The position numbers and the translations under genes are program-made. Shown here one piece after another: positions 1 to 64,000 of a stretch of 64,000 nucleotides of DNA. The stretch lies in the sequence record MT533174.1. The stretch is one strand, 5' to 3'. Every line of letters starts with the position of its first letter. Position 1 is the stretch's first letter. This DNA is from Escherichia phage CJ20. The notes under the pieces were generated by a model that saw only the letters and a program-made list of their open reading frames with translations, was not told the DNA's origin and made no database searches.

Positions 1-280
<280 letters not shown>

Positions 281-281
<1 letters not shown>

Positions 282-478
282 TGAATAATATCGAAAAGAT
301 TTTTCGTACAATCGAAGAAATTGAAAAACGTAAATGCTTTTTCTTCGGAGTATGGCCTTTAACTGATGGACGTATTGGCCTGGATGTTATGGACTATAAA
401 GATGAAGACAAGGTCGATGGTGGTATTTTTAAATCCGCTCCAGAACTCTTAGCCTTCTTGGAAGAACATTATGTATAA
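281..478 (+). CDS. Hypothetical small early protein
   Basis: 65-aa ORF; ATG overlaps pseT stop (TAATG); same strand as flanking early genes. Confidence 0.45.
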
Positions 479-686
479 CAAACACCATGAAGTTGAAGAA
501 GAAGCTTATAAAGAGCTTCAGAAACTGGTAGGGCAGAATATGTCTCCTGCTCTTATCAACAACCTGGCTGCACTGCGCAATGATATCAACGAACGATACA
601 AGGGCGAATATTATGTTGAATTCGTTCCGCTGACTGAAGTCATTGACCGATTTATCGTTAATGTCAAGGTGCATACCGTCCATTAA
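471..686 (+). CDS. Hypothetical small early protein
   Basis: 71-aa ORF overlapping stop of previous ORF. Confidence 0.45.
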   Translation: MYNKHHEVEEEAYKELQKLVGQNMSPALINNLAALRNDINERYKGEYYVEFVPLTEVIDRFIVNVKVHTVH

Positions 687-711
687 CGCTTTAAAAATTT
701 TATGTTATAAT
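685..711 (+). promoter_or_regulatory. Middle-promoter-like element (MotA-box-like CGCTTTA, 12-nt spacer, TATAAT) followed by GGGGTCTAGG
   Basis: Member of a repeated motif family (see findings). Confidence 0.4.
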
Positions 712-757
712 GGGGTCTAGGTCCTTTGGATACCCCAATAACTAAGCGAGAAAAGAA

Positions 758-1036
758 ATGTTTCCTACATATTCTGAAATTGTTAAAGTAGTTTTTAGTC
801 AGATTGTATCTGATTATCTATACGAAAGCGTCGACGTGTCGACTGAACTAAAGGTGCATGGTCGTTTGTCTGCTATTCTGGAAATCATGTTCCCGGATGC
901 AGTTGATGCAATCACTGTTCAACTCACGCCTGGCGCAGCATTTGCAATTGTTCCATTTAAAATTGATAACCACATTTTGGCTATTTCATGCAAAATGGAC
1001 TTCCAGAAACAAACGGTAGTTGTCGAAGCAATTTAA
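758..1036 (+). CDS. Hypothetical protein
   Basis: 92-aa ORF preceded by MotA-box/TATAAT motif at 685-711. Confidence 0.5.
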   Translation: MFPTYSEIVKVVFSQIVSDYLYESVDVSTELKVHGRLSAILEIMFPDAVDAITVQLTPGAAFAIVPFKIDNHILAISCKMDFQKQTVVVEAI

Positions 1037-1038
1037 GT

Positions 1039-1067
1039 GTTTACTTTCACCACGGATGGTGTATAAT
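1039..1067 (+). promoter_or_regulatory. T4 early-type promoter (GTTTAC -35, 17-nt spacer, TATAAT -10)
   Basis: Motif read directly upstream of ORF 1097. Confidence 0.5.
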
Positions 1068-1096
1068 GAATTTCATCAACACATGAGGAAAACAAA

Positions 1097-1639
1097 ATGA
1101 GTAATTTCTTTGAAGAAGGAAAGTTTTACAAGTTCGCATCTGAAAATGCCAAAAAACAGTTTATTGCCGGAGGCTGGGCAGCTAATTACCAAATTGCCAA
1201 ATACATCGGTATGACTCCGTTTGAAGTGAAAATTGTACCTGATACCGCGAGCGGTGGAAGAAAAGTTTGTGAGATTCGTTTGATTGATGAAAAGAATTTT
1301 GTGGATTTGGCAAAAATATCTGGTGCACAGAACAGGCATCATGGAGCAATGTTTGTTTCTGCTGGTCCATTGTCTGATGAATTTGATTATTTCATCCAAG
1401 CGGAAGTTGGTGTTAAGCCAGAAGTTGAACCTGTGCCAGTGAAACTTGCATCAGTTTGGAAATTGCTTGTGGTTAAAAATGGCAAGATTGAGATTAACTC
1501 TCGTCATGTGTCAAAAGAATATGCGGAAGGCGAAGCAGAGCGTCTGTTAAACCGTGGTACTGTTGAAGATTGCTATATTATCAAAGGCGATATCACAAAA
1601 GCTTCTATCATTAAACAAGTAAAACAGGAGACAATCTGA
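1097..1639 (+). CDS. Hypothetical protein
   Basis: 180-aa ORF; SD GAGGAA upstream; early promoter-like GTTTAC-17-TATAAT at 1039-1067. Confidence 0.55.
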   Translation: MSNFFEEGKFYKFASENAKKQFIAGGWAANYQIAKYIGMTPFEVKIVPDTASGGRKVCEIRLIDEKNFVDLAKISGAQNRHHGAMFVSAGPLSDEFDYFIQAEVGVKPEVEPVPVKLASVWKLLVVKNGKIEINSRHVSKEYAEGEAERLLNRGTVEDCYIIKGDITKASIIKQVKQETI

Positions 1640-1884
1640 TGCTTAGCGAAACCCCAATTACTGTTGAAGAGTTCCACGAAAAAGTGAAGGCATTTGCTCA
1701 AGCGATGATTAATCGCGTATCAGAGCGATTCCCTGCTGCGACTTTGCAAGTTATTCAGGAATCTGCACGCAGTTTTATGATTGTCATTAATCCGAAAATT
1801 ACTCTAAAAGGTGGTGACCAATTGACCCAACTGAAATTGGGTTCTGACGGTCTGGTTGAAGCGCAGCGAGTGTATATTCAATGA
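1639..1884 (+). CDS. Hypothetical protein
   Basis: 81-aa ORF, start overlaps stop of previous ORF. Confidence 0.5.
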   Translation: MLSETPITVEEFHEKVKAFAQAMINRVSERFPAATLQVIQESARSFMIVINPKITLKGGDQLTQLKLGSDGLVEAQRVYIQ

Positions 1885-2216
1885 TGAATTTAATGGATAT
1901 TTTCAAAGAAGCACTTAAAAATGATTTAGGTGACCATCGTAAGTTGGACCCAGAAACAACTGCATTTATCAAAGTAACGCTTGCAAATGATGCTCTGTTT
2001 AAAAGTATTCACCCAAGTAATTATGATGCGGTTGTTATTACAGAAGCTCCTGTAGAAATTGGTGAGCGAATGTTTGGGGTGATTTTTGGCGATAAGAAAA
2101 AACGCTTCAGCGACGGTGATAGTATAATTACAACACATGTTAAGAGCATTACTAAATTGCGACATGAATTATATCGTGTTGAAACTATTAAAACCAATTA
2201 TCTCGTGGTGATGTAA
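1881..2216 (+). CDS. Hypothetical protein
   Basis: 111-aa ORF, translationally coupled to neighbours. Confidence 0.5.
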   Translation: MMNLMDIFKEALKNDLGDHRKLDPETTAFIKVTLANDALFKSIHPSNYDAVVITEAPVEIGERMFGVIFGDKKKRFSDGDSIITTHVKSITKLRHELYRVETIKTNYLVVM

Positions 2217-2798
2217 ATGAAACCAACTACTGTTCTGCAAATCGCATACCTTGTATCTCAAGAATCAAAATGTTGCTCCTGGAAAGTGGGAGCTGTTATT
2301 GAAAAGAATGGCCGCATTATTTCTACAGGGTATAATGGTTCCCCTGCAGGTGGGGTTAACTGTTGCGAGCATGCGGAAGAGCAAGGTTGGTTACTGAATA
2401 AACCTAAACCTGTTCTCGTCCCTGGACATAAGCCAGAATGCGTGAGATTCGGTCAGGTTGACCGTTTTGTATTGGCGAAAGCTCATCGCGAAGAACATTC
2501 TGCATGGTCAAAGAACAACGAAATTCATGCCGAGCTTAATGCGATTCTGTTTGCAGCCAGAATGGGTTCATCAATTGAAGGCGCTACTATGTATGTGACG
2601 CTTTCTCCTTGCCCTGATTGTGCAAAGGCAATTTCTCAATCAGGAATCAAGAAATTGGTTTACTGTGAAACGTATGATAAGAATATTCCTGGTTGGGATG
2701 ATATCCTGAAGAATGCAGGAATTGAAGTGTTCAATGTGCCTAAGCGTAGTCTAGACAAATTGAACTGGGAAAACATTAACGAATTTTGTGGTGAATAA
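2217..2798 (+). CDS. cd: Deoxycytidylate (dCMP) deaminase
   Basis: 193 aa; near-identical along its length to recalled T4 Cd (MKxxTVLQIAYLVSQESKCCSWKVGAVIEKNGRIISTGYNGSPAGG...TLSPCPDCAKAI), zinc-binding CxxC/PCxxC motifs. Confidence 0.92.
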   Translation: MKPTTVLQIAYLVSQESKCCSWKVGAVIEKNGRIISTGYNGSPAGGVNCCEHAEEQGWLLNKPKPVLVPGHKPECVRFGQVDRFVLAKAHREEHSAWSKNNEIHAELNAILFAARMGSSIEGATMYVTLSPCPDCAKAISQSGIKKLVYCETYDKNIPGWDDILKNAGIEVFNVPKRSLDKLNWENINEFCGE

Positions 2799-3031
2799 TG
2801 AAATTTCGTCTAGTTAAATTTTCAGGGCTAAACTCAAAAGGCGAAAGCTTAGTAGCCTATTCAGTAGAATACAAAAAGTACTTTTTCTCTCGCTGGAAAT
2901 CGTACTATAAATCCGAGTGGGTTCGCGCCGAAACGAACTATAAAACGGTGCCTATTCTTGAAAATTGTCACCATCTATTGCGTGCTCTAAAAGAGCGTAA
3001 TGCAACCACTATTAAAACTGTTTTGGAATAA
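2798..3031 (+). CDS. Hypothetical protein (position of T4 31.2)
   Basis: 77-aa ORF between cd and gene 31. Confidence 0.5.
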   Translation: MKFRLVKFSGLNSKGESLVAYSVEYKKYFFSRWKSYYKSEWVRAETNYKTVPILENCHHLLRALKERNATTIKTVLE

Positions 3032-3033
3032 TT

Positions 3034-3333
3034 ATGATTTTAACTGAACAAGAAACAATTCGTCTTCGTGAAAAAGTCAAGACTATCTTGTCTGTTGGCT
3101 TTCATGAAGTTCTGTTTGAAAAAGCAGATGGCAGCGTTCGTCGTATGACTTGTACTCGCGACCTGGACCTGCTTCCATATAAAGAAATCCAGACCCCTGG
3201 ACCAGAAGCTCATAAAGAACCAGTTAGCTATATCCGGGTATTTGATACCAAGCTTAATGAATGGCGTTCATTCTGTTTCAATAAATTGATTTCCGTGAAT
3301 GGGCTACAGACCGAGACTCTGCTTGTCCTTTAA
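3034..3333 (+). CDS. Hypothetical protein (position of T4 31.1)
   Basis: 99-aa ORF between cd and gene 31. Confidence 0.5.
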   Translation: MILTEQETIRLREKVKTILSVGFHEVLFEKADGSVRRMTCTRDLDLLPYKEIQTPGPEAHKEPVSYIRVFDTKLNEWRSFCFNKLISVNGLQTETLLVL

Positions 3334-3358
3334 TGCTTCAAACGGTGCGTGTTATTAT
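3333..3358 (+). promoter_or_regulatory. Middle-promoter-like element upstream of gene 31 (TGCTTCA, 12 nt, TATTAT)
   Basis: MotA-box consensus at about -30 and -10 hexamer. Confidence 0.5.
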
Positions 3359-3388
3359 TAATACATGACCAAACAACATGGATTAAAT

Positions 3389-3712
3389 ATGGAATTACCA
3401 ATTAAAGCAGTAGGTGAATATATTATTTTGGTTTCTGAGCCAAAGCAAGCTGGTGATGAAGAAACTACGGCATCAGGTATCGTTATCGGAAAACTCCATC
3501 AGGGTGAAATCCCAGAGATGTGTGAAGTATTTTCGGTTGGTCCAGATGTTCCTGAAGGTTTCTGTGAAGTAGGTGATTTGACTCCTCTTCCGGTTGGCAA
3601 GATTGCAAACGTTCCACATCCTCTGGTTGCTCTGGGACTTAAGCAGGCTAAAGAAGTTAAGCAGAAATTTGTGACCTGCCATTATAAAGCTGTTCCTTGT
3701 CTTTATAAGTAA
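3389..3712 (+). CDS. 31: Co-chaperonin for GroEL (GroES analogue) needed for major capsid protein folding
   Basis: Strong similarity to recalled T4 gp31 (AVGEYxILVSEP...[14 protein letters not shown]). Start placed at second ATG because a MotA-box/-10 motif at 3333-3358 puts the transcript start near the first ATG (3365). Confidence 0.85.
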
Positions 3713-3721
3713 AATTAGCGT

Positions 3722-3729
3722 TATAAATA
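3722..3729 (+). promoter_or_regulatory. Late promoter core TATAAATA upstream of rIII
   Basis: Exact TATAAATA octamer. Confidence 0.4.
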
Positions 3730-3883
3730 ATAATATGGATTGGTTGATGTCATACAGAGCTTTGCTGGTGTATGGGGTTAGCTAATCCTAAACGGTGGAC
3801 TACAACTGAGAGACTTGCCGCAAGGAAGTGAAATTCAGAAGAACGTGTCCACCAAATATTCACCTCATATTGAGGCTTCTAAA

Positions 3884-4138
3884 ATGTCTTTAAACAAACA
3901 ATTACAACACGCTCTCGAACTGCAACGCACTGCATGGAATAACGGTCACGAAAACTACGGCGCATCTATTGATGTTGAAGCCGAAGCACTGGAAATTCTG
4001 CAGTATTTCAAACATCTTAACCCGGTTCAAACCGACCTTCGCGCAGTGCTCGAAGCAAAAGATGAACTGAAATTTGCTAAGCCGCTGGCATCTGCTGCCC
4101 GTAAAGCTGTTCGCCATTTTGTCGTAACCCTGAAGTAA
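3884..4138 (+). CDS. rIII: rIII-like lysis-inhibition accessory protein
   Basis: 84-aa frame immediately downstream of gene 31 as in T4; SD GAGG 8 nt upstream; TATAAATA at 3722-3729; sequence identity to T4 RIII only loosely recalled. Confidence 0.55.
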   Translation: MSLNKQLQHALELQRTAWNNGHENYGASIDVEAEALEILQYFKHLNPVQTDLRAVLEAKDELKFAKPLASAARKAVRHFVVTLK

Positions 4139-4200
4139 GCTGTAGGTGATTCGCTACCTTAGTGCGGCTAGAAAATCGAGGAGCCGTCGAACTGCCTGAT

Positions 4201-4220
4201 TAATGATTCGCGAATCATTA
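4201..4220. repeat. Perfect 20-bp palindrome TAATGATTCGCGAATCATTA in a ~300-bp non-coding gap
   Basis: Read directly; reverse complement identical. Confidence 0.8.
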
Positions 4221-4434
4221 TAGTTTTAAGACCCCAGCAGTTTTACGGTGTACCTCTTGAATGTATTTTGTACTATCACGCGTCAGAAAAAGGTTATCTG
4301 TCTAAGCCGTGGTTGGTATGATGACGAGGTTTATGGTTATCCTGTCGTTAAATATCCGAAACCTAATGTTCCCTTCGAGGGCTTGCGCAGGCAACGTCAA
4401 TAAGTCCTGCATTCTATTTTAAAGAGAATTTAAT

Positions 4435-4596
4435 ATGGCTAAGAAAGAAGTTAAAGTTGTTGATGGCTCCTCCAAACGCGCTGGTTACAAGCGTGCGTCC
4501 AACAAGCGAATCAATCAGGTAACTGATAAACTTCAGGCTCGTGCTCGTGCGGTATTGCGTGCCGATGCAGCTTGCTTTGGTAAGCCGAAAGCATAA
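4435..4596 (+). CDS. Small basic (Lys/Arg-rich) hypothetical protein, 53 aa
   Basis: ATG 4435, stop 4594-4596, followed directly by hairpin terminator 4601-4628; below the 60-aa cut-off of the supplied ORF track. Confidence 0.4.
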   Translation: MAKKEVKVVDGSSKRAGYKRASNKRINQVTDKLQARARAVLRADAACFGKPKA

Positions 4597-4600
4597 GTTC

Positions 4601-4628
4601 AGGGACTCTTCGGAGTCCCTTTTTTATT
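4601..4628 (+). terminator. Rho-independent terminator (AGGGACTCttcgGAGTCCCT + T-run)
   Basis: GC stem with UUCG loop followed by TTTTTT. Confidence 0.6.
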
Positions 4629-4640
4629 TTCCATAAAGGG

Positions 4641-4670
4641 GTTTACAACAGGGTTTGACCAGTGCATAAT
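4641..4670 (+). promoter_or_regulatory. Early-type promoter (GTTTACA, 18 nt, CATAAT) with leader shared with 27807-27836
   Basis: Motif; a 24-nt stretch ATAATGATTCCATACTGAGTTAC is identical at both sites. Confidence 0.5.
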
Positions 4671-4711
4671 GATTCCATACTGAGTTACACAATAAAACAC
4701 TGGAGAATAAA

Positions 4712-5080
4712 ATGAAAATCAATCTTAACTCATACATCAAAGGTAAAGACCACGACGGTTACAAAGCCATTGAAACTAAAGAAATGCAATGGCACTTGTA
4801 TAAAGAACAGTTTGAATTCGTTTCTTGTATGACTCCAGAAGGTCCTTCTGATGACTTCTCCTGGAAAATTATGGTAACAAACTTTTTTACTGGTGATACC
4901 TACGAACTGAAAACTTTGATTCTTGGCAAGATTCGTTGTAAGACCTATGAAGATGAAGAAACTGGTTATTCTGAAGATGTTACATGGTATCAAAATGGTC
5001 GCACCACTGCTGATGATTTGATTGAAAAAATGAAAGCTAAGGGTGAATTAAATTTAGATAATTGGATTAAAGTCGCATAA
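4712..5080 (+). CDS. Hypothetical early protein
   Basis: 122-aa ORF; SD CTGGAG; early promoter-like element 4641-4670. Confidence 0.55.
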   Translation: MKINLNSYIKGKDHDGYKAIETKEMQWHLYKEQFEFVSCMTPEGPSDDFSWKIMVTNFFTGDTYELKTLILGKIRCKTYEDEETGYSEDVTWYQNGRTTADDLIEKMKAKGELNLDNWIKVA

Positions 5081-5084
5081 AACA

Positions 5085-5124
5085 GTTTACTTTGGTACAG
5101 GTTATGATATTATAGACCTGTACC
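5085..5124 (+). promoter_or_regulatory. Early promoter with -10 inside a stem-loop (PeSL-like)
   Basis: GTTTAC 5085-5090, TATTAT 5108-5113, inverted repeat GGTACAGG (5094-5101) / CCTGTACC (5117-5124). Confidence 0.5.
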
Positions 5125-5151
5125 AACAAATGAAAACAACTGGAGAATAAA

Positions 5152-5517
5152 ATGAACTACATCAACTTTGAACGCAAATATGTTTCTAACTGCATCCCAG
5201 GTTCTTCTGAAGTTATTTGCCTGTGGAAACATAAAAATGGTTCAGTGTGCGAAATTGAACAGTATATGACTCCTAACTACGTTTATATGCGATTTGAAAA
5301 TGGTATCACTCTTTCAATCACTATGACCGGTTCAACCTTTAAAATTGCTTTAGATGATGATTTCCGTGAACGTGATTTAGGGACTCATCCTTGCTGGAAT
5401 GGTGTTAATCGCAAGCCGTTGGTTAAAACTTGGATTCGTCATATCCTGGGTAACAAAGCAAAACCTGAACACCTGGAAGCAATCTTTGATGTAGTTCTTA
5501 ATGAATTTGATATCTAA
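5152..5517 (+). CDS. Hypothetical early protein
   Basis: 121-aa ORF; SD CTGGAG; early promoter GTTTAC-17-TATTAT 5085-5113. Confidence 0.55.
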   Translation: MNYINFERKYVSNCIPGSSEVICLWKHKNGSVCEIEQYMTPNYVYMRFENGITLSITMTGSTFKIALDDDFRERDLGTHPCWNGVNRKPLVKTWIRHILGNKAKPEHLEAIFDVVLNEFDI

Positions 5518-5553
5518 TCTTAAACGGGGCGAAAGCCCCTTGAGGAAAATACT

Positions 5554-5841
5554 ATGTTTATGACTACTTACTTTGATACACGTAAAAATTTCTGTGAAGT
5601 TGTCTTTTCTAAAGCAAGCCCAGGCGTACCTGCTGATAAGCAACCAACTAAAGAATCCATTAAAAACTATGCGGATATAGTTTGCCCAGTTGAATTCAGG
5701 ACTGTTAATGGACGTGATACTCTGGCAATCACCAAGCTTAGCCGCGACATTGATATTGACCCAATTGCAGCACGTGAAGTCAATTCGTCTGATATTAATG
5801 GCGGTAATGTTAAATCACACGGTTTCCAGATGAGGTTCTAA
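5554..5841 (+). CDS. Hypothetical protein
   Basis: 95-aa ORF, SD GAGG upstream. Confidence 0.5.
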   Translation: MFMTTYFDTRKNFCEVVFSKASPGVPADKQPTKESIKNYADIVCPVEFRTVNGRDTLAITKLSRDIDIDPIAAREVNSSDINGGNVKSHGFQMRF

Positions 5842-6035
5842 TGAAACTATTTCTATCGCAAACCGTCCAGTTAAAAGGCGTAGGTATTCCTGGAATGATT
5901 TCTAAGGTCTTGCCTGCTTTTCAATTAGGCAATATTTCCATTAAAGAAGCATATGCAGTCCTGTGGGTTGACGGAACAGAAGACGTTCGCATGGGTGGTG
6001 AGTTGTCTGTAATCAAATGTTTAAAGCGAGGATAA
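5841..6035 (+). CDS. Hypothetical protein
   Basis: 64-aa ORF overlapping stop of previous ORF. Confidence 0.4.
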   Translation: MKLFLSQTVQLKGVGIPGMISKVLPAFQLGNISIKEAYAVLWVDGTEDVRMGGELSVIKCLKRG

Positions 6036-6036
6036 T

Positions 6037-6249
6037 ATGTTTAAGAAACTGATTCAGAAAATTTTGGGAACAGAAATGGTTGAAGTTACTTATCGCGTAA
6101 CTGACGTGAGTCCATGGGCCCGAAATATTGAACCATATACTAAAACAATTAAAATGCTGAAATCTGACGGTGGATTATCTATTAAAGACCGTCTACCTGG
6201 TTATGGTCATTGGGCTGATGTAGATATTATCAGCGTCAAAGATATTTAA
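6037..6249 (+). CDS. Hypothetical small protein, paralog A
   Basis: 70 aa; clearly paralogous to the adjacent 6259-6471 ORF (shared motifs EMVEVTYRV, IISVKD). Confidence 0.5.
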   Translation: MFKKLIQKILGTEMVEVTYRVTDVSPWARNIEPYTKTIKMLKSDGGLSIKDRLPGYGHWADVDIISVKDI

Positions 6250-6258
6250 GGAACCTTC

Positions 6259-6471
6259 ATGATTAAGAAATTATTTAAAAAGCTGTTTGGCTTGGAAATG
6301 GTTGAAGTTACTTATCGTGTTATTGATTTATCACCTCCATATGCTTGTGATGAAGATGCTATTAAGACTGTTGTAATGCGAAAAACATATCGCGGGCGGT
6401 CAATTAAATCCAGATTACCGGACCACGGTATGTGGTATGCAACCAAGATTATCAGTGTCAAAGATGTCTGA
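6259..6471 (+). CDS. Hypothetical small protein, paralog B
   Basis: 70 aa; tandem paralog of 6037-6249. Confidence 0.5.
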   Translation: MIKKLFKKLFGLEMVEVTYRVIDLSPPYACDEDAIKTVVMRKTYRGRSIKSRLPDHGMWYATKIISVKDV

Positions 6472-6922
6472 GTTAGAAATCAGAAGCAATTTCCCATGGC
6501 CGTCATGTGCATTAAGTAACTTTGCTAAACGGCCTTTTGTTATGGAGGGCATCCAGTTTGGGGGTCTTGAAGGCTTCCTTCAAGGGTGTAAGGTGAAAAA
6601 TCATGAACAACAAAAACGTATATTTGGGATGTCCGGCTTGGCCGCCCAGCAAAGTGGAAGAGCTTATGCAAGAGCTGCGGACCGTGGGACGCTTTTCTGG
6701 CTTGGAATTCCCTTTTCAAGATACTCTGCAGCATGGAAAGAGTTGTATACAAATGCATATTTTGAAGCAGCGCTCCAAAACAGAGGGTTTCGCGATGCGT
6801 TACAATCCACAAAAGGCAAAGTTTTAAAGCATTCGATGGCGAGCCACCTTACTGTTCATGATACAATATTGACTGAACAAGAATTTATTGACATACTTAA
6901 CCAATTGAGAGATGCATTATGA
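6464..6922 (+). CDS. Hypothetical protein (in the 30.x region)
   Basis: ORF 6437-6922 in track; internal ATG at 6464 (MSELEIR...) is the likely start because it overlaps the stop of the previous gene. Confidence 0.45.
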   Translation: MSELEIRSNFPWPSCALSNFAKRPFVMEGIQFGGLEGFLQGCKVKNHEQQKRIFGMSGLAAQQSGRAYARAADRGTLFWLGIPFSRYSAAWKELYTNAYFEAALQNRGFRDALQSTKGKVLKHSMASHLTVHDTILTEQEFIDILNQLRDAL

Positions 6923-7743
6923 AACCCGTTATTTTAACAGATATTGATGGCGTATGTTTGTCATGGCAGTCAGGCTTGCCTTATTTCGCCCAAAAATACA
7001 ATTTACCCCTGGAACATATCCTTAAGATGATTCAGGATGAAAAATTTGTGACCCCTGGTAAACTGTTCAATTGTGATGAAGAGTTGGGAGCACAGTTGAT
7101 TGAGAAATATAACTGTTCAGATTTTATTCGCTATTTGTCTCCTTACGCAGATGCGTTAAGGGTTATTAATAACCTCAAAGAGCAATATGATTTTGTGGCT
7201 GTTACTGCCCTAGGTGATTCCATTGACGCCCGTCTGAATCGTCAATTCAACCTGAATGCTTTGTTCCCTGGTGCATTTAAAGAAGTGATGATGTGTGGCC
7301 ATACAGCCTCTAAAGAAGAGTTATTCCAGAAAGCGAAGACCAAATATAATGTCGTTTGTTATATTGATGACCTTGCACACCATTGCGACCATGCGAGTGA
7401 AATCCTTGAAGTCCCGGTTTATTGGATGGCCCGTGGCGAACGTGATGCTATTCCTAAAACAGCTTCCAAAGTTTTTAATTGGGACGATATTGCTGGACAG
7501 CTTAAACTGAAACACAAAGATGAACCAGTCAAACCAGAATTCACCCCTGATGAACTCCGTAAACTGGAAGAGTTGTTTCGTGAAACTCGCCGTCTTCAAC
7601 AACAAATGCAACAAGGCTGGCAGCCAGGTCAACCATGGACCCCTGGATATAATCCAGCATATCCATATCAATATGGCCCACGCGTAGGTACTGGCATTGA
7701 ATATTGGTACAATCAACCGACTGGTGGCCAAGGGGGTAATTGA
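6919..7743 (+). CDS. HAD-superfamily hydrolase-like protein (putative nucleotidase) with Q/P/Y/G-rich C-terminal tail
   Basis: N-terminal motif ILTDIDGV fits HAD motif I (DxDx[T/V]); C-terminal ~50 aa are low-complexity. Confidence 0.55.
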   Translation: MKPVILTDIDGVCLSWQSGLPYFAQKYNLPLEHILKMIQDEKFVTPGKLFNCDEELGAQLIEKYNCSDFIRYLSPYADALRVINNLKEQYDFVAVTALGDSIDARLNRQFNLNALFPGAFKEVMMCGHTASKEELFQKAKTKYNVVCYIDDLAHHCDHASEILEVPVYWMARGERDAIPKTASKVFNWDDIAGQLKLKHKDEPVKPEFTPDELRKLEELFRETRRLQQQMQQGWQPGQPWTPGYNPAYPYQYGPRVGTGIEYWYNQPTGGQGGN

Positions 7744-8021
7744 TGTTTGTCGTTCATACTATTTCTGATTACGGTCCTACTACTACCATGGATTATGGCC
7801 ATGTTAATCAGTTTATTCGTCATGTGAATCATGATTACTCGTTTGATATTAACCCAGCCAAAGACCATCCGGTTTGGCGTGAATGTGTTGAGCAAGGGTT
7901 TATCTATGTTCACTTTATGTCTAAGTTTAAACCAGATGGGCGAATGAGATTTGTGTTCACTTATCACAAACGCCTGGATTTGCTTTTGGAAGATGTGGCA
8001 TATAATAGAGCCAACGACTAA
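7740..8021 (+). CDS. Hypothetical protein (position of T4 30.1)
   Basis: 93-aa ORF immediately upstream of DNA ligase. Confidence 0.45.
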   Translation: MMFVVHTISDYGPTTTMDYGHVNQFIRHVNHDYSFDINPAKDHPVWRECVEQGFIYVHFMSKFKPDGRMRFVFTYHKRLDLLLEDVAYNRAND

Positions 8022-8030
8022 GAGGTGATT

Positions 8031-9563
8031 ATGATTTTAGATATTTTAAATGAAATTGCTGCAACCGATTCCACTAAAGAGAAACAAGCTATCCTGGAAT
8101 CATATTCTGACAATGAAACCCTTAAACGCGTGTATCGTTTGACATATTCCAAAGGCATCCAGTTCTATATTAAGAAATGGCCAAAACCTGGGACAACGAC
8201 TCAAAGCTTTGGTATGCTGAATATCGATGATATGCTTGACTTTATCGAATTCACATTAGCCTCTCGTAAATTAACAGGTAATGCTGCAATCGAGGAATTA
8301 TCTGGCTATATTGCTGATGGTAAAAAGGCTGATGTTGAAGTCCTGCGGCGTGTTATGATGCGTGACCTGGAATGTGGGGCATCCGTATCAATTGCAAATA
8401 AGGTTTGGAAAGGTTTAATTCCTGAACAACCGCAGATGCTCGCTTCTTCCTATGATGAAGCCGGTATTGCCAAGAACATTAAGTTCCCGGCCTTTGCGCA
8501 ATTGAAAGCCGACGGCGCTCGGTGTTTTGCAGAAGTTCGTGGCGATGAGTTGGATGATGTTCGATTGTTATCCCGAGCTGGCAACGAATACCTCAAGCTT
8601 GACCTTCTTAAAAAGGAATTGATTGAAGCTACCCGTGAAGCGCGTGAGAGACATCCTGAGGGCGTTTTGATTGACGGTGAGTTAGTATATCATGAACAGA
8701 AAATAGCTCCCCAGAATGACGGTTTGGGCTTCCTTTTTGACGATTCAGATGAGATTGCCCCTGCACAAGAAACTGCGGAATCAAGAACCTTTTCAAATGG
8801 TCTGGCAAACAAATCATTGAAAGGAACTATTTCGGCAGCAGAAGCTTCTTGCATGAAATTCCAGGTTTGGGATTATGTTCCGCTGATTGAAGTCTATTCT
8901 GATGTTAAGATTCTCAATCCGTTGAAATACGATGTGCGTTTTGCTGTTCTGGAAAAAATGATTGCAGATAACGTGGTGCTGCATGGTTTTGACCGCATGA
9001 TTCTGATTGAAAACCATGTTGTTAACAATCTCGATGAAGCGAAGGTTATCTATAAGAAATATGTGGATGAAGGTCTTGAAGGTATTATCCTTAAGAACAT
9101 GGCATCGATTTGGGAAAACAAGCGCTCAAAGAACTTGTACAAGTTCAAAGAAGTAATTGACATTGCAATGGAAATCATTGGATATTACGAGCACGATAAA
9201 GACCCGGATAAGATTGGCGGTGTTGTGCTTCGTTCTTCTTGTGGTAAGATTACAAATAACTGTGGTTCTGGGTTTAAAGACACAACTCAAGTTAAAGATA
9301 AGAAAACCAAAAAATGGGTTACTATTCCGATTGAGGAGCGTCATGAAATGGACCGTGAAGCCTTGATGGTTAAAGCTCGTAAAGGTGAATTGGTTGGAAT
9401 GATTGCTGACTGTGAATGTAATGGTTGGTTGACTTCCGAAACTCGTAAAGATAATACGGTTGCATTGTTCCTGCCGATTATCAAAGGGTTCCGTTTCGAT
9501 AAAGACCATGCAGACACATTCGAAGATGTATTTGGCGACTGGGCAAAGACCGGGTTAAAATAA
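8031..9563 (+). CDS. 30: ATP-dependent DNA ligase
   Basis: High similarity to recalled T4 DNA ligase (MILxILNEIA...KFPAFAQLKADGARCFAEVRGDELDDVRLLSRAGNEY...LEGIILKN); track start 8025 is GTG, ATG at 8031 matches the T4 N-terminus; SD AGAGG. Confidence 0.93.
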   Translation: MILDILNEIAATDSTKEKQAILESYSDNETLKRVYRLTYSKGIQFYIKKWPKPGTTTQSFGMLNIDDMLDFIEFTLASRKLTGNAAIEELSGYIADGKKADVEVLRRVMMRDLECGASVSIANKVWKGLIPEQPQMLASSYDEAGIAKNIKFPAFAQLKADGARCFAEVRGDELDDVRLLSRAGNEYLKLDLLKKELIEATREARERHPEGVLIDGELVYHEQKIAPQNDGLGFLFDDSDEIAPAQETAESRTFSNGLANKSLKGTISAAEASCMKFQVWDYVPLIEVYSDVKILNPLKYDVRFAVLEKMIADNVVLHGFDRMILIENHVVNNLDEAKVIYKKYVDEGLEGIILKNMASIWENKRSKNLYKFKEVIDIAMEIIGYYEHDKDPDKIGGVVLRSSCGKITNNCGSGFKDTTQVKDKKTKKWVTIPIEERHEMDREALMVKARKGELVGMIADCECNGWLTSETRKDNTVALFLPIIKGFRFDKDHADTFEDVFGDWAKTGLK

Positions 9564-9566
9564 CAA

Positions 9567-9586
9567 AGGGCTTCGGCCCTTTTTAG
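9567..9586 (+). terminator. Rho-independent terminator after DNA ligase (GGGCttcgGCCC + T-run)
   Basis: Hairpin then TTTTT. Confidence 0.6.
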
Positions 9587-9587
9587 T

Positions 9588-9595
9588 ATAAATAC
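9588..9595 (+). promoter_or_regulatory. Late promoter core TATAAATA upstream of alt
   Basis: Exact octamer 25 nt upstream of alt ATG, right after ligase terminator. Confidence 0.5.
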
Positions 9596-9619
9596 ATCAT
9601 ATTTTATAAGGAACCTATT

Positions 9620-11680
9620 ATGTCTGAACAATTAAATGAACTCTTTGACAAATATATCGAAGCCTTCGGTTATCCTGTCATTAATATGAACCCAAAATAC
9701 AAGGTCCCACAGGTTTGGCAATTCGGTGTTCCTGGGACCAATTCTCTTATGGCTCGTTTGATGCAATTCACGGGCAAAGAAACAGTTAAACAGTATAAAC
9801 GCGGTGATGCAATTGCCGAGGTATTCCTGCTCTCCGGGACTTCACATGGCCATGCTGTTCCTCTGAAGGGTGGTCTAGGTGAAAAACCTCTTGATGCAAT
9901 TAACCTGATTTTTGTTACAGTGTGGGAAAGCATTAAACTGGGCAAACCTGATGTAGTCTTGTTCCGTTTCCCATCCAAAAAGATGAAAGGACAAGACCAA
10001 GCTGTTATTCGTATTATGAATCGACTGATTCAAATGAAAACCAGCGGGCGTTATCATGTTCTTCCGAATGCTTCTGGCCTCGGTAAAAAGAACGCTTATG
10101 TAATTATGTACAAAAAGGGTGTTGACCTGCTTTCGGTTGATGGTATGCCACCAGTCCCTGAGAAATATCAAAAAGTTGAAACTAAAGTTGGCGATGTATT
10201 CACCAATAAAGATACAGGTGCTCAAGTCTCCAAACAAGAAATCGCAGCCGAAGTTCTGATTGACGCAGCAAACAAAAAGACCGACGCTGCTGTTGCCCAG
10301 AAAACTAAAATCAGTCGCCGAGCTATTGCACAAGCCCAGTACGCACCAAGTGATTCCGTGCCAGAAGGTTGGGACGAAATTGATGCAGAAGCTGCTAAGT
10401 TTAGTCGACCGGCTACGGCAGAACTTATCGATGATTATGAAGAACTGGAAATTTTTGTTCGACCTTCCGAAACGAATACTATGGCTCGTATGCGCGCAGC
10501 AGATGAGGCTATGCGAGCAAATGGTGTTTGGAAAGAAGAAATTCGTGTTGAAGACTCTGACCCAATTTTTAACCGTATGCATCGTGAACTTAAACGTGCC
10601 CCTGTTGGCAGTATGAAGCAGATGCAGATTTTTGCCGAATCATGTGCCGAGATTCTTAACCTTCGCAAAGCTGCATTTATCGAAAGAAAAATGAATGATG
10701 CTCCTCCTAACCTGGATGCAGCCACTTATGCAGCCTCGCTCTGGGAAAAAGAATACACAAGCGCCATTCGTGTTGCAGTTAAAGACTTTGCCGAAGAAGC
10801 ATCAGAAAACACTCTTAATTTCACAGCAGGGTATACTGACAACCGTTTCCATTATGGCCAGCGAGAAGCAATTGCAGATTATTGTGGAGCAAACTATGCT
10901 GATATTAATAATTATTTGATGGGCAAATATTATGAAGAAGAAGCTGAATTCCTAAATCTAGACAGAGTTGTCGAAACAATTAAGGAATTGGATTCGGCCT
11001 TTGAAATTGGACATAAGTTGCCGCCTAATACAACTCTTTGGCGTGGTCAATATTTAAATGTTCCTACATTTGATAAAATTAAGCAATCGAAATTATTTTA
11101 TTTCAGGAACTATGTATCAACGTCGTTTAAACCGATTATCTTTGGTGGTTGGGTGGCGAACGTTGCTATGGCTGCAGTTCATCAGGACTATCGTGATGGG
11201 ACATCTTTCCAGGCTGATGACGAAATTGTTTTACCAGATATGCCGGATGCACGCCGCGACCACGTAATGATGCATGTTGGTTGGAAAATTTCTGGGGCGG
11301 ACTTAATTAACGTAATTGTTCCTGGGGAATTGTCAGGCAACCCATCCGAGCAGGAAGTTATTCTTCCGCGTGGAACTGTAGTTAAGATTACCAAAATTAC
11401 TGATGCTTCGTATCAAGGAAACGCGAACGTCAAAATGCTGGAAGCTGATATCCAGACTACGGACCAACTGGATGAAAATGCAGTTATCTATGATGGTGAT
11501 GTGTTGATGGAAACTGGTGAGCTTGTCGTTTATCAGGGCAAGGAAACAGAAGAGCCAGCAGAATCTGTTGACTTTGCATCGTTTGCATCCTCTGGGGTAA
11601 CGAAGAAAGTCAATCAAGGTCTTGGTATTCTTGCTAGTTGTATTAATTTGGAAGCTATTCCTCCTAAATTCCTTTCGTAG
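9620..11680 (+). CDS. alt: Alt-like ADP-ribosyltransferase (virion-packaged)
   Basis: 686 aa; blocks recalled from T4 Alt (KVGDVxxNKDTGAQV, KISRRAIAQ, FYFRNxVSTS, EVILPRG, YDGDxLMETGELV, VDFASF); TATAAATA late promoter at 9588-9595. Confidence 0.88.
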   Translation: MSEQLNELFDKYIEAFGYPVINMNPKYKVPQVWQFGVPGTNSLMARLMQFTGKETVKQYKRGDAIAEVFLLSGTSHGHAVPLKGGLGEKPLDAINLIFVTVWESIKLGKPDVVLFRFPSKKMKGQDQAVIRIMNRLIQMKTSGRYHVLPNASGLGKKNAYVIMYKKGVDLLSVDGMPPVPEKYQKVETKVGDVFTNKDTGAQVSKQEIAAEVLIDAANKKTDAAVAQKTKISRRAIAQAQYAPSDSVPEGWDEIDAEAAKFSRPATAELIDDYEELEIFVRPSETNTMARMRAADEAMRANGVWKEEIRVEDSDPIFNRMHRELKRAPVGSMKQMQIFAESCAEILNLRKAAFIERKMNDAPPNLDAATYAASLWEKEYTSAIRVAVKDFAEEASENTLNFTAGYTDNRFHYGQREAIADYCGANYADINNYLMGKYYEEEAEFLNLDRVVETIKELDSAFEIGHKLPPNTTLWRGQYLNVPTFDKIKQSKLFYFRNYVSTSFKPIIFGGWVANVAMAAVHQDYRDGTSFQADDEIVLPDMPDARRDHVMMHVGWKISGADLINVIVPGELSGNPSEQEVILPRGTVVKITKITDASYQGNANVKMLEADIQTTDQLDENAVIYDGDVLMETGELVVYQGKETEEPAESVDFASFASSGVTKKVNQGLGILASCINLEAIPPKFLS

Positions 11681-11683
11681 GGG

Positions 11684-11711
11684 TTTACAAGCACAAGGAA
11701 GTGCGATACAA
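11684..11711 (+). promoter_or_regulatory. Early-type promoter (GTTTACA ... TACAAT)
   Basis: Motif upstream of ORF 11744. Confidence 0.4.
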
Positions 11712-11743
11712 TGTTCATATCAATTGCACATGAGGAAAATAAA

Positions 11744-12034
11744 ATGAAATCATCTTTTCGCTTTAATGGTCAGGAACTGGTAGTTGAGAATGTTATCCCG
11801 GCTTCAGAAGAGTTTGACAGCGCGGTGGGTAATGAACTGCGGCGCGTGTTTGGCGAAGATAAGAAGTTTGACCTTCGCCCTGTTGAAAACTTTGTAAATT
11901 CTGAACAAACAGAAAATATTTTTAATGGTGTAGTAACTGGGCAACTTGAATCTGAAGCACCAATTGCAATTACAGTATTTGTTAAGAAAGAAGCTGTCAT
12001 GACTGCAACAGGTTTCATTTCATTCCGCAAATAA
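11744..12034 (+). CDS. Hypothetical protein (alt-adjacent)
   Basis: ATG 11744 with SD GAGGA; early promoter-like GTTTACA at 11684; terminator follows. Confidence 0.5.
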   Translation: MKSSFRFNGQELVVENVIPASEEFDSAVGNELRRVFGEDKKFDLRPVENFVNSEQTENIFNGVVTGQLESEAPIAITVFVKKEAVMTATGFISFRK

Positions 12035-12065
12035 AAAAGGGACCTTCGGGTCCCTTTCTTTTTAT
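12034..12065. terminator. Bidirectional terminator between convergent ORF 11744 (+) and gp54 (-)
   Basis: AAAAAAGGGACCttcgGGTCCCTTTCTTTTT; A-run and T-run flank the stem. Confidence 0.65.
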
Positions 12066-12073
12066 AATATACG

Positions 12074-13006
12074 TTAACTTCTCCCAGAACCAGTAAACGT
12101 ATTGTATAGACTTGTTAATCCAGATTGAGCACCAGACAAGCGACTCAATTTGGCAACTTCTGCGTTCAAGTTGTTATCTGAACTAATACCAGATACACCT
12201 TTAATAACCTTATCTTCCAACCATTCCAATGCAGCAGCTCTTCCCACCGCACCAGTTGACATAACGCGATAAGCAAAAGTTACATCAAATGTAGCTATCT
12301 GATTATCCCCTTCATAGCTCAATTCAGGCGCTGATACACTTACAGGAACACAACCGGTTAACATAACAACCGTATGTGGTAACCCATTACGCGAATGAAG
12401 GTTAACCTGAATATCAGCTTCAACGTCTTCAGGCAAAGCCCTTAGTTGGGTAACTGGGTCCTGTACAGAGTTAACCCAATCGTTAAATGCTCTGAAGTTC
12501 CCCGCCTCTGAATCCATTCTAAAGCTCAATACCAACGGAGAATATTCTCTCCCTGTTATCTTGATATTTGGCGCATTATGGTTAAGGTCCATTTCGTAGT
12601 TCAATGTGTTATCCGGAAGCTTAACAGAGTGAACTAATAGACCAGCCGTTGGATAAGCCATATTAAAGAAATCAAGCAGGTAAGTACCAACCTCAAATTC
12701 CCCTAATAATGATTGCACAACACGGTTACTCATTGCACCGATAAGATATTTGCTTATCCCTGATTTACGAATAAGCTTTTGTGTTCCGGCAGTAACAAGA
12801 GTTGTTATCCCTTGAGTTAAGTCACCTTGTGTTAATCCGAACCAATCTGAGTTAACAGGAAGGTTGCTGAATAATGCGCCACCAAACTGGTCCAGAAGAT
12901 TCTGAGATTTAGAGGAAGGTGCGGTCGCGAAGACCACACTAAAAAGGTTATTCCTTTGCAAGTCGATATTAATCGCTTGTGTTTGAAATTCTTGTAAAGT
13001 AAACAT
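12074..13006 (-). CDS. 54: Baseplate tail-tube initiator
   Basis: 310 aa, size and position match T4 gp54; ATG overlaps gp48 stop. Confidence 0.8.
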   Translation of the reverse strand: MFTLQEFQTQAINIDLQRNNLFSVVFATAPSSKSQNLLDQFGGALFSNLPVNSDWFGLTQGDLTQGITTLVTAGTQKLIRKSGISKYLIGAMSNRVVQSLLGEFEVGTYLLDFFNMAYPTAGLLVHSVKLPDNTLNYEMDLNHNAPNIKITGREYSPLVLSFRMDSEAGNFRAFNDWVNSVQDPVTQLRALPEDVEADIQVNLHSRNGLPHTVVMLTGCVPVSVSAPELSYEGDNQIATFDVTFAYRVMSTGAVGRAAALEWLEDKVIKGVSGISSDNNLNAEVAKLSRLSGAQSGLTSLYNTFTGSGRS

Positions 13007-14100
13007 TAGAAACCTTCCGCATATAATGAGCCACGGTTAAGCGTAATGATTTCACGGAAAGTGATTTCAAGTACAAAAGTCGATGGCAGGTTAGGAGCAA
13101 TAGCCAATCCACCGAAATGACCATCTGGGGATTTATCGAATCTTATGCTCTGAATCTGACACGGCCCAAATAGCTCCCCGCGACCATCATACGAGCTTGT
13201 ATCGCCAAAGTTGCGGATATACCAAATGGTAGGGTTAGAGACCACCAGAACGTTCGTTAGGAAGCTTGTTATCTCTTCACCGAGCAACTTGCCGTCAAAG
13301 TTATCGATTGCTTCCTTTTTGAAGGTGGATTTATACCATGTATCGATTTTTTCTTTCAGCTCGGAAGCAAACGAACTTTTACCAGTTTCCCCATAGGAGT
13401 AATAGTTAAAAATCTCGTATATCTTCACTATCTGGATTAAGTCCTGGGCTGAACGTGGTGTCATTTCCCATGTGTAAACTTTTGTCCTGTTATCCGGGCC
13501 AGCGTACATGCTTCTTGCCGTTGTGTAAATCTGTTCACCGTGGTCGGCCATTACACCGTTTGTAACTGATTCGAGTGCGCCGAAAACTGCAGTCGATGCA
13601 ATGTTACTAAGAATGCCAGTAGCTGAGCCACCACCTTTCGTAATAAGAGACTCACCAACATCGTTGAATCGATGCGATACGGATTCTACATCAGACTTCG
13701 AACGAGGCAACAGGATATTTGCAACAGCGTTCGAATCAAAACTTTTACCTGTTGAACCGGCTCCGGTTAATTTTGATTTAGCAAAAGATGTTAAACTTTT
13801 AACCGGGTTAAATGAAGCACCGTTGGAAACTTTCTTTAATGAAGTCAATTGGCTTGACCTGTCTGAGCGTAATTCCGGAGATGTTCTTGAACTGAAATTG
13901 TATGCCGTGAATAACAGACCATTTTTATAAAGGTCATTAACTCGCATATCATCTGAAGAATCATTACCGGAAGCTCGTTCTGCTGGATATTGCGCCACAA
14001 TAGTAGCTTGAGTCTGGGCAGCTTTTGACTGCCCAGCGGAGGTCTTAGAACCTCCGTTAAATAAACCCGCAATATCAATATCGAGTTCTTTTACTTTCAT
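13006..14100 (-). CDS. 48: Baseplate tail-tube cap protein
   Basis: 364 aa (same length as T4 gp48), conserved synteny 29-48-54. Confidence 0.8.
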   Translation of the reverse strand: MKVKELDIDIAGLFNGGSKTSAGQSKAAQTQATIVAQYPAERASGNDSSDDMRVNDLYKNGLLFTAYNFSSRTSPELRSDRSSQLTSLKKVSNGASFNPVKSLTSFAKSKLTGAGSTGKSFDSNAVANILLPRSKSDVESVSHRFNDVGESLITKGGGSATGILSNIASTAVFGALESVTNGVMADHGEQIYTTARSMYAGPDNRTKVYTWEMTPRSAQDLIQIVKIYEIFNYYSYGETGKSSFASELKEKIDTWYKSTFKKEAIDNFDGKLLGEEITSFLTNVLVVSNPTIWYIRNFGDTSSYDGRGELFGPCQIQSIRFDKSPDGHFGGLAIAPNLPSTFVLEITFREIITLNRGSLYAEGF

Positions 14101-14108
14101 GTTATTCC

Positions 14109-15854
14109 TTAGTTAATTCTCGTGGCCTGTCTCATGCCAGGGGCAGGGGTTGAACTTTGAGGAGGCATATTGTATTGCGTCCTGGAAGTCTTCTGAATAT
14201 TATTGACCGTGTTAATTTGTGCCTGAGCCGGTGCATCCTTGTATTTATTTTCTTTGGCCTTCATGCCTTCGTCAACCTTCGCAGCTTGTTGTGCATCCGG
14301 AGAAGTCTTAACATCCGGCGGTTTAACTTTCGGTTCGTCTTTGAACTTCTCAAGAGACTTATCAAGTTTTTCCAACAGGGCGCGCATATTCAGGTCTTTC
14401 GGAGCTCCACCTTTTGCCATAGCAGGGTCAGCTAATTGTTTTTCAATGTTAGCTCTCATTTCCAGCGCATTCTTTTTATCGGTTGCGTCTGGCTTCATTA
14501 GATTGTCGGCAGTTTGGGTCAAACGAATAATATCAGCCTGTGCTTTGTCACGCTTCTTGAAATAGTCCAGACGTTCTTCTTCCGGAAGGTCTCTGAAGCT
14601 TGTGTCAATACCGCCTGCGCGAAGTTGGTCAGCTTGTTCCTTGGTAAGATTACCATATTTTTCGGCTTGATTAATTAGTTCAGGTTTATCCTTATACTTC
14701 TTATTCATCTTCTCTGCAGCTTCCATTGCTTCAGCCGAACGTTTGTCATGATATTTTGCTATCTTGGTTTGGTCTTCATCATCCAGAGTTGCCCCTGTAT
14801 TTTGCTGATAAGACATCAAAGCCGAGGCTTCCACATTATCGGCTAAATCGCCCATCCCAGGGATTTTGCTTAAGATAGCTGAAATCAGTTTCGAAATCCC
14901 AAGCATAAGAAGTTGAGCCATGTTCTTCGTTAAGTTGACCATCCCACGGATAATAGCTTCAGCTAATCCCAACCAATTCTTTTGACTAAACATCGCTTCG
15001 GCGTTCTTAGCCCAGGTCATTAGTCCTTCGAGCAACGGGCCCCATTCTTTGAACTTATTATTAAATTCAACCCATCCTTTTTCGAATTGCTTCATGAAAT
15101 ATTGGAAGTAAACTCGTATCGCATCGATACCGAATACCAACAACAATAATCCACCAATAAGCTTGGCTGCTTCGGCTGCTGCCGTAATTGTATATTTGAA
15201 CAGCATCCCGGAGATTCGGTCAGCTACAGAAATCGATGCCTTAAATCCTTTTTCGGTTATCTTCGAAAGGGTATCAAGCTTATCGCCGAGAGACCAAGTG
15301 TTAGTCTCTTTACCTTCTGCATCATTCTTTGGCTGCTCCGGTTCCGGTATGAAGTCTGCCTCTGGCTTTTGTTCTTCAGGCGGTATGAGCGCCGGAACGC
15401 TCGCTGTGGGCTTATTCTCTTCAGGCTCTGGTAATGCATCCTCAACGGGTTTAAGGCTTTCAGAACCAGCCACAGGAGACGTGACGCCTATTTTACCGCT
15501 TATCATTGCGCTGAGTTTGTCGAGCTTATCTGAGAGAATATCCGTAAGGTTTTTAATCCCTTGTTGAGTCTTCTCGGTGGCTTCGGCCGTCAGTTCGACC
15601 CCAGCACTGATATCCTGGAGAACTCCATTATTGGTTTGGATATTCTCTATAATCTGATTACCCTTATCCTCAATAGCTTCCGATACAAGTTCGGTCGCAG
15701 CCTGAGTATTTGTAAGAGTCGTATTCAGATTCGATAGTTCATCATTCTGTTCAGCAGAGAGGGCTTCCGCCCTCCTTTGTGGTGCTAATTCTTCGATAAG
15801 CTTTTTATTCGGTCCACCACGTCTGAAGCTCGTTTGTTCGGAGTTCTTATTCAT
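14109..15854 (-). CDS. 29: Baseplate hub / tail length tape-measure protein
   Basis: 581 aa, coiled-coil-rich, position between 28 and 48. Confidence 0.78.
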   Translation of the reverse strand: MNKNSEQTSFRRGGPNKKLIEELAPQRRAEALSAEQNDELSNLNTTLTNTQAATELVSEAIEDKGNQIIENIQTNNGVLQDISAGVELTAEATEKTQQGIKNLTDILSDKLDKLSAMISGKIGVTSPVAGSESLKPVEDALPEPEENKPTASVPALIPPEEQKPEADFIPEPEQPKNDAEGKETNTWSLGDKLDTLSKITEKGFKASISVADRISGMLFKYTITAAAEAAKLIGGLLLLVFGIDAIRVYFQYFMKQFEKGWVEFNNKFKEWGPLLEGLMTWAKNAEAMFSQKNWLGLAEAIIRGMVNLTKNMAQLLMLGISKLISAILSKIPGMGDLADNVEASALMSYQQNTGATLDDEDQTKIAKYHDKRSAEAMEAAEKMNKKYKDKPELINQAEKYGNLTKEQADQLRAGGIDTSFRDLPEEERLDYFKKRDKAQADIIRLTQTADNLMKPDATDKKNALEMRANIEKQLADPAMAKGGAPKDLNMRALLEKLDKSLEKFKDEPKVKPPDVKTSPDAQQAAKVDEGMKAKENKYKDAPAQAQINTVNNIQKTSRTQYNMPPQSSTPAPGMRQATRIN

Positions 15855-16407
15855 TTAGGAGTTCCATTATTTTCAGTAACCCCTTAACAGGACCATTCGG
15901 GCCCGGGATTGCTAATGTGCTTGTGATATCGTCTGCCCACTTAGCAACAAAAGCAGGCATATCCAGAAAGTCTGGAACATCTTCCCCGAGATAAAGGGTC
16001 TCCAGGAGATTGTCAACTGGTCCGAATTCTTCATACGGTTTATTGGAGCGGAATTTAAATGTCTTTCCTTGATAAGAGAATTCAAGGCGCTGACAGATAT
16101 AAACATCATCCAGCTTATATGTAAATCCATTAATCTCGCGTTTGTCTTTTAGCTTACCATTGAATTCCAGAAGATGTAAAGATACAAAGTCGGATTCGGC
16201 TGCTGTAAGATTAGGGAATATCGATTGCATAATCTTTCTTAATGCAACATAAGGATTAGGTTCGTTTTTAATCAGATTGTGATGCTTGAGTCCAAGCTTG
16301 GGCACATGAATCTCTTTATCACCCAGCTGTATTTTCTTCGTCGGCAGAATCAGTTTTAAGTTCATTTTTAACCTTCGGTGGTTCTTCAACTTCGATAGGC
16401 TTACCAT
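15847..16407 (-). CDS. 28: Baseplate hub distal subunit
   Basis: 186-aa ORF between gp27 and gp29; true start may be an internal ATG. Confidence 0.65.
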
Positions 16408-17488
16408 TGGTAAACATATAGAGGTTTGTAATTGATGTATTGTTACTCACTTCATGAATAACTTCGTCTACGTAAAAATCATATTTGAATTGGTTCTTCG
16501 GGTCATAGAAATTTATCTTATCACCCGGGGTTAATTCAAAGTTCCCGTATGTTTTGCAGTGCGCGTAACCATCATATTGAGACATGGTTATTAATCGTTG
16601 TGCTTCCTCGAAACCATTTCGGTATGTGTAATCTGCATAGCCCCCGGAACGAGATACCAGAATGCTGTTTTGTCCTTCCCCAAAAGTTATTCTGGTTGCG
16701 TTCTTATCAAGGAATGAATGCGCGTACACGGTTGCGTTTTCATATGGTTTTCTTGTATGTTGGTTTGCTTTTGTTAACCATTCAAAATCGAAGGCTAACG
16801 GAGTCTCGAGGTTTTGTACAAACTGACCAACCAATCGAGGTTCACCCACCACAAAATTAATCGGCTCTTGTGTGGTTAACCATTCATAATCCTGAATACT
16901 TATGCCATCGATATCTTCCCATACAAATACAAATTTATCAGACTCAACCGCAAGACCTACTTCCCTTATGAATTCCATATATTGGTTCATCGAATCACAC
17001 CATGGAACATTAGGAGCATAAACGTTTATGCCGTTTATCGGAGGAGCAAGTAATGGTCGGTCCTGATAAATTACCCCGGTCATTTCTACTAATGTTTCTT
17101 GTACACTCGGGTAAAACATACGACTAAATTTCAGGTCTTCAATTTCGTGAATAGGCGCCAGTTGAATTGTAATTATGTTATCACCCTTTGAATCCACAGA
17201 AACTGCAAAGTGTTTGCTTCCATATATTCTGGATTGAGTTCGGTCAGAGTTGGCATTCTTAACGGAGACCTGAATAATTTGTTCACCGTTCATTTTTGTA
17301 TGTAAGTTCTTTGTGTCGTAGAATTGCAACAGACCTTCATTTCTTCCGTAAAGAGAATCACGCATGGTCATAGTTGTAAATGTCGCAGCCAGTTCTACAA
17401 AACGGTGTTCGAGCCAGGCATCATAATCTTCGTAAAGGCGTATGCTGATATTAGGAAAGCCTTCACGCTGCATAGATTTAGCTGTCAT
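16319..17488 (-). CDS. 27: Baseplate hub subunit
   Basis: 389 aa; similarity to recalled T4 gp27 ([24 protein letters not shown], [13 protein letters not shown]). Confidence 0.88.
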
Positions 17489-18237
17489 TTCTTCAAGTCC
17501 TTCTCAACTAACGATAAAGCAATACCTCGTTCGATGGGAATCATATGCATGATGCTATCGAGCGTATATTGGTTCTTTACCAGCAAGTGGTTAATTTGAT
17601 AAAATACAAAGACTTCATCCGGGTTAAGGATAAGCTTAAAGACATCAATCAAGTCTGTATATTCGGTTTTGTGTTTTTCGCAGCAACCATATGTAAATGG
17701 AATATAAACTGAATGCATTTTCTTAAGGAGCTCTTCGAGACTCTCTATATCAATTGCATCAATAACCTGCATCTTCGTTTCTTCAGGAAGGTCTTCCCAA
17801 TTGTACTTTTGTTCTGAGTCTTCGACAGTCTGGATGGTGTTTAGAACAAGCTCCGACTTATCTTTATATTCCACTTCAGGGAACTTAAATTGTATTTTTA
17901 TCCCTGCAGTTTCCATTGTCGGATTTATCAATGGACCTTGACTCATATTAAACAAAGTCTGCTTTGTCTTTTTACATTTTTGACATTCGAACGCTACCGG
18001 GACTTTTGTCTTACCGATAGAGGAAGTGAATACCTTCAGGAATATATAAGGTCTCCATGCTTTCGGATACTCTCCAAAATAATCTTCCAACAGTTCGTCT
18101 AATAATTGTTTTTGTTCTTCGACGGATTTGTTGTTCATGTCGTTCCGCACAAGCAGTAAATCACGGTAATCAGCGACTGTAAACGGTTTGAAACGATGAA
18201 CTCCGTCTGGCATTTCACATCTTACGATATTGGCCAT
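17485..18237 (-). CDS. 51: Baseplate hub assembly catalyst
   Basis: 250 aa, position and size as T4 gp51; TATAAATA on - strand at 18262-18269. Confidence 0.72.
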
Positions 18238-18261
18238 AGAATCCCCTTTTATCTTTATTGA

Positions 18262-18273
18262 TATTTATAAATA
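18262..18273. promoter_or_regulatory. Overlapping divergent late promoters (TATTTATAAATA) for gp51 (-) and gp26 (+)
   Basis: TATAAATA reads on + at 18266-18273 and on - at 18262-18269. Confidence 0.5.
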
Positions 18274-18290
18274 CAGTAAAGGAGCAAATT

Positions 18291-18914
18291 ATGACTTATG
18301 AATTTATTGTCCAAATTAAAAATAAAACTATAAATTGTAGGGCTTTTACCTTGCGCGAATACAAAGATTTGCTTCAGGCAAAATTAGAAAAGCGTATGGA
18401 ACCTGCAATAATTGAACTGCTTAATAAATGCACTGATGCTAAAGGGTTAAACAAACAGGAAGCTGAACTGCTTCTTATTAATCTCTGGGCAAATAGTCTC
18501 GGAGCTGTTAATGTCGAGCATACATGGGTATGCGAGTGTGGAAAGGAACAAGATATTCCTGTGACTATAAGTCGCGCAAGCATCGTGGATGAGTCTGAAG
18601 TTATTCGTGATTTCGGGGCGTTTAAAATTAAATTCCGTTATCCTGGACTGTTTGAAGATGGCGATAAAGGAAAAATGATTGCTTGTTGTATCGAATATAT
18701 TATCACGGAAGGCGGCGAGCGCATCGTTGTTGATGACTTAAATGAAGCCGAAATCGAGGACCTGTACAATGCAATTACCCTCGATGATATAAATGCACTA
18801 ACGGAAGAACTTCTCAAGCCACAGGTCCAAATGGCTATTCCTATCTCTTGCGAGTGTGGAGCGCATTCTGTCCATGTAATTAAGGGGCTTAAAGAATTCT
18901 TTAAGTTTATGTAA
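18291..18914 (+). CDS. 26: Baseplate hub subunit
   Basis: 207 aa from ATG 18291 (SD AAGGAG); late promoter TATAAATA 18266-18273; divergent from gp51 as in T4. Confidence 0.72.
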   Translation: MTYEFIVQIKNKTINCRAFTLREYKDLLQAKLEKRMEPAIIELLNKCTDAKGLNKQEAELLLINLWANSLGAVNVEHTWVCECGKEQDIPVTISRASIVDESEVIRDFGAFKIKFRYPGLFEDGDKGKMIACCIEYIITEGGERIVVDDLNEAEIEDLYNAITLDDINALTEELLKPQVQMAIPISCECGAHSVHVIKGLKEFFKFM

Positions 18915-19304
18915 ATGAATATAAACAAAATGTATAGCGATGTATCTCCTGACTTGTCAATGAGTTGGGATAAAGACGTTGCTAAAGTAACTGGCGCAAG
19001 GTCCGTTAAGAACAGCCTTCTGGGAATAATCACCACAAGAAAAGGGTCAAGGCCTTTTATGCCTGAATTTGGATGTGATATAAGTAATCAGCTTTTTGAG
19101 AATATCACTCCATTAATCACAGATACCATTAAACGCAACATCGTCTCCGCGGTGCGGAACTTCGAACCGAGGATAAGCAATCTACAGGTTGCAGTTGTCC
19201 CTATGTATGATGATAACTCCATTATCGTAACGGTTCAGTTCAGCATTGTTGATGACCCTGATACCCTCGAACAAATCAGGATTCAGCTAAGTCAAAACGG
19301 TTAA
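18915..19304 (+). CDS. 25: Baseplate wedge subunit (gp25, lysozyme-fold)
   Basis: 129 aa; strong similarity to recalled T4 gp25 (SLLGIITTRKGSRPFxPEFGCD, VRNxEPRI). Confidence 0.9.
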   Translation: MNINKMYSDVSPDLSMSWDKDVAKVTGARSVKNSLLGIITTRKGSRPFMPEFGCDISNQLFENITPLITDTIKRNIVSAVRNFEPRISNLQVAVVPMYDDNSIIVTVQFSIVDDPDTLEQIRIQLSQNG

Positions 19305-19340
19305 TGCTTTAATTTTATGGCTGTATAATGGTTCTAGACC
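19303..19340 (+). promoter_or_regulatory. Middle promoter (MotA box ATGCTTTA, 12 nt, TATAAT) plus conserved GGTTCTAGACC, upstream of uvsY
   Basis: Motif. Confidence 0.55.
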
Positions 19341-19357
19341 CTTACATTGGATACATT

Positions 19358-19792
19358 ATGAAAACAGAGATTGAATATAAGTTGGAAGTATTTCAGGACG
19401 AGTTAGATGCAGATTTAAAAATTGATGGTACACAACTTCAATATGAAACACAAAACAACGTTTTGTTGCATAGCAAATGGTTGAGATTGTATACTAACTG
19501 CAAGAAAGAAATAATGCGTCTTGAGATTCAGAAGAAAACTGCACTGAAAAAACGACTAGACCATTATACAGGAAGGGGTGACCCAGGGGAAGAAGTATGC
19601 ATGGATGTATACGAGAAGTCAGAATTGAAAACAGTCATGGCCGCGGATTCAAGCGTGCTGAAGATTGATACTTCAATTCAATATTGGGCACTACTCCAGG
19701 ACTTCTGTAGCGCTGCATTAGATGGTGTTAAGTCACGAAGTTTCGCACTTAAACATATGTTAGAAATAAGACAATTCGAGGCAGGTAAATGA
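19358..19792 (+). CDS. uvsY: Recombination mediator protein UvsY
   Basis: Similarity to recalled T4 UvsY (TQLQYExxNNVxLHSKWL, KIDTSxQYWxxLxDFCSxALDxxKSRxFAxKH); middle promoter motif 19303-19329; track start 19328 lies upstream of the predicted transcript start. Confidence 0.9.
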   Translation: MKTEIEYKLEVFQDELDADLKIDGTQLQYETQNNVLLHSKWLRLYTNCKKEIMRLEIQKKTALKKRLDHYTGRGDPGEEVCMDVYEKSELKTVMAADSSVLKIDTSIQYWALLQDFCSAALDGVKSRSFALKHMLEIRQFEAGK

Positions 19793-19933
19793 TGAAACAG
19801 AATATTAGTAAGATTCTCGACGAGATGGTTATCTCTGCAAACTGAATAACTGAAATTGTTAATGAGATGAAAGCTCGTGCTGCTATTATGAAGAGTACTA
19901 AATAGATATGTAAGTTTAACTGAGGAGACAATC

Positions 19934-20101
19934 ATGTCAGATAAGATTTGTGTTGTCTGTAAAACTCCAATCGATTCTGCGTTGGTTGTGGATACAGACC
20001 AAGGTCCGGTGCATCCGGGCGCTTGTTATAATTATGTTCAGAGTTTGCCAGTTACGGAAAATACAGAAGAGCAACTGAACGAGACCCAACTTTTAATTTA
20101 G
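19934..20101 (+). CDS. Small Cys-containing protein (possible zinc ribbon), 55 aa
   Basis: ATG 19934 with SD GAGGAG; CVVC...HPGAC; in the position of T4 uvsY.-1/-2; not in ORF track (<60 aa). Confidence 0.4.
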   Translation: MSDKICVVCKTPIDSALVVDTDQGPVHPGACYNYVQSLPVTENTEEQLNETQLLI

Positions 20102-20126
20102 CTAGTGTTGTTAACCATTTTGGTTT

Positions 20127-20156
20127 TGCCCCTTCCTTTTGGTTGGGGCCTTTTTA
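20127..20156. terminator. Probable bidirectional terminator between uvsY-side ORF and uvsW.1
   Basis: GCCCC...GGGGC stem followed by TTTTT. Confidence 0.45.
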
Positions 20157-20157
20157 T

Positions 20158-20385
20158 TTAGAAATCTTCGTCTTCTTCATCGTCCATATCCTCAAGCTCG
20201 GCACGTTTACCGGCAAGAGCGTCACGAACACTGATATCATCGGAATCTTTCAATTCAGCTTCTTTGCTGCGCTTTTTATAATAACCTTCCAGCTCCTTCA
20301 GACCGTCCATGGTCTGACAAGAACCTATCTTAGACATGAAGCTTTCAATTGCCGCTTCATACATAATTTCTTCAAATGACTTCAT
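20158..20385 (-). CDS. uvsW.1: UvsW.1 small acidic protein
   Basis: 75 aa, near-identical to recalled T4 UvsW.1 (MKSFEEIMYEAAIExFMSKIGSCQTMDGLKELEGYYKKR). Confidence 0.85.
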   Translation of the reverse strand: MKSFEEIMYEAAIESFMSKIGSCQTMDGLKELEGYYKKRSKEAELKDSDDISVRDALAGKRAELEDMDDEEDEDF

Positions 20386-21884
20386 TATATTTCCACCTGT
20401 TTAATGATATAATTGAATTTTTCGTCTGCATACCGCTGAATACGTTCTAATGCGTGTTTCAGTGCAAAGTTAATATGAACATATTTCTTTTTAGCGTTTG
20501 CTGATTTGGGTTTGACCCCCATATCATCCACGATGTCCCACACGTTTGCGGTCGATTTGGATTCATGTTTTCGAAGTACACGACCAATTGTCTGGAGTAC
20601 AATTACCTTTGACTTGACCGGGTGAGCGAAAATAATATGATGGAGGTTTTTAACGGAAATCCCCGTTGAGAATACACCGTATGAAGCTACAACAATAATT
20701 CCCTTTCCATTCTCTGCCATGACCTTCAGAGCATTACGGGTTTCGGTATCAACTTCCCCGGAAACATAATACACATTCTCATGACCGGCTTCCTTAAGCA
20801 TTTCAAACATCGATTTACCGTGCTCGATATTCTTAAACATCAAAAAGACGTTTTCATCTTTTTTAGCAAGCTTAAGTGCAAGGTTTGTTACCCATTTATT
20901 TCTACGCGTAGCTTTCGTAATTACCTTGATTTCATCCTGATAAGTTTTACCTTTCATTTTAACGGTGAATTCATCAGGATATCGAAGGAAAATACTATTT
21001 ATCTTAAGGTCAGTAACTTGTCCTTCATCCATTAATTGGGATGTGGATACTGGTTTAAAGATATCACCAAACAGACCCATATATTGCATAAGGTTTGCTT
21101 TGCCGTCACGGAGAGAACCAGAGAGACCAAATTTAAACATACAATTAGTCAGGCCTTCGATAACGGTCGAAATGGATTTACCAGTAGCCATATGGCATTC
21201 ATCATTCATAAACTGACCGAACTGTGAAAACCATTCTTTAGGTTGTTTTACTGCCGTCTGATAAGTAGACACATAAATCATTGCATCCGAATCACGTTTA
21301 GTTCCGGAACGGATACCGAGACAAGCTTCTCGAGGGAACAATCTATAATCAACAAAGTCATTAATCATCTGGTCAACGAGCGCAGTTGTAGGTACAAGGA
21401 TAAGAACCTTGCCTTCATAGTTCTCGAGATAATATCGCGCCAGAAGCGCCTGGATGAGGCTTTTACCTGCAGATGTAGGTAAGTTCAATATTTTTCTTCT
21501 GTTGACCAGACCGTCGTATACGGCGTCTGTTTGGTACCAATGGGGAGTAATCTTGGTATGGCCTGAATAGATTTCTTTTGACTCGACCCATTTGTCGAAT
21601 TCTTCGCGAGAGATTTCTTCTTTCTCGGTGATTTGCGGGTCAATCCAAAATGAATAACCAAACTGGTCAGCGAATTTTTTAATCTGGTTAACTAAGCCGT
21701 ACGGTAATTTACGGTTATAATCCAGGAGACGGATACGTCCGTCCCAAACTCCCGCTTTGAATTTAGGGTTAAACCGATAGTTTTCGGCTTCAAAACTGAA
21801 ATAGTCACGGAGTTCATAGAAGATGCTATCTTCACATTCAACATGTACATGACTAAAATTTAAAAAGTTGATTTTGATATCCAT
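20385..21884 (-). CDS. uvsW: UvsW DNA/RNA helicase (SF2)
   Basis: Similarity to recalled T4 UvsW (MDIKxxF, LNLPTSAGKSLIQALLARYYLENYEGK, DECH box, VASYGVFSTGISVKNLHH); start at MDIK; TATAAATA on - strand at 21913-21920. Confidence 0.92.
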   Translation of the reverse strand: MDIKINFLNFSHVHVECEDSIFYELRDYFSFEAENYRFNPKFKAGVWDGRIRLLDYNRKLPYGLVNQIKKFADQFGYSFWIDPQITEKEEISREEFDKWVESKEIYSGHTKITPHWYQTDAVYDGLVNRRKILNLPTSAGKSLIQALLARYYLENYEGKVLILVPTTALVDQMINDFVDYRLFPREACLGIRSGTKRDSDAMIYVSTYQTAVKQPKEWFSQFGQFMNDECHMATGKSISTVIEGLTNCMFKFGLSGSLRDGKANLMQYMGLFGDIFKPVSTSQLMDEGQVTDLKINSIFLRYPDEFTVKMKGKTYQDEIKVITKATRRNKWVTNLALKLAKKDENVFLMFKNIEHGKSMFEMLKEAGHENVYYVSGEVDTETRNALKVMAENGKGIIVVASYGVFSTGISVKNLHHIIFAHPVKSKVIVLQTIGRVLRKHESKSTANVWDIVDDMGVKPKSANAKKKYVHINFALKHALERIQRYADEKFNYIIKQVEI

Positions 21885-21912
21885 GATGATTCCAAGGTAA
21901 TAAATATATCTA

Positions 21913-21920
21913 TATTTATA
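21913..21920 (-). promoter_or_regulatory. Late promoter core TATAAATA upstream of uvsW
   Basis: Octamer on - strand about 29 nt upstream of uvsW ATG. Confidence 0.45.
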
Positions 21921-21938
21921 CAATAACCGAGGTTCATT

Positions 21939-22607
21939 ATGATTGATAAGAACTATATTGAGGAAATTCGTGTCCTCGAGAAAAAAGAAGCCAAAGAAAA
22001 ATTAGCCAAATATGCAGCATCACTTGGTGTTGATGTTAAGAAAACAAAAACCTTTGATAATATGTTGACTGACCTGGAAGCAGGACTTAAAGCATTTGCT
22101 GACATGCCTATGCCTGATGATAATGAAGGCCTGAGCATCACTGACCTTATCGATGCCGATGATGAATTGTCAGGTGCTAAATTTGATGGCGATGAGTCAG
22201 CTAAAGAAGAAGCTAAACTCTTATTTGATGCTCCAACCGAAGCAAAGGTTGAAGTTGTTGAAATCGAAGAACCAACAGTTGTTGTGGTTGAAGAAGACGT
22301 TCCTTTTGTCGAAGAAAAGTTCGAAGCTGCTGTTGCTAAGGTTATCGAATCTGAAAAACCTGTATTTGCTCTGCCAAAAAACTTTAGTCCAAATCTTATG
22401 CTTATTGGCAAGAACCCTGGATTCTGTACTGTTCCATGGTGGATTTATCAGTGGATTGCCGAGACTCCAGATTGGAAAGAACGTCCAACTGCTTTCCCAC
22501 ATCCCACCGCGCACCAAACTCTATTTAGTTTGATTTATTACATCAATCGTAATGGGTCTGTTCTAGTACGAGAAACTCGTAACTCATCTTTTGTCACTTT
22601 AAAATAA
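21939..22607 (+). CDS. inh: Inh-like inhibitor of prohead protease
   Basis: 222 aa; size and position between uvsW and hoc as in T4; sequence identity not verified. Confidence 0.6.
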   Translation: MIDKNYIEEIRVLEKKEAKEKLAKYAASLGVDVKKTKTFDNMLTDLEAGLKAFADMPMPDDNEGLSITDLIDADDELSGAKFDGDESAKEEAKLLFDAPTEAKVEVVEIEEPTVVVVEEDVPFVEEKFEAAVAKVIESEKPVFALPKNFSPNLMLIGKNPGFCTVPWWIYQWIAETPDWKERPTAFPHPTAHQTLFSLIYYINRNGSVLVRETRNSSFVTLK

Positions 22608-22616
22608 GGGTTTATT

Positions 22617-23465
22617 ATGGCTTATACCGTAACTATTGCTCCTTTGGCGGCTACGGCCGTTATTGGAGCAACAACCAATTTCACTGCGACCGGTTCCGGT
22701 GCTGCAGCTGAAGGTACCGAATCATTTGTCTGGACCGTTGATGGCGTTCCTCAATCTTCTGTGACTGCTGCAATGGATTATGTTGCTGTTGGTCCAGCAG
22801 GCAGTAAGACTATTAAAGTTGTTGCAACAACTACACCAGCGGACGGCGGACCAGAAACAGCTGAAGCCGAAACAACTTTAACTATCCAGAATAAAACAAT
22901 GTCTGGTGTTTCTGTGACATTAACCCCAGCTTCGATTAATGTTCCGGAAGACACCATAGCTTCATTTAAAGCAGATGTAGTTGGCGCACCGAGTGGAGCT
23001 ACTTTTGCCTATTCTTGGAAGAAAGACGGTTCTCCTGTAGTTGGCACCACGGATACTTTAGCAATCGATACAAGCGCCGAAGGTTCCCAGTTAATTGAAG
23101 TTTCTGTTGTTGTATCTGCTACAGATTATAATCCTGTTACAGTTACCAAAACCGGTAATGTAACTATCACAGCCAAAGTCGCGCCAGTTCCAGAGGGTGA
23201 ACTACCTTACGTTCATCCGCTGCCAGTTCGTAATTCAGCTTATATCTGGTGTGGTTGGTGGGTTATGGACGAAATTCAGAAAATGACTCTTGCTGGGCAA
23301 GACTGGAAAACTGATGCTCCAGATAGCCCGTATTATTTGCACCGATATACCCTTCAAAAAATGATTACCGACTATCCAGAGGTTGATGTACAGGAATCTC
23401 GTAATGGTCGAATTATTCATCGCACCGCTTTAGAAGCTGGTATTATATACGATTACGTTTATTAA
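22617..23465 (+). CDS. hoc: Hoc-like outer capsid decoration protein (Ig-like repeats)
   Basis: 282 aa; T/A/V-rich repeated beta-type segments; position as in T4; shorter than T4 Hoc. Confidence 0.7.
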   Translation: MAYTVTIAPLAATAVIGATTNFTATGSGAAAEGTESFVWTVDGVPQSSVTAAMDYVAVGPAGSKTIKVVATTTPADGGPETAEAETTLTIQNKTMSGVSVTLTPASINVPEDTIASFKADVVGAPSGATFAYSWKKDGSPVVGTTDTLAIDTSAEGSQLIEVSVVVSATDYNPVTVTKTGNVTITAKVAPVPEGELPYVHPLPVRNSAYIWCGWWVMDEIQKMTLAGQDWKTDAPDSPYYLHRYTLQKMITDYPEVDVQESRNGRIIHRTALEAGIIYDYVY

Positions 23466-23467
23466 TT

Positions 23468-23497
23468 AAAAAGGGACCTTCGGGTCCCTTTGTTTTT
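23468..23497 (+). terminator. Rho-independent terminator after hoc
   Basis: AAAAAGGGACCttcgGGTCCCTTTGTTTTT; stem identical to the 12036-12060 hairpin. Confidence 0.65.
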
Positions 23498-23534
23498 ATG
23501 GTACTGTACAAACGTTGCCTGGCATAAAAACCCT

Positions 23535-23564
23535 GTTTACAAGTTAAAAATTCCATGTTAAGAT
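23535..23564 (+). promoter_or_regulatory. Early-type promoter (GTTTACA, 17 nt, TAAGAT)
   Basis: Motif upstream of ORF 23582. Confidence 0.45.
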
Positions 23565-23581
23565 AGCTTCACTAACTCAAC

Positions 23582-23785
23582 ATGAGAATCATTATGGATA
23601 AGGTTAAAGTACATTTTCTGCATGAATCTGGTATGACATTTATTGAAATCGCCAAGGTATTAGGCGGGACTGCTAAAGAGATGGCAAAAGCCTGGGTTGA
23701 TGTAGAACAAGCTAAAGCTAAATTTAAAGCGAAAGAAAAGATTGTTTATCGTAAACGTTTGAATAACAAAAAGGTGAAGAAATGA
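23582..23785 (+). CDS. Hypothetical small basic protein
   Basis: 67 aa; early promoter-like GTTTACA-17-TAAGAT at 23535-23564. Confidence 0.45.
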   Translation: MRIIMDKVKVHFLHESGMTFIEIAKVLGGTAKEMAKAWVDVEQAKAKFKAKEKIVYRKRLNNKKVKK

Positions 23786-24045
23786 CATTTGCAGAAGAAC
23801 TACGCCAAATAGCCAAAGAGTCACAAGATAAAGTTGCAAATGACTTTATTGCTATATTTCGCAAAGTGGCTATTGCCGCTGCCGAGAATGGCAAAGATGC
23901 TGTTAATATGGCAGTTTCTGAAAAAGAGTATGAAGAAGGAAACCGTGCAAAGATATCTGAATTTCTGCGGGCAGAAAAATTTACATCATTTACCTGGAAT
24001 TATGACTGGCAAGAAGCCAAGCCCATGCTGTATGTAAAATTCTGA
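23782..24045 (+). CDS. Hypothetical protein
   Basis: 87-aa ORF overlapping previous stop. Confidence 0.45.
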   Translation: MTFAEELRQIAKESQDKVANDFIAIFRKVAIAAAENGKDAVNMAVSEKEYEEGNRAKISEFLRAEKFTSFTWNYDWQEAKPMLYVKF

Positions 24046-24050
24046 CCCTT

Positions 24051-24090
24051 TTTGCTTCAAATAAAAATGCGGTATAATGGTTCTAGACCC
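24051..24090 (+). promoter_or_regulatory. Middle promoter (TTTGCTTCA, 13 nt, TATAAT) plus GGTTCTAGACC, upstream of rnlB
   Basis: Motif. Confidence 0.55.
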
Positions 24091-24174
24091 TTTGTGACTA
24101 TTAATTCCTTTCAGAGAAAGAAAGTATAGTGGGTCTAATTTATAATGATATTTATAACATCAAAGTGAGAGATT

Positions 24175-25182
24175 ATGTTTAAAAAATACAACAGCCTTGA
24201 AAATCACTATAACAACAAGTTCATTGAAAAGATTCGTCTACAAGGCTTCACCAGCGGTGAATGGGTAGCTCGTGAAAAGATTCATGGTACCAATTTTTCA
24301 TTAATTATTGAACAAGACAATGTGACATGCGCGAAACGCACTGGACCTATCCTACCCGCAGAAGATTTCTATGGTTATGAAATTGTATTAAAGAACTACG
24401 CAGATTCTATTAAATCTGTGCAGAAACTTTTGCAGGATATTAATTACCAGGCTTACCAGATTTATGGCGAGTTTGCCGGGGCAGGTATCCAGAAGAATGT
24501 GGATTACGGTGATAAAGATTTCTATGTGTTTGATATCCGCGTTACTAAGGAAGATGGCTCTGAATCCGTCCTGACTGACACACTTATGGAAGCCTTCTGC
24601 ATTATTCATAAGTTTAAAGTTGCTCCGCGCCTGGCTACCGGAAGCTTTGAAGACCTTATTAAACTCCCTAATGACCTGGATTCTGTGGTCCCTGATTACA
24701 ATTTTACAGTGGATAACGCAGGATTGACTACAGCAAATACCACTGATTTTGATGCAAAGGTGGAAGGTAAAGTATTCACTGCTGAAGGATTTGTATTAAA
24801 ACCTGATGTTCCTGCCTGGTTACCTAACGGCGAGCGTGTAGCGATTAAATGTAAGAACTCTAAATTCAGTGAAAAGAAAAAGTCTGATAAACCTATTAAG
24901 GCTGCTGTTGTGTTGTCCCAGGAAGACCTGGATATTTTATGGAAGTTCACTGATTATGTGACTGTTAACCGTATTAATAATGTTATCAGTAAGATTGGTG
25001 AAGTATCTCCGAAAGACTTTGGAAAGGTAATGGGTTTGACTGTCCAGGATATCCTGGAAGAAGCTGGTCGTGAAGGCCTTGAATTGACCCAGTCAGAAAA
25101 TCCTGTTGAAGTTAAAAAGCAACTTATCACAAATGTAAGAGAAACATTAAGACATGTTTGGATTGCATTAATTAGTGAATAA
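24175..25182 (+). CDS. rnlB: RNA ligase 2
   Basis: 335 aa; near-collinear with recalled T4 Rnl2 (MFKKYxSLENHYNxKFIEK...[17 protein letters not shown]...[19 protein letters not shown]); middle promoter motif 24051-24078. Confidence 0.92.
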
Positions 25183-25212
25183 AAAAAGGGCCGCAAGGCC
25201 CTTATTCTTTTT
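25183..25212. terminator. Bidirectional terminator between rnlB (+) and gp24 paralog (-)
   Basis: AAAAAAAGGGCCgcaaGGCCCTTATTCTTTTT. Confidence 0.6.
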
Positions 25213-26485
25213 CCAGTGGTGGAAGTTTAACACCAAGATAAGAACTCAATTGGCTTTGGTTAGCCATCTTATCCATATCAGCCCCATCAATAAGGCGGGC
25301 TTCTTTATCATCTTTAGCAACGGTGTAGGGGTTAGCTGTCAAAGCATAACGAGCTAACAGTGCAACCGTAGGCTGTAAGCTTTCAGGGTCAACAATAACC
25401 TTGAATTCCCCAACCGATGTATCACCCTCATCATCAACTTCGCTAAGCCCTTCCGTATAAGGCGCATAATACAAAGATGCGACCGTCTGACCCTCGCCCA
25501 TATCCGCATTTACGCCAACAATAACATAATCGCATGGACTATTCATATCTGCATAAAGAGGCAAACCGTTCTTCAGAACACCATAGGCCAATTCATCCTG
25601 GTCTTCCTTTTTCTCAACCCAGCCAGAAGCGGCTAAAATAGCTGCACAACGGGAAGAAGCAACCGCATATGTACCAGCAAACGAAGTCTGACGTTGAACT
25701 GCAGAATTCATTTCACACATATAATAATACAGGGTTCGTGCGCGGTCCTGTGCGTTATCATATTTCGGGTCAGTGAGATTCAACACACCTTTTTCAGAAA
25801 CACCTTGTACCTTGAAGCGAGAACTAACAGTAATAAGGGATTGCAATACATCCTTATTAATTTCCTCTGCCATTTGAATGCCGAGAATATTATCGATGAA
25901 GTCTGTTGCATCGAAACCGTTTGCTTCCAGGTCCTGAGCAAGCTCGACAGTTAAAGAAGTTTTCAACTTTCTGGATTTAACTTCAGTCTGCCATTTATCG
26001 ATACGGAAACCAGCTTCAGCAATTTCAGGATGCCCCTTTTCAAATTTATCAGTGAAAGCAGCATCTGACATCATTCTTATATGTCCAGCAGCAATGGCTT
26101 CAGAAATAACTTCACCTAAATCAGTTTCGAGTGTCCCGGCAAAGGGGGAAGCTTCCAGAACTTTGAATACAACGCTTTCAAACTGAAACATATCGCCGAC
26201 TGCATAAGCTTCGTCTTTGTTCGTAAATTCTGGGATATTCTTACGCTCGAACATACCAATCTGGCCCGCGAATGTCGCTCCACCAAGATATGTCATTTTA
26301 TCATCTGGGGTCAGAACACGAACACCATACAACGCTGCAACAGGCTGGGTAGTTTTCTGTTCGGCAACGAGTGCTTTAAAAATTCGTTTATTCGTGGCCT
26401 GGGTATAAGAAAGCAAATTAGGACGGGCGACCTGGTTGGCCGCCGTTAATGTTGATTCGTGAATTAGTGCGTTAATCTTTTGCAT
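25202..26485 (-). CDS. Capsid vertex protein gp24, divergent paralog
   Basis: 427 aa; roughly half the residues align with the adjacent gp24 ORF and with T4 gp24/gp23-fold motifs (QPVAALYGV, SRKLKT, TVELAQDLEANGF, EINKDVLQSLITVS, YAPYTEG, ANPYTVAKDDKEAR); ATG directly follows stop of upstream gp24 (TAAATG). Confidence 0.85.
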   Translation of the reverse strand: MQKINALIHESTLTAANQVARPNLLSYTQATNKRIFKALVAEQKTTQPVAALYGVRVLTPDDKMTYLGGATFAGQIGMFERKNIPEFTNKDEAYAVGDMFQFESVVFKVLEASPFAGTLETDLGEVISEAIAAGHIRMMSDAAFTDKFEKGHPEIAEAGFRIDKWQTEVKSRKLKTSLTVELAQDLEANGFDATDFIDNILGIQMAEEINKDVLQSLITVSSRFKVQGVSEKGVLNLTDPKYDNAQDRARTLYYYMCEMNSAVQRQTSFAGTYAVASSRCAAILAASGWVEKKEDQDELAYGVLKNGLPLYADMNSPCDYVIVGVNADMGEGQTVASLYYAPYTEGLSEVDDEGDTSVGEFKVIVDPESLQPTVALLARYALTANPYTVAKDDKEARLIDGADMDKMANQSQLSSYLGVKLPPLEKE

Positions 26486-27766
26486 TTACGCCTCATAAAT
26501 GATTGGCGGAAGTTTAACACCGAGCAGATAAGACATATTGCTCTGGCCGGCCATTAAATCCATATTAGTTGCATCGATAATACGAGCTTCTTTGTCGTCT
26601 TTAGCAACGGTGTAAGGGTTAGCTGAAAGTGCATATCGAACCATCAGGGAGATAGATGGCTGCAAACTGTCTGGGTCCACAATGACCTTAAACGCACCTA
26701 CGTGTTCTTCATCATCTAAGTCCAGGCCTTCGGTATAAGGAGCATAGAAGATTGAGCCTACGACTTCGTTTCCACCGTAATTTTCTTTAACGCCAACGGT
26801 TACATAATCCAATGGACTGTTAACATCACAGAATACAGGAAGACCATTAATCAAATAACCGTACGCTGTTTCAGGAAGCCATTGCTCGTCTTCAGGTTTA
26901 TGCTTCAGCCAGCCAGAACCAGCCAACATAGCAGCAACACGGCTAGAGGCAACAACAAAGGTACCGGAATAAGATGTAGTTTTCTGAATTTCGGAGTTCA
27001 TTTCGCAAACCAGTTCGTACAGTTTACGTGCACCTTCTGGAGCTGCATCATATGTTAAATCGATGGTGCCATTGTCAGAAACGCCAGTTACTTTATAACG
27101 CTTGGAAACGGTAATAAGAGACTGAAGAACATCTTTGTTAATTTCATCTGCCATAATAGTGGCAAGCAGGTCTTCCAAGAAAGCAGGAGCGTTAAACCCA
27201 TTTGCTTCCATATCCTGAGCAAGTTCAACAGTTAGTGCAGTTTTCAATTTACGTGTTTTAACCGGAGCATTCCATTTATTAACCTGGAATACAGCATTAC
27301 TAATCTCAACATCACCGGCTTCAAATTTCTCGGTGTGTGCCGCATCAGGAACCAAACGAATGGTTAATGCAATAAGACCTTCTTGCAGAACATCAGATAA
27401 CACTGTTTCTTTGGTCGATGCAAATGGATTATCAACCAGAGCTTTATAAACGGTATTTTGATATTTTACATATTCACCTTTAGCTACAGGCTGAGTGGCT
27501 GTAGTTAATTCTGGAATAGTTGTACGGTCTTTAGAACCGACTTCGCCACCATAAGTAGCACCAGTCTGGAAACTGAATTCATTATCAGGAGTAAGATATT
27601 TAACACCGTACAGAGCCGCAACTGGCTGGTTAGTACGTTGTTCAGCGATAATATCGCGGTAAATCAATTTGGTTGTAGCACGGGTCAAAGCAACAAGATT
27701 CGGGCGGCCCAAGGAGTTGCTGGTAGTGGTAGTTGACTCGCGCAGTAATTTGTTAATCTTTGCCAT
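26486..27766 (-). CDS. 24: Capsid vertex protein gp24 (T4-like ortholog)
   Basis: 426 aa; high similarity to recalled T4 gp24 (MAKINxLLRESTTTxSNSxGRPNLVALTRATTKLIY...); TATAAATA on - strand at 27793-27800. Confidence 0.92.
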   Translation of the reverse strand: MAKINKLLRESTTTTSNSLGRPNLVALTRATTKLIYRDIIAEQRTNQPVAALYGVKYLTPDNEFSFQTGATYGGEVGSKDRTTIPELTTATQPVAKGEYVKYQNTVYKALVDNPFASTKETVLSDVLQEGLIALTIRLVPDAAHTEKFEAGDVEISNAVFQVNKWNAPVKTRKLKTALTVELAQDMEANGFNAPAFLEDLLATIMADEINKDVLQSLITVSKRYKVTGVSDNGTIDLTYDAAPEGARKLYELVCEMNSEIQKTTSYSGTFVVASSRVAAMLAGSGWLKHKPEDEQWLPETAYGYLINGLPVFCDVNSPLDYVTVGVKENYGGNEVVGSIFYAPYTEGLDLDDEEHVGAFKVIVDPDSLQPSISLMVRYALSANPYTVAKDDKEARIIDATNMDLMAGQSNMSYLLGVKLPPIIYEA

Positions 27767-27792
27767 TTGCGCTTTCCTTTTGTGATATACTT

Positions 27793-27800
27793 TATTTATA
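27793..27800 (-). promoter_or_regulatory. Late promoter core TATAAATA upstream of gene 24
   Basis: Octamer on - strand about 27 nt upstream of gp24 ATG. Confidence 0.5.
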
Positions 27801-27806
27801 AAAGTT

Positions 27807-27836
27807 GTTTACAACCCGATTAAGATAAGACATAAT
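27807..27836 (+). promoter_or_regulatory. Early-type promoter (GTTTACA, 17 nt, CATAAT), duplicate of the 4641 element
   Basis: Motif and 24-nt identity with 4665-4688. Confidence 0.5.
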
Positions 27837-27872
27837 GATTTCATACTGAGTTACCAAACAATGGAGTCTAAA

Positions 27873-28154
27873 ATGAACAAAGTATCTTTCCTTCGGAATA
27901 CCTTTAAAAATCTGGAAATTGAAGTTGTTGCATTGGTCAACAAATACCCAAATGGTGTTAATGGTAATGCTCTGAACAAACTAGTTAAAAAATATGAAAA
28001 CTTAGCATATGATACTGATTTTTGGTGGAATGGTAATTATTCTACTCACACCAAAGACAAATCAGGTAACTGGTTGAAACTTCAAGAGAACAGTGTTAAT
28101 TTCAGAGACCTCATCAAGCGCCGGGTAGAAGTTCATTTAAATGGTATGGTATGA
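27873..28154 (+). CDS. Hypothetical early protein on the opposite strand between genes 23 and 24
   Basis: 93 aa from ATG 27873 (SD GGAG inside the track's 27861 start); early promoter-like GTTTACA-17-CATAAT at 27807-27836; terminator 28161-28190. Confidence 0.5.
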   Translation: MNKVSFLRNTFKNLEIEVVALVNKYPNGVNGNALNKLVKKYENLAYDTDFWWNGNYSTHTKDKSGNWLKLQENSVNFRDLIKRRVEVHLNGMV

Positions 28155-28160
28155 AAACAA

Positions 28161-28190
28161 GAAAGGGACCTCAAGGGTCCCTTTTTATTT
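28161..28190. terminator. Bidirectional terminator between ORF 27873 (+) and gene 23 (-)
   Basis: GAAAGGGACCtcaaGGGTCCCTTTTTATTT with A-rich 5' flank. Confidence 0.6.
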
Positions 28191-28204
28191 AACTTAATCT
28201 AAGA

Positions 28205-29764
28205 TTAAATTCCCTTAACATATACACGTCTAAAGTAACCGTTCAAGCCGAGGCTGTTAACGATGTCCGGCATACCGTTTTGAATACGCTTGGTCGGAGC
28301 CTGAGCTGCCGGGTCAGCGAACGGGTTAATACCGATACCGTAACGGGTTTTGAAGCCCATAACCGGCTGGAAGTTTTTCGGGTCAGAGCCACGCAGCGGG
28401 GTCAGTGCAACATATGGTGCGTAGTAGATACCAGCATCCATTTCGTTAGCGCCTTTGTAACCGATGGTGAAGTAATCTGCGCGAGCATACTGGTCGATGT
28501 AGACACGGTATTTGCCACCCAGAACACCAGCGAACACAGCTTTAGTGGTGTCAACGTTGAAACCTTTACCCAGACCCTGAGCAGCATAAGATACGGAGGT
28601 ATCAACTGCAGCCAGTACGTTAACTACGTTACGGGAAGCGATGATGAAGTTACCTGCACCACGACCGGTCTGACGAGCGATTTCAGCGGCTTCTTTATCA
28701 ATCTGGAACAGTAAAGCTTTGAAGCTTTCACCAGCCCAACGAGCACCACGGATATCAATCGGGTCCTGGAAGTCAAACACACCAGCTTTAGCGCCAACGG
28801 TGTTGGTCATACCAGATTTACCAACCTGAGCGGAGTAGTTAATCCAATCGATAACTTCACGGTTGATTTCCAGCATAATTTCGGTAGCCAGAATACCACT
28901 CAATTCGGCATCAGCATCCATACCATGAACAGCGCGCAGGTCCTGTGCCAGTTCGATGGAGTAGCTTGCTTTCAGCTGACGGGATTTAGCTTCGATAACT
29001 TGTTTATCGATACGGAAGCCCATTTCGTTCCACGGGTTATCAGTAGAACCGTTAAAGCCTTCCTGCAATTCGGCGATAGAAGTAGCCATACCTTCAGCGA
29101 TTTCTGCCAACTTACCAGCTTCGAGCAGTTTGGTAACTTCAGCGTCAAGTTTAGCAGCATCAGTAGCACCAGCATCAACGGTTACAGCTTCAACAGCCTG
29201 GTAGTGTGCAGAACCGGTTGCTTCGAAGAAGTGAGAATAAATTTTACCAACAGTAAGCAGTTTGCCTGCAGCCAGTGCTTCGAAAGTTTTAGCAGCGCCC
29301 TGACCAGAGAACATAGCGTTCGGAGCATACATCGGGTGGAAAGCTTCTTTAGCACCAGATGCAACAGGGTCTTTACCGTAAACTGCACGCAGGGCAAATA
29401 CCTGGCCAGTTGGGTTGTTCAGAGGCTGTACGCCACAAATATCAAACGCAATCAGATGCGGGATAGCACGACGAACCATACCCATAACTGCCGGCCCAAT
29501 CTGAGTTACTGCACCAGAGGTCTGGCCAGCAGCGATATTGGTAGCATCATAACCATGGTCACCACCGATTTCAGCTTCAGTCAGGAAAGAACCAAATGCT
29601 TCGGAGATTTTTTCGTCACGGTATTCAGGAGCGGTCAGGATATCTTGTTCCTGGTTTTCAAAGATTTTAGCGATGATAGCTTGTTTAGAAGCACCAACGA
29701 TTTCAGGAAGAGCTTCGTTTTCCAGCAGAGCGGACCATTTTTGAACTAATGCATTCTTTTTCAT
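28205..29764 (-). CDS. 23: Major capsid protein
   Basis: 519 aa; very high similarity to recalled T4 gp23 over most of its length (SKQAIIAKIFENQE, GQTSGAVTQIGPAVMGMVRRAIP, NPWNEMGFRIDKQVIEAKSRQLKA, YFRRVYVKGI). Confidence 0.96.
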   Translation of the reverse strand: MKKNALVQKWSALLENEALPEIVGASKQAIIAKIFENQEQDILTAPEYRDEKISEAFGSFLTEAEIGGDHGYDATNIAAGQTSGAVTQIGPAVMGMVRRAIPHLIAFDICGVQPLNNPTGQVFALRAVYGKDPVASGAKEAFHPMYAPNAMFSGQGAAKTFEALAAGKLLTVGKIYSHFFEATGSAHYQAVEAVTVDAGATDAAKLDAEVTKLLEAGKLAEIAEGMATSIAELQEGFNGSTDNPWNEMGFRIDKQVIEAKSRQLKASYSIELAQDLRAVHGMDADAELSGILATEIMLEINREVIDWINYSAQVGKSGMTNTVGAKAGVFDFQDPIDIRGARWAGESFKALLFQIDKEAAEIARQTGRGAGNFIIASRNVVNVLAAVDTSVSYAAQGLGKGFNVDTTKAVFAGVLGGKYRVYIDQYARADYFTIGYKGANEMDAGIYYAPYVALTPLRGSDPKNFQPVMGFKTRYGIGINPFADPAAQAPTKRIQNGMPDIVNSLGLNGYFRRVYVKGI

Positions 29765-29785
29765 GTGTTGTATAACCTTATTAAA

Positions 29786-30604
29786 TTAAGAAATTCGTGA
29801 TGCTGCGAGAGCAGACAAGTCCGCGAAGGACAGGGTAGGCTTGGCGCCTTTTTCTTCAACTGCTTCTGAGATGTAATTCAGTGCCGCAGCATCGTCTACA
29901 GAATTATTTATAGCTGCTTCGGTGATAGGTTTTTCGGCGGTGTCTACCTGACCTTTAACCATTTCAACGATAGCGCCAATTTTGGTACCGAACGCATCGG
30001 AATAATCCATACCTTCTACCAGAGAACCAACTTTTTCTTTCTGAGATTCGGTCAGGTCTTTGGTCGCTTCAGTCAACGCAACTTCACGTTGGACATAATT
30101 GATATAAGCATCACGCTTAGCAACTTCTTCGAACAGATTAGCGGTTTCTTCTTTCTGTTCAGCCAGTTCTTCCTGCATTTCTGCAACAACATCAACAGAT
30201 TCTTCTGGAACAACAACGTTGTGCTCAACGAACAGTTCTTTCATGCCAGTAAACATGGATTCGAACAGGTCAGCTTTAATGCCACGGTCGACAGCCAGTT
30301 TGTTTTCAGCAAGCCATTCTTTAGCAACGTGGTCCAGGAATTTAGCTGCAGATTCTTTCAGTTTTTTCTCTGCTTTTTCGTCGGATTCTTCTTTATTCTT
30401 TTCGACTTCTTCTTCAGCTTTTTCAGCAATTTTCTGAATGTGAGATTCTGCCAGTTTGATGGCGTGTTGCTTGACGGTAGCTTCGAATACAGTGCCGAAG
30501 GTAGCTTTCGCTTCCGGGGACAAATTAACTGATTCGAAAATACTATCGAGAGCAACGGAAGCATCGATGTTTTGAGCTTCAGAAATGAGTTGTTCTTTAA
30601 GCAT
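29786..30604 (-). CDS. 22: Prohead core scaffold protein
   Basis: 272 aa, acidic coiled-coil protein between 21 and 23; TATAAATA on - strand at 30634-30641. Confidence 0.85.
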   Translation of the reverse strand: MLKEQLISEAQNIDASVALDSIFESVNLSPEAKATFGTVFEATVKQHAIKLAESHIQKIAEKAEEEVEKNKEESDEKAEKKLKESAAKFLDHVAKEWLAENKLAVDRGIKADLFESMFTGMKELFVEHNVVVPEESVDVVAEMQEELAEQKEETANLFEEVAKRDAYINYVQREVALTEATKDLTESQKEKVGSLVEGMDYSDAFGTKIGAIVEMVKGQVDTAEKPITEAAINNSVDDAAALNYISEAVEEKGAKPTLSFADLSALAASRIS

Positions 30605-30633
30605 TTTGTAGTCCTGTTGTTAAGATATACATT

Positions 30634-30641
30634 TATTTATA
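30634..30641 (-). promoter_or_regulatory. Late promoter core TATAAATA upstream of gene 22
   Basis: Octamer on - strand. Confidence 0.45.
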
Positions 30642-31275
30642 ACGTCTTTAAAGCCTCTGCGAGAGCCATAAAGGCGTCATCGGCACTGGTATCGGCTTCC
30701 GCCGTTTGTGATTCTGTAATCTGCTTTGGTTTGACCCAAGCGTCCGGAGCACTTGGCCCCCATACTGCGTCTACTCCAACCGTCAATTTAAAACCTTCAT
30801 TAACGATGCTATAACCTTTTGCTGATTTAGTCAGGGAACCAAGTCCACGACTAGATACGCCAGGAATCCAACCTGCTCTTATATTCGCAGCAAGTTTATC
30901 ACCTGGACCATGGTCGCCTTCGATAATACGCGCGCGGCCATATACATCATTCCCTTTCCACCACATTTCCTCGATAATAATTGCTGCCTGCATAGGGTCA
31001 ACGTTTGCGCGAGGTGGATGGTTTAATTCTCCAAGAGACTGCTTGGTTTCAACCTGTTCGGCGATATAGTCCGCAACGGCTTTTTCCAAAATATGTTTAG
31101 GATAAAGTCGTTTATTACGGTTAACAACTTCAGCTTGTAGGAAAATACCTTCAATATAAAGTCCTGGCTTTAAACCGCTGCTGGAACCATCATGAGATTC
31201 CAACATCGGTACACCATCTTTAATTTCGCCCGGTTGACCCCAGTGTTCGATTAGTAACTCTGGTTTCTGTTCCAT
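30637..31275 (-). CDS. 21: Prohead core protease
   Basis: 212 aa (same length as T4 gp21); conserved position. Confidence 0.88.
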   Translation of the reverse strand: MEQKPELLIEHWGQPGEIKDGVPMLESHDGSSSGLKPGLYIEGIFLQAEVVNRNKRLYPKHILEKAVADYIAEQVETKQSLGELNHPPRANVDPMQAAIIIEEMWWKGNDVYGRARIIEGDHGPGDKLAANIRAGWIPGVSSRGLGSLTKSAKGYSIVNEGFKLTVGVDAVWGPSAPDAWVKPKQITESQTAEADTSADDAFMALAEALKTL

Positions 31276-31703
31276 TAATCAAGTCCGAATGCTTTACGCT
31301 TAGCTCGAGCTTTTTTGCGCTTGCGCTCTGCTCTGATTTGCGTAGATGGGTTTGCTCTTTTCGTTTTAGTAGCCAGACGGGCAATTTGACGACGTTTAGC
31401 TTTAGAAAGACCAGTTGTTTGGAAAGCATTACGCTTACGAGTAGCTCGGTCTTTTGTGCGGGTTAACTCACCGCGAGACGATACATGTTTAACGATAAAT
31501 TCGTTAAGCTGAACACCTTCATTCAGAGCGCCGATAACCGTTGCTTTTTCGTATTCACCGGCTGCAAACATGTTTTCTACAATAATATTTATATCGTCTT
31601 TTTCTAAGGCTTCAGATAATGAATCAAATTGTCCCTGAGCTTCTTCGGAAACACTTTCGATGTTTTCAAGAGTTAATTCGTAATCATCAGGGATAATAAA
31701 CAT
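31275..31703 (-). CDS. 68: Prohead core protein
   Basis: 142 aa, basic C-terminus, position between 67 and 21. Confidence 0.7.
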
Positions 31704-31963
31704 TATTCATCGTCCTCATCATCATCATCGTCGCCTTCGTCAGCGTCATCAGATTCTTTTTTGTCTTTCTTTTCTGCTTTACCGTCGTCCTTGCCTTCAT
31801 CTTCATCTTCTTTAGGCTCTTCGCCTTCAATCATGATGGAACGTGCAATTTCAATCTTACGTTCTTCAATCAAACTACCGCATACTGGGCCAATGTTTTC
31901 AGCAAAATATTTGCGAACGGCTACGAGGTCGTTTGATTTAATGGCTTCAAATAAATCATCCAT
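31703..31963 (-). CDS. 67: Prohead core protein
   Basis: 86 aa with highly acidic C-terminus, position between 20 and 68. Confidence 0.65.
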
Positions 31964-33537
31964 TAGAAATCCTCTTCTTCTTCTTCAGGGTTTTGGAAAC
32001 GAGCCTCTTTGGACTCCAATTCAATTTGCTTAGCTTCTTGATTAATTTCTTCATCAGACATCTGGAGGAAATCCTTCATAGCCGTTTGATGCGAAATATA
32101 TTTACCGATAAACGGTTCAGCCATCGTTAGCATATTGATTCTGCGTTCCATGATTTCTGCATCTTTCATTTCGGTGAAATAGCTATCACGGTTGAACGTA
32201 ACTTTAATATTATTTAGTTCCTTGTCCCATTCCTCTTCTGAAATAACTTTTTTCAGGATAAGGTTTGTTTTAAGCGGGTCGAGGAAAACTTCTTCAAATT
32301 TATTCTGTAGCTGCCTAATCCATTTAGCGAAATTCAATTCATCACGAGTAATTGTCGCGCCTGCATCAAACATAACGCCACTGTTTTGGTCATTAGGGAT
32401 ACGAGATAATGGAATTCGGAGAGCCTGATATAGGTTGTTCTTAAACCAACGAACATCGTCCATATCCGACATGCCTTGTGCACCCGGGAGTGTATCAACT
32501 TCAGTGACTGCTTTACCATCACGACGTTGCAACCAATAGTCTTCTGTCATTGACATGTTGTGCTGTTGGTTTTTGATTTTACCCGTGGTTGCATCATATA
32601 CGACACGGTTTTTCATCGTGTTCATAATATGTTGCATATGTGCTGCTGCTTTACGAGACGGCATATTCCCGGTATCGATATAAAAGACTCGGCGGTCTGG
32701 AGCACGAGTTATACGATAAATGACTAAAGCATCTTCTAATAGTTTTAATTGGTTTGCAGGTTTAATTGCTCGTTGCAAGTATCCGATGATATTCTTGCCA
32801 CAACAATCGAGTAATCCAGAATGCGCATATACAATCGCCGCGCGAGGAATTTTTATTTTAGTACCTGCTTCATATATACGACCATCGGCACAATAACTTT
32901 CATGGCCAGTATCGTATACAAAATATTCTCTGTAACCGTCGACAATTTTTGTACCATTTTCCATGCGTGTAACGATTTCACGGATGAACTGGATTTGTCT
33001 TGGGTCAAGGCGACGAAGTTCTTGAACTCCATCTTTAAGTTTTGATGGGTTGATAATTTTGTGGAAGAAAATTCGAGAATCCACATACCAACGTTTAAAA
33101 TGGTCAGAACCTTTACGCTCGAAATTAAGGAGGTTATTGACTTCCAAAAATTCTTCGAGGATTCGGTCTTTAATTTTCTGACTAAATTCGGTAGCATCAA
33201 GGTTAAGAGATACAACATCTTTACCGTCTTCAAAAACGATAGCATCAGACACAATTTCTTGCACCGCGTTATCAACTTCATAATTATTTAGTAGGTTGCG
33301 GTAAGTGTCAATTAATTCCCTGGTATTTTTTACTTCAGGTTCATTGCTCCCGAACATCTGTTGCATCAATGCATTATACGGGACGTTTTGTTCTTGTGAC
33401 TCAATTTCGCGAGCCCCATCATCAAACTTCGGCCCGGTCATTGACTCTAAATTATTTTTTTCTTGTTGCTTATATTCTTGTTCATCTTCTTTAGCCCAAG
33501 GCTTAAGAAAATTTAGTATTGTGTTAAAACCTGCCAT
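31963..33537 (-). CDS. 20: Portal vertex protein
   Basis: 524 aa (same length as T4 gp20); synteny; TATAAATA on - strand at 33586-33593. Confidence 0.92.
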
Positions 33538-33585
33538 TAGAGTCTCCGAAGTTTGGGAAATGAGGCCGAAGCCTCATAATAACTT

Positions 33586-33593
33586 TATTTATA
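33586..33593 (-). promoter_or_regulatory. Late promoter core TATAAATA upstream of gene 20
   Basis: Octamer on - strand between gp19 stop and gp20 start; hairpin GAGGCcgaaGCCTC at 33562-33575 lies in the leader. Confidence 0.45.
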
Positions 33594-33594
33594 C

Positions 33595-34086
33595 TTATTC
33601 CCACCAGTCAATTGCGAACGTTGCTTCGAACGTTTCAATTTCGTTGTTCGAATCCCAATCCATCTGGACTTCCCCAACGTTGGTTGGCCACATGCCGGTA
33701 ATAACAACTTCTTTCGTAACAGTTTTGCCATCACGATGGAACTGGCGGACAGTAGCAGTTTTCTTATAATCAGCAGGAGCTGCACCGGTAATTTCGTTAG
33801 TCATACCGTGACACAGATTTTGCCAATCAACAATTGCTTGACGAACTTTATGAGCATCGTCGTTATAAATCGTAATAGTCCAGTCATCAAATGTACGGTC
33901 ACCCGCTACGTTGATTTTACGGTTCATGTAACCGACCGGAACTTTTTCTACAATGCCTGCTGGCATCGGGGCTGCTTTACAATGGAAAGCAAAGTTTTTA
34001 CCCAGGAATGGGATTTCGACTTCGAACAGGTTAGGGCGAGCAAAGTCGCCGGATTCGAAAGCGCGTGTGATATCGGTCAACTCCAT
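33595..34086 (-). CDS. 19: Tail tube protein
   Basis: 163 aa from internal ATG 34086 (SD AAGAGGA); matches recalled T4 gp19 start (TRAFESGDFARPNLFxVEI...TFEATFAIDWWE); track start 34137 gives an unsupported extension. Confidence 0.9.
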   Translation of the reverse strand: MELTDITRAFESGDFARPNLFEVEIPFLGKNFAFHCKAAPMPAGIVEKVPVGYMNRKINVAGDRTFDDWTITIYNDDAHKVRQAIVDWQNLCHGMTNEITGAAPADYKKTATVRQFHRDGKTVTKEVVITGMWPTNVGEVQMDWDSNNEIETFEATFAIDWWE

Positions 34087-34138
34087 TAAGGAATCCTCTT
34101 TATAGACACAGGTCGCGCGAACGCGTCCCTGATGCATG

Positions 34139-34146
34139 TATTTATA
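34139..34146 (-). promoter_or_regulatory. Late promoter core TATAAATA upstream of gene 19
   Basis: Octamer on - strand about 53 nt upstream of the homology-supported gp19 ATG. Confidence 0.45.
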
Positions 34147-34204
34147 CTAGGTAATATGATTCATCATCTCAAGATAATGGCTTCCCAGAATCAACCACAG
34201 GAGT

Positions 34205-34255
34205 CCGTAGAACCGATTATGCTTTTATTTATAACACTGTATAATGGTTCTACGG
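34205..34255. promoter_or_regulatory. Palindromic element: MotA-box/TATAAT motif on + strand, TATAAATA on - strand (34226-34233), enclosed by 10-bp inverted repeat
   Basis: CCGTAGAACC (34205-34214) / GGTTCTACGG (34246-34255); TGCTTTTA 34220-34227 and TATAAT 34240-34245 on +. Confidence 0.4.
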
Positions 34256-34290
34256 TTTCTAACTGATTAATTCATTCTAAGCGATGATAA

Positions 34291-36270
34291 TTATTGTGGT
34301 CCAATCAACTCATCGAAATCAGCACCCGTGCTTGTTGCCACGAAGTTAAGAGTGATGTAGTTGATGCTGCGCGCAGGTTTGAAATAAATGCTAGCAACAA
34401 ACTCATTTCGGTCTATGACCGACGGGGTGTTGTTAGTAGTATCACAAACCACACGACCTTCATAAATGCCACCGAGCGCACGAATACCATCTAAGTATTG
34501 AGAAGTTTCCATACGGAATGATGCGCGAGTAAAGTTATCGTTAAGCTCAAACAGTTTATATTTGGATGCGTCACCGATATTTTTCTTCAGCATATTCGTA
34601 AGACGGCGAACGTTGATATGGTCCATCGGAGATGGAACTTTAGTTGCAGTCTTATCACCATACAGAACAAAACCATCACCACCTGCGAAACCAACAACCG
34701 GGTTGATAGCTTCCTGATACATGCGGTCACGTTGGGTCTGACGTGGTTCAACAGCCAATTTCAGAACATTCAGAATCTGACCACGGTTATAGCCGGCCGG
34801 AGACATCCAAGGCTGAGAAACATCATCAGTACGAGCACACAGACCAGCCATATCAGCTGCCAGAGGAACCCAACGGTTAACGTCGTTATATTTATCATAC
34901 TGATATTTATAGTTGCCATCAATCGCTGCATAAGTCGTGCTGATATTCATGTTATCAGTATCAAATGCACCACTACCTGTACGCCAGTCAATCAGGTTAT
35001 CCACTGCACGGGTCAGAGGAACGTTAACCAACAGACCTTTCGGCGGAGAGATAAATGCCAAGCAATCCTGACGTTCGTCAGCGATAGAAACTACGTGCTT
35101 CTGAACAGTGGAAGCGGTTGCATCACCTTCACCAGCACAAGCACCAGCGATAAGCAGGTTAATATGTAGTGCTTCACGGTCAGCAAACAGGTCCCAACCT
35201 TGCATCAAATCACCAGCGGTAACTTGGTCGTTTGCAGAAATACCGCCCATCAGATTGATGATGCCTGCAAAACCTTTTGGCCAGTTCAGAGAAGTTGCAT
35301 AGATGTAATTGGAAGTACCTTTTGCAAAGTAGTCATCCAGATAAATGTTGTTGCCGTAAACGTCTTTATCGCCTTCTTTAGTTGACAGAACAACGTTTTC
35401 AACGATAGCACCATCACGGCGAACGATGATTGCATACTGGTCATCAGACTGTGGACCATAGTTAAACACCGCACGAGCTACAGAAGCACGGGAACCACCA
35501 TTTGGATAGATGTCAAGCATCTTCGAAGCGCCAGCATCATAAGCAGCTTTGGAAACGATTTCAACTTCGAGAGTCGAGCCGATTTCACCAGGATAAAGAG
35601 CAACAACACCTGGCATTGCATATTTCTGCAGGGAAGCCTGGAATTCCAGAGAGGTAATAGCTTCTTCACTATTTTCCGCTTCAGTCAACAGGATACCAGA
35701 ATCGGTAACAATTTTCCCGATGGTAATCGTACCAGACACACCTGAAGAAGTGGTCAGGATTTCAGCAGTCCAAGCCGGGCCTAAAGCAGGATACTGGTTT
35801 ACAGATTTTGCAAAGGCAATAATTTTGTCAGACGGAATGAAGACCGCAAGGATTTTCCCGTCAACGTCTACCTTGGTGATACGGCCGGCGGTTTCAACAA
35901 CAGTCTGGTTGTGTTTAACCTGGATAACGTCACCGACTGCATAGTTAGAACCAGCTGTAGCGATTGTACTTTCGATGTTCCCTGCTACCGGGGATGCGTT
36001 TTTAGCGTGGTCGCGGTTAACTACACGAACAGTACGCAGGTCATTACCATATTGAAGGAAGTTCATTCCACTCATAAAGTAGTCAGCCGTGATATTGTTC
36101 GGGCCACCAAACAAATCAACAAGTTCTACTTCGTTTGTAATCTGAGTTACCTGGAAAGCTGGGCCCCACTGGAATTTACCAACCAGCGCCGCACGACCCG
36201 TCGCGTTACGAACAACAGTGCTTTGGACCGTTGTTTCTTTGAGCTCAATGCCCGGGGATAATAAAGCCAT
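34291..36270 (-). CDS. 18: Tail sheath protein
   Basis: 659 aa (same length as T4 gp18); TATAAATA on - strand at 36300-36307. Confidence 0.93.
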   Translation of the reverse strand: MALLSPGIELKETTVQSTVVRNATGRAALVGKFQWGPAFQVTQITNEVELVDLFGGPNNITADYFMSGMNFLQYGNDLRTVRVVNRDHAKNASPVAGNIESTIATAGSNYAVGDVIQVKHNQTVVETAGRITKVDVDGKILAVFIPSDKIIAFAKSVNQYPALGPAWTAEILTTSSGVSGTITIGKIVTDSGILLTEAENSEEAITSLEFQASLQKYAMPGVVALYPGEIGSTLEVEIVSKAAYDAGASKMLDIYPNGGSRASVARAVFNYGPQSDDQYAIIVRRDGAIVENVVLSTKEGDKDVYGNNIYLDDYFAKGTSNYIYATSLNWPKGFAGIINLMGGISANDQVTAGDLMQGWDLFADREALHINLLIAGACAGEGDATASTVQKHVVSIADERQDCLAFISPPKGLLVNVPLTRAVDNLIDWRTGSGAFDTDNMNISTTYAAIDGNYKYQYDKYNDVNRWVPLAADMAGLCARTDDVSQPWMSPAGYNRGQILNVLKLAVEPRQTQRDRMYQEAINPVVGFAGGDGFVLYGDKTATKVPSPMDHINVRRLTNMLKKNIGDASKYKLFELNDNFTRASFRMETSQYLDGIRALGGIYEGRVVCDTTNNTPSVIDRNEFVASIYFKPARSINYITLNFVATSTGADFDELIGPQ

Positions 36271-36299
36271 TTTGAGTCCTCTAATAGTTTGCTTTACTT

Positions 36300-38606
<2,307 letters not shown>

Positions 38607-38610
<4 letters not shown>

Positions 38611-39482
38611 AATGATACCCTATTTTTTCTTGGCGCTGGAGGTGCTGGGTCAACCGGTACAGGAATATCCTGCGAGTATGTTTGAACGGATTCACCTTGC
38701 CAGTCTTCTTGGTCGACATCTCGCGGAACGGCTTCCGAGTCAACAGATTCGAAATTACCTTCCGGCGCAAGCTCTCTGGAATTTGCAAAGAAGTCAAGAT
38801 AGATAGTACGGATTTCTCCGGCCACTTCTTTAACCGGTGGATATAGCCAACCGTTGACTTCGAACATAATGGACCATTCAAGTCTACGACGGGTCATTGC
38901 ATCACCTTCAATTTGCTCATCCATAGCAATGGACTGAAGCACGATTCTTATATCACGTTCGAATGTAATTTCATTCGTGTAGAGTTCGGTGATAGTTGTA
39001 TTAAAATGTGGCTGGAAGTAAGGCATGATTTGTTCGATAATCTGGAACATATCATCTTGATGCCTTGTATATATTCCAAGCTCAAAAATCATTTTGACCG
39101 GCACCGGAGAATATTGAGATATCTGCTTGCGAGGGTCGTTATTAGCAAATCGCGCCTGTGTGTGATTCTGGAGAGCCGTTTTATATTGCCCGTTATACAT
39201 CAAGTCAACAAGATGTAAGTTCATACGGGGCAGTACGGTCTCGATTTTAGCCTTCTGAGCAGCACGTTCTTGTGGTGACATGTCAGGAGTCGGTGTATTC
39301 TGAATTGCGGTCCATTTTCCAAGCTGCATCATGAATTTTTCTTTTGATGCGTAGGAAATAGGGACCTTAATATATTTAAGTCCAGTGTCTTCTCTGGTTC
39401 TGGCCACTTGTACATGGGAAAATAAATCGCCCATTAAAACGATATAGCGACGCAGAGACGAATTATAAAAATGCCCAAACAA
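38607..39482 (-). CDS. 15: Tail sheath stabiliser / tail completion protein
   Basis: 291 aa between gp14 and gp16. Confidence 0.8.
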
Positions 39483-39525
39483 AGTAACCTCCGGGCGCCC
39501 AGTTCGGGCGCATTAATAAATGTAT

Positions 39526-40311
39526 TTATTCATCAAAGAAACTATCGTCAAAGCTATCCTGTTTTGCCTTAGGCGGTGACTCAAGCCCACGACCATTCTG
39601 CACAAAATATGGTTTAACATATTCAGCTGCTTCTGCGTTAATCTCATCAGATTCTGCATAAGGAATATCACTGATATCTGTAAGGCCATCGATATTGTGG
39701 ATTGGTTGCAAATCGAGCTCACTGAATTCTGGAATATTAATACCTTCATTTCGTTGCAATTCGGGTTTAAGCTCTTCTCCGGAGTAAATGTATTTGCTCG
39801 CGGTGATTTTACGGATGGCGTTTTGACCTACCTGATAGAACGGGTCATAAGGCTGTACCCAGGTTATTTCGAACAGACTGTTATCGAGAGGGAAATAAAT
39901 CAAATCCCCTGCAATAGGTTCGGTGCCGTTGCATTGATGTTTAAACAGATTAGGGTTAATCGACACTGTGATTTCATCATTCACAGTCATACCAAATTTA
40001 CTGAAGATGGAACCATCACCCTGATAAGCATCGAACGTATCCAGATAACCAGCAAATTTCCATGCTTTATCAAATTTACTCTGGAGGTCTTCACCGAATA
40101 ACAAATCTGGTTTAACGAATTGTCTTGGGATGTAATAGAGAGACATCCCGCGCATCTGAATACTTTCAGCAACAATAGCATCGGCTAAAGTCTGGGTATT
40201 TTCATGATGCATAAAGTTTACATAAGGGTTCAATATCTCTGTAGCATTGGTATTGTCATACCCGGTCCCGTCTTCGAGCCGAGCGAATAAGTTCGCGTCA
40301 TATGTAGCCAT
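39526..40311 (-). CDS. 14: Neck protein
   Basis: 261 aa between gp13 and gp15. Confidence 0.8.
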
Positions 40312-41249
40312 TAGCCCACCAATATAGGAGTCGGTGCATCCAGCAGGTCAAGTTCTTCGCGAAGACGTTCTTTTTCCATACGAGCTTCTTCAATTAAACG
40401 AACACCATCAACCGTGGTACCACCCGGCATCATCATTCCCTGGTGCTTTGCCAATACGTTGCCGTTAACTTCCTTAACAAGCGCCGTGGCATAGTCTTTC
40501 ACCCAACGGTTGTTGTATGCACCATCTTGAAGTCCAAGGTCCTCACCAGCTCTCATGCCGCTTATTCTGCGTGCAGGGTTATCCCACTGCGCACCAGTGT
40601 TCCACGGATTATCACAATCACCAGAAGCATAACCATAACCCGCCGTATTGCTGGCCATTGCATCAACACCATTAAAGGATTTGGTGTAAACTTCAATTAC
40701 AATCACATCTCCCTGGCGGAAGTTGCCCATAATTTTAAGTTGTTCAGTATCGTCATTATACCAGTAATCTGGAAGCGGAACCATCAGGTCTTGCATCATC
40801 GAACGATATTGCATAAGCTGTGTAAAATAACCAAGGTCTGCACCAAAGGCATTTGGGCCAAAGCTATTACAAGAACTCCCCATTCCACCGTTAATCCCGG
40901 CAAGCCCCAGAACGAAATCTGTGAACCATGGGTATGTTGCCTGACCATCCATCGAAGTTAATGAACCGACGTTGGTACGAATAATCTGTGTTACTGCAAA
41001 AATATTACGACCTTTTAAATCGAAAACACCATCACGGAATTTCTGTTGTGAAACTTCATCATGGCCAATATAAAAAGCCTGATAGCCTTTGTTGTAACCA
41101 TTATAATGATATTCACCATATAATTCTAATGCGCGCTGGATACAATCATAAACCTGTTCGGTCGTGACTTCGATATTCGTGATTGGGGCGCCAAGACGAC
41201 GAAGGATTGCATCTTTTAATTGTTTCGGGTTGTATGATTCAGTTGCCAT
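40311..41249 (-). CDS. 13: Neck protein
   Basis: 312 aa; TATAAATA on - strand at 41268-41275. Confidence 0.8.
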
Positions 41250-41267
41250 ATGTTTTCCTCTTTACTG

Positions 41268-41275
41268 TATTTATA
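41268..41275 (-). promoter_or_regulatory. Late promoter core TATAAATA upstream of gene 13
   Basis: Octamer on - strand between wac terminator and gp13 ATG. Confidence 0.5.
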
Positions 41276-41298
41276 CGAAAAAAGGGCCGAAGCCCTTT
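41276..41298 (-). terminator. Terminator after wac
   Basis: GGGCCgaaGCCC hairpin; T-run on - strand (AAAAA on + at 41276-41283). Confidence 0.55.
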
Positions 41299-41301
41299 TG
41301 T

Positions 41302-42879
41302 TTATGGTCCAACAGTCACGAATGTCGACAAAAGAACCCATGCATTATCAACAAGCACGTAAGGGAGTCCGTCAGCCGCAGGAGCGACAGGAGGCCTTTT
41401 GGCGAGCTCTGTTTCTAAGGCTGATACTTTACCTTCAAGTTCAGTTATCTTCGTCTCGGCTCCACTGGTGCGCGATTCGATACCATCCACACGTGATACT
41501 AGAGCAGGAATATCACCACCTACGATTTCGGCCCAAGCACCGTCCTGGCGCCCGTAAATCTTCGTATCAGATGGAGCGTCACTAAGCTTAGTCGGCATTT
41601 CATTTACCAGGCCTTCAACAGTCGGGAGAATACCTTTTTCAGCAACAGTCGAACCGTTTGGGTTAGTCCCTTCGATTTGTGATTTAATCGTCAGGATAGA
41701 ACCTTTAAGACCAGATTGGTTGTTACCAATTTCTGCCTGAATATCCTGAATAGCCGCGGCATTTGCGCGACTAGAAGTTTCGACTTCACGCATACGCGGA
41801 ATCAAGGAAGTTGGTGCCGGACTATCACTAATACCCACTGCAACGTTAAGGGCTACAACTTGTCCCTGTAAACCACTGCTTGTATTTTCTCCGATAACAA
41901 CATGAACACCTGTCATGTCATCACGCAACGTTTTTAGACGACCATTAATGGAAGTCGGTTTGGCATCAGTACCAATATCTGTTTCAACTTTCGACAATCT
42001 TGTATTCATACCAGAAGTGGTATTTTCTAAATTTGTTGCCTTGGTTTCCAGAGTCCCGACACGGTTTGCGATACTTTGACCTTGGCCAAAACCAATTGCG
42101 GTTTTGATATTCCCTATATCAGTTTCATTAGTTCCGGCTTTAGCTTCGACTGCAGTTAAACGAGTATAAACAGGAGATTTACCAATACCTTCAGTGCGAG
42201 GACCAAGTTCTTCGCGCATCTCATTTAATTTAATCGCGAGGCCACCAACATCCGAATCATTATAATTATCTTCGAGAATAGTAAGACGACGTTGCGTGGT
42301 TGCAATTGCCGTACTATTATCGATGATAATACGTTTCATCCCGGTGGCATCATTGGTTTCGCCTTCAGGCAACGGGTCGCCATTGATATCTTGGTTTGCA
42401 TAATGACCCATTTCACGCTTAATACGGTTAATATTGGCACGAACGGTCAAATATGGTCCATCTTCCAGTGGGTTATAATAACCAACATCTTCCTGTAATT
42501 CACCGAGATTTGTGCTGGTATCAAGTAAAGCAATATCAGTTTCGGCTAAACCAGTCTGGAGGCTTACAATATTAATACGGTTAGTTTCAATCTGTTGAAT
42601 AACGCTTGCATCTGTAGAAATATCCAGAGCTTCTTTAATCTGGTTAACGCTATCGACAATTTCGTTTACTTTGTCTTTAGTGGTCGCGTCATTCTTTTCC
42701 AGAGTTTCAACGTTGGTCTGTACACCCAAAGCTGCAGCATTAAGGGCACCATCGTGCCCATATTTGGTAGTGGCTGCAGTTAAGCAATCACCATTGCGAA
42801 TCCATTCAATTCGTTTTTGGTTAGCTTCTGGCACACCATCGACAAACGGAAGATTCACTAATTCTAATTTGTTAATCAT
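41302..42879 (-). CDS. wac: Fibritin (whisker/collar protein)
   Basis: 525 aa; N-terminus LPFVDGVPEANQxRIEWI and C-terminal foldon-like YVLVDNAWVLLSTF match recalled T4 fibritin. Confidence 0.88.
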   Translation of the reverse strand: MINKLELVNLPFVDGVPEANQKRIEWIRNGDCLTAATTKYGHDGALNAAALGVQTNVETLEKNDATTKDKVNEIVDSVNQIKEALDISTDASVIQQIETNRINIVSLQTGLAETDIALLDTSTNLGELQEDVGYYNPLEDGPYLTVRANINRIKREMGHYANQDINGDPLPEGETNDATGMKRIIIDNSTAIATTQRRLTILEDNYNDSDVGGLAIKLNEMREELGPRTEGIGKSPVYTRLTAVEAKAGTNETDIGNIKTAIGFGQGQSIANRVGTLETKATNLENTTSGMNTRLSKVETDIGTDAKPTSINGRLKTLRDDMTGVHVVIGENTSSGLQGQVVALNVAVGISDSPAPTSLIPRMREVETSSRANAAAIQDIQAEIGNNQSGLKGSILTIKSQIEGTNPNGSTVAEKGILPTVEGLVNEMPTKLSDAPSDTKIYGRQDGAWAEIVGGDIPALVSRVDGIESRTSGAETKITELEGKVSALETELAKRPPVAPAADGLPYVLVDNAWVLLSTFVTVGP

Positions 42880-42888
42880 TTTTATTCC

Positions 42889-44424
42889 TTATCTGACCTT
42901 AATAATAAAAAGAATAGACATGGACCATGGGCGGCTTTCATTACCTATCAGACCTTCGCTGTTTAATGTAGTTCGAGAATCACGACTGCCATCGCCATCG
43001 ACTTCATAACCTTCGTTCGTAAAATAAGAACGGTTATCCCAGTCCAAACCTTTACGAGTGCCTGCATAGTTTGAACGAGCTGTGTTACCAAATGCACCAG
43101 CATTATCATGTTCACCAAAACCACCGGCGTGCTTGTGGAAACGGAGTTGTTGTGCCTGTACTGTACCGTGACCATATGAACCAACACCTTGACCCAATTT
43201 AGGTTTTTGTTTGGAATCATTTCCTTTGGCGTTTCTTATATTAATGTTTGTTTCCCATTCCTTCATAGCACCATCGTTAGAGCTGTTGGAACCACGAGGA
43301 AACAATCCACGAAAATCTGGCTTATTACCAGTTGCGCCCCATTTACCACCAACGACATTTCGGAAACCAGCATCACCGACATTACCGCCGTCACAAATTT
43401 CCCAACCAGAAGGAATATTACCAGTTTGACCGCCCCACATAATAATAGTTCCGATTGGCACACTATCTTTTAGTTCGTTACGGGTTACAACATCCTGACC
43501 ATTTCTGCGTAAAGTTCCATTAACGTTAAGAGTTCCATTAATTGTACCGCCCCCAGTCGAAATGACGTTTGCATTATATGCAAGAGCTGTATTACCATCA
43601 CCTGAGCCAACGGTAGTTGTTAATTTAACAACACCAAGGCGACCAGTTGTGCCAGTTCTGGATAAAAGAGTGGACGGAGATAATGCAATATTCGAGTTAC
43701 TTCCCGCAGCTGCCTCGGACGGAGTTGCCAGACGAATAAGACCATTTTGGCTTTGCGTAGAAACGAGTTGTTTCAAGCCAAGCGGAGAAACTGCAACGCC
43801 ATCATTCATTGTCCCCTGCTGAACTTCCGCCGGAGTTGCAATTTTAACAATCCCTTGAACAGTGGTTGTTGCGGTGCTATAAGTTGGAAGTGCAGCCGTG
43901 GCTTTACCGATTGCTAATGAAACCTTCAGAGGAGTCATAGCTGTTGTATCATCAGTTCCGGCTAGCGCAGCCGGTTGGGTTGAAATCTTAATTACACCAT
44001 TGCGGTCTTCAGTAGAAGTGCGAGTATTAAATGTATTATCAATGGATGCTTTAAGACTTGACGGGACAATAGCTGCATCGGTTACTGTACCATCAATAGC
44101 TTCTGCATTGGTTGCGTAACGGGTAATACCAACATATGTTTCGGTAGCTTGTGTCGGGATAGTCAGTCGAGCTTTAAGAGTTTCTGGAGTTACTGCTGTA
44201 TTATTACCGAGACCATCAATAACTTCTTGTTCAGTTGCCAGTCGAATAATACCTGGGACTGCAACAGTTGCTTCTGGGATAAATCCATCAATAGCAATAG
44301 GAGCCAAAGCCCCTAATGCATCTTGAACGTTTGTTACTGTCGGCGAGAATGAAGTTCCCGCCGGGTCAAATGTTTTATATTCGGATTTATCGCTAATATG
44401 TTTTAGCGTGTTAGTCGTTGTCAT
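42889..44424 (-). CDS. 12: Short tail fibre protein
   Basis: 511 aa; repeat-rich, position between gp11 and wac. Confidence 0.85.
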   Translation of the reverse strand: MTTTNTLKHISDKSEYKTFDPAGTSFSPTVTNVQDALGALAPIAIDGFIPEATVAVPGIIRLATEQEVIDGLGNNTAVTPETLKARLTIPTQATETYVGITRYATNAEAIDGTVTDAAIVPSSLKASIDNTFNTRTSTEDRNGVIKISTQPAALAGTDDTTAMTPLKVSLAIGKATAALPTYSTATTTVQGIVKIATPAEVQQGTMNDGVAVSPLGLKQLVSTQSQNGLIRLATPSEAAAGSNSNIALSPSTLLSRTGTTGRLGVVKLTTTVGSGDGNTALAYNANVISTGGGTINGTLNVNGTLRRNGQDVVTRNELKDSVPIGTIIMWGGQTGNIPSGWEICDGGNVGDAGFRNVVGGKWGATGNKPDFRGLFPRGSNSSNDGAMKEWETNINIRNAKGNDSKQKPKLGQGVGSYGHGTVQAQQLRFHKHAGGFGEHDNAGAFGNTARSNYAGTRKGLDWDNRSYFTNEGYEVDGDGSRDSRTTLNSEGLIGNESRPWSMSILFIIKVR

Positions 44425-45089
44425 TAGTAGACTCGCTTATAGTGATAAAGAGATGTTGGACCATTAACCGAACCACCTTGCAATACTACATCTTGTGCGC
44501 CAAGATATTCCCATTGGCCATAACCAGAGCGGGGTTGCTGAACAATAGTCTGTTCCATAACACATCCATATTGGGTCGTAGGAGCAAAGATGTGATTCTG
44601 ATAGTCGTTATATGTAATATTTAATATAGACTGGTCCAGTGCATCGATAGCAGTCGCAGAAATAATCATTCCCTGGGAAATTGCAGTCAAAAGAACGTCA
44701 TTGACTTTCGATGCAACCAGCACGCTCGAGTCGCCGACAATAACTTCTACCGGGAAACCGAATACTTTAATAAGAACCGTTTCGCCAAGGTTTTCGCCAG
44801 AAATAGACCCAGTGAACTTAATTTTATCAGACTGACTAATAAATCCAGGGGCGGTATTCTCATGACGAGTAATTATCGAACCAACAGGAAGTTCTGCACG
44901 AAATGCAATATCATCAATTGCACTTTGGACTGTTGGATAGAATACACCATCATTTGTCTGGTTAGCAGACGGGCCACCGATATAGCGGTTACCCGCTACA
45001 GCAGTGGAATCAGTAGTTGTATAATCAAACTGGAGGTAACCAGCATGGCGGGATATTACACCCGCCTTTTTATTTGTCAACGTAGTCAT
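44424..45089 (-). CDS. 11: Baseplate wedge subunit / short-tail-fibre attachment
   Basis: ORF between gp10 and gp12; start taken as ATG overlapping gp10 stop (MTTLTNKKAGVISR resembles T4 gp11 N-terminus NNKAGVISRL); rest appears diverged. Confidence 0.7.
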   Translation of the reverse strand: MTTLTNKKAGVISRHAGYLQFDYTTTDSTAVAGNRYIGGPSANQTNDGVFYPTVQSAIDDIAFRAELPVGSIITRHENTAPGFISQSDKIKFTGSISGENLGETVLIKVFGFPVEVIVGDSSVLVASKVNDVLLTAISQGMIISATAIDALDQSILNITYNDYQNHIFAPTTQYGCVMEQTIVQQPRSGYGQWEYLGAQDVVLQGGSVNGPTSLYHYKRVY

Positions 45090-46900
45090 TATGCAATCCT
45101 TACCCAACGGTAAACAATCAAATATGGAGGAAGCGTATCTATTGGCTGTGCCAGCGGGTCAAGAGCTTCGTTAATAGTCGCATAATCTTCACGATAGTTT
45201 GTATAAGCAGGACCTTGCGCATCTGGGTCAACCTGGCAACCACCAACAATAATTGGACCAGTTGCATCAGCTACCAATACTTTTTCATCGGTCTGAATTT
45301 TAGGAATATTGTTTGATTTAATATGAATCTGTACATTACCACCAGTTCCGCCCGCAGTTGCCTGAGGAGCACCAGAAGAATCAAGGTCGTTATTGTTCGT
45401 ATGGAAGTTCGAGGCTGGGTCAGCAGACCAACCAATCAAAACACGTTCTTCAAGGCGCTTCCATGTTCCCATACCCATATATGTTGCAGGGTTATTCGGG
45501 TTAGTCGTGTTCTCGTAAATTGTGCCAATTGGATGGAACATATTAAAGAGAATCGAAACAGCAGATGGTTTAATTTCGCTTGGGTCAACCGGTTCCAGGT
45601 TAGGAGCAAACGGATTATCGTAATCCGTAATTCTTATATCGCCGGTGATTGAAACTTCTGGACCCTGGGAAACATAGATGTTATTTGTTTCATCTGTAAT
45701 TTCATCAAGAGTCATTGTGGTGCCGATATCGTTATTATACCAAACGATAGACAGAATATCGCCATCTTCAAATGTGCGAGCAAACTCAAAAGATTCAATA
45801 CGGTTGTCTTCATCAAAGGTTGTTATATAGTCTTCTTTTGATTTAGCCCATTGACCACCATTATCTGTACACTCTTCTGCAGTGTCACCATCAGCACCTT
45901 CGCATGTATAAGCTGGATAGTTTGCAGTTCCTGCTTCGTGTTGTAATATGCTGTTGATATAAACTTCACATGCGTTCGGGTTAATTGGACTGCTAGGAGA
46001 TACCGCTAGTTCAGTAACCATAAATGTGTGTTTAGTAGATAAATCAGCTACAACCAAAGAGCCTTCGACAGGGGTTTCAAGAGTAAATTTCGAATCACGG
46101 ATTTGAACATCTCGACGGTTATAAGAACTACGATACTGAGCAATACCATCGTTGAATGTTCTGACAATAACTGTGTCACCAGCTGCACAAGGCATACGTA
46201 AACGAATATTGCGACCGTCAAGGGTTACAATTTCACCAGGCGCAGCACCAGGCGAACCGAATTCAGCATTAACCGGGTCGAAAATATCATCTTTGCCATA
46301 AAACAGGTCGTTACCACGATGTTTAACTTCGAGGCTTGCAATGTTATAAGGACGACCATTAAACACATCCAGGAAGTCCGTTTGACCTTCTGTTGCGATG
46401 AATTGCTGGGTCTCAACAGTTGCCACGTCGTTATTTGAAATCTTGTCAATCTGTTTGTTGTCAATGTATTCCCAACGACCTGGAGAGCAATAAACCAGTT
46501 CGATATCTGCCAGGTTACGACGGATAACAACAGGGTCAGGAGAGCCTTTCATTGTGTCACCGACAGCCGGAACAATCGTCACCGGGGAGACTTGCCATGT
46601 TGCAAACACATCACGCAAACGAATAACGTAATTATATTCGGCTGGTGTCCCTTTAGGTAGTTTAACAGTAATCATACCATTTGAAGTATTCACTGCATAG
46701 CTACGACCCATAACGGCTTCCAGAGTTGTACCGTCGGCTACTGACCATGTTTTCCATGCACCAGCAGCATGAGGATTTTCTCCATCGCCGAGCTGGTAGT
46801 AAAGGTCATCAAAGTTATTATTAATTTTTTGGCCGCCGAGACGAAGATAATCGCCGGTACCATCATCGACCATCACGCCTATTTTTAAATTTTGTTTCAT
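45089..46900 (-). CDS. 10: Baseplate wedge subunit
   Basis: 603 aa (T4 gp10 about 602). Confidence 0.82.
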   Translation of the reverse strand: MKQNLKIGVMVDDGTGDYLRLGGQKINNNFDDLYYQLGDGENPHAAGAWKTWSVADGTTLEAVMGRSYAVNTSNGMITVKLPKGTPAEYNYVIRLRDVFATWQVSPVTIVPAVGDTMKGSPDPVVIRRNLADIELVYCSPGRWEYIDNKQIDKISNNDVATVETQQFIATEGQTDFLDVFNGRPYNIASLEVKHRGNDLFYGKDDIFDPVNAEFGSPGAAPGEIVTLDGRNIRLRMPCAAGDTVIVRTFNDGIAQYRSSYNRRDVQIRDSKFTLETPVEGSLVVADLSTKHTFMVTELAVSPSSPINPNACEVYINSILQHEAGTANYPAYTCEGADGDTAEECTDNGGQWAKSKEDYITTFDEDNRIESFEFARTFEDGDILSIVWYNNDIGTTMTLDEITDETNNIYVSQGPEVSITGDIRITDYDNPFAPNLEPVDPSEIKPSAVSILFNMFHPIGTIYENTTNPNNPATYMGMGTWKRLEERVLIGWSADPASNFHTNNNDLDSSGAPQATAGGTGGNVQIHIKSNNIPKIQTDEKVLVADATGPIIVGGCQVDPDAQGPAYTNYREDYATINEALDPLAQPIDTLPPYLIVYRWVRIA

Positions 46901-47769
46901 TAGATTGCTACCCCAATGGTTTGTGTCTCGGCTACCTTAATGGCGAGCTTCATGGAGACTGGTGCGCTTACGGTCGCCGTAACGAAGTTGTCAGCGCCTA
47001 TTTTAAAGTTAATGGTATATAACTCATCATCGTCATCCACGTGACCACGACGCAATACACCGTATTCTGTGCTATACACTTGGTTAGCTTGAGTGTCTAC
47101 AAAGAGCATGACCTCTGATGCTTTGTATTTAGTTTCATCAGTAGATATAGCGGTTAACAAAAGTTTCATTGTTTTGAAATCACTGCGCAATGCAATCGGA
47201 ATATCTCTTGCGTTCAGGCCAATATTATAAGTTCGGTCCAAAGGAATGTGTTTTACACCAAACATATTTTCGATTGAATAATCCCAGGTACCGACGCCGT
47301 TTGCATCATCGATACACCAAAGAGTAATCTTTGTATAAGGGCTGGTGAAGCGAATTTTGTTAGTCGGTGCCGAAACGAAAGTATCTGTGCCTTGTAGTTC
47401 GATTTCCAGAGATTGAGTCGGTGATAAAGTCCCGTTAGAGTTAATGAAGATAATACCTTCACCCATTTTACCGCGGGCAATCCTGGCAGTAACAACACCC
47501 TTGGAGGTATCAACGTCACGGAGAGAACCGAGCGCAACAGGAGTGTTCCATTCGATTATGTTTGTTGCTTTTTGATAATAACCAGTAGCATGCAAGACTT
47601 GGGATTTCTGACCGTTATCGATTGAATAAAGACGTTGGTCACCGAAGGTATTATAGACGTTATCAAAATCTTCGTTAATTTTACGACCACCATCATATAA
47701 GATATCGCCGGTGCTGGCGTTACCAATTTCGCCGACATCTATTAGAAGTTTTGGGGTTTGATTAATCAT
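46900..47769 (-). CDS. 9: Baseplate wedge subunit / long-tail-fibre socket
   Basis: 289 aa; TATAAATA on - strand at 47797-47804. Confidence 0.82.
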   Translation of the reverse strand: MINQTPKLLIDVGEIGNASTGDILYDGGRKINEDFDNVYNTFGDQRLYSIDNGQKSQVLHATGYYQKATNIIEWNTPVALGSLRDVDTSKGVVTARIARGKMGEGIIFINSNGTLSPTQSLEIELQGTDTFVSAPTNKIRFTSPYTKITLWCIDDANGVGTWDYSIENMFGVKHIPLDRTYNIGLNARDIPIALRSDFKTMKLLLTAISTDETKYKASEVMLFVDTQANQVYSTEYGVLRRGHVDDDDELYTINFKIGADNFVTATVSAPVSMKLAIKVAETQTIGVAI

Positions 47770-47796
47770 AGGTAAGCCTCATTATTGATATAGCTA

Positions 47797-47804
47797 TATT
47801 TATA
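47797..47804 (-). promoter_or_regulatory. Late promoter core TATAAATA upstream of gene 9
   Basis: Octamer on - strand between gp8 terminator and gp9 ATG. Confidence 0.5.
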
Positions 47805-47832
47805 AAATAAAAAAGGGACCCGAAGGTCCCTA
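47804..47832 (-). terminator. Terminator after gene 8
   Basis: GGGACCcgaaGGTCCC hairpin; T-run on - strand. Confidence 0.55.
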
Positions 47833-47833
47833 G

Positions 47834-48838
47834 TTAGAATTCAAAAATAATATTTACTTCTTCGGTTTGGTCCATTGCACGATAAACAGGTGGCCTGTTT
47901 TCCATGTAAATCATTTCACCAGAATGTCGACTCAAATCAATAGCATCATAATATTCCTTTGTTGCTTTGATGTTTGGGTCATTAGGAGCAGCTTTAATTT
48001 CCAGAGGGTTAGCGACAATTGAAATCTGTCTAAAACCTTTGTTACCTGGAAGACTGAACTGAGGAAAATAAATCGAATCCATGAAAGCCTTGAAACGAAT
48101 TGTATTACCCTTGATACGATAGATTAAACCATAATCATTTTGCTGCCATGTCAGGTTATCTTTGTACCCCCAACGTTCTGGGTCTTCTGCAATTTCTTCT
48201 GGCCATGGAACAACGATATATTCGTTTGTGCAGCGGTTAATGGATACGTCAGGTGGAATCTCATAGAGATATTCCCAGAGATAGCCATCACCCATATCAA
48301 CACGTCCTTCAGTATCGCCAGTCCCTGATGGAGCCCGGCTGGAAGCATAGTCTGAAGTCCATTTACCACCAAGCTTAAGACATTCTTGCTTATTAGTGAT
48401 GGAATAAATCGAACAAGTACCAGATTCAGGAACATCCACACAACGATAAACCATCCAACCTTTACCAACATCAGTTCGGTTATATGGTGCGGTATTACTT
48501 ACGACAATTTCGCCAATCTGGAAGTTCAGCGGGTTAGGATAACGAACATCACCCCAATCCTTACGAGGAACCACGCAGTCAAGCATGGATTTATACACCT
48601 TGACTGCTCCCATCATATTAGTCCAAACATCTTCAACACCTTGAGCATCATCAACCGGATAAGGTGGAGCAAACCCCGGGTCGTTCTCGTTTGCAGCCCA
48701 TGGTTCTGCACGACCGAACGTGACATACATTGTATTTTCAGTGGCGCTATCCCCGATAGCGCCGTAAAAGTTATACATTTTTTCCGTTCTGAATTTTGAT
48801 GTAACAATCGAACGGTAAACTACGGTAGAGTTATTCAT
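47834..48838 (-). CDS. 8: Baseplate wedge subunit
   Basis: 334 aa (same as T4 gp8). Confidence 0.82.
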   Translation of the reverse strand: MNNSTVVYRSIVTSKFRTEKMYNFYGAIGDSATENTMYVTFGRAEPWAANENDPGFAPPYPVDDAQGVEDVWTNMMGAVKVYKSMLDCVVPRKDWGDVRYPNPLNFQIGEIVVSNTAPYNRTDVGKGWMVYRCVDVPESGTCSIYSITNKQECLKLGGKWTSDYASSRAPSGTGDTEGRVDMGDGYLWEYLYEIPPDVSINRCTNEYIVVPWPEEIAEDPERWGYKDNLTWQQNDYGLIYRIKGNTIRFKAFMDSIYFPQFSLPGNKGFRQISIVANPLEIKAAPNDPNIKATKEYYDAIDLSRHSGEMIYMENRPPVYRAMDQTEEVNIIFEF

Positions 48839-51800
48839 TTACATTTACCTGTGTAGGATTAACCGGGTCTCTTGGATTACCAATATCATCTTTAAGACGT
48901 TGGTCAACTAATGCTCTCCAATTCGAGAATGTAACAGCAGACTGGTCAAACAGTGGACTATATTTTCCACGACGTTGTGACGGTAACAACCCATAGAACA
49001 TAGAGAAATCATTCTCGGCATCATAATCCGCAGGTAACGGGAAAGGTTGACCAGCATTAGGAGCGATGTTATATATTGCTTCGCCTGTGGTAGGGTTTTT
49101 CTCAATAGCACCATCAACACCAATCACCGCAACTCGGTCATTCCATTCGGACGGAATACCAGAAGACCATCTATAGTTACTTAATTTATTAATGATTGTC
49201 TCGGTGTGTTTAAGAGTCAAACCAACGTTAACAAACATTGTCAGCAACGTAATACCGATGAATCCAAATCCAACCGGGTGAACGAATCTTAAAACGTCAT
49301 TACGATAACGGGAGGTCGGAAGGTTTGACTTAATTGTCATTACGTAATAAGAGCGATTACGGTTAATATAATCGATGTTGTTACTCAACAACTCTTTACC
49401 ACGAACACCTTGTACAATCATCCCCTCGAATGAGGTTCTTTCTGATTTAATTTCTTGTCCAGCAATAAAACGACCCAGGAGATTATGAATCGTGATGCGC
49501 CATCTTAATTTACCATCTTTATAATCGCGCTCCATATAAGTCACATTACTGCGCCCGGTAGCGGTATAAATGGTTTGGCCTACAATGTCTTCACTGATAT
49601 TATCAGATTCAACTACGATATCATACTCGGTTCCGTTCTTGGATTCGATGTCAATTTCAACATCTTCATTATATAACAATTTGAACAGGAATTTATAAGA
49701 TGCTTCTGTGCCTTTTGTTGCCCAAAAATCAGACTGTCTGGCTTGGAAGAATCGAACAGCTTCGTCACGTTTTTCCTTGGAAAGATAAATGTTGCGTTTG
49801 TACATTTCGCTCCAGAGATATTCCCATGCATCTTCCTCTCGCGGATATTGGTTGCGAATAAGATTCAAAAGGTTATTATAGTATGTACCGGAACCATCAC
49901 TGATGAACTGCAAATAGTATTCACAGAATTTTTCAAATTTGCTATCCTGTAAAAGATAACTATCCGGGACCATTTTCGTTAACAGTGGCTGCAAGTCAGG
50001 GTCTTTTTCCTTGTTCTCATTTTCCGGAGTCCATGGAATATCGTGTTCCTGGTTTTGCAGTTCAGCCATAAGCATAATTTCTTTTGGCTTCCAGATGATG
50101 CGCACTTCATCACGCACGCGATAGTCAAACTCAAAATAGCCAATTAATTCCCCGGTATTTTTATGAAGCATAATCCCGGAGGCATATTTTTTAAAGCTAT
50201 TGAATTCGATGTTAGGTGCAGTAATCGTTACTTGACCTTTGTTCCAATATTCATGCACGATACGTTCCGGGGAAGTTCCACCAAATGTATCGATGATATA
50301 TTGATAAAGAACATCATTATAGACGACCATTGCTCGGTCTGAAGTCGTAATCCAACAACGAGTATCGTCACGTCTTGACCAGTTAAAGAACGGCTCTGCA
50401 TAGTAAGTCATACGACCTGGTTTGAACTCTTCGAAATCAGAATCTTCACCAGCTCTGAAGCTCATCATCAGGTAATGCTTATCATGTATCCATTGCTCAT
50501 CGTAAACGTATTTGACTGCTTCATTAACTTCATCAGGATATTTAAGAGGTAGTTCAGTATCAGGCTCAACCGAATATTTGAAGTTACTGGAGCTAAAGAA
50601 CACTTCGATGCCATCAGTTGACATGCTCGCATAACCGTGTTCGATTCGACGACGTTCTTCTTCTGTATTACCAAAAACTCTCGTCCATGTATCAGTAGCG
50701 GGGTCTAATTTATAAACACCTTTATCCAGAGAGTCAACAACGTTTTCAGGTTTAGTTGGGTCTTGTCTTTCTTCTTTAACTTCACCCGTAATTAATGCAA
50801 ATGTATGACCTTGAACCGAATCCATTTTATAGCAAACTGCTTTAGGGTTCGCCGTAATTGTACTGTAACCAGTTTCAAATAGTTTTTCACCGAAGGTTGG
50901 AGACCCTGGAGTTGTATCAATCGGGGCATCGGAGGTTTTTGCTTTATACACACGACCGCGCGCCGCAACATAAATGAACTCATCCGAAACCGTAATAGCT
51001 TCTGCTATTTGCGAAATATAGGCCGGAAGTCTTGCATAGTTACCGAAGATTTCAATATCAAATCCAAGGTTAATATCCGAACCGACTTTAGCAAATGTAA
51101 TATCTTCAGAACTGAATCGAACATCATCTGCAGACCATCTTATGTCACTTGACTGACGACCATAGAATATGCGGTCATACCCAAGAACATAAGTTGTGGT
51201 ATCAGTCTGGTAATACACAGTTCTTGACACAGGGTTACCGATACGCTCATTAAAGAGTCTTATGTAATACCAGTTCTGACCTTTGTCATTGGAGACTTTA
51301 ACCATCGGCTGAAAGCGTTCGAACAGATAAAGCACGCCACCAAGTTCAGCAAGCATCGTACGGTTTTGGTCAACACAAACTGCTTGAATCGGTCCCTGGA
51401 TTTCGTGATATTGGTCTTCTTGTAAAACATAGTTCGAGATTGAAGACAAATGAGAATATGCAGAGGTCCATGTAAAGTCTTCGGACATCAATGAGGCCAT
51501 AATAGCATCATTGTTAAAGTTGATATATCTCTGATTGTTATTGGTGAATTTTTCTTCAATGAACTTATTGGCCAAGCTAAATTCGCGCATATGTTCAAAA
51601 GTATATGCGTTCGTGGCGAAGGTTTCAAATTCCTCGGTGTATTCCCAATCAGACCGTTCGAAGCCCATTGCCGCAACAGACACGCGCATCTGATAACTTG
51701 TTAACGGACGAATATATTCCTGCTCAAACCATTCATTGTCTGCGGTATAACCAAGGTCACGCCAAATTAAATCTCTAGTTGGGATGTGTACTCCATTTTC

Positions 51801-51926
51801 TGTGATTTGTGCAATCTCCACAAAATAGTAAAAGTTGGAGCCTACATCATCCCATTTAATACTAACCTGGTTGGCAGATAGTTTATCAATCCGCAAGCTA
51901 GTAACAGAAGGGGCTTTAACAGTCAT
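48831..51926 (-). CDS. 7: Baseplate wedge initiator
   Basis: 1031 aa (T4 gp7 about 1032). Confidence 0.85.
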   Translation of the reverse strand: MTVKAPSVTSLRIDKLSANQVSIKWDDVGSNFYYFVEIAQITENGVHIPTRDLIWRDLGYTADNEWFEQEYIRPLTSYQMRVSVAAMGFERSDWEYTEEFETFATNAYTFEHMREFSLANKFIEEKFTNNNQRYINFNNDAIMASLMSEDFTWTSAYSHLSSISNYVLQEDQYHEIQGPIQAVCVDQNRTMLAELGGVLYLFERFQPMVKVSNDKGQNWYYIRLFNERIGNPVSRTVYYQTDTTTYVLGYDRIFYGRQSSDIRWSADDVRFSSEDITFAKVGSDINLGFDIEIFGNYARLPAYISQIAEAITVSDEFIYVAARGRVYKAKTSDAPIDTTPGSPTFGEKLFETGYSTITANPKAVCYKMDSVQGHTFALITGEVKEERQDPTKPENVVDSLDKGVYKLDPATDTWTRVFGNTEEERRRIEHGYASMSTDGIEVFFSSSNFKYSVEPDTELPLKYPDEVNEAVKYVYDEQWIHDKHYLMMSFRAGEDSDFEEFKPGRMTYYAEPFFNWSRRDDTRCWITTSDRAMVVYNDVLYQYIIDTFGGTSPERIVHEYWNKGQVTITAPNIEFNSFKKYASGIMLHKNTGELIGYFEFDYRVRDEVRIIWKPKEIMLMAELQNQEHDIPWTPENENKEKDPDLQPLLTKMVPDSYLLQDSKFEKFCEYYLQFISDGSGTYYNNLLNLIRNQYPREEDAWEYLWSEMYKRNIYLSKEKRDEAVRFFQARQSDFWATKGTEASYKFLFKLLYNEDVEIDIESKNGTEYDIVVESDNISEDIVGQTIYTATGRSNVTYMERDYKDGKLRWRITIHNLLGRFIAGQEIKSERTSFEGMIVQGVRGKELLSNNIDYINRNRSYYVMTIKSNLPTSRYRNDVLRFVHPVGFGFIGITLLTMFVNVGLTLKHTETIINKLSNYRWSSGIPSEWNDRVAVIGVDGAIEKNPTTGEAIYNIAPNAGQPFPLPADYDAENDFSMFYGLLPSQRRGKYSPLFDQSAVTFSNWRALVDQRLKDDIGNPRDPVNPTQVNVNE

Positions 51927-51954
51927 TAAGATTCCTTAAAGCCTCCGAAGAGGC

Positions 51955-53913
51955 TTATAATGTAATTGGTTCTAAATTAATAGTCGTATAATGTGGACGA
52001 AGGTCATTTTCGAATACGATAAGCGAACCGTCTTTTGTGTAGATGTTGTCCTGGTCTGGACCCGCATACAGTTCGATTGATTGCACTTCAAAACGGTCCG
52101 AAGTCAAACCAATCGCGGCAATGTCCCAGAAGATATAATCAGACCAATAATCGATTTCACCGATTACAAAGTATTGAGTCTGGTCAGCTGGTGCAACCAT
52201 CTTATTAAAGTCATTACCTGTATAAGGTTGAATATTCGCATTAAGCTGAACATCACCTGGACGGAACGGACCAATGACCATTTTACCATCGCCAGAAGAG
52301 TTGCGGTCAGTCGCTACAATACGGACGTTATATGAGGTAATGGTATCGCTTTGGTTTGTTGGAACGAATTCGAATTCGCTTGATTCCACCGACCTATTAG
52401 TATATTGATTATAATATTTAATGCCGGATTCTGGAGTCTTAAAGAAGTTCAAGACCTCGCGAACCATTGTCACCGTTGCAGACGAACCCAAAATACTATG
52501 GTCAGTATTATCCACATAAGTGAGCATTTTCGATTTAGCAAAACTGTGGTTAAACAATTCAACTTCATCAATATAATAGCGGTCAATCTGGTTAATGATT
52601 TGTGCTTGCAACCACTGTTCAGATTCCTGTAATTTATTCAGCGCATAAGACACTTTGATATTGTGTTTAAGGAACAAATAATCAGGAGAAATAACTGATG
52701 GTGTAATTGTCGATACGTTGAACTCACTAAGGTAGTTTTTGATGTCCTCACGCTGCACTGCGGTGAGATACAAGCCCGATTTAGGTTTAACTGATATAAA
52801 CGCATACCCAGGTTTATTTGCGTCCGTAAACGTCTGTACGGCTTGTACGATTGAGCCGAATCTTTCTGATACGAAGGTATCATAATCGGTCCCGGTGACA
52901 GCACGCATCTGCGCTTCACGTTTAACTACAGCCAGTTCACGGATTCGTTCAATATCTTCCGGGTCACCGCCACCATCAGCTCCAACGTAATCTTTATCGT
53001 TATTGTAGTTTTCGGTAATCTTGTCAACAGTGATATAAGTCAAGGAGTCTGCATAGCTGAAATCAACTGCACCATTTGCATCAGCCCCTGATGTGCGAAG
53101 ATATTCGATAACAATTGTCGAATCCTGCACAGGTTTCAATCCACCAATATAGTTGGCTTCCAATACGCCACCGGCAACCGATTTGGTCGATTCCCCTTCA
53201 CCAAAGAAGAATTCAGTATTACCATCAACAGTTTCACGCATATAGAAAATGGTGGATGTTGAGCCAGCATGAACCATTGATTTGTTTGTCCAGTCAGTCC
53301 ACTCGATACCGTTCACAAAAAGCTTAACTTCTTTTCGGTCAATATCCGGGTCACGAATAAGAATAGGTTGTTTCGGGTCATACAAAAGTTCGGTACGAAT
53401 AATGCGGCCTTGTGCAAGGGATACAATCGGCAGATATTGGTTGTTAATGTCTTTTACCGCGATTACATTATCCGTTGTGACAAACATATAAGGGTCAGCT
53501 GATGTATCACGAGCATAAGCCAGGAACTTAGTCCCGCGCGGGATTTCAATATTCGATGGTTGGAGAGCGTGAGAACATGTCAGCATAACCGAAGTCTTTG
53601 CGGCTGAACGTGAAGATGGAAGATAACCATTATCCTGTGCAGCTTGAACAACCGAAGACCTTAGGTTTGCAGTTCCGATAAATGATTCATAAACTGCCGT
53701 ATTAGCAAACTGCTGCATATACAATGTATTATATGCAAGCATATCAATCAGGATATTCATTCGCGAACCTACGAAATCATAATCCTTAAATTCATCCTGG
53801 CTTGATAACCAGTCAATGATGTTCTTTTTAATTTCTTCAAACGTAGCTCCCACAAATACTTTTGGGATAGCGTTAACGGTTCTTGTTAATTGGTAATTCG
53901 TAGGAGTAGCCAT
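51955..53913 (-). CDS. 6: Baseplate wedge subunit
   Basis: 652 aa; strong similarity to recalled T4 gp6 (NYQLTRTxNAIP, YESFxxTANLRSSVVQAAQDNGYLP, KSMVHAGSTSTIxYMRETxDGNTEF). Confidence 0.9.
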   Translation of the reverse strand: MATPTNYQLTRTVNAIPKVFVGATFEEIKKNIIDWLSSQDEFKDYDFVGSRMNILIDMLAYNTLYMQQFANTAVYESFIGTANLRSSVVQAAQDNGYLPSSRSAAKTSVMLTCSHALQPSNIEIPRGTKFLAYARDTSADPYMFVTTDNVIAVKDINNQYLPIVSLAQGRIIRTELLYDPKQPILIRDPDIDRKEVKLFVNGIEWTDWTNKSMVHAGSTSTIFYMRETVDGNTEFFFGEGESTKSVAGGVLEANYIGGLKPVQDSTIVIEYLRTSGADANGAVDFSYADSLTYITVDKITENYNNDKDYVGADGGGDPEDIERIRELAVVKREAQMRAVTGTDYDTFVSERFGSIVQAVQTFTDANKPGYAFISVKPKSGLYLTAVQREDIKNYLSEFNVSTITPSVISPDYLFLKHNIKVSYALNKLQESEQWLQAQIINQIDRYYIDEVELFNHSFAKSKMLTYVDNTDHSILGSSATVTMVREVLNFFKTPESGIKYYNQYTNRSVESSEFEFVPTNQSDTITSYNVRIVATDRNSSGDGKMVIGPFRPGDVQLNANIQPYTGNDFNKMVAPADQTQYFVIGEIDYWSDYIFWDIAAIGLTSDRFEVQSIELYAGPDQDNIYTKDGSLIVFENDLRPHYTTINLEPITL

Positions 53914-53914
53914 T

Positions 53915-55978
53915 TTATTTCCTAGTAGGAGATTCTAAACAAGGTATGCAAATGGAAAGGGATGGAAATGCAATCGTTAAACCGAATATTCCCAGCATCT
54001 TATTAATCCATTGTACCACCTTACTTAATGATAATGTTGATATTTGGTTATACATTGATTTGCACAAGTCTTTCATTGACCTGGAACCATCAGTAAATTC
54101 GTGATATAAAGATTTTGCTTTAGTTACTGAGTTCTCGTATATAACCATGATATCATCTACAGTAGCTCCGAGCATACCGAGAAGTTCTTCCATTTGAGTC
54201 ACAATAGGAAGCTTTTTGAATTCTTCTAAAGCCATATCTAATACATCAGAAACGGAGGTTTGACTTTCGGTAATAGAGTTCTTAATCTGATTATATTTAT
54301 TCTTTAAAAGTTCAAGTGCAGCTTCAGCTTGTGCTAATGCGGCTTCCTTCTGAGCAGTTAGCTCGTCTGTAACTTTTTCGTACATTCCTGAAAGATATTG
54401 TTTAAATTCAATAGCTTGTTTTTGTACTTCTTGCTTTTTGAGCTTAATCTCATTCCACAGATTGAGTGCCTGGGTTTTAAGAGCCTCAATCATTGCATAA
54501 GCTTCGTCTATTTTCTGGTCTACCTTTTCCATAACCATTTGATAAACATCTGATGCTGTGAATCCTGGAAAGTTACCGCTCATTATCATGTCCAGTGGTT
54601 TAACTTGCTTCATCATTTCCTTGACCGCAGTAATAACGCTCCAAACTGGGTTCGGAACTATAGGAGGCATACTCCATATTTGAGCGAGGTCTACACACAG
54701 TTTTGATAATGCAACACCAGCCATAAGCAATTGAGACCAGGCCCAGTCATACAAGTCTGTAATTGCATCAATAAGGTCACGCGAATACATCTTGACGCGT
54801 TCAACCGAATAATCGTATGCCGACCCAATGGCAGAATAAATCGATTGGATGGTTTCTTCTAAATTAAAGTTTTTCCATGCTTCTTTTAATTTCTGTACAC
54901 CATCACCTGAAGTGCAGAGGTCTTCCAGGTCAATAGTCATGCCCATAATAGTAATCGAGGGTAAAAAGCTTTTAAGTAAGTCCCACCCACCGCCAACAAT
55001 ATTCAAGACCTGTGATATGGCATCTTTAAATGCAAGAAAAGCCATTTGCTGAACATATTGACACATAGCAACAGCTGAGTTGCCTAGCTCTTCCATTGCG
55101 ACCGATAGCTTACTATAACCAGAATCGAAGAATTTTTCCCAATCGGTTCCACCAGATGATGGCCATCCAGGGAGCATATCCCAATATAATTTGAATGAAT
55201 TCCTAGATGTATTCCATGAAGCCATAATCGCATTGGTCAATCCGTTGTAAGGGAATTCCGCTGTAAAAGGAACACAGCTTATTGCCCTGGCTCGCCCGGT
55301 TATTTCTGGCGGTAAAGACCCGATGGATACCGGTCCCGGAATCGGAGTTCCTGGGATACTCATATCAACATCTAGATTTAATATCAGTCCAACATAAGTA
55401 CAAGGTTTTGTCTCATAGTACTTCAAATAAGCCCTGCGGGAGTCACCAAGGCCGTTAAAGTTGACATACATATGATAATCAGCCGTAACTGCAATCATCG
55501 TCCTGGGGTCCATTCTGGGGCCTTGTGACGTCCATACACCGCCACAGTTTTCGATGCGATACATATCATATTCAATAGATGTTTTATACAATACAGATTT
55601 TGATAAATCGGCGCCGTACCAATCATTACCGGACAAAAGAGTTGCACCAATCGATTCTACATAATTTTCTAAATCCAATTGCGTAATAAAGAATATTCCG
55701 AGTTTAGCACACCAGATACCTTGACTTGTTCCATCTTCCGGCGGGGGAGGTGCAGGAAAAGTTTCGGACTTATTACCAAATGGATTTTGTGTGTATAAAT
55801 GTGTAGCTAGTGGAATAATCTCGGTATCCCATTCAACGCCATTCCCAGGTTGAATAAAAGCACCTGTTGGGTTATATAATTCCCATTTAACCCGGCGATA
55901 TTCACCGGGTCCTACTGCGTCATCACAGGGACTTGTTACAGTCCCTACCACTTCATCAACTTTATTGTAGTAATTCAT
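53915..55978 (-). CDS. Hypothetical protein of unknown function (~687 aa) inserted between genes 5 and 6
   Basis: Long uninterrupted frame; ATG at 55978 lies 1 nt after gp5 stop (TAAtATG) and its stop lies 1 nt before gp6 ATG; track's 56002 start is GTG. Predicted: Pro/Gly/aromatic-rich N-terminal half, helical C-terminal half with heptad-like segment, C-terminal hydrophobic stretch. Confidence 0.7.
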   Translation of the reverse strand: MNYYNKVDEVVGTVTSPCDDAVGPGEYRRVKWELYNPTGAFIQPGNGVEWDTEIIPLATHLYTQNPFGNKSETFPAPPPPEDGTSQGIWCAKLGIFFITQLDLENYVESIGATLLSGNDWYGADLSKSVLYKTSIEYDMYRIENCGGVWTSQGPRMDPRTMIAVTADYHMYVNFNGLGDSRRAYLKYYETKPCTYVGLILNLDVDMSIPGTPIPGPVSIGSLPPEITGRARAISCVPFTAEFPYNGLTNAIMASWNTSRNSFKLYWDMLPGWPSSGGTDWEKFFDSGYSKLSVAMEELGNSAVAMCQYVQQMAFLAFKDAISQVLNIVGGGWDLLKSFLPSITIMGMTIDLEDLCTSGDGVQKLKEAWKNFNLEETIQSIYSAIGSAYDYSVERVKMYSRDLIDAITDLYDWAWSQLLMAGVALSKLCVDLAQIWSMPPIVPNPVWSVITAVKEMMKQVKPLDMIMSGNFPGFTASDVYQMVMEKVDQKIDEAYAMIEALKTQALNLWNEIKLKKQEVQKQAIEFKQYLSGMYEKVTDELTAQKEAALAQAEAALELLKNKYNQIKNSITESQTSVSDVLDMALEEFKKLPIVTQMEELLGMLGATVDDIMVIYENSVTKAKSLYHEFTDGSRSMKDLCKSMYNQISTLSLSKVVQWINKMLGIFGLTIAFPSLSICIPCLESPTRK

Positions 55979-55979
55979 A

Positions 55980-57767
55980 TTAACCGACCTGTACGTTGCC
56001 ACCAGATACTTTAGCTAATGAACCGCCATCCATATGCACAGTATTTGATGCGTTTAAATTAATGTTCGTCGCTGCAAAATTTAAATCTTGTTCGACATTT
56101 ACATCCATATTTTGAGCATTGATTGTGGCCTTTTGTTTAACGCTTATATCTGCATTCTGGTTGACATTAACTGTTGTATCTTTTTCAACCGTAATATATG
56201 CTTCTTGTTCAACAGTTATATCAGCAGTACCCATAATAACTATTTTAACATTTCCTTTAACAAGCAGAGTTCCATTACCTTCTACAGTTTTGGTTTCATT
56301 CCCTCTGATATGAATACTTTCGTTTCCATCGGTCTGACGACGAACGTTAGCCATATTATAATAGGTTTCATCACCACCAACGTTGACTTTATTATTACCG
56401 CCAACGTAAGTACTCGAATCGCCCTGGGTCATATAATAACCATCAGCCACTGTCTTCGAAGTCTTACGACCATCTGGCGCAACTTCCTCATAGGAACCGG
56501 TCGGATGAATCAGTCGATAACGTTCTTGACCTGGGGTGTTATCGAATTCCTGTACATGCCCGCCTTCGGTTTGCATTGTCTGCACATAAGGATATTCGCC
56601 CTTGTAACTTGATTCTGGCTCTTTAAATAGAATCCTTGTATCTTCTGGAGTCCACGGGTCGGCTGGGTCAGAATTTGTAGGGGCCACAAAGGTTTGAATC
56701 ATCCTATACGAACGCCCTTTAAATTCTATTTCTTTTGGGGCCATAATACCGTATGATTCCATATTACCTGTAAGGATAATCATTGATACCCTTGATGCAC
56801 GCCCTTTAGTTTGGTTAAACCATACTGAATTACGAGCTTCCTCAAATGCCTTTTTATAATCACCTACTAACATTGCGCTAAGCATTCCACGGAATTTAGT
56901 TAATCCGCCTAATCCCATTTGGAAAGCCATGTTTTCAAGAGCCATTTGTCTCGAACGGTTTTCTTTATTATAAACCGGACCAACAACACTGTGTTTGCCT
57001 ATATCATTTTGAACTTTTTTAAGGTCTTCTTGGAATAACTTAGAAGCCTCGTCCATTGATATTGCACCAGGGTTACCTTTAACTTCACGGCCTATTTGAT
57101 TAGATAATATTTTGTTTATCTGATTCATATCTCTAATAGGTTGTGGTGCAATTAAGTGGCCTATACCTATAGTTGGATATCCTTCGGTGTCCCAATATAC
57201 CTTCAGTCGAAGACCTTCATCACGGTGAAGCATATTTTCAATTGTGAAATTAGGGTTATCATCTGGTTTAACCTGACTCAAATCAAGACCATCAGGGTTA
57301 ATACCAAGGTCAAGGTTTGCATCCTGAATTACGTTCGAAGTTGCATCATAACCGACTTCACCGCCACGGTTAAGCGCCGCCGCATCATTACCAACATAAA
57401 GTGGGTATTGCCCTGTGGGGTCAGAGAAACCTTCGTTAGGATTTGCTTTTTGTCTTGAGGCTGAACCATACGTACCAATAACAAGACCGTTGAGCTTCCA
57501 CTTGTCTAAAAAGTGACCATATACTTGAGTACCTGGGACCATACCAGTCATGGCAGTTTGAATCCCAGAAACTGATGCAGATGATGTTGGCATCAATACA
57601 GACATCCAAGGAAGGTCTTCGGTTCTGATACCTTTAACAGGCCCTTGTGCTTTCTCATATGGATGCATACCCCATACACGAACACGAACACGACCTTGCT
57701 GAAGTGGGTCCATTCGGTCTTCGACAACCCCGACGAACCAACTTACATTATCTGACATGTTAATCAT
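55980..57767 (-). CDS. 5: Baseplate hub subunit and tail lysozyme (cell-puncturing spike)
   Basis: 595 aa; lysozyme-domain motif YWDTEGYPTIGIGHLI and repetitive C-terminal beta-helix (VNVxQxxxISV repeats) as in T4 gp5. Confidence 0.93.
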   Translation of the reverse strand: MINMSDNVSWFVGVVEDRMDPLQQGRVRVRVWGMHPYEKAQGPVKGIRTEDLPWMSVLMPTSSASVSGIQTAMTGMVPGTQVYGHFLDKWKLNGLVIGTYGSASRQKANPNEGFSDPTGQYPLYVGNDAAALNRGGEVGYDATSNVIQDANLDLGINPDGLDLSQVKPDDNPNFTIENMLHRDEGLRLKVYWDTEGYPTIGIGHLIAPQPIRDMNQINKILSNQIGREVKGNPGAISMDEASKLFQEDLKKVQNDIGKHSVVGPVYNKENRSRQMALENMAFQMGLGGLTKFRGMLSAMLVGDYKKAFEEARNSVWFNQTKGRASRVSMIILTGNMESYGIMAPKEIEFKGRSYRMIQTFVAPTNSDPADPWTPEDTRILFKEPESSYKGEYPYVQTMQTEGGHVQEFDNTPGQERYRLIHPTGSYEEVAPDGRKTSKTVADGYYMTQGDSSTYVGGNNKVNVGGDETYYNMANVRRQTDGNESIHIRGNETKTVEGNGTLLVKGNVKIVIMGTADITVEQEAYITVEKDTTVNVNQNADISVKQKATINAQNMDVNVEQDLNFAATNINLNASNTVHMDGGSLAKVSGGNVQVG

Positions 57768-58366
57768 AGAGCCTTCTCCATTTCACGGATAAGCGCAGAA
57801 ATAAATGACTCAATATCTTCTGGGTCAATTATTTTTATTTCGCGTTTGTATTCATTTTTACGAATAGCATCTTCATAGATATCCACTGCAGCCAATGGGC
57901 CTTCGTATTGTGGATATAATTTGTTCTTATCACCTTTATCGTACCAGGTGTATGGATTATCAGGATAAGAAACAAGATTCCAGAATTTTTCACCATCTTC
58001 ATTCACATGATAAAGGACCTGGTTACCACCTATATTCGAATAGCGTTGAATTGATGCCTGATACGATGATTCTTGTGAACATATCCAACCATAATAAGGG
58101 TCATAGATATTATTAAGCATAAGGAGAACCCAATAGAGTTGCGTGTTTCCATAGAGCTGGTATGCAAGTTCTTCAGGTCTCGGAGCTCCGGCGATGTAAT
58201 ATGTTTTTGGTGTATAATTAACCGCAACCTTATCAAAATAGGCACGATAGTTTCTGAAGATGTCAGTCATTGGGATGCTTAAGACATCTTCTTTCGTTAA
58301 TGATGCCGAGTTTTTTCTGATTGTTTTAGCATCATAATCAATTGGGTTAAAAAATGAAAAAAGCAT
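57764..58366 (-). CDS. 53: Baseplate wedge subunit
   Basis: Start at internal ATG 58366 (SD GGAGG) matches recalled T4 gp53 N-terminus MLFxFFxPIEYxAKT...IPMTDIFRNY. Confidence 0.85.
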   Translation of the reverse strand: MLFSFFNPIDYDAKTIRKNSASLTKEDVLSIPMTDIFRNYRAYFDKVAVNYTPKTYYIAGAPRPEELAYQLYGNTQLYWVLLMLNNIYDPYYGWICSQESSYQASIQRYSNIGGNQVLYHVNEDGEKFWNLVSYPDNPYTWYDKGDKNKLYPQYEGPLAAVDIYEDAIRKNEYKREIKIIDPEDIESFISALIREMEKAL

Positions 58367-58378
58367 AAAGCCTCCATT

Positions 58379-58386
58379 TATAAATA
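58379..58386 (+). promoter_or_regulatory. Late promoter core TATAAATA upstream of gene 4
   Basis: Octamer about 28 nt upstream of gp4 ATG, in the divergent 53/4 intergenic region. Confidence 0.5.
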
Positions 58387-58414
58387 AGTATATCAATATT
58401 TATTAGGAGGCTAT

Positions 58415-58864
58415 ATGGCATACTCCGGGAAATTTAAGCCCACCAATATAGAAAAATATAAGGGCGACTGGAAGAAAATACAATACCGGTCAAGCTGGGA
58501 GGCGTGGTTGATGAGATGGCTCGACAACCATCCGAACGTTGTTCAATGGGGCTCTGAGACTGTCATTATCCCCTACTTTAGCAATGCCGATGGTAAAAAG
58601 CGCAGATATTATATGGATTTCTGGGTTAAGTTTGATACGGGACAACAGTTCTTTTTCGAAGTTAAGCCATTAAAAGAAACAAGACCTCCAACCAAACCGG
58701 CCAATAATACCACTGCGAGTAAAAAGAGATTTATTAATGAGATGTACACCTGGAGCGTTAACTCTGACAAATGGAAAGCTGCGCAAGCTACCGCTGATAA
58801 GATGGGTATAACGTTCAGGATAATCACTGAAAACTCACTGAAAAAATTAGGATGGAAAGGATGA
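58415..58864 (+). CDS. 4: Head completion protein
   Basis: 149 aa; position divergent from gp53 as in T4; late promoter TATAAATA at 58379-58386. Confidence 0.8.
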
Positions 58865-59685
58865 GTATTTTTACATTTATCAATGAATCTGCAGATAAAC
58901 CAGGTCCGAAACCCAGTAAATCCGAACAACAATGGGTTGAAATAGGGGTTGAATTTTATACAGCAAAAGAAAAGGGAATGACCTCGAAGAAGTTTGCTGA
59001 AGAGAAAGGAATCAATTATTCGACCTTTACCAAAAGCATGTCAAGATACCATTCGAGAATTCAGACTGCTTATAAAGTATCCAAGCTCAAAAAGAAACCT
59101 GCTGGTAAACTTACGAAGGCTGAACGCCAGCTGATAATGGTGAATAGTTTTAGGAAGAGCATAAGAGATAAGATTGCTAACGAAGGTGCAGCAAGCAACA
59201 CCAAATCTGCCAGATGGTTTGCTGAGACAATTAAGAAATCAGTTCGCGGTCACGTAACGGCTAAACCTCAACCAGGTAAGATTTATGCTTATATCTATGA
59301 TGCAAAGCATAAGGATACTCTTCCGTACTGGGACAAATACCCGTTAATCATTTATCTTGGGCTAGGTAAGCATAATTTGATGTATGGTTTGAACTTGCAC
59401 TATATTCCACCGAAGGCACGCCAAGAGTTCCTTGAGGAACTTCTTAAGCAATATGCTAATACTCCTACGATTACGAACAAGACTCATCTGAAGATTGATT
59501 GGTCAAAGGTGAAGGGATTTAAAGGGGCTGACCAGATGATTAAAGCATATATACCTGGCAATATAAAAGGTACTATCACTGAAATCAAGCCCAGCGACTG
59601 GGCAAACGTTGTTATGCTTCCGTTGCAAGCTTTTTACAGCAAAGGCAAAAAATTCTCTGCACAAAAAGTTTGGAGAAATTCATAA
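58861..59685 (+). CDS. 2: DNA end protector protein
   Basis: 274 aa from ATG overlapping gp4 stop (ATGA); same length as T4 gp2. Confidence 0.8.
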
Positions 59686-59720
59686 TCTATTATCGGTCAG
59701 TGTTATTGGTAAGGACAAAA

Positions 59721-59759
59721 GGTCTAGAACCATTATAACACTGATTGGTTTAAAGCAAA
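59721..59759 (-). promoter_or_regulatory. Middle-promoter-like repeat on - strand (TTTGCTTTA, 12 nt, TATAAT, GGTTCTAGACC) pointing antisense into gene 2
   Basis: Reverse complement of + 59721-59759 matches the motif at 19303 and 24051. Confidence 0.4.
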
Positions 59760-59770
59760 CAAGGTGCACT

Positions 59771-60370
59771 ATGTCAGGTTTATATAATCAAACTAACACG
59801 ACTAACTTTATATTAGAGGTAAGCGATTCAAACCTCACACAGACTTTTAAACTCAACGTTCAAGACGTTACCCTCCCAGGGGTTCACATTCCTGTGACGG
59901 ATGTCCCCGGCGGAACGCAAGGTATAAATCGCTCCAGTCTTCCTGGTAGTACAATAGAATTCGACCCGCTGATTGTTAACTTTCTGTGTGACAAAGACCT
60001 AAGAGCATGGCTTGACATCTATAAATGGATGCTCTCGCTCAACAACTACATCACACACGAATCAAAAGCATGGCATCCAAAGGGTCGTCCTGAAGCGGTC
60101 ACGCTTCATATCTTAGATAACAACAAGGACAAAATTGTCATGTCAATCCATTACTATGGAGCATGGCCGTCCGACCTGTCAGAGATTCAGTATTCATATA
60201 AAGAAGATTCTGACCCGGCTATCAACGCAACAGCAACTTTTAACTTTAAGTCTTTTGCTGTAGAAATTGATGGTATAATAATAGAAGGTAGACCACAGAT
60301 TGATAGTAATGCAGCAATGCAACAGGAAATCAGGTCTAAGTCAATGCATCCATCTATGAGAAACGTATGA
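59771..60370 (+). CDS. 3: Tail completion / sheath stabiliser protein
   Basis: ORF between gp2 and gp1 (T4 order 4-2-3-1); start set to internal ATG 59771 because the track's upstream extension runs through a promoter-like repeat. Confidence 0.65.
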   Translation: MSGLYNQTNTTNFILEVSDSNLTQTFKLNVQDVTLPGVHIPVTDVPGGTQGINRSSLPGSTIEFDPLIVNFLCDKDLRAWLDIYKWMLSLNNYITHESKAWHPKGRPEAVTLHILDNNKDKIVMSIHYYGAWPSDLSEIQYSYKEDSDPAINATATFNFKSFAVEIDGIIIEGRPQIDSNAAMQQEIRSKSMHPSMRNV

Positions 60371-61043
60371 AATTAATTGCGATTGTGGGTAAAAAACGCA
60401 GTGGTAAAGATACGACTGCTGATTATGTTATTAGTCAAAACGGAACAAAGTGGCAGCTTGCAGGTCCGATTAAAGAAGCGCTTTATAAAGCGTGGATTCG
60501 TCAAGACCTGCCACACAATTTGACCCTGGAAAATTTTGATGGGCAAGGTTATGACCGTGAAAAAACCTTGATAATGAACAACACCGAAGCTTATATTCTT
60601 CTGGTTGATGCTCTTGAATGGTTAAAACAACAATATAATCTTGACCTTCCGAATCCAGATATGGTTCGTAAAATTATTGAATTTCACACACTAAATAATG
60701 TTGAGCCCTGGACGGTTAGACGTTTCATGCAGACCCTTGGAACTGACATCGTTTGTACAGAGTTCGACAGCATGTTTTGGATTAAAACTTTTGCATGCGA
60801 TTATCTTGACAACCTCTATTCTGGATATAAATATTACGTTGTCCCGGATGTTCGCCAAAAGAACGAACTTGATTCGCTTCGGGCGATGGGTGCTACAATA
60901 ATCTTTGTAGAACGCGATGAAGCAAATCATTCTACTGATACACACATTACGGAAGCTGGACTTCCACCACTAGCTAGTGACATTGTTATTAAAAACGATG
61001 GCACACTCGATGAACTTTTTGATAAAATTAATAAGGTAATATA

Positions 61044-61044
<1 letters not shown>
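60367..61044 (+). CDS. 1: Deoxynucleoside monophosphate kinase
   Basis: 225 aa; P-loop GKKRSGKDT; position upstream of 57A. Confidence 0.85.
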
Positions 61045-61728
<684 letters not shown>

Positions 61729-61729
<1 letters not shown>

Positions 61730-61768
61730 TGTACAAATGAGTGTAGGTGCAGTATTATGCTCCTACAC
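61729..61768 (+). promoter_or_regulatory. Promoter/stem-loop cassette (GTGTAC, 18 nt, TATTAT in hairpin loop) upstream of first IP-like gene
   Basis: Inverted repeat GTGTAGG (61741-61747) / CCTACAC (61762-61768). Confidence 0.45.
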
Positions 61769-61789
61769 CAACGAACAAACGGAGTTAAA

Positions 61790-62122
61790 ATGAACATAAA
61801 GACTTACAACGAGTTTTTAGCCGAATCCGCCATCAATGAGACCAAATCAATTGATGATAGTGAAGGCTCTCTGAAATTTGGTTTAACCAAAAATGCAGAT
61901 GGTGTTTTCTTTCAGATTGGTAATGAACGTTTTCAAACGTCCAAATATTCCAAAGCTGCAGTTGAAGCTGTCCTGAAATCTGGTGGCAAGTGGAAAGGCA
62001 AAGAAGGTACTAAAGAAATTGGCATCGCTGTTGACGGTGGTATGGCTTATTTTAAAATTGGCGATGAACAATTTATTATGTCTGCTCGCGGACGTAAAGA
62101 ACTGGCAAAACTTTATAAATAA
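61790..62122 (+). CDS. Internal-protein-like (IP) protein with N-terminal capsid-targeting sequence
   Basis: N-terminus MNIKTYNEFLAE resembles T4 IP capsid-targeting sequence MKTYQEFIAE; SD GGAG at 61781; start chosen inside track ORF 61757. Confidence 0.6.
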   Translation: MNIKTYNEFLAESAINETKSIDDSEGSLKFGLTKNADGVFFQIGNERFQTSKYSKAAVEAVLKSGGKWKGKEGTKEIGIAVDGGMAYFKIGDEQFIMSARGRKELAKLYK

Positions 62123-62130
62123 GGTTTCTT

Positions 62131-62403
62131 ATGAAAACTTTCAATGAATTTTTCAACGAGTCCCAACTGAATGAAGAAGTAAAAATTAGTAAAGCAGTCA
62201 AAGCTATGATTGACAATATCAATCACCTGTACAGCATTGACTTGACTGACCATATAACAATTGGTAACAAACGCAACTTTTTCGCGTTTGACATCTCTGA
62301 ACTTGACCAGAACCAAATTAATAACATTGAGCGTTTTGCCAATGACAAGGGTCTCCGCCATGAGACAGCTGGTTATAAAAAATATGCAATTTATCTAAAA
62401 TAG
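62131..62403 (+). CDS. Internal-protein-like (IP) protein with capsid-targeting sequence
   Basis: N-terminus MKTFNEFFNE. Confidence 0.6.
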   Translation: MKTFNEFFNESQLNEEVKISKAVKAMIDNINHLYSIDLTDHITIGNKRNFFAFDISELDQNQINNIERFANDKGLRHETAGYKKYAIYLK

Positions 62404-62411
62404 GATTTCAA

Positions 62412-62711
62412 ATGCAAACTTTTCATGAATTTTTGGTAGAAAACAATTACCTGGCGGAAGCAAAAACCTGGCCTCTGGGTCTTCAGAAGAAAAACACCTA
62501 TAAATGGGTTGACTTCAAAGGTAAAGGCGACGCTGAAGACTTTGACCAGCTGCGTAAAAATGGTTATACCTTCCTTGACTCTAACTATAACAAAATTACC
62601 TCTTTTAGTCAGAAGTCAAGCATTGCCTTCATTGAAACTGGTAAGAACTCTCCTAAAGATATTTCTGACGACTTCGCCGCTTATGGTGTAATTCGTGGTT
62701 CAAAAATGTAA
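62412..62711 (+). CDS. Internal-protein-like (IP) protein with capsid-targeting sequence
   Basis: N-terminus MQTFHEFLVE. Confidence 0.6.
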   Translation: MQTFHEFLVENNYLAEAKTWPLGLQKKNTYKWVDFKGKGDAEDFDQLRKNGYTFLDSNYNKITSFSQKSSIAFIETGKNSPKDISDDFAAYGVIRGSKM

Positions 62712-62749
62712 TGTACATGATGGGATAGTTGCAGTATAATTATCCCATC
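62711..62749 (+). promoter_or_regulatory. Promoter/stem-loop cassette (ATGTAC, 18 nt, TATAAT in hairpin loop)
   Basis: Inverted repeat GATGGGATA (62719-62727) / TATCCCATC (62741-62749). Confidence 0.45.
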
Positions 62750-62766
62750 AACTACTGGAGCTACTA

Positions 62767-63045
62767 ATGAAAACTTATCAAGAATTTATTAACGAATCAA
62801 TTAGTCACCCGGATATGCTGGAAGACCTGAAAGGACATCTGATGGTTAAGGCCAAACCGGTTGATGGTGGCGCATTTGAGTTGTTTCTTGTTAAAGGCGA
62901 AAACGGTCCTGATAACAAGAAAGTTTCAGCAATGATGTTGACTAAAGGTTACAAAGTCAGTTCTTCCTGGAATGCTCCATTCACTTACGCGGTAAGCCCT
63001 CGTGAACTGAAAAAAGTTAAAGCTGGACAATATACAAAAATTTAG
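62767..63045 (+). CDS. Internal-protein-like (IP) protein with capsid-targeting sequence
   Basis: N-terminus MKTYQEFINE, nearly identical to the T4 IP targeting sequence. Confidence 0.65.
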   Translation: MKTYQEFINESISHPDMLEDLKGHLMVKAKPVDGGAFELFLVKGENGPDNKKVSAMMLTKGYKVSSSWNAPFTYAVSPRELKKVKAGQYTKI

Positions 63046-63083
63046 TGTACGTGATGGGATAGTTGTAGTATGATTATCTCATC
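63045..63083 (+). promoter_or_regulatory. Promoter/stem-loop cassette (GTGTAC, 18 nt, TATGAT in hairpin loop)
   Basis: Inverted repeat GATGGGATA (63053-63061) / TATCTCATC (63075-63083), one mismatch. Confidence 0.45.
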
Positions 63084-63102
63084 AACTACTGAGGAGAATA
63101 AA

Positions 63103-63288
63103 ATGAAACGTTGCGAATTAATTAGAAATGTTACTGCCCTTGTTGCTGTTACCACTTTTGGTTTTAGCATGTTTGCTGGCTTTATGTTGAATATGCTTTC
63201 AACTTCTGAGAATATAATCTCTTTAGTAGTTGCATTTTTAATTGGTTCAATCTCTTTCGTTATGGATAAAATCTCTAAAGGTGAGTAA
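63103..63288 (+). CDS. Small hydrophobic (two predicted TM helices) protein
   Basis: 61 aa from ATG 63103 with SD GAGGAG; hydrophobic stretches LVAVTTFGFSMFAGFML and IISLVVAFLIGSISFV. Confidence 0.4.
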   Translation: MKRCELIRNVTALVAVTTFGFSMFAGFMLNMLSTSENIISLVVAFLIGSISFVMDKISKGE

Positions 63289-63289
63289 A

Positions 63290-63670
63290 ATGTATAAAGT
63301 GTATGCGGATTATCAGGCAAATCCATCTGAAAAACCAGATTGCCAAATTGGGTGGGCGCATGACACCCTGCTTGAAGCGGTAGATGAAGCTCAAAAATTA
63401 GGGTATAGTTATGTGGATATTGTTCAACCTGGTGGAACAGTTATTACTCTTGAAGAATTCAAGAATATCAAAACAAACTTTTTACTCTTTGCTGGCGATA
63501 ACTATTATCCTCGTGGCGGTTATGCTGACTTAATTGCAAAAGCGGCGACTGAAGATGAACTGCGTGATATCATTAAAGAAAACGAGAAGAAGCCTTGTTA
63601 TGGTTCCAACCGTTTTGACTGGTGGCAGATTGTTAATGCCAATACACATACTATTGTTGATGAGGGCTGA
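63290..63670 (+). CDS. Hypothetical protein
   Basis: 126 aa from ATG 63290 (SD AAGGTGAG); track start 63242 is TTG. Confidence 0.5.
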   Translation: MYKVYADYQANPSEKPDCQIGWAHDTLLEAVDEAQKLGYSYVDIVQPGGTVITLEEFKNIKTNFLLFAGDNYYPRGGYADLIAKAATEDELRDIIKENEKKPCYGSNRFDWWQIVNANTHTIVDEG

Positions 63671-63672
63671 TT

Positions 63673-64000
63673 ATGAATATTAAATTTGGTCAGACCATCC
63701 CTAAAGGTTATGTGATTGAAATTGAAACCTGGGAAAATGATGGTGACAACTATAAAACCCAAACGGTATTTGGCGTAGAAGAACAAGAAATCCAACAGTA
63801 CAAATATATCCTGGAACTTTTCCATGGTTCACATTGTAACAACCGCAATAAATGTGGTAATTCAGAATGGGATGTGGTTAAACACTTGGTTATCGCCCAC
63901 ATTGCATCTGGTGTAAAATCTGGGCAGTTGACTTATGAATTTTTGGATAAAGTTCTTGGTATTGCAGATTTGGAAGCCTTGTTGAATGACGATGATGAAG
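63673..64000 (+). CDS. Hypothetical protein, 5' fragment (continues beyond window)
   Basis: ATG 63673 right after previous stop; open to window end; Cys/His cluster HGSHCNNRNKCGNSEW. Confidence 0.45.
   Translation, partial: MNIKFGQTIPKGYVIEIETWENDGDNYKTQTVFGVEEQEIQQYKYILELFHGSHCNNRNKCGNSEWDVVKHLVIAHIASGVKSGQLTYEFLDKVLGIADLEALLNDDDE

Follow-up and report, generated by a model that had tools for sequence, protein, structure and literature searches.

PeSL elements have been defined as units of hyperplastic regions in which the stop codon of an upstream gene is followed by an early promoter, a stem-loop, a Shine-Dalgarno (SD) sequence and a start codon (Arbiol 2010, PMC2839356). In the phages RB49 and phi1, the commonest subclasses have the stem-loop between the two promoter boxes or overlapping the -10, and promoter, terminator and mini-circle activities have been measured (PMC2839356). 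PeSLs were later extended to T4 and PST, with the consensus TTTACW-N17-TAYWAT and with degraded 'half' PeSLs near indels (Comeau 2014, PMC4122927). Repoila et al. (1994) had already described elements at two T-even internal-protein (IP) loci which, as summarized in the later papers, pair T4 early promoters with stems that are AT-rich, vary in size and lack polyG/polyC, and which were proposed to shuffle the IP genes (PMC2839356, PMC4122927). Arbiol et al. term these T-even elements 'PeSL-like', as analogues and not homologues (PMC2839356).

Here we describe three elements, A, B and C, at an IP locus, for which the best explanation, taken whole, is that they are T-even-type PeSL-like regulatory cassettes (probability roughly 0.85). 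A literature search yielded no description of these elements specifically in VR7/SP18-like phages. Because the concept has been published since 1994 and 2010, the present results are a confirmation and an extension rather than a discovery.

Organization of the IP locus

The window, that is, the whole stretch of 64,000 nucleotides analysed, comes from a VR7/VR20/SP18-like T-even phage of Gaprivervirus; the Gaprivervirus phages P896, VR20, VR7 and SP18 share 92-98% identity with the 3 kb around the elements. The local gene order was obtained by annotation transfer from VR20, VR7 and P896 together with the list of open reading frames (ORFs), and the IP-like genes from ORF translation:

Gene 1, first in the local order, upstream of 57A
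61044-61274: 57A
61274-61729, plus strand: 57B
61790-62122, plus strand: IP-like gene 1
62131-62403, plus strand: IP-like gene 2
62412-62711, plus strand: IP-like gene 3
62767-63045, plus strand: IP-like gene 4
63103-63288, plus strand: trna.4 (annotation transfer), followed by trna.3
62117-62153, 62398-62434 and 62753-62789, plus strand: three copies of a 37-nt repeat of SD, ATG and capsid-targeting leader (repeat family D1)

Translation revealed an MKT(Y/F)xEF-type leader at the start of all four IP-like genes (61790-63045, plus strand). Two of them were assigned to PHROG families of the 'internal head protein' type (E 1.7e-56 and 2e-21) and the other two to PHROG families of unknown function; the annotation of the IP-like genes in VR7 and VR20 is ip9 or internal head protein. 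Besides the elements described below, the SD/leader repeat is the other kind of portable homology at the IP locus.

Architecture of elements A, B and C

Three junctions of this locus, and a fourth near the other end of the window, share a common architecture:

61727-61792, plus strand: element A, at the junction of 57B and the IP-like ORF (from motif, RNA fold and relatives); stop TAG 61727-61729, GTGTAC 61729-61734, -35 TGTACA 61730-61735, 5' arm GTGTAGG 61741-61747, -10 TATTAT 61753-61758, 3' arm CCTACAC 61762-61768, predicted start ~61765, SD GGAG 61781-61784, ATG 61790
62701-62769, plus strand: element B, between IP-like genes 3 and 4 (from motif, RNA fold and repeat D2); A-tract CAAAAAT 62701-62707, stop TAA 62709-62711, ATGTAC 62711-62716, -35 TGTACA 62712-62717, 5' arm GATGGGATA 62719-62727, -10 TATAAT 62735-62740, 3' arm TATCCCATC 62741-62749, predicted start ~62747, then CAACTACTG, SD GGAG 62757-62760, ATG 62767
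63035-63105, plus strand: element C, between IP-like gene 4 and trna.4 (from motif, RNA fold and hybrid structure); stop TAG 63043-63045, GTGTAC 63045-63050, -35 TGTACG 63046-63051, 5' arm GATGGGATA 63053-63061, -10 TATGAT 63069-63074, 3' arm TATCTCATC 63075-63083 with one G.T (in RNA, G.U) pair, predicted start ~63081, SD GAGGAG 63091-63096, ATG 63103
5083-5154, plus strand: element at the 30.8>30.7 junction (the 5085 element; from RNA fold and relatives); GTTTAC 5085-5090, -35 TTTACT 5086-5091, arms GGTACAGG 5094-5101 and CCTGTACC 5117-5124, -10 TATTAT 5108-5113, predicted start ~5120, ATG 5152

In the sigma-70 register, the three IP-locus elements read TGTAC(A/G)-N17 followed by TATTAT, TATAAT and TATGAT, respectively. 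Taken purely as sequence matches, A (TGTACA-17-TATTAT) agrees at 9/12 and B (TGTACA-17-TATAAT) at 10/12, and C reads TGTACG-17-TATGAT. In each of them, the upstream gene ends in a stop codon that overlaps or directly adjoins the -35, and the intergenic lengths are 60, 55 and 57 nt. The inverted repeat that flanks the -10 is 7 bp long in A and 9 bp long in B and C. Elements B and C form a 57-nt direct repeat (62701-62757 and 63035-63091; repeat D2) of 89% identity, which starts with a UP-element-like A-tract, still within the final codons of the preceding genes, and ends at CAACTACTG directly before the SD. The upstream ORF ends in CAAAAAT(G/T)TA in B and C, and the sequence upstream of A, GGCGGATTTAAAG, is weakly A/T-rich. 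Element A is built like B and C, with a different stem sequence; the bases after the 3' arm are AACTACTG.

An earlier note had placed three elements at 61729, 62711 and 63045 and a similar arrangement of GTTTAC, arms and TATTAT at 5085-5124, and all four were found there. Its general layout, [GA]TGTAC-18 nt-TAT[AT]AT, describes A and B but not C, the -10 of which is TATGAT. The motif scan that it had suggested, run as RTGTAC-N18-TATDAT, hit the window three times, each time on the plus strand, against 0.09 expected, and none of 100 shuffles reached three. Two other promoter-like sites, 1040 and 4642, were weighed as candidate members and rejected, as neither has a hairpin enclosing the -10 and the latter follows a true terminator. 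The region 4601-4670 itself consists of a true terminator and then a promoter.

Comparison with known systems

In their anatomy, A, B and C fit the published PeSL definition, as analogues and not as sequence homologues of the RB49 elements. They share with the RB49/phi1 PeSLs the layout, the repetition in hyperplastic regions, the indels at elements and the chimeric elements in recombinants (PMC2839356). However, the RB49/phi1 elements have near-perfect TTGACA-N17-TATAAT promoters and GGGG...CCCC stems, and there is no sequence homology between the two sets. Held against the strict RB49/phi1 features (TTGACA and a polyG/polyC stem), the present elements carry TGTACA as -35 and stems such as GTGTAGG and GATGGGATA; of the broad PeSL features, they display a sigma-70-type promoter match, a stem-loop, the stop-to-start layout, repetition in a hyperplastic region, and indel endpoints with chimeras.

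The PeSLs of PST and T4 are closer in that they belong to the T-even subgroup, their consensus lies one base from TGTACA-N17-TATAAT, and half elements occur likewise (PMC4122927), here in VR7 and as the terminator-only derivative described below. The PST stem-loops are depicted just upstream of the promoter (PMC4122927), whereas A, B, C and the 5085 element each have the -10 enclosed by the stem; the region 4601-4670 of the window is one element of the PST layout. As far as the later summaries of Repoila et al. (1994) allow comparison, those elements occupy the same locus, from 57B to the tRNA region, next to internal-protein ORFs with a conserved leader, but differ in the -35, which in Gaprivervirus is mostly GTGTACA rather than GTTTACA. 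A further likeness is to integron attC sites and gene cassettes, where short imperfect inverted repeats also delimit single-gene, promoter-adjacent cassettes whose gain and loss occur in whole units; unlike integrons, the present locus has no annotated integrase, its crossover points vary within the core, and each cassette carries a promoter.

Folding and conservation of the hairpins

RNA folding, proposed in the earlier note as a check, predicted stable hairpins of -16.5 kcal/mol (z -2.2) for A, -19.5 kcal/mol (z -3.7) for B, -17.4 kcal/mol (z -3.2) for C and -18.8 kcal/mol (z -4.35) for the 5085 element. The minimum free energies were further compared with those of constrained shuffles, in which the -35 and -10 hexamers were fixed while the spacer and downstream bases were shuffled; p values ranged from 0.002 to 0.006 over the tested elements (A 0.006, B 0.004, the 5085 element 0.002), with 11-12 pairs enclosing the -10. 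That the -10 sits in the loop of a 7-9 bp repeat, as the earlier note had it, holds for Watson-Crick pairing; in RNA, the helices of B and C run via G.U pairs into the -10, giving 14-15 bp with a loop of 3-5 nt.

Comparison of relatives revealed conserved stems with variable loops. The stem of element A (14 bases) is invariant across 15 Gaprivervirus relatives, apart from two wobble-compatible changes in one genome, and the loop varies at no fewer than seven positions. The 30.8>30.7 stem is the same in T4, VR5 (Dhakavirus) and mogra (Mosigvirus), that is, in four genera including the window, while its loop and flanks drift. In the B-type family, those arm variants that recur in several genomes (C to T, on the 3' side) allow G.U pairing, and the three pair-breaking arm mutations are each singletons. 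Covariation in this family (28 sequences) did not exceed that of shuffles (97.8% paired, one double change, 158/500 shuffles as high), a comparison that is uninformative because the stem hardly varies. IMG/VR, scanned without constraint on the stem positions (TGTAC-N18-TATAAT-N9-AACTACTG), yielded four loci, which added no new diversity for covariation, and the Rfam 15 covariance models gave no match at E <= 1 across 61000-64000.

One could regard the hairpins primarily as Rho-independent terminators of the upstream genes, with the promoter overlap as incidental compaction. The stem-loop of an RB49 PeSL indeed cut lacZ expression like the rrnB T1 terminator (PMC2839356), a T-run terminator-only derivative exists in TH44, EAWsc9 and ECML359 (see below), and the terminator-then-promoter arrangement at 4601-4670 is a true one within the window. 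However, the hairpins of A, B, C and the 5085 element are not followed by a T-run (U-tract) and the terminator scan detected none of the four. A classical, canonical intrinsic terminator is therefore unsupported at these sites, which makes this reading extremely unlikely.

Alternatively, the inverted repeat might act as DNA, either as an operator for a dimeric protein, as a cruciform cut by endonuclease VII, or as an attC-like recombinase site. As single-stranded DNA, A, B and the 5085 element do fold non-randomly (-8.9 to -10.4 kcal/mol, z -3.4 to -5), conservation of the 30.8>30.7 stem goes beyond pairing to the sequence itself, and a recombination protein that binds the stem was speculated upon by Arbiol et al. 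(PMC2839356). Against this, the DNA fold of element C is poor (z -1.6), the DNA loops of 13-14 nt disfavour cruciform extrusion, and the arm variants shared by several genomes preserve G.U pairing. Two further lines of evidence, from the arm sequences and from the crossover points, are given in the following sections and leave a DNA-level role very unlikely.

Hairpins around the -10 across the VR7 genome

To learn whether the architecture is general, the early strand of VR7 (119 kb) was scanned for T[TG][TG]AC-N16-18-TATAAT-like sites, of which 29 were found. At 12 of the 29, at least 6 pairs enclose the -10 and constrained shuffles give p <= 0.02, compared to 2 of 150 random 45-mers that pass. 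Enclosure of the -10 by a hairpin is thus a general property of this lineage. The binomial probability of 1.5e-13 assumes 29 independent sites and overstates the significance, because several sites are paralogous repeat copies. The hairpins have at least six unrelated stem sequences, with arms such as GTGTAGG, GATGGGATA, GATAGGGT, TGGGGTC, CAGTATGGAGTC and GGTACAGG. With arms that differ completely from one element to the next, one DNA-binding protein of fixed sequence specificity is unlikely to be their cause, which speaks against the operator form of a DNA-level role. Many promoter-like sites of VR7 have no hairpin, and degraded 'half' elements are present as well.

Five paralogous VR7 promoters showed compensatory change: both sides changed in 3/7 pairs with 94% of the cells paired, and the covariation score was 0.457, compared to 0.261 for shuffles (4/500 reach the observed score) and at most 0.21 for slid controls. 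At 13/15 hairpin sites, but also at 11/17 hairpin-less sites, the fold of the sense strand is better than that of the antisense; since the latter show the asymmetry too, it is a weak argument for an RNA-level role.

These data bear on another alternative, namely that the elements are ordinary early promoters with an accidental, functionless inverted repeat, and that selection keeps those recombinants which were cut between genes. In its favour, good promoter matches without a hairpin exist (1040, 4642 and many VR7 sites), and covariation in the B-type family is not significant. On the other side stand the frequency of -10-enclosing hairpins with unrelated arms in VR7 relative to the controls, the compensatory changes among the paralogues, the invariant stem and variable loop of element A in 15 genomes, and the 30.8>30.7 stem that four genera share despite drifting loop and flanks. 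The breakpoints described below also bear on this alternative, which on the whole we regard as quite unlikely, though less so than the DNA-level and terminator readings.

Cassette orders, breakpoints and mosaic copies

The segment from 57B to trna.4 was compared among 17 genomes, that is, the window and 16 related loci, by BLASTN of the window against each locus. Seven cassettes (o156, ip9, o154, o153, ip5, ip6 and ipX) occur in eight different orders. The ends of collinear BLASTN homology define the following IP-cassette breakpoints:

61737: in element A
62712-62730 and 62798: at element B
63036-63108 (overlapping homology): at element C
62425-62441: in the SD and capsid-targeting leader of the third IP gene (leader-repeat copy 2)

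Element B is the breakpoint in TH44, EAWsc9, ECML359 and TH22. Divergence among relatives is seen at 63666 and 63313-63488 as well, in and around trna.3, a region with no element. The earlier note had suggested that modular shuffling, as proposed for PeSL elements, would explain the variable IP cassette, and had named a correlation with breakpoints in related genomes as one part of the test. With the IP-cassette breakpoints in one of the three elements or in the leader repeat, and with chimeric copies, the outcome of this part favours shuffling; the exceptions are 62425-62441, 63666 and 63313-63488. The promoter-less junctions among them, 62425-62441 and 63666, are what ordinary promoters plus selection would also predict.

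Further analysis of 35 B-type copies, of which each genome has 2-4 at the IP locus, revealed their mosaic nature. VR20, VR7 and TH57 possess an extra ip6 cassette with one copy of the element on each side. Element C of the window is a hybrid of these two copies, the left half being that of the o153>ip6 copy (TAGTGTACGTGATGGGATA...) and the right half that of the ip6>trna.4 copy (...CAACTACTGAGGAGAATAAAATG). Such seamless hybrids are expected from homologous exchange in the core, not from illegitimate joins followed by selection, which counts against the promoters-only alternative. More generally, the left end of a B-type copy follows the upstream gene, with TAATGTACA after o154, TAGTGTACGTG after o153, TAA(A)GTATAC after ip5 and TAAGTGTACTTTT after ip6, and the right end follows the downstream gene, with a core that is common to the copies. 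Loop variants, e.g. ...TGTAGTATGAT, are re-assorted among several contexts, so the crossover points must vary inside the shared core. Variable crossover points in turn indicate homologous exchange or gene conversion and not site-specific recombination. Together with the annotation of VR20, VR7 and P896, in which no integrase-like gene is found at the IP locus, this argues against an attC-like recombinase site.

In addition, TH44, EAWsc9 and ECML359 contain a derivative in which the hairpin is kept and tightened (GGGGATAATTATCCCC), TTTTTAT has been gained and the promoter has been lost. This promoter-less derivative points to a 3'-end or terminator role of the hairpin.

Proposed mechanism of the cassettes

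We propose that each PeSL-like cassette fills an intergenic space of 55-60 nt with five parts. The A-rich stretch and stop codon of the upstream gene would be followed by a putative early promoter for the host sigma-70 of the lineage flavour (G)TGTACA-N17-TATAAT, then by the inverted repeat, whose 5' arm lies in the spacer and whose 3' arm covers the predicted transcription start, and finally by an apparently unstructured leader with a GGAG-type SD and by the start codon. RNA polymerase would start ~7 nt after the -10 (~61765, 62747 and 63081), inside the 3' arm. Because the transcript would begin there, the mRNA of the element itself should lack the hairpin; such a transcript, with its short leader and GGAG or GAGGAG SD, may provide separate early expression for each cassette. 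The full hairpin would form only in read-through transcripts from upstream, where it most likely serves as an attenuator or 3'-end barrier that insulates the cassettes from each other. This is the best inference on account of the reporter activity of the RB49 PeSL and of the derivative in TH44, EAWsc9 and ECML359.

At the DNA level, the core of 35-57 nt is repeated between non-homologous genes and could therefore offer the recombination system of the phage itself a portable stretch of homology. A crossover in the core would insert, delete or replace a whole cassette, leaving the expression signals intact. For instance, recombination between B and C is predicted to release a 334-bp circle carrying 62767-63045.

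A variant of this scheme, which we consider unlikely but less so than the rivals above, holds that the hairpin rather than the promoter is the selected core of the element and acts in RNA. The GGAG SD is a target of the RegB endoribonuclease, and cleavage at this site would leave the upstream mRNA with a protective 3' hairpin. In read-through transcripts, the hairpin lies 8-10 nt upstream of the GGAG SD; regB is present in VR7. The G.U-compatible arm variants in several genomes, the pair-breakers confined to singletons and the promoter-less derivative with its tightened hairpin would fit such a core. Were it true, the cassettes would be insulated both transcriptionally and post-transcriptionally.

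Implications

The IP locus offers an unusually clean natural record of the mechanism proposed for such elements, with seamless hybrids, left and right ends that follow the adjacent genes, and loop variants that have been re-assorted. The present analysis adds a comparative case at the IP locus, the frequency of -10 hairpins in one T-even genus, where they mark ~40% of the early-promoter-like sites, the covariation among paralogues, and a promoter-to-terminator derivative. Internal proteins are anti-defence effectors that are injected into the host, and for this reason the way in which IP genes are swapped bears on the evolution of host range in T4-like phages.

Promoter-like elements and their apparent derivatives

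Analysis of the VR7 early strand revealed 29 promoter-like sites, at which (A/T)GTGTACA is the predominant early -35 box of the genus Gaprivervirus; the core TGTAC is present at 16 of the 29 sites, compared to 10 with the T4-type TTTAC. Three further arrangements of promoters and hairpins are as follows.

Window 4601-4670, + strand: terminator and promoter, in which a canonical terminator AGGGACTCTTCGGAGTCCCT with a T-run is directly followed by TTTACA-N17-CATAAT
L004 4216-4267 (TH44), L005 4220-4270 (EAWsc9) and L006 4220-4270 (ECML359): o154>ip5 junction, GGGGATAATTATCCCC then TTTTTAT
VR7 record 54966, 57053 and 20761 (L017/L018): "half elements", promoter-like sites with a single arm of the B-type or a related hairpin

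The element at 4601-4670 resembles the promoter-early stem-loops (PeSLs) of phage PST in placing the stem-loop upstream of the promoter, and an equal arrangement separates the genes 30.9 and 30.8 in T4, VR5 and mogra. The junction between the cassette genes o154 and ip5 of TH44, EAWsc9 and ECML359 looks like a B-type element (a copy of the element B/C family) that has lost both its -35 and -10 boxes and now forms a plain terminator. The half elements of VR7 would be the expected product of a crossover between different elements within the shared -10. The site at 57053 is located in the second internal-protein (IP) locus of VR7 (ip7/ip10).

Divergence points of related phages

SP18 and TH22 diverge from the window within trna.3 (63313-63488), and VR7, VR26 and RZ at the boundary between trna.3 and the next gene (63666-63676). 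A promoter/stem-loop element is absent at both divergence points, indicating that cassette exchange here is not always linked to these elements.

Annotation and transcription around the IP cluster

The 57B homologue (window 61274-61729) is annotated as "RNA ligase" in most records, as "anti-CBASS protein Acb1" in EAWsc9 and as "cyclic nucleotide phosphodiesterase" in UPEC07.

The -10 variant TATGAT of element C, a promoter-hairpin element at 63035-63105, gives rise to an in-frame ATG at 63070, the equivalent of which is the annotated trna.4 start in P896 (L003 5071). This ATG has no SD sequence and lies 5' of the predicted transcription start; the ATG at 63103 is preceded by GAGGAG and is likely the true start of trna.4.

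A copy of the T4 late-promoter motif TATAAATA sits at 62114-62121 (+), 10 nt 5' of the ip9 start (62131), and overlaps the 3' end of the preceding ORF. A motif scan of the whole window counted 21 copies of TATAAATA against 4.4 expected, the majority on the late (-) strand. The IP cluster, four internal-protein-like genes at 61790-63045, is probably transcribed late in addition to early.
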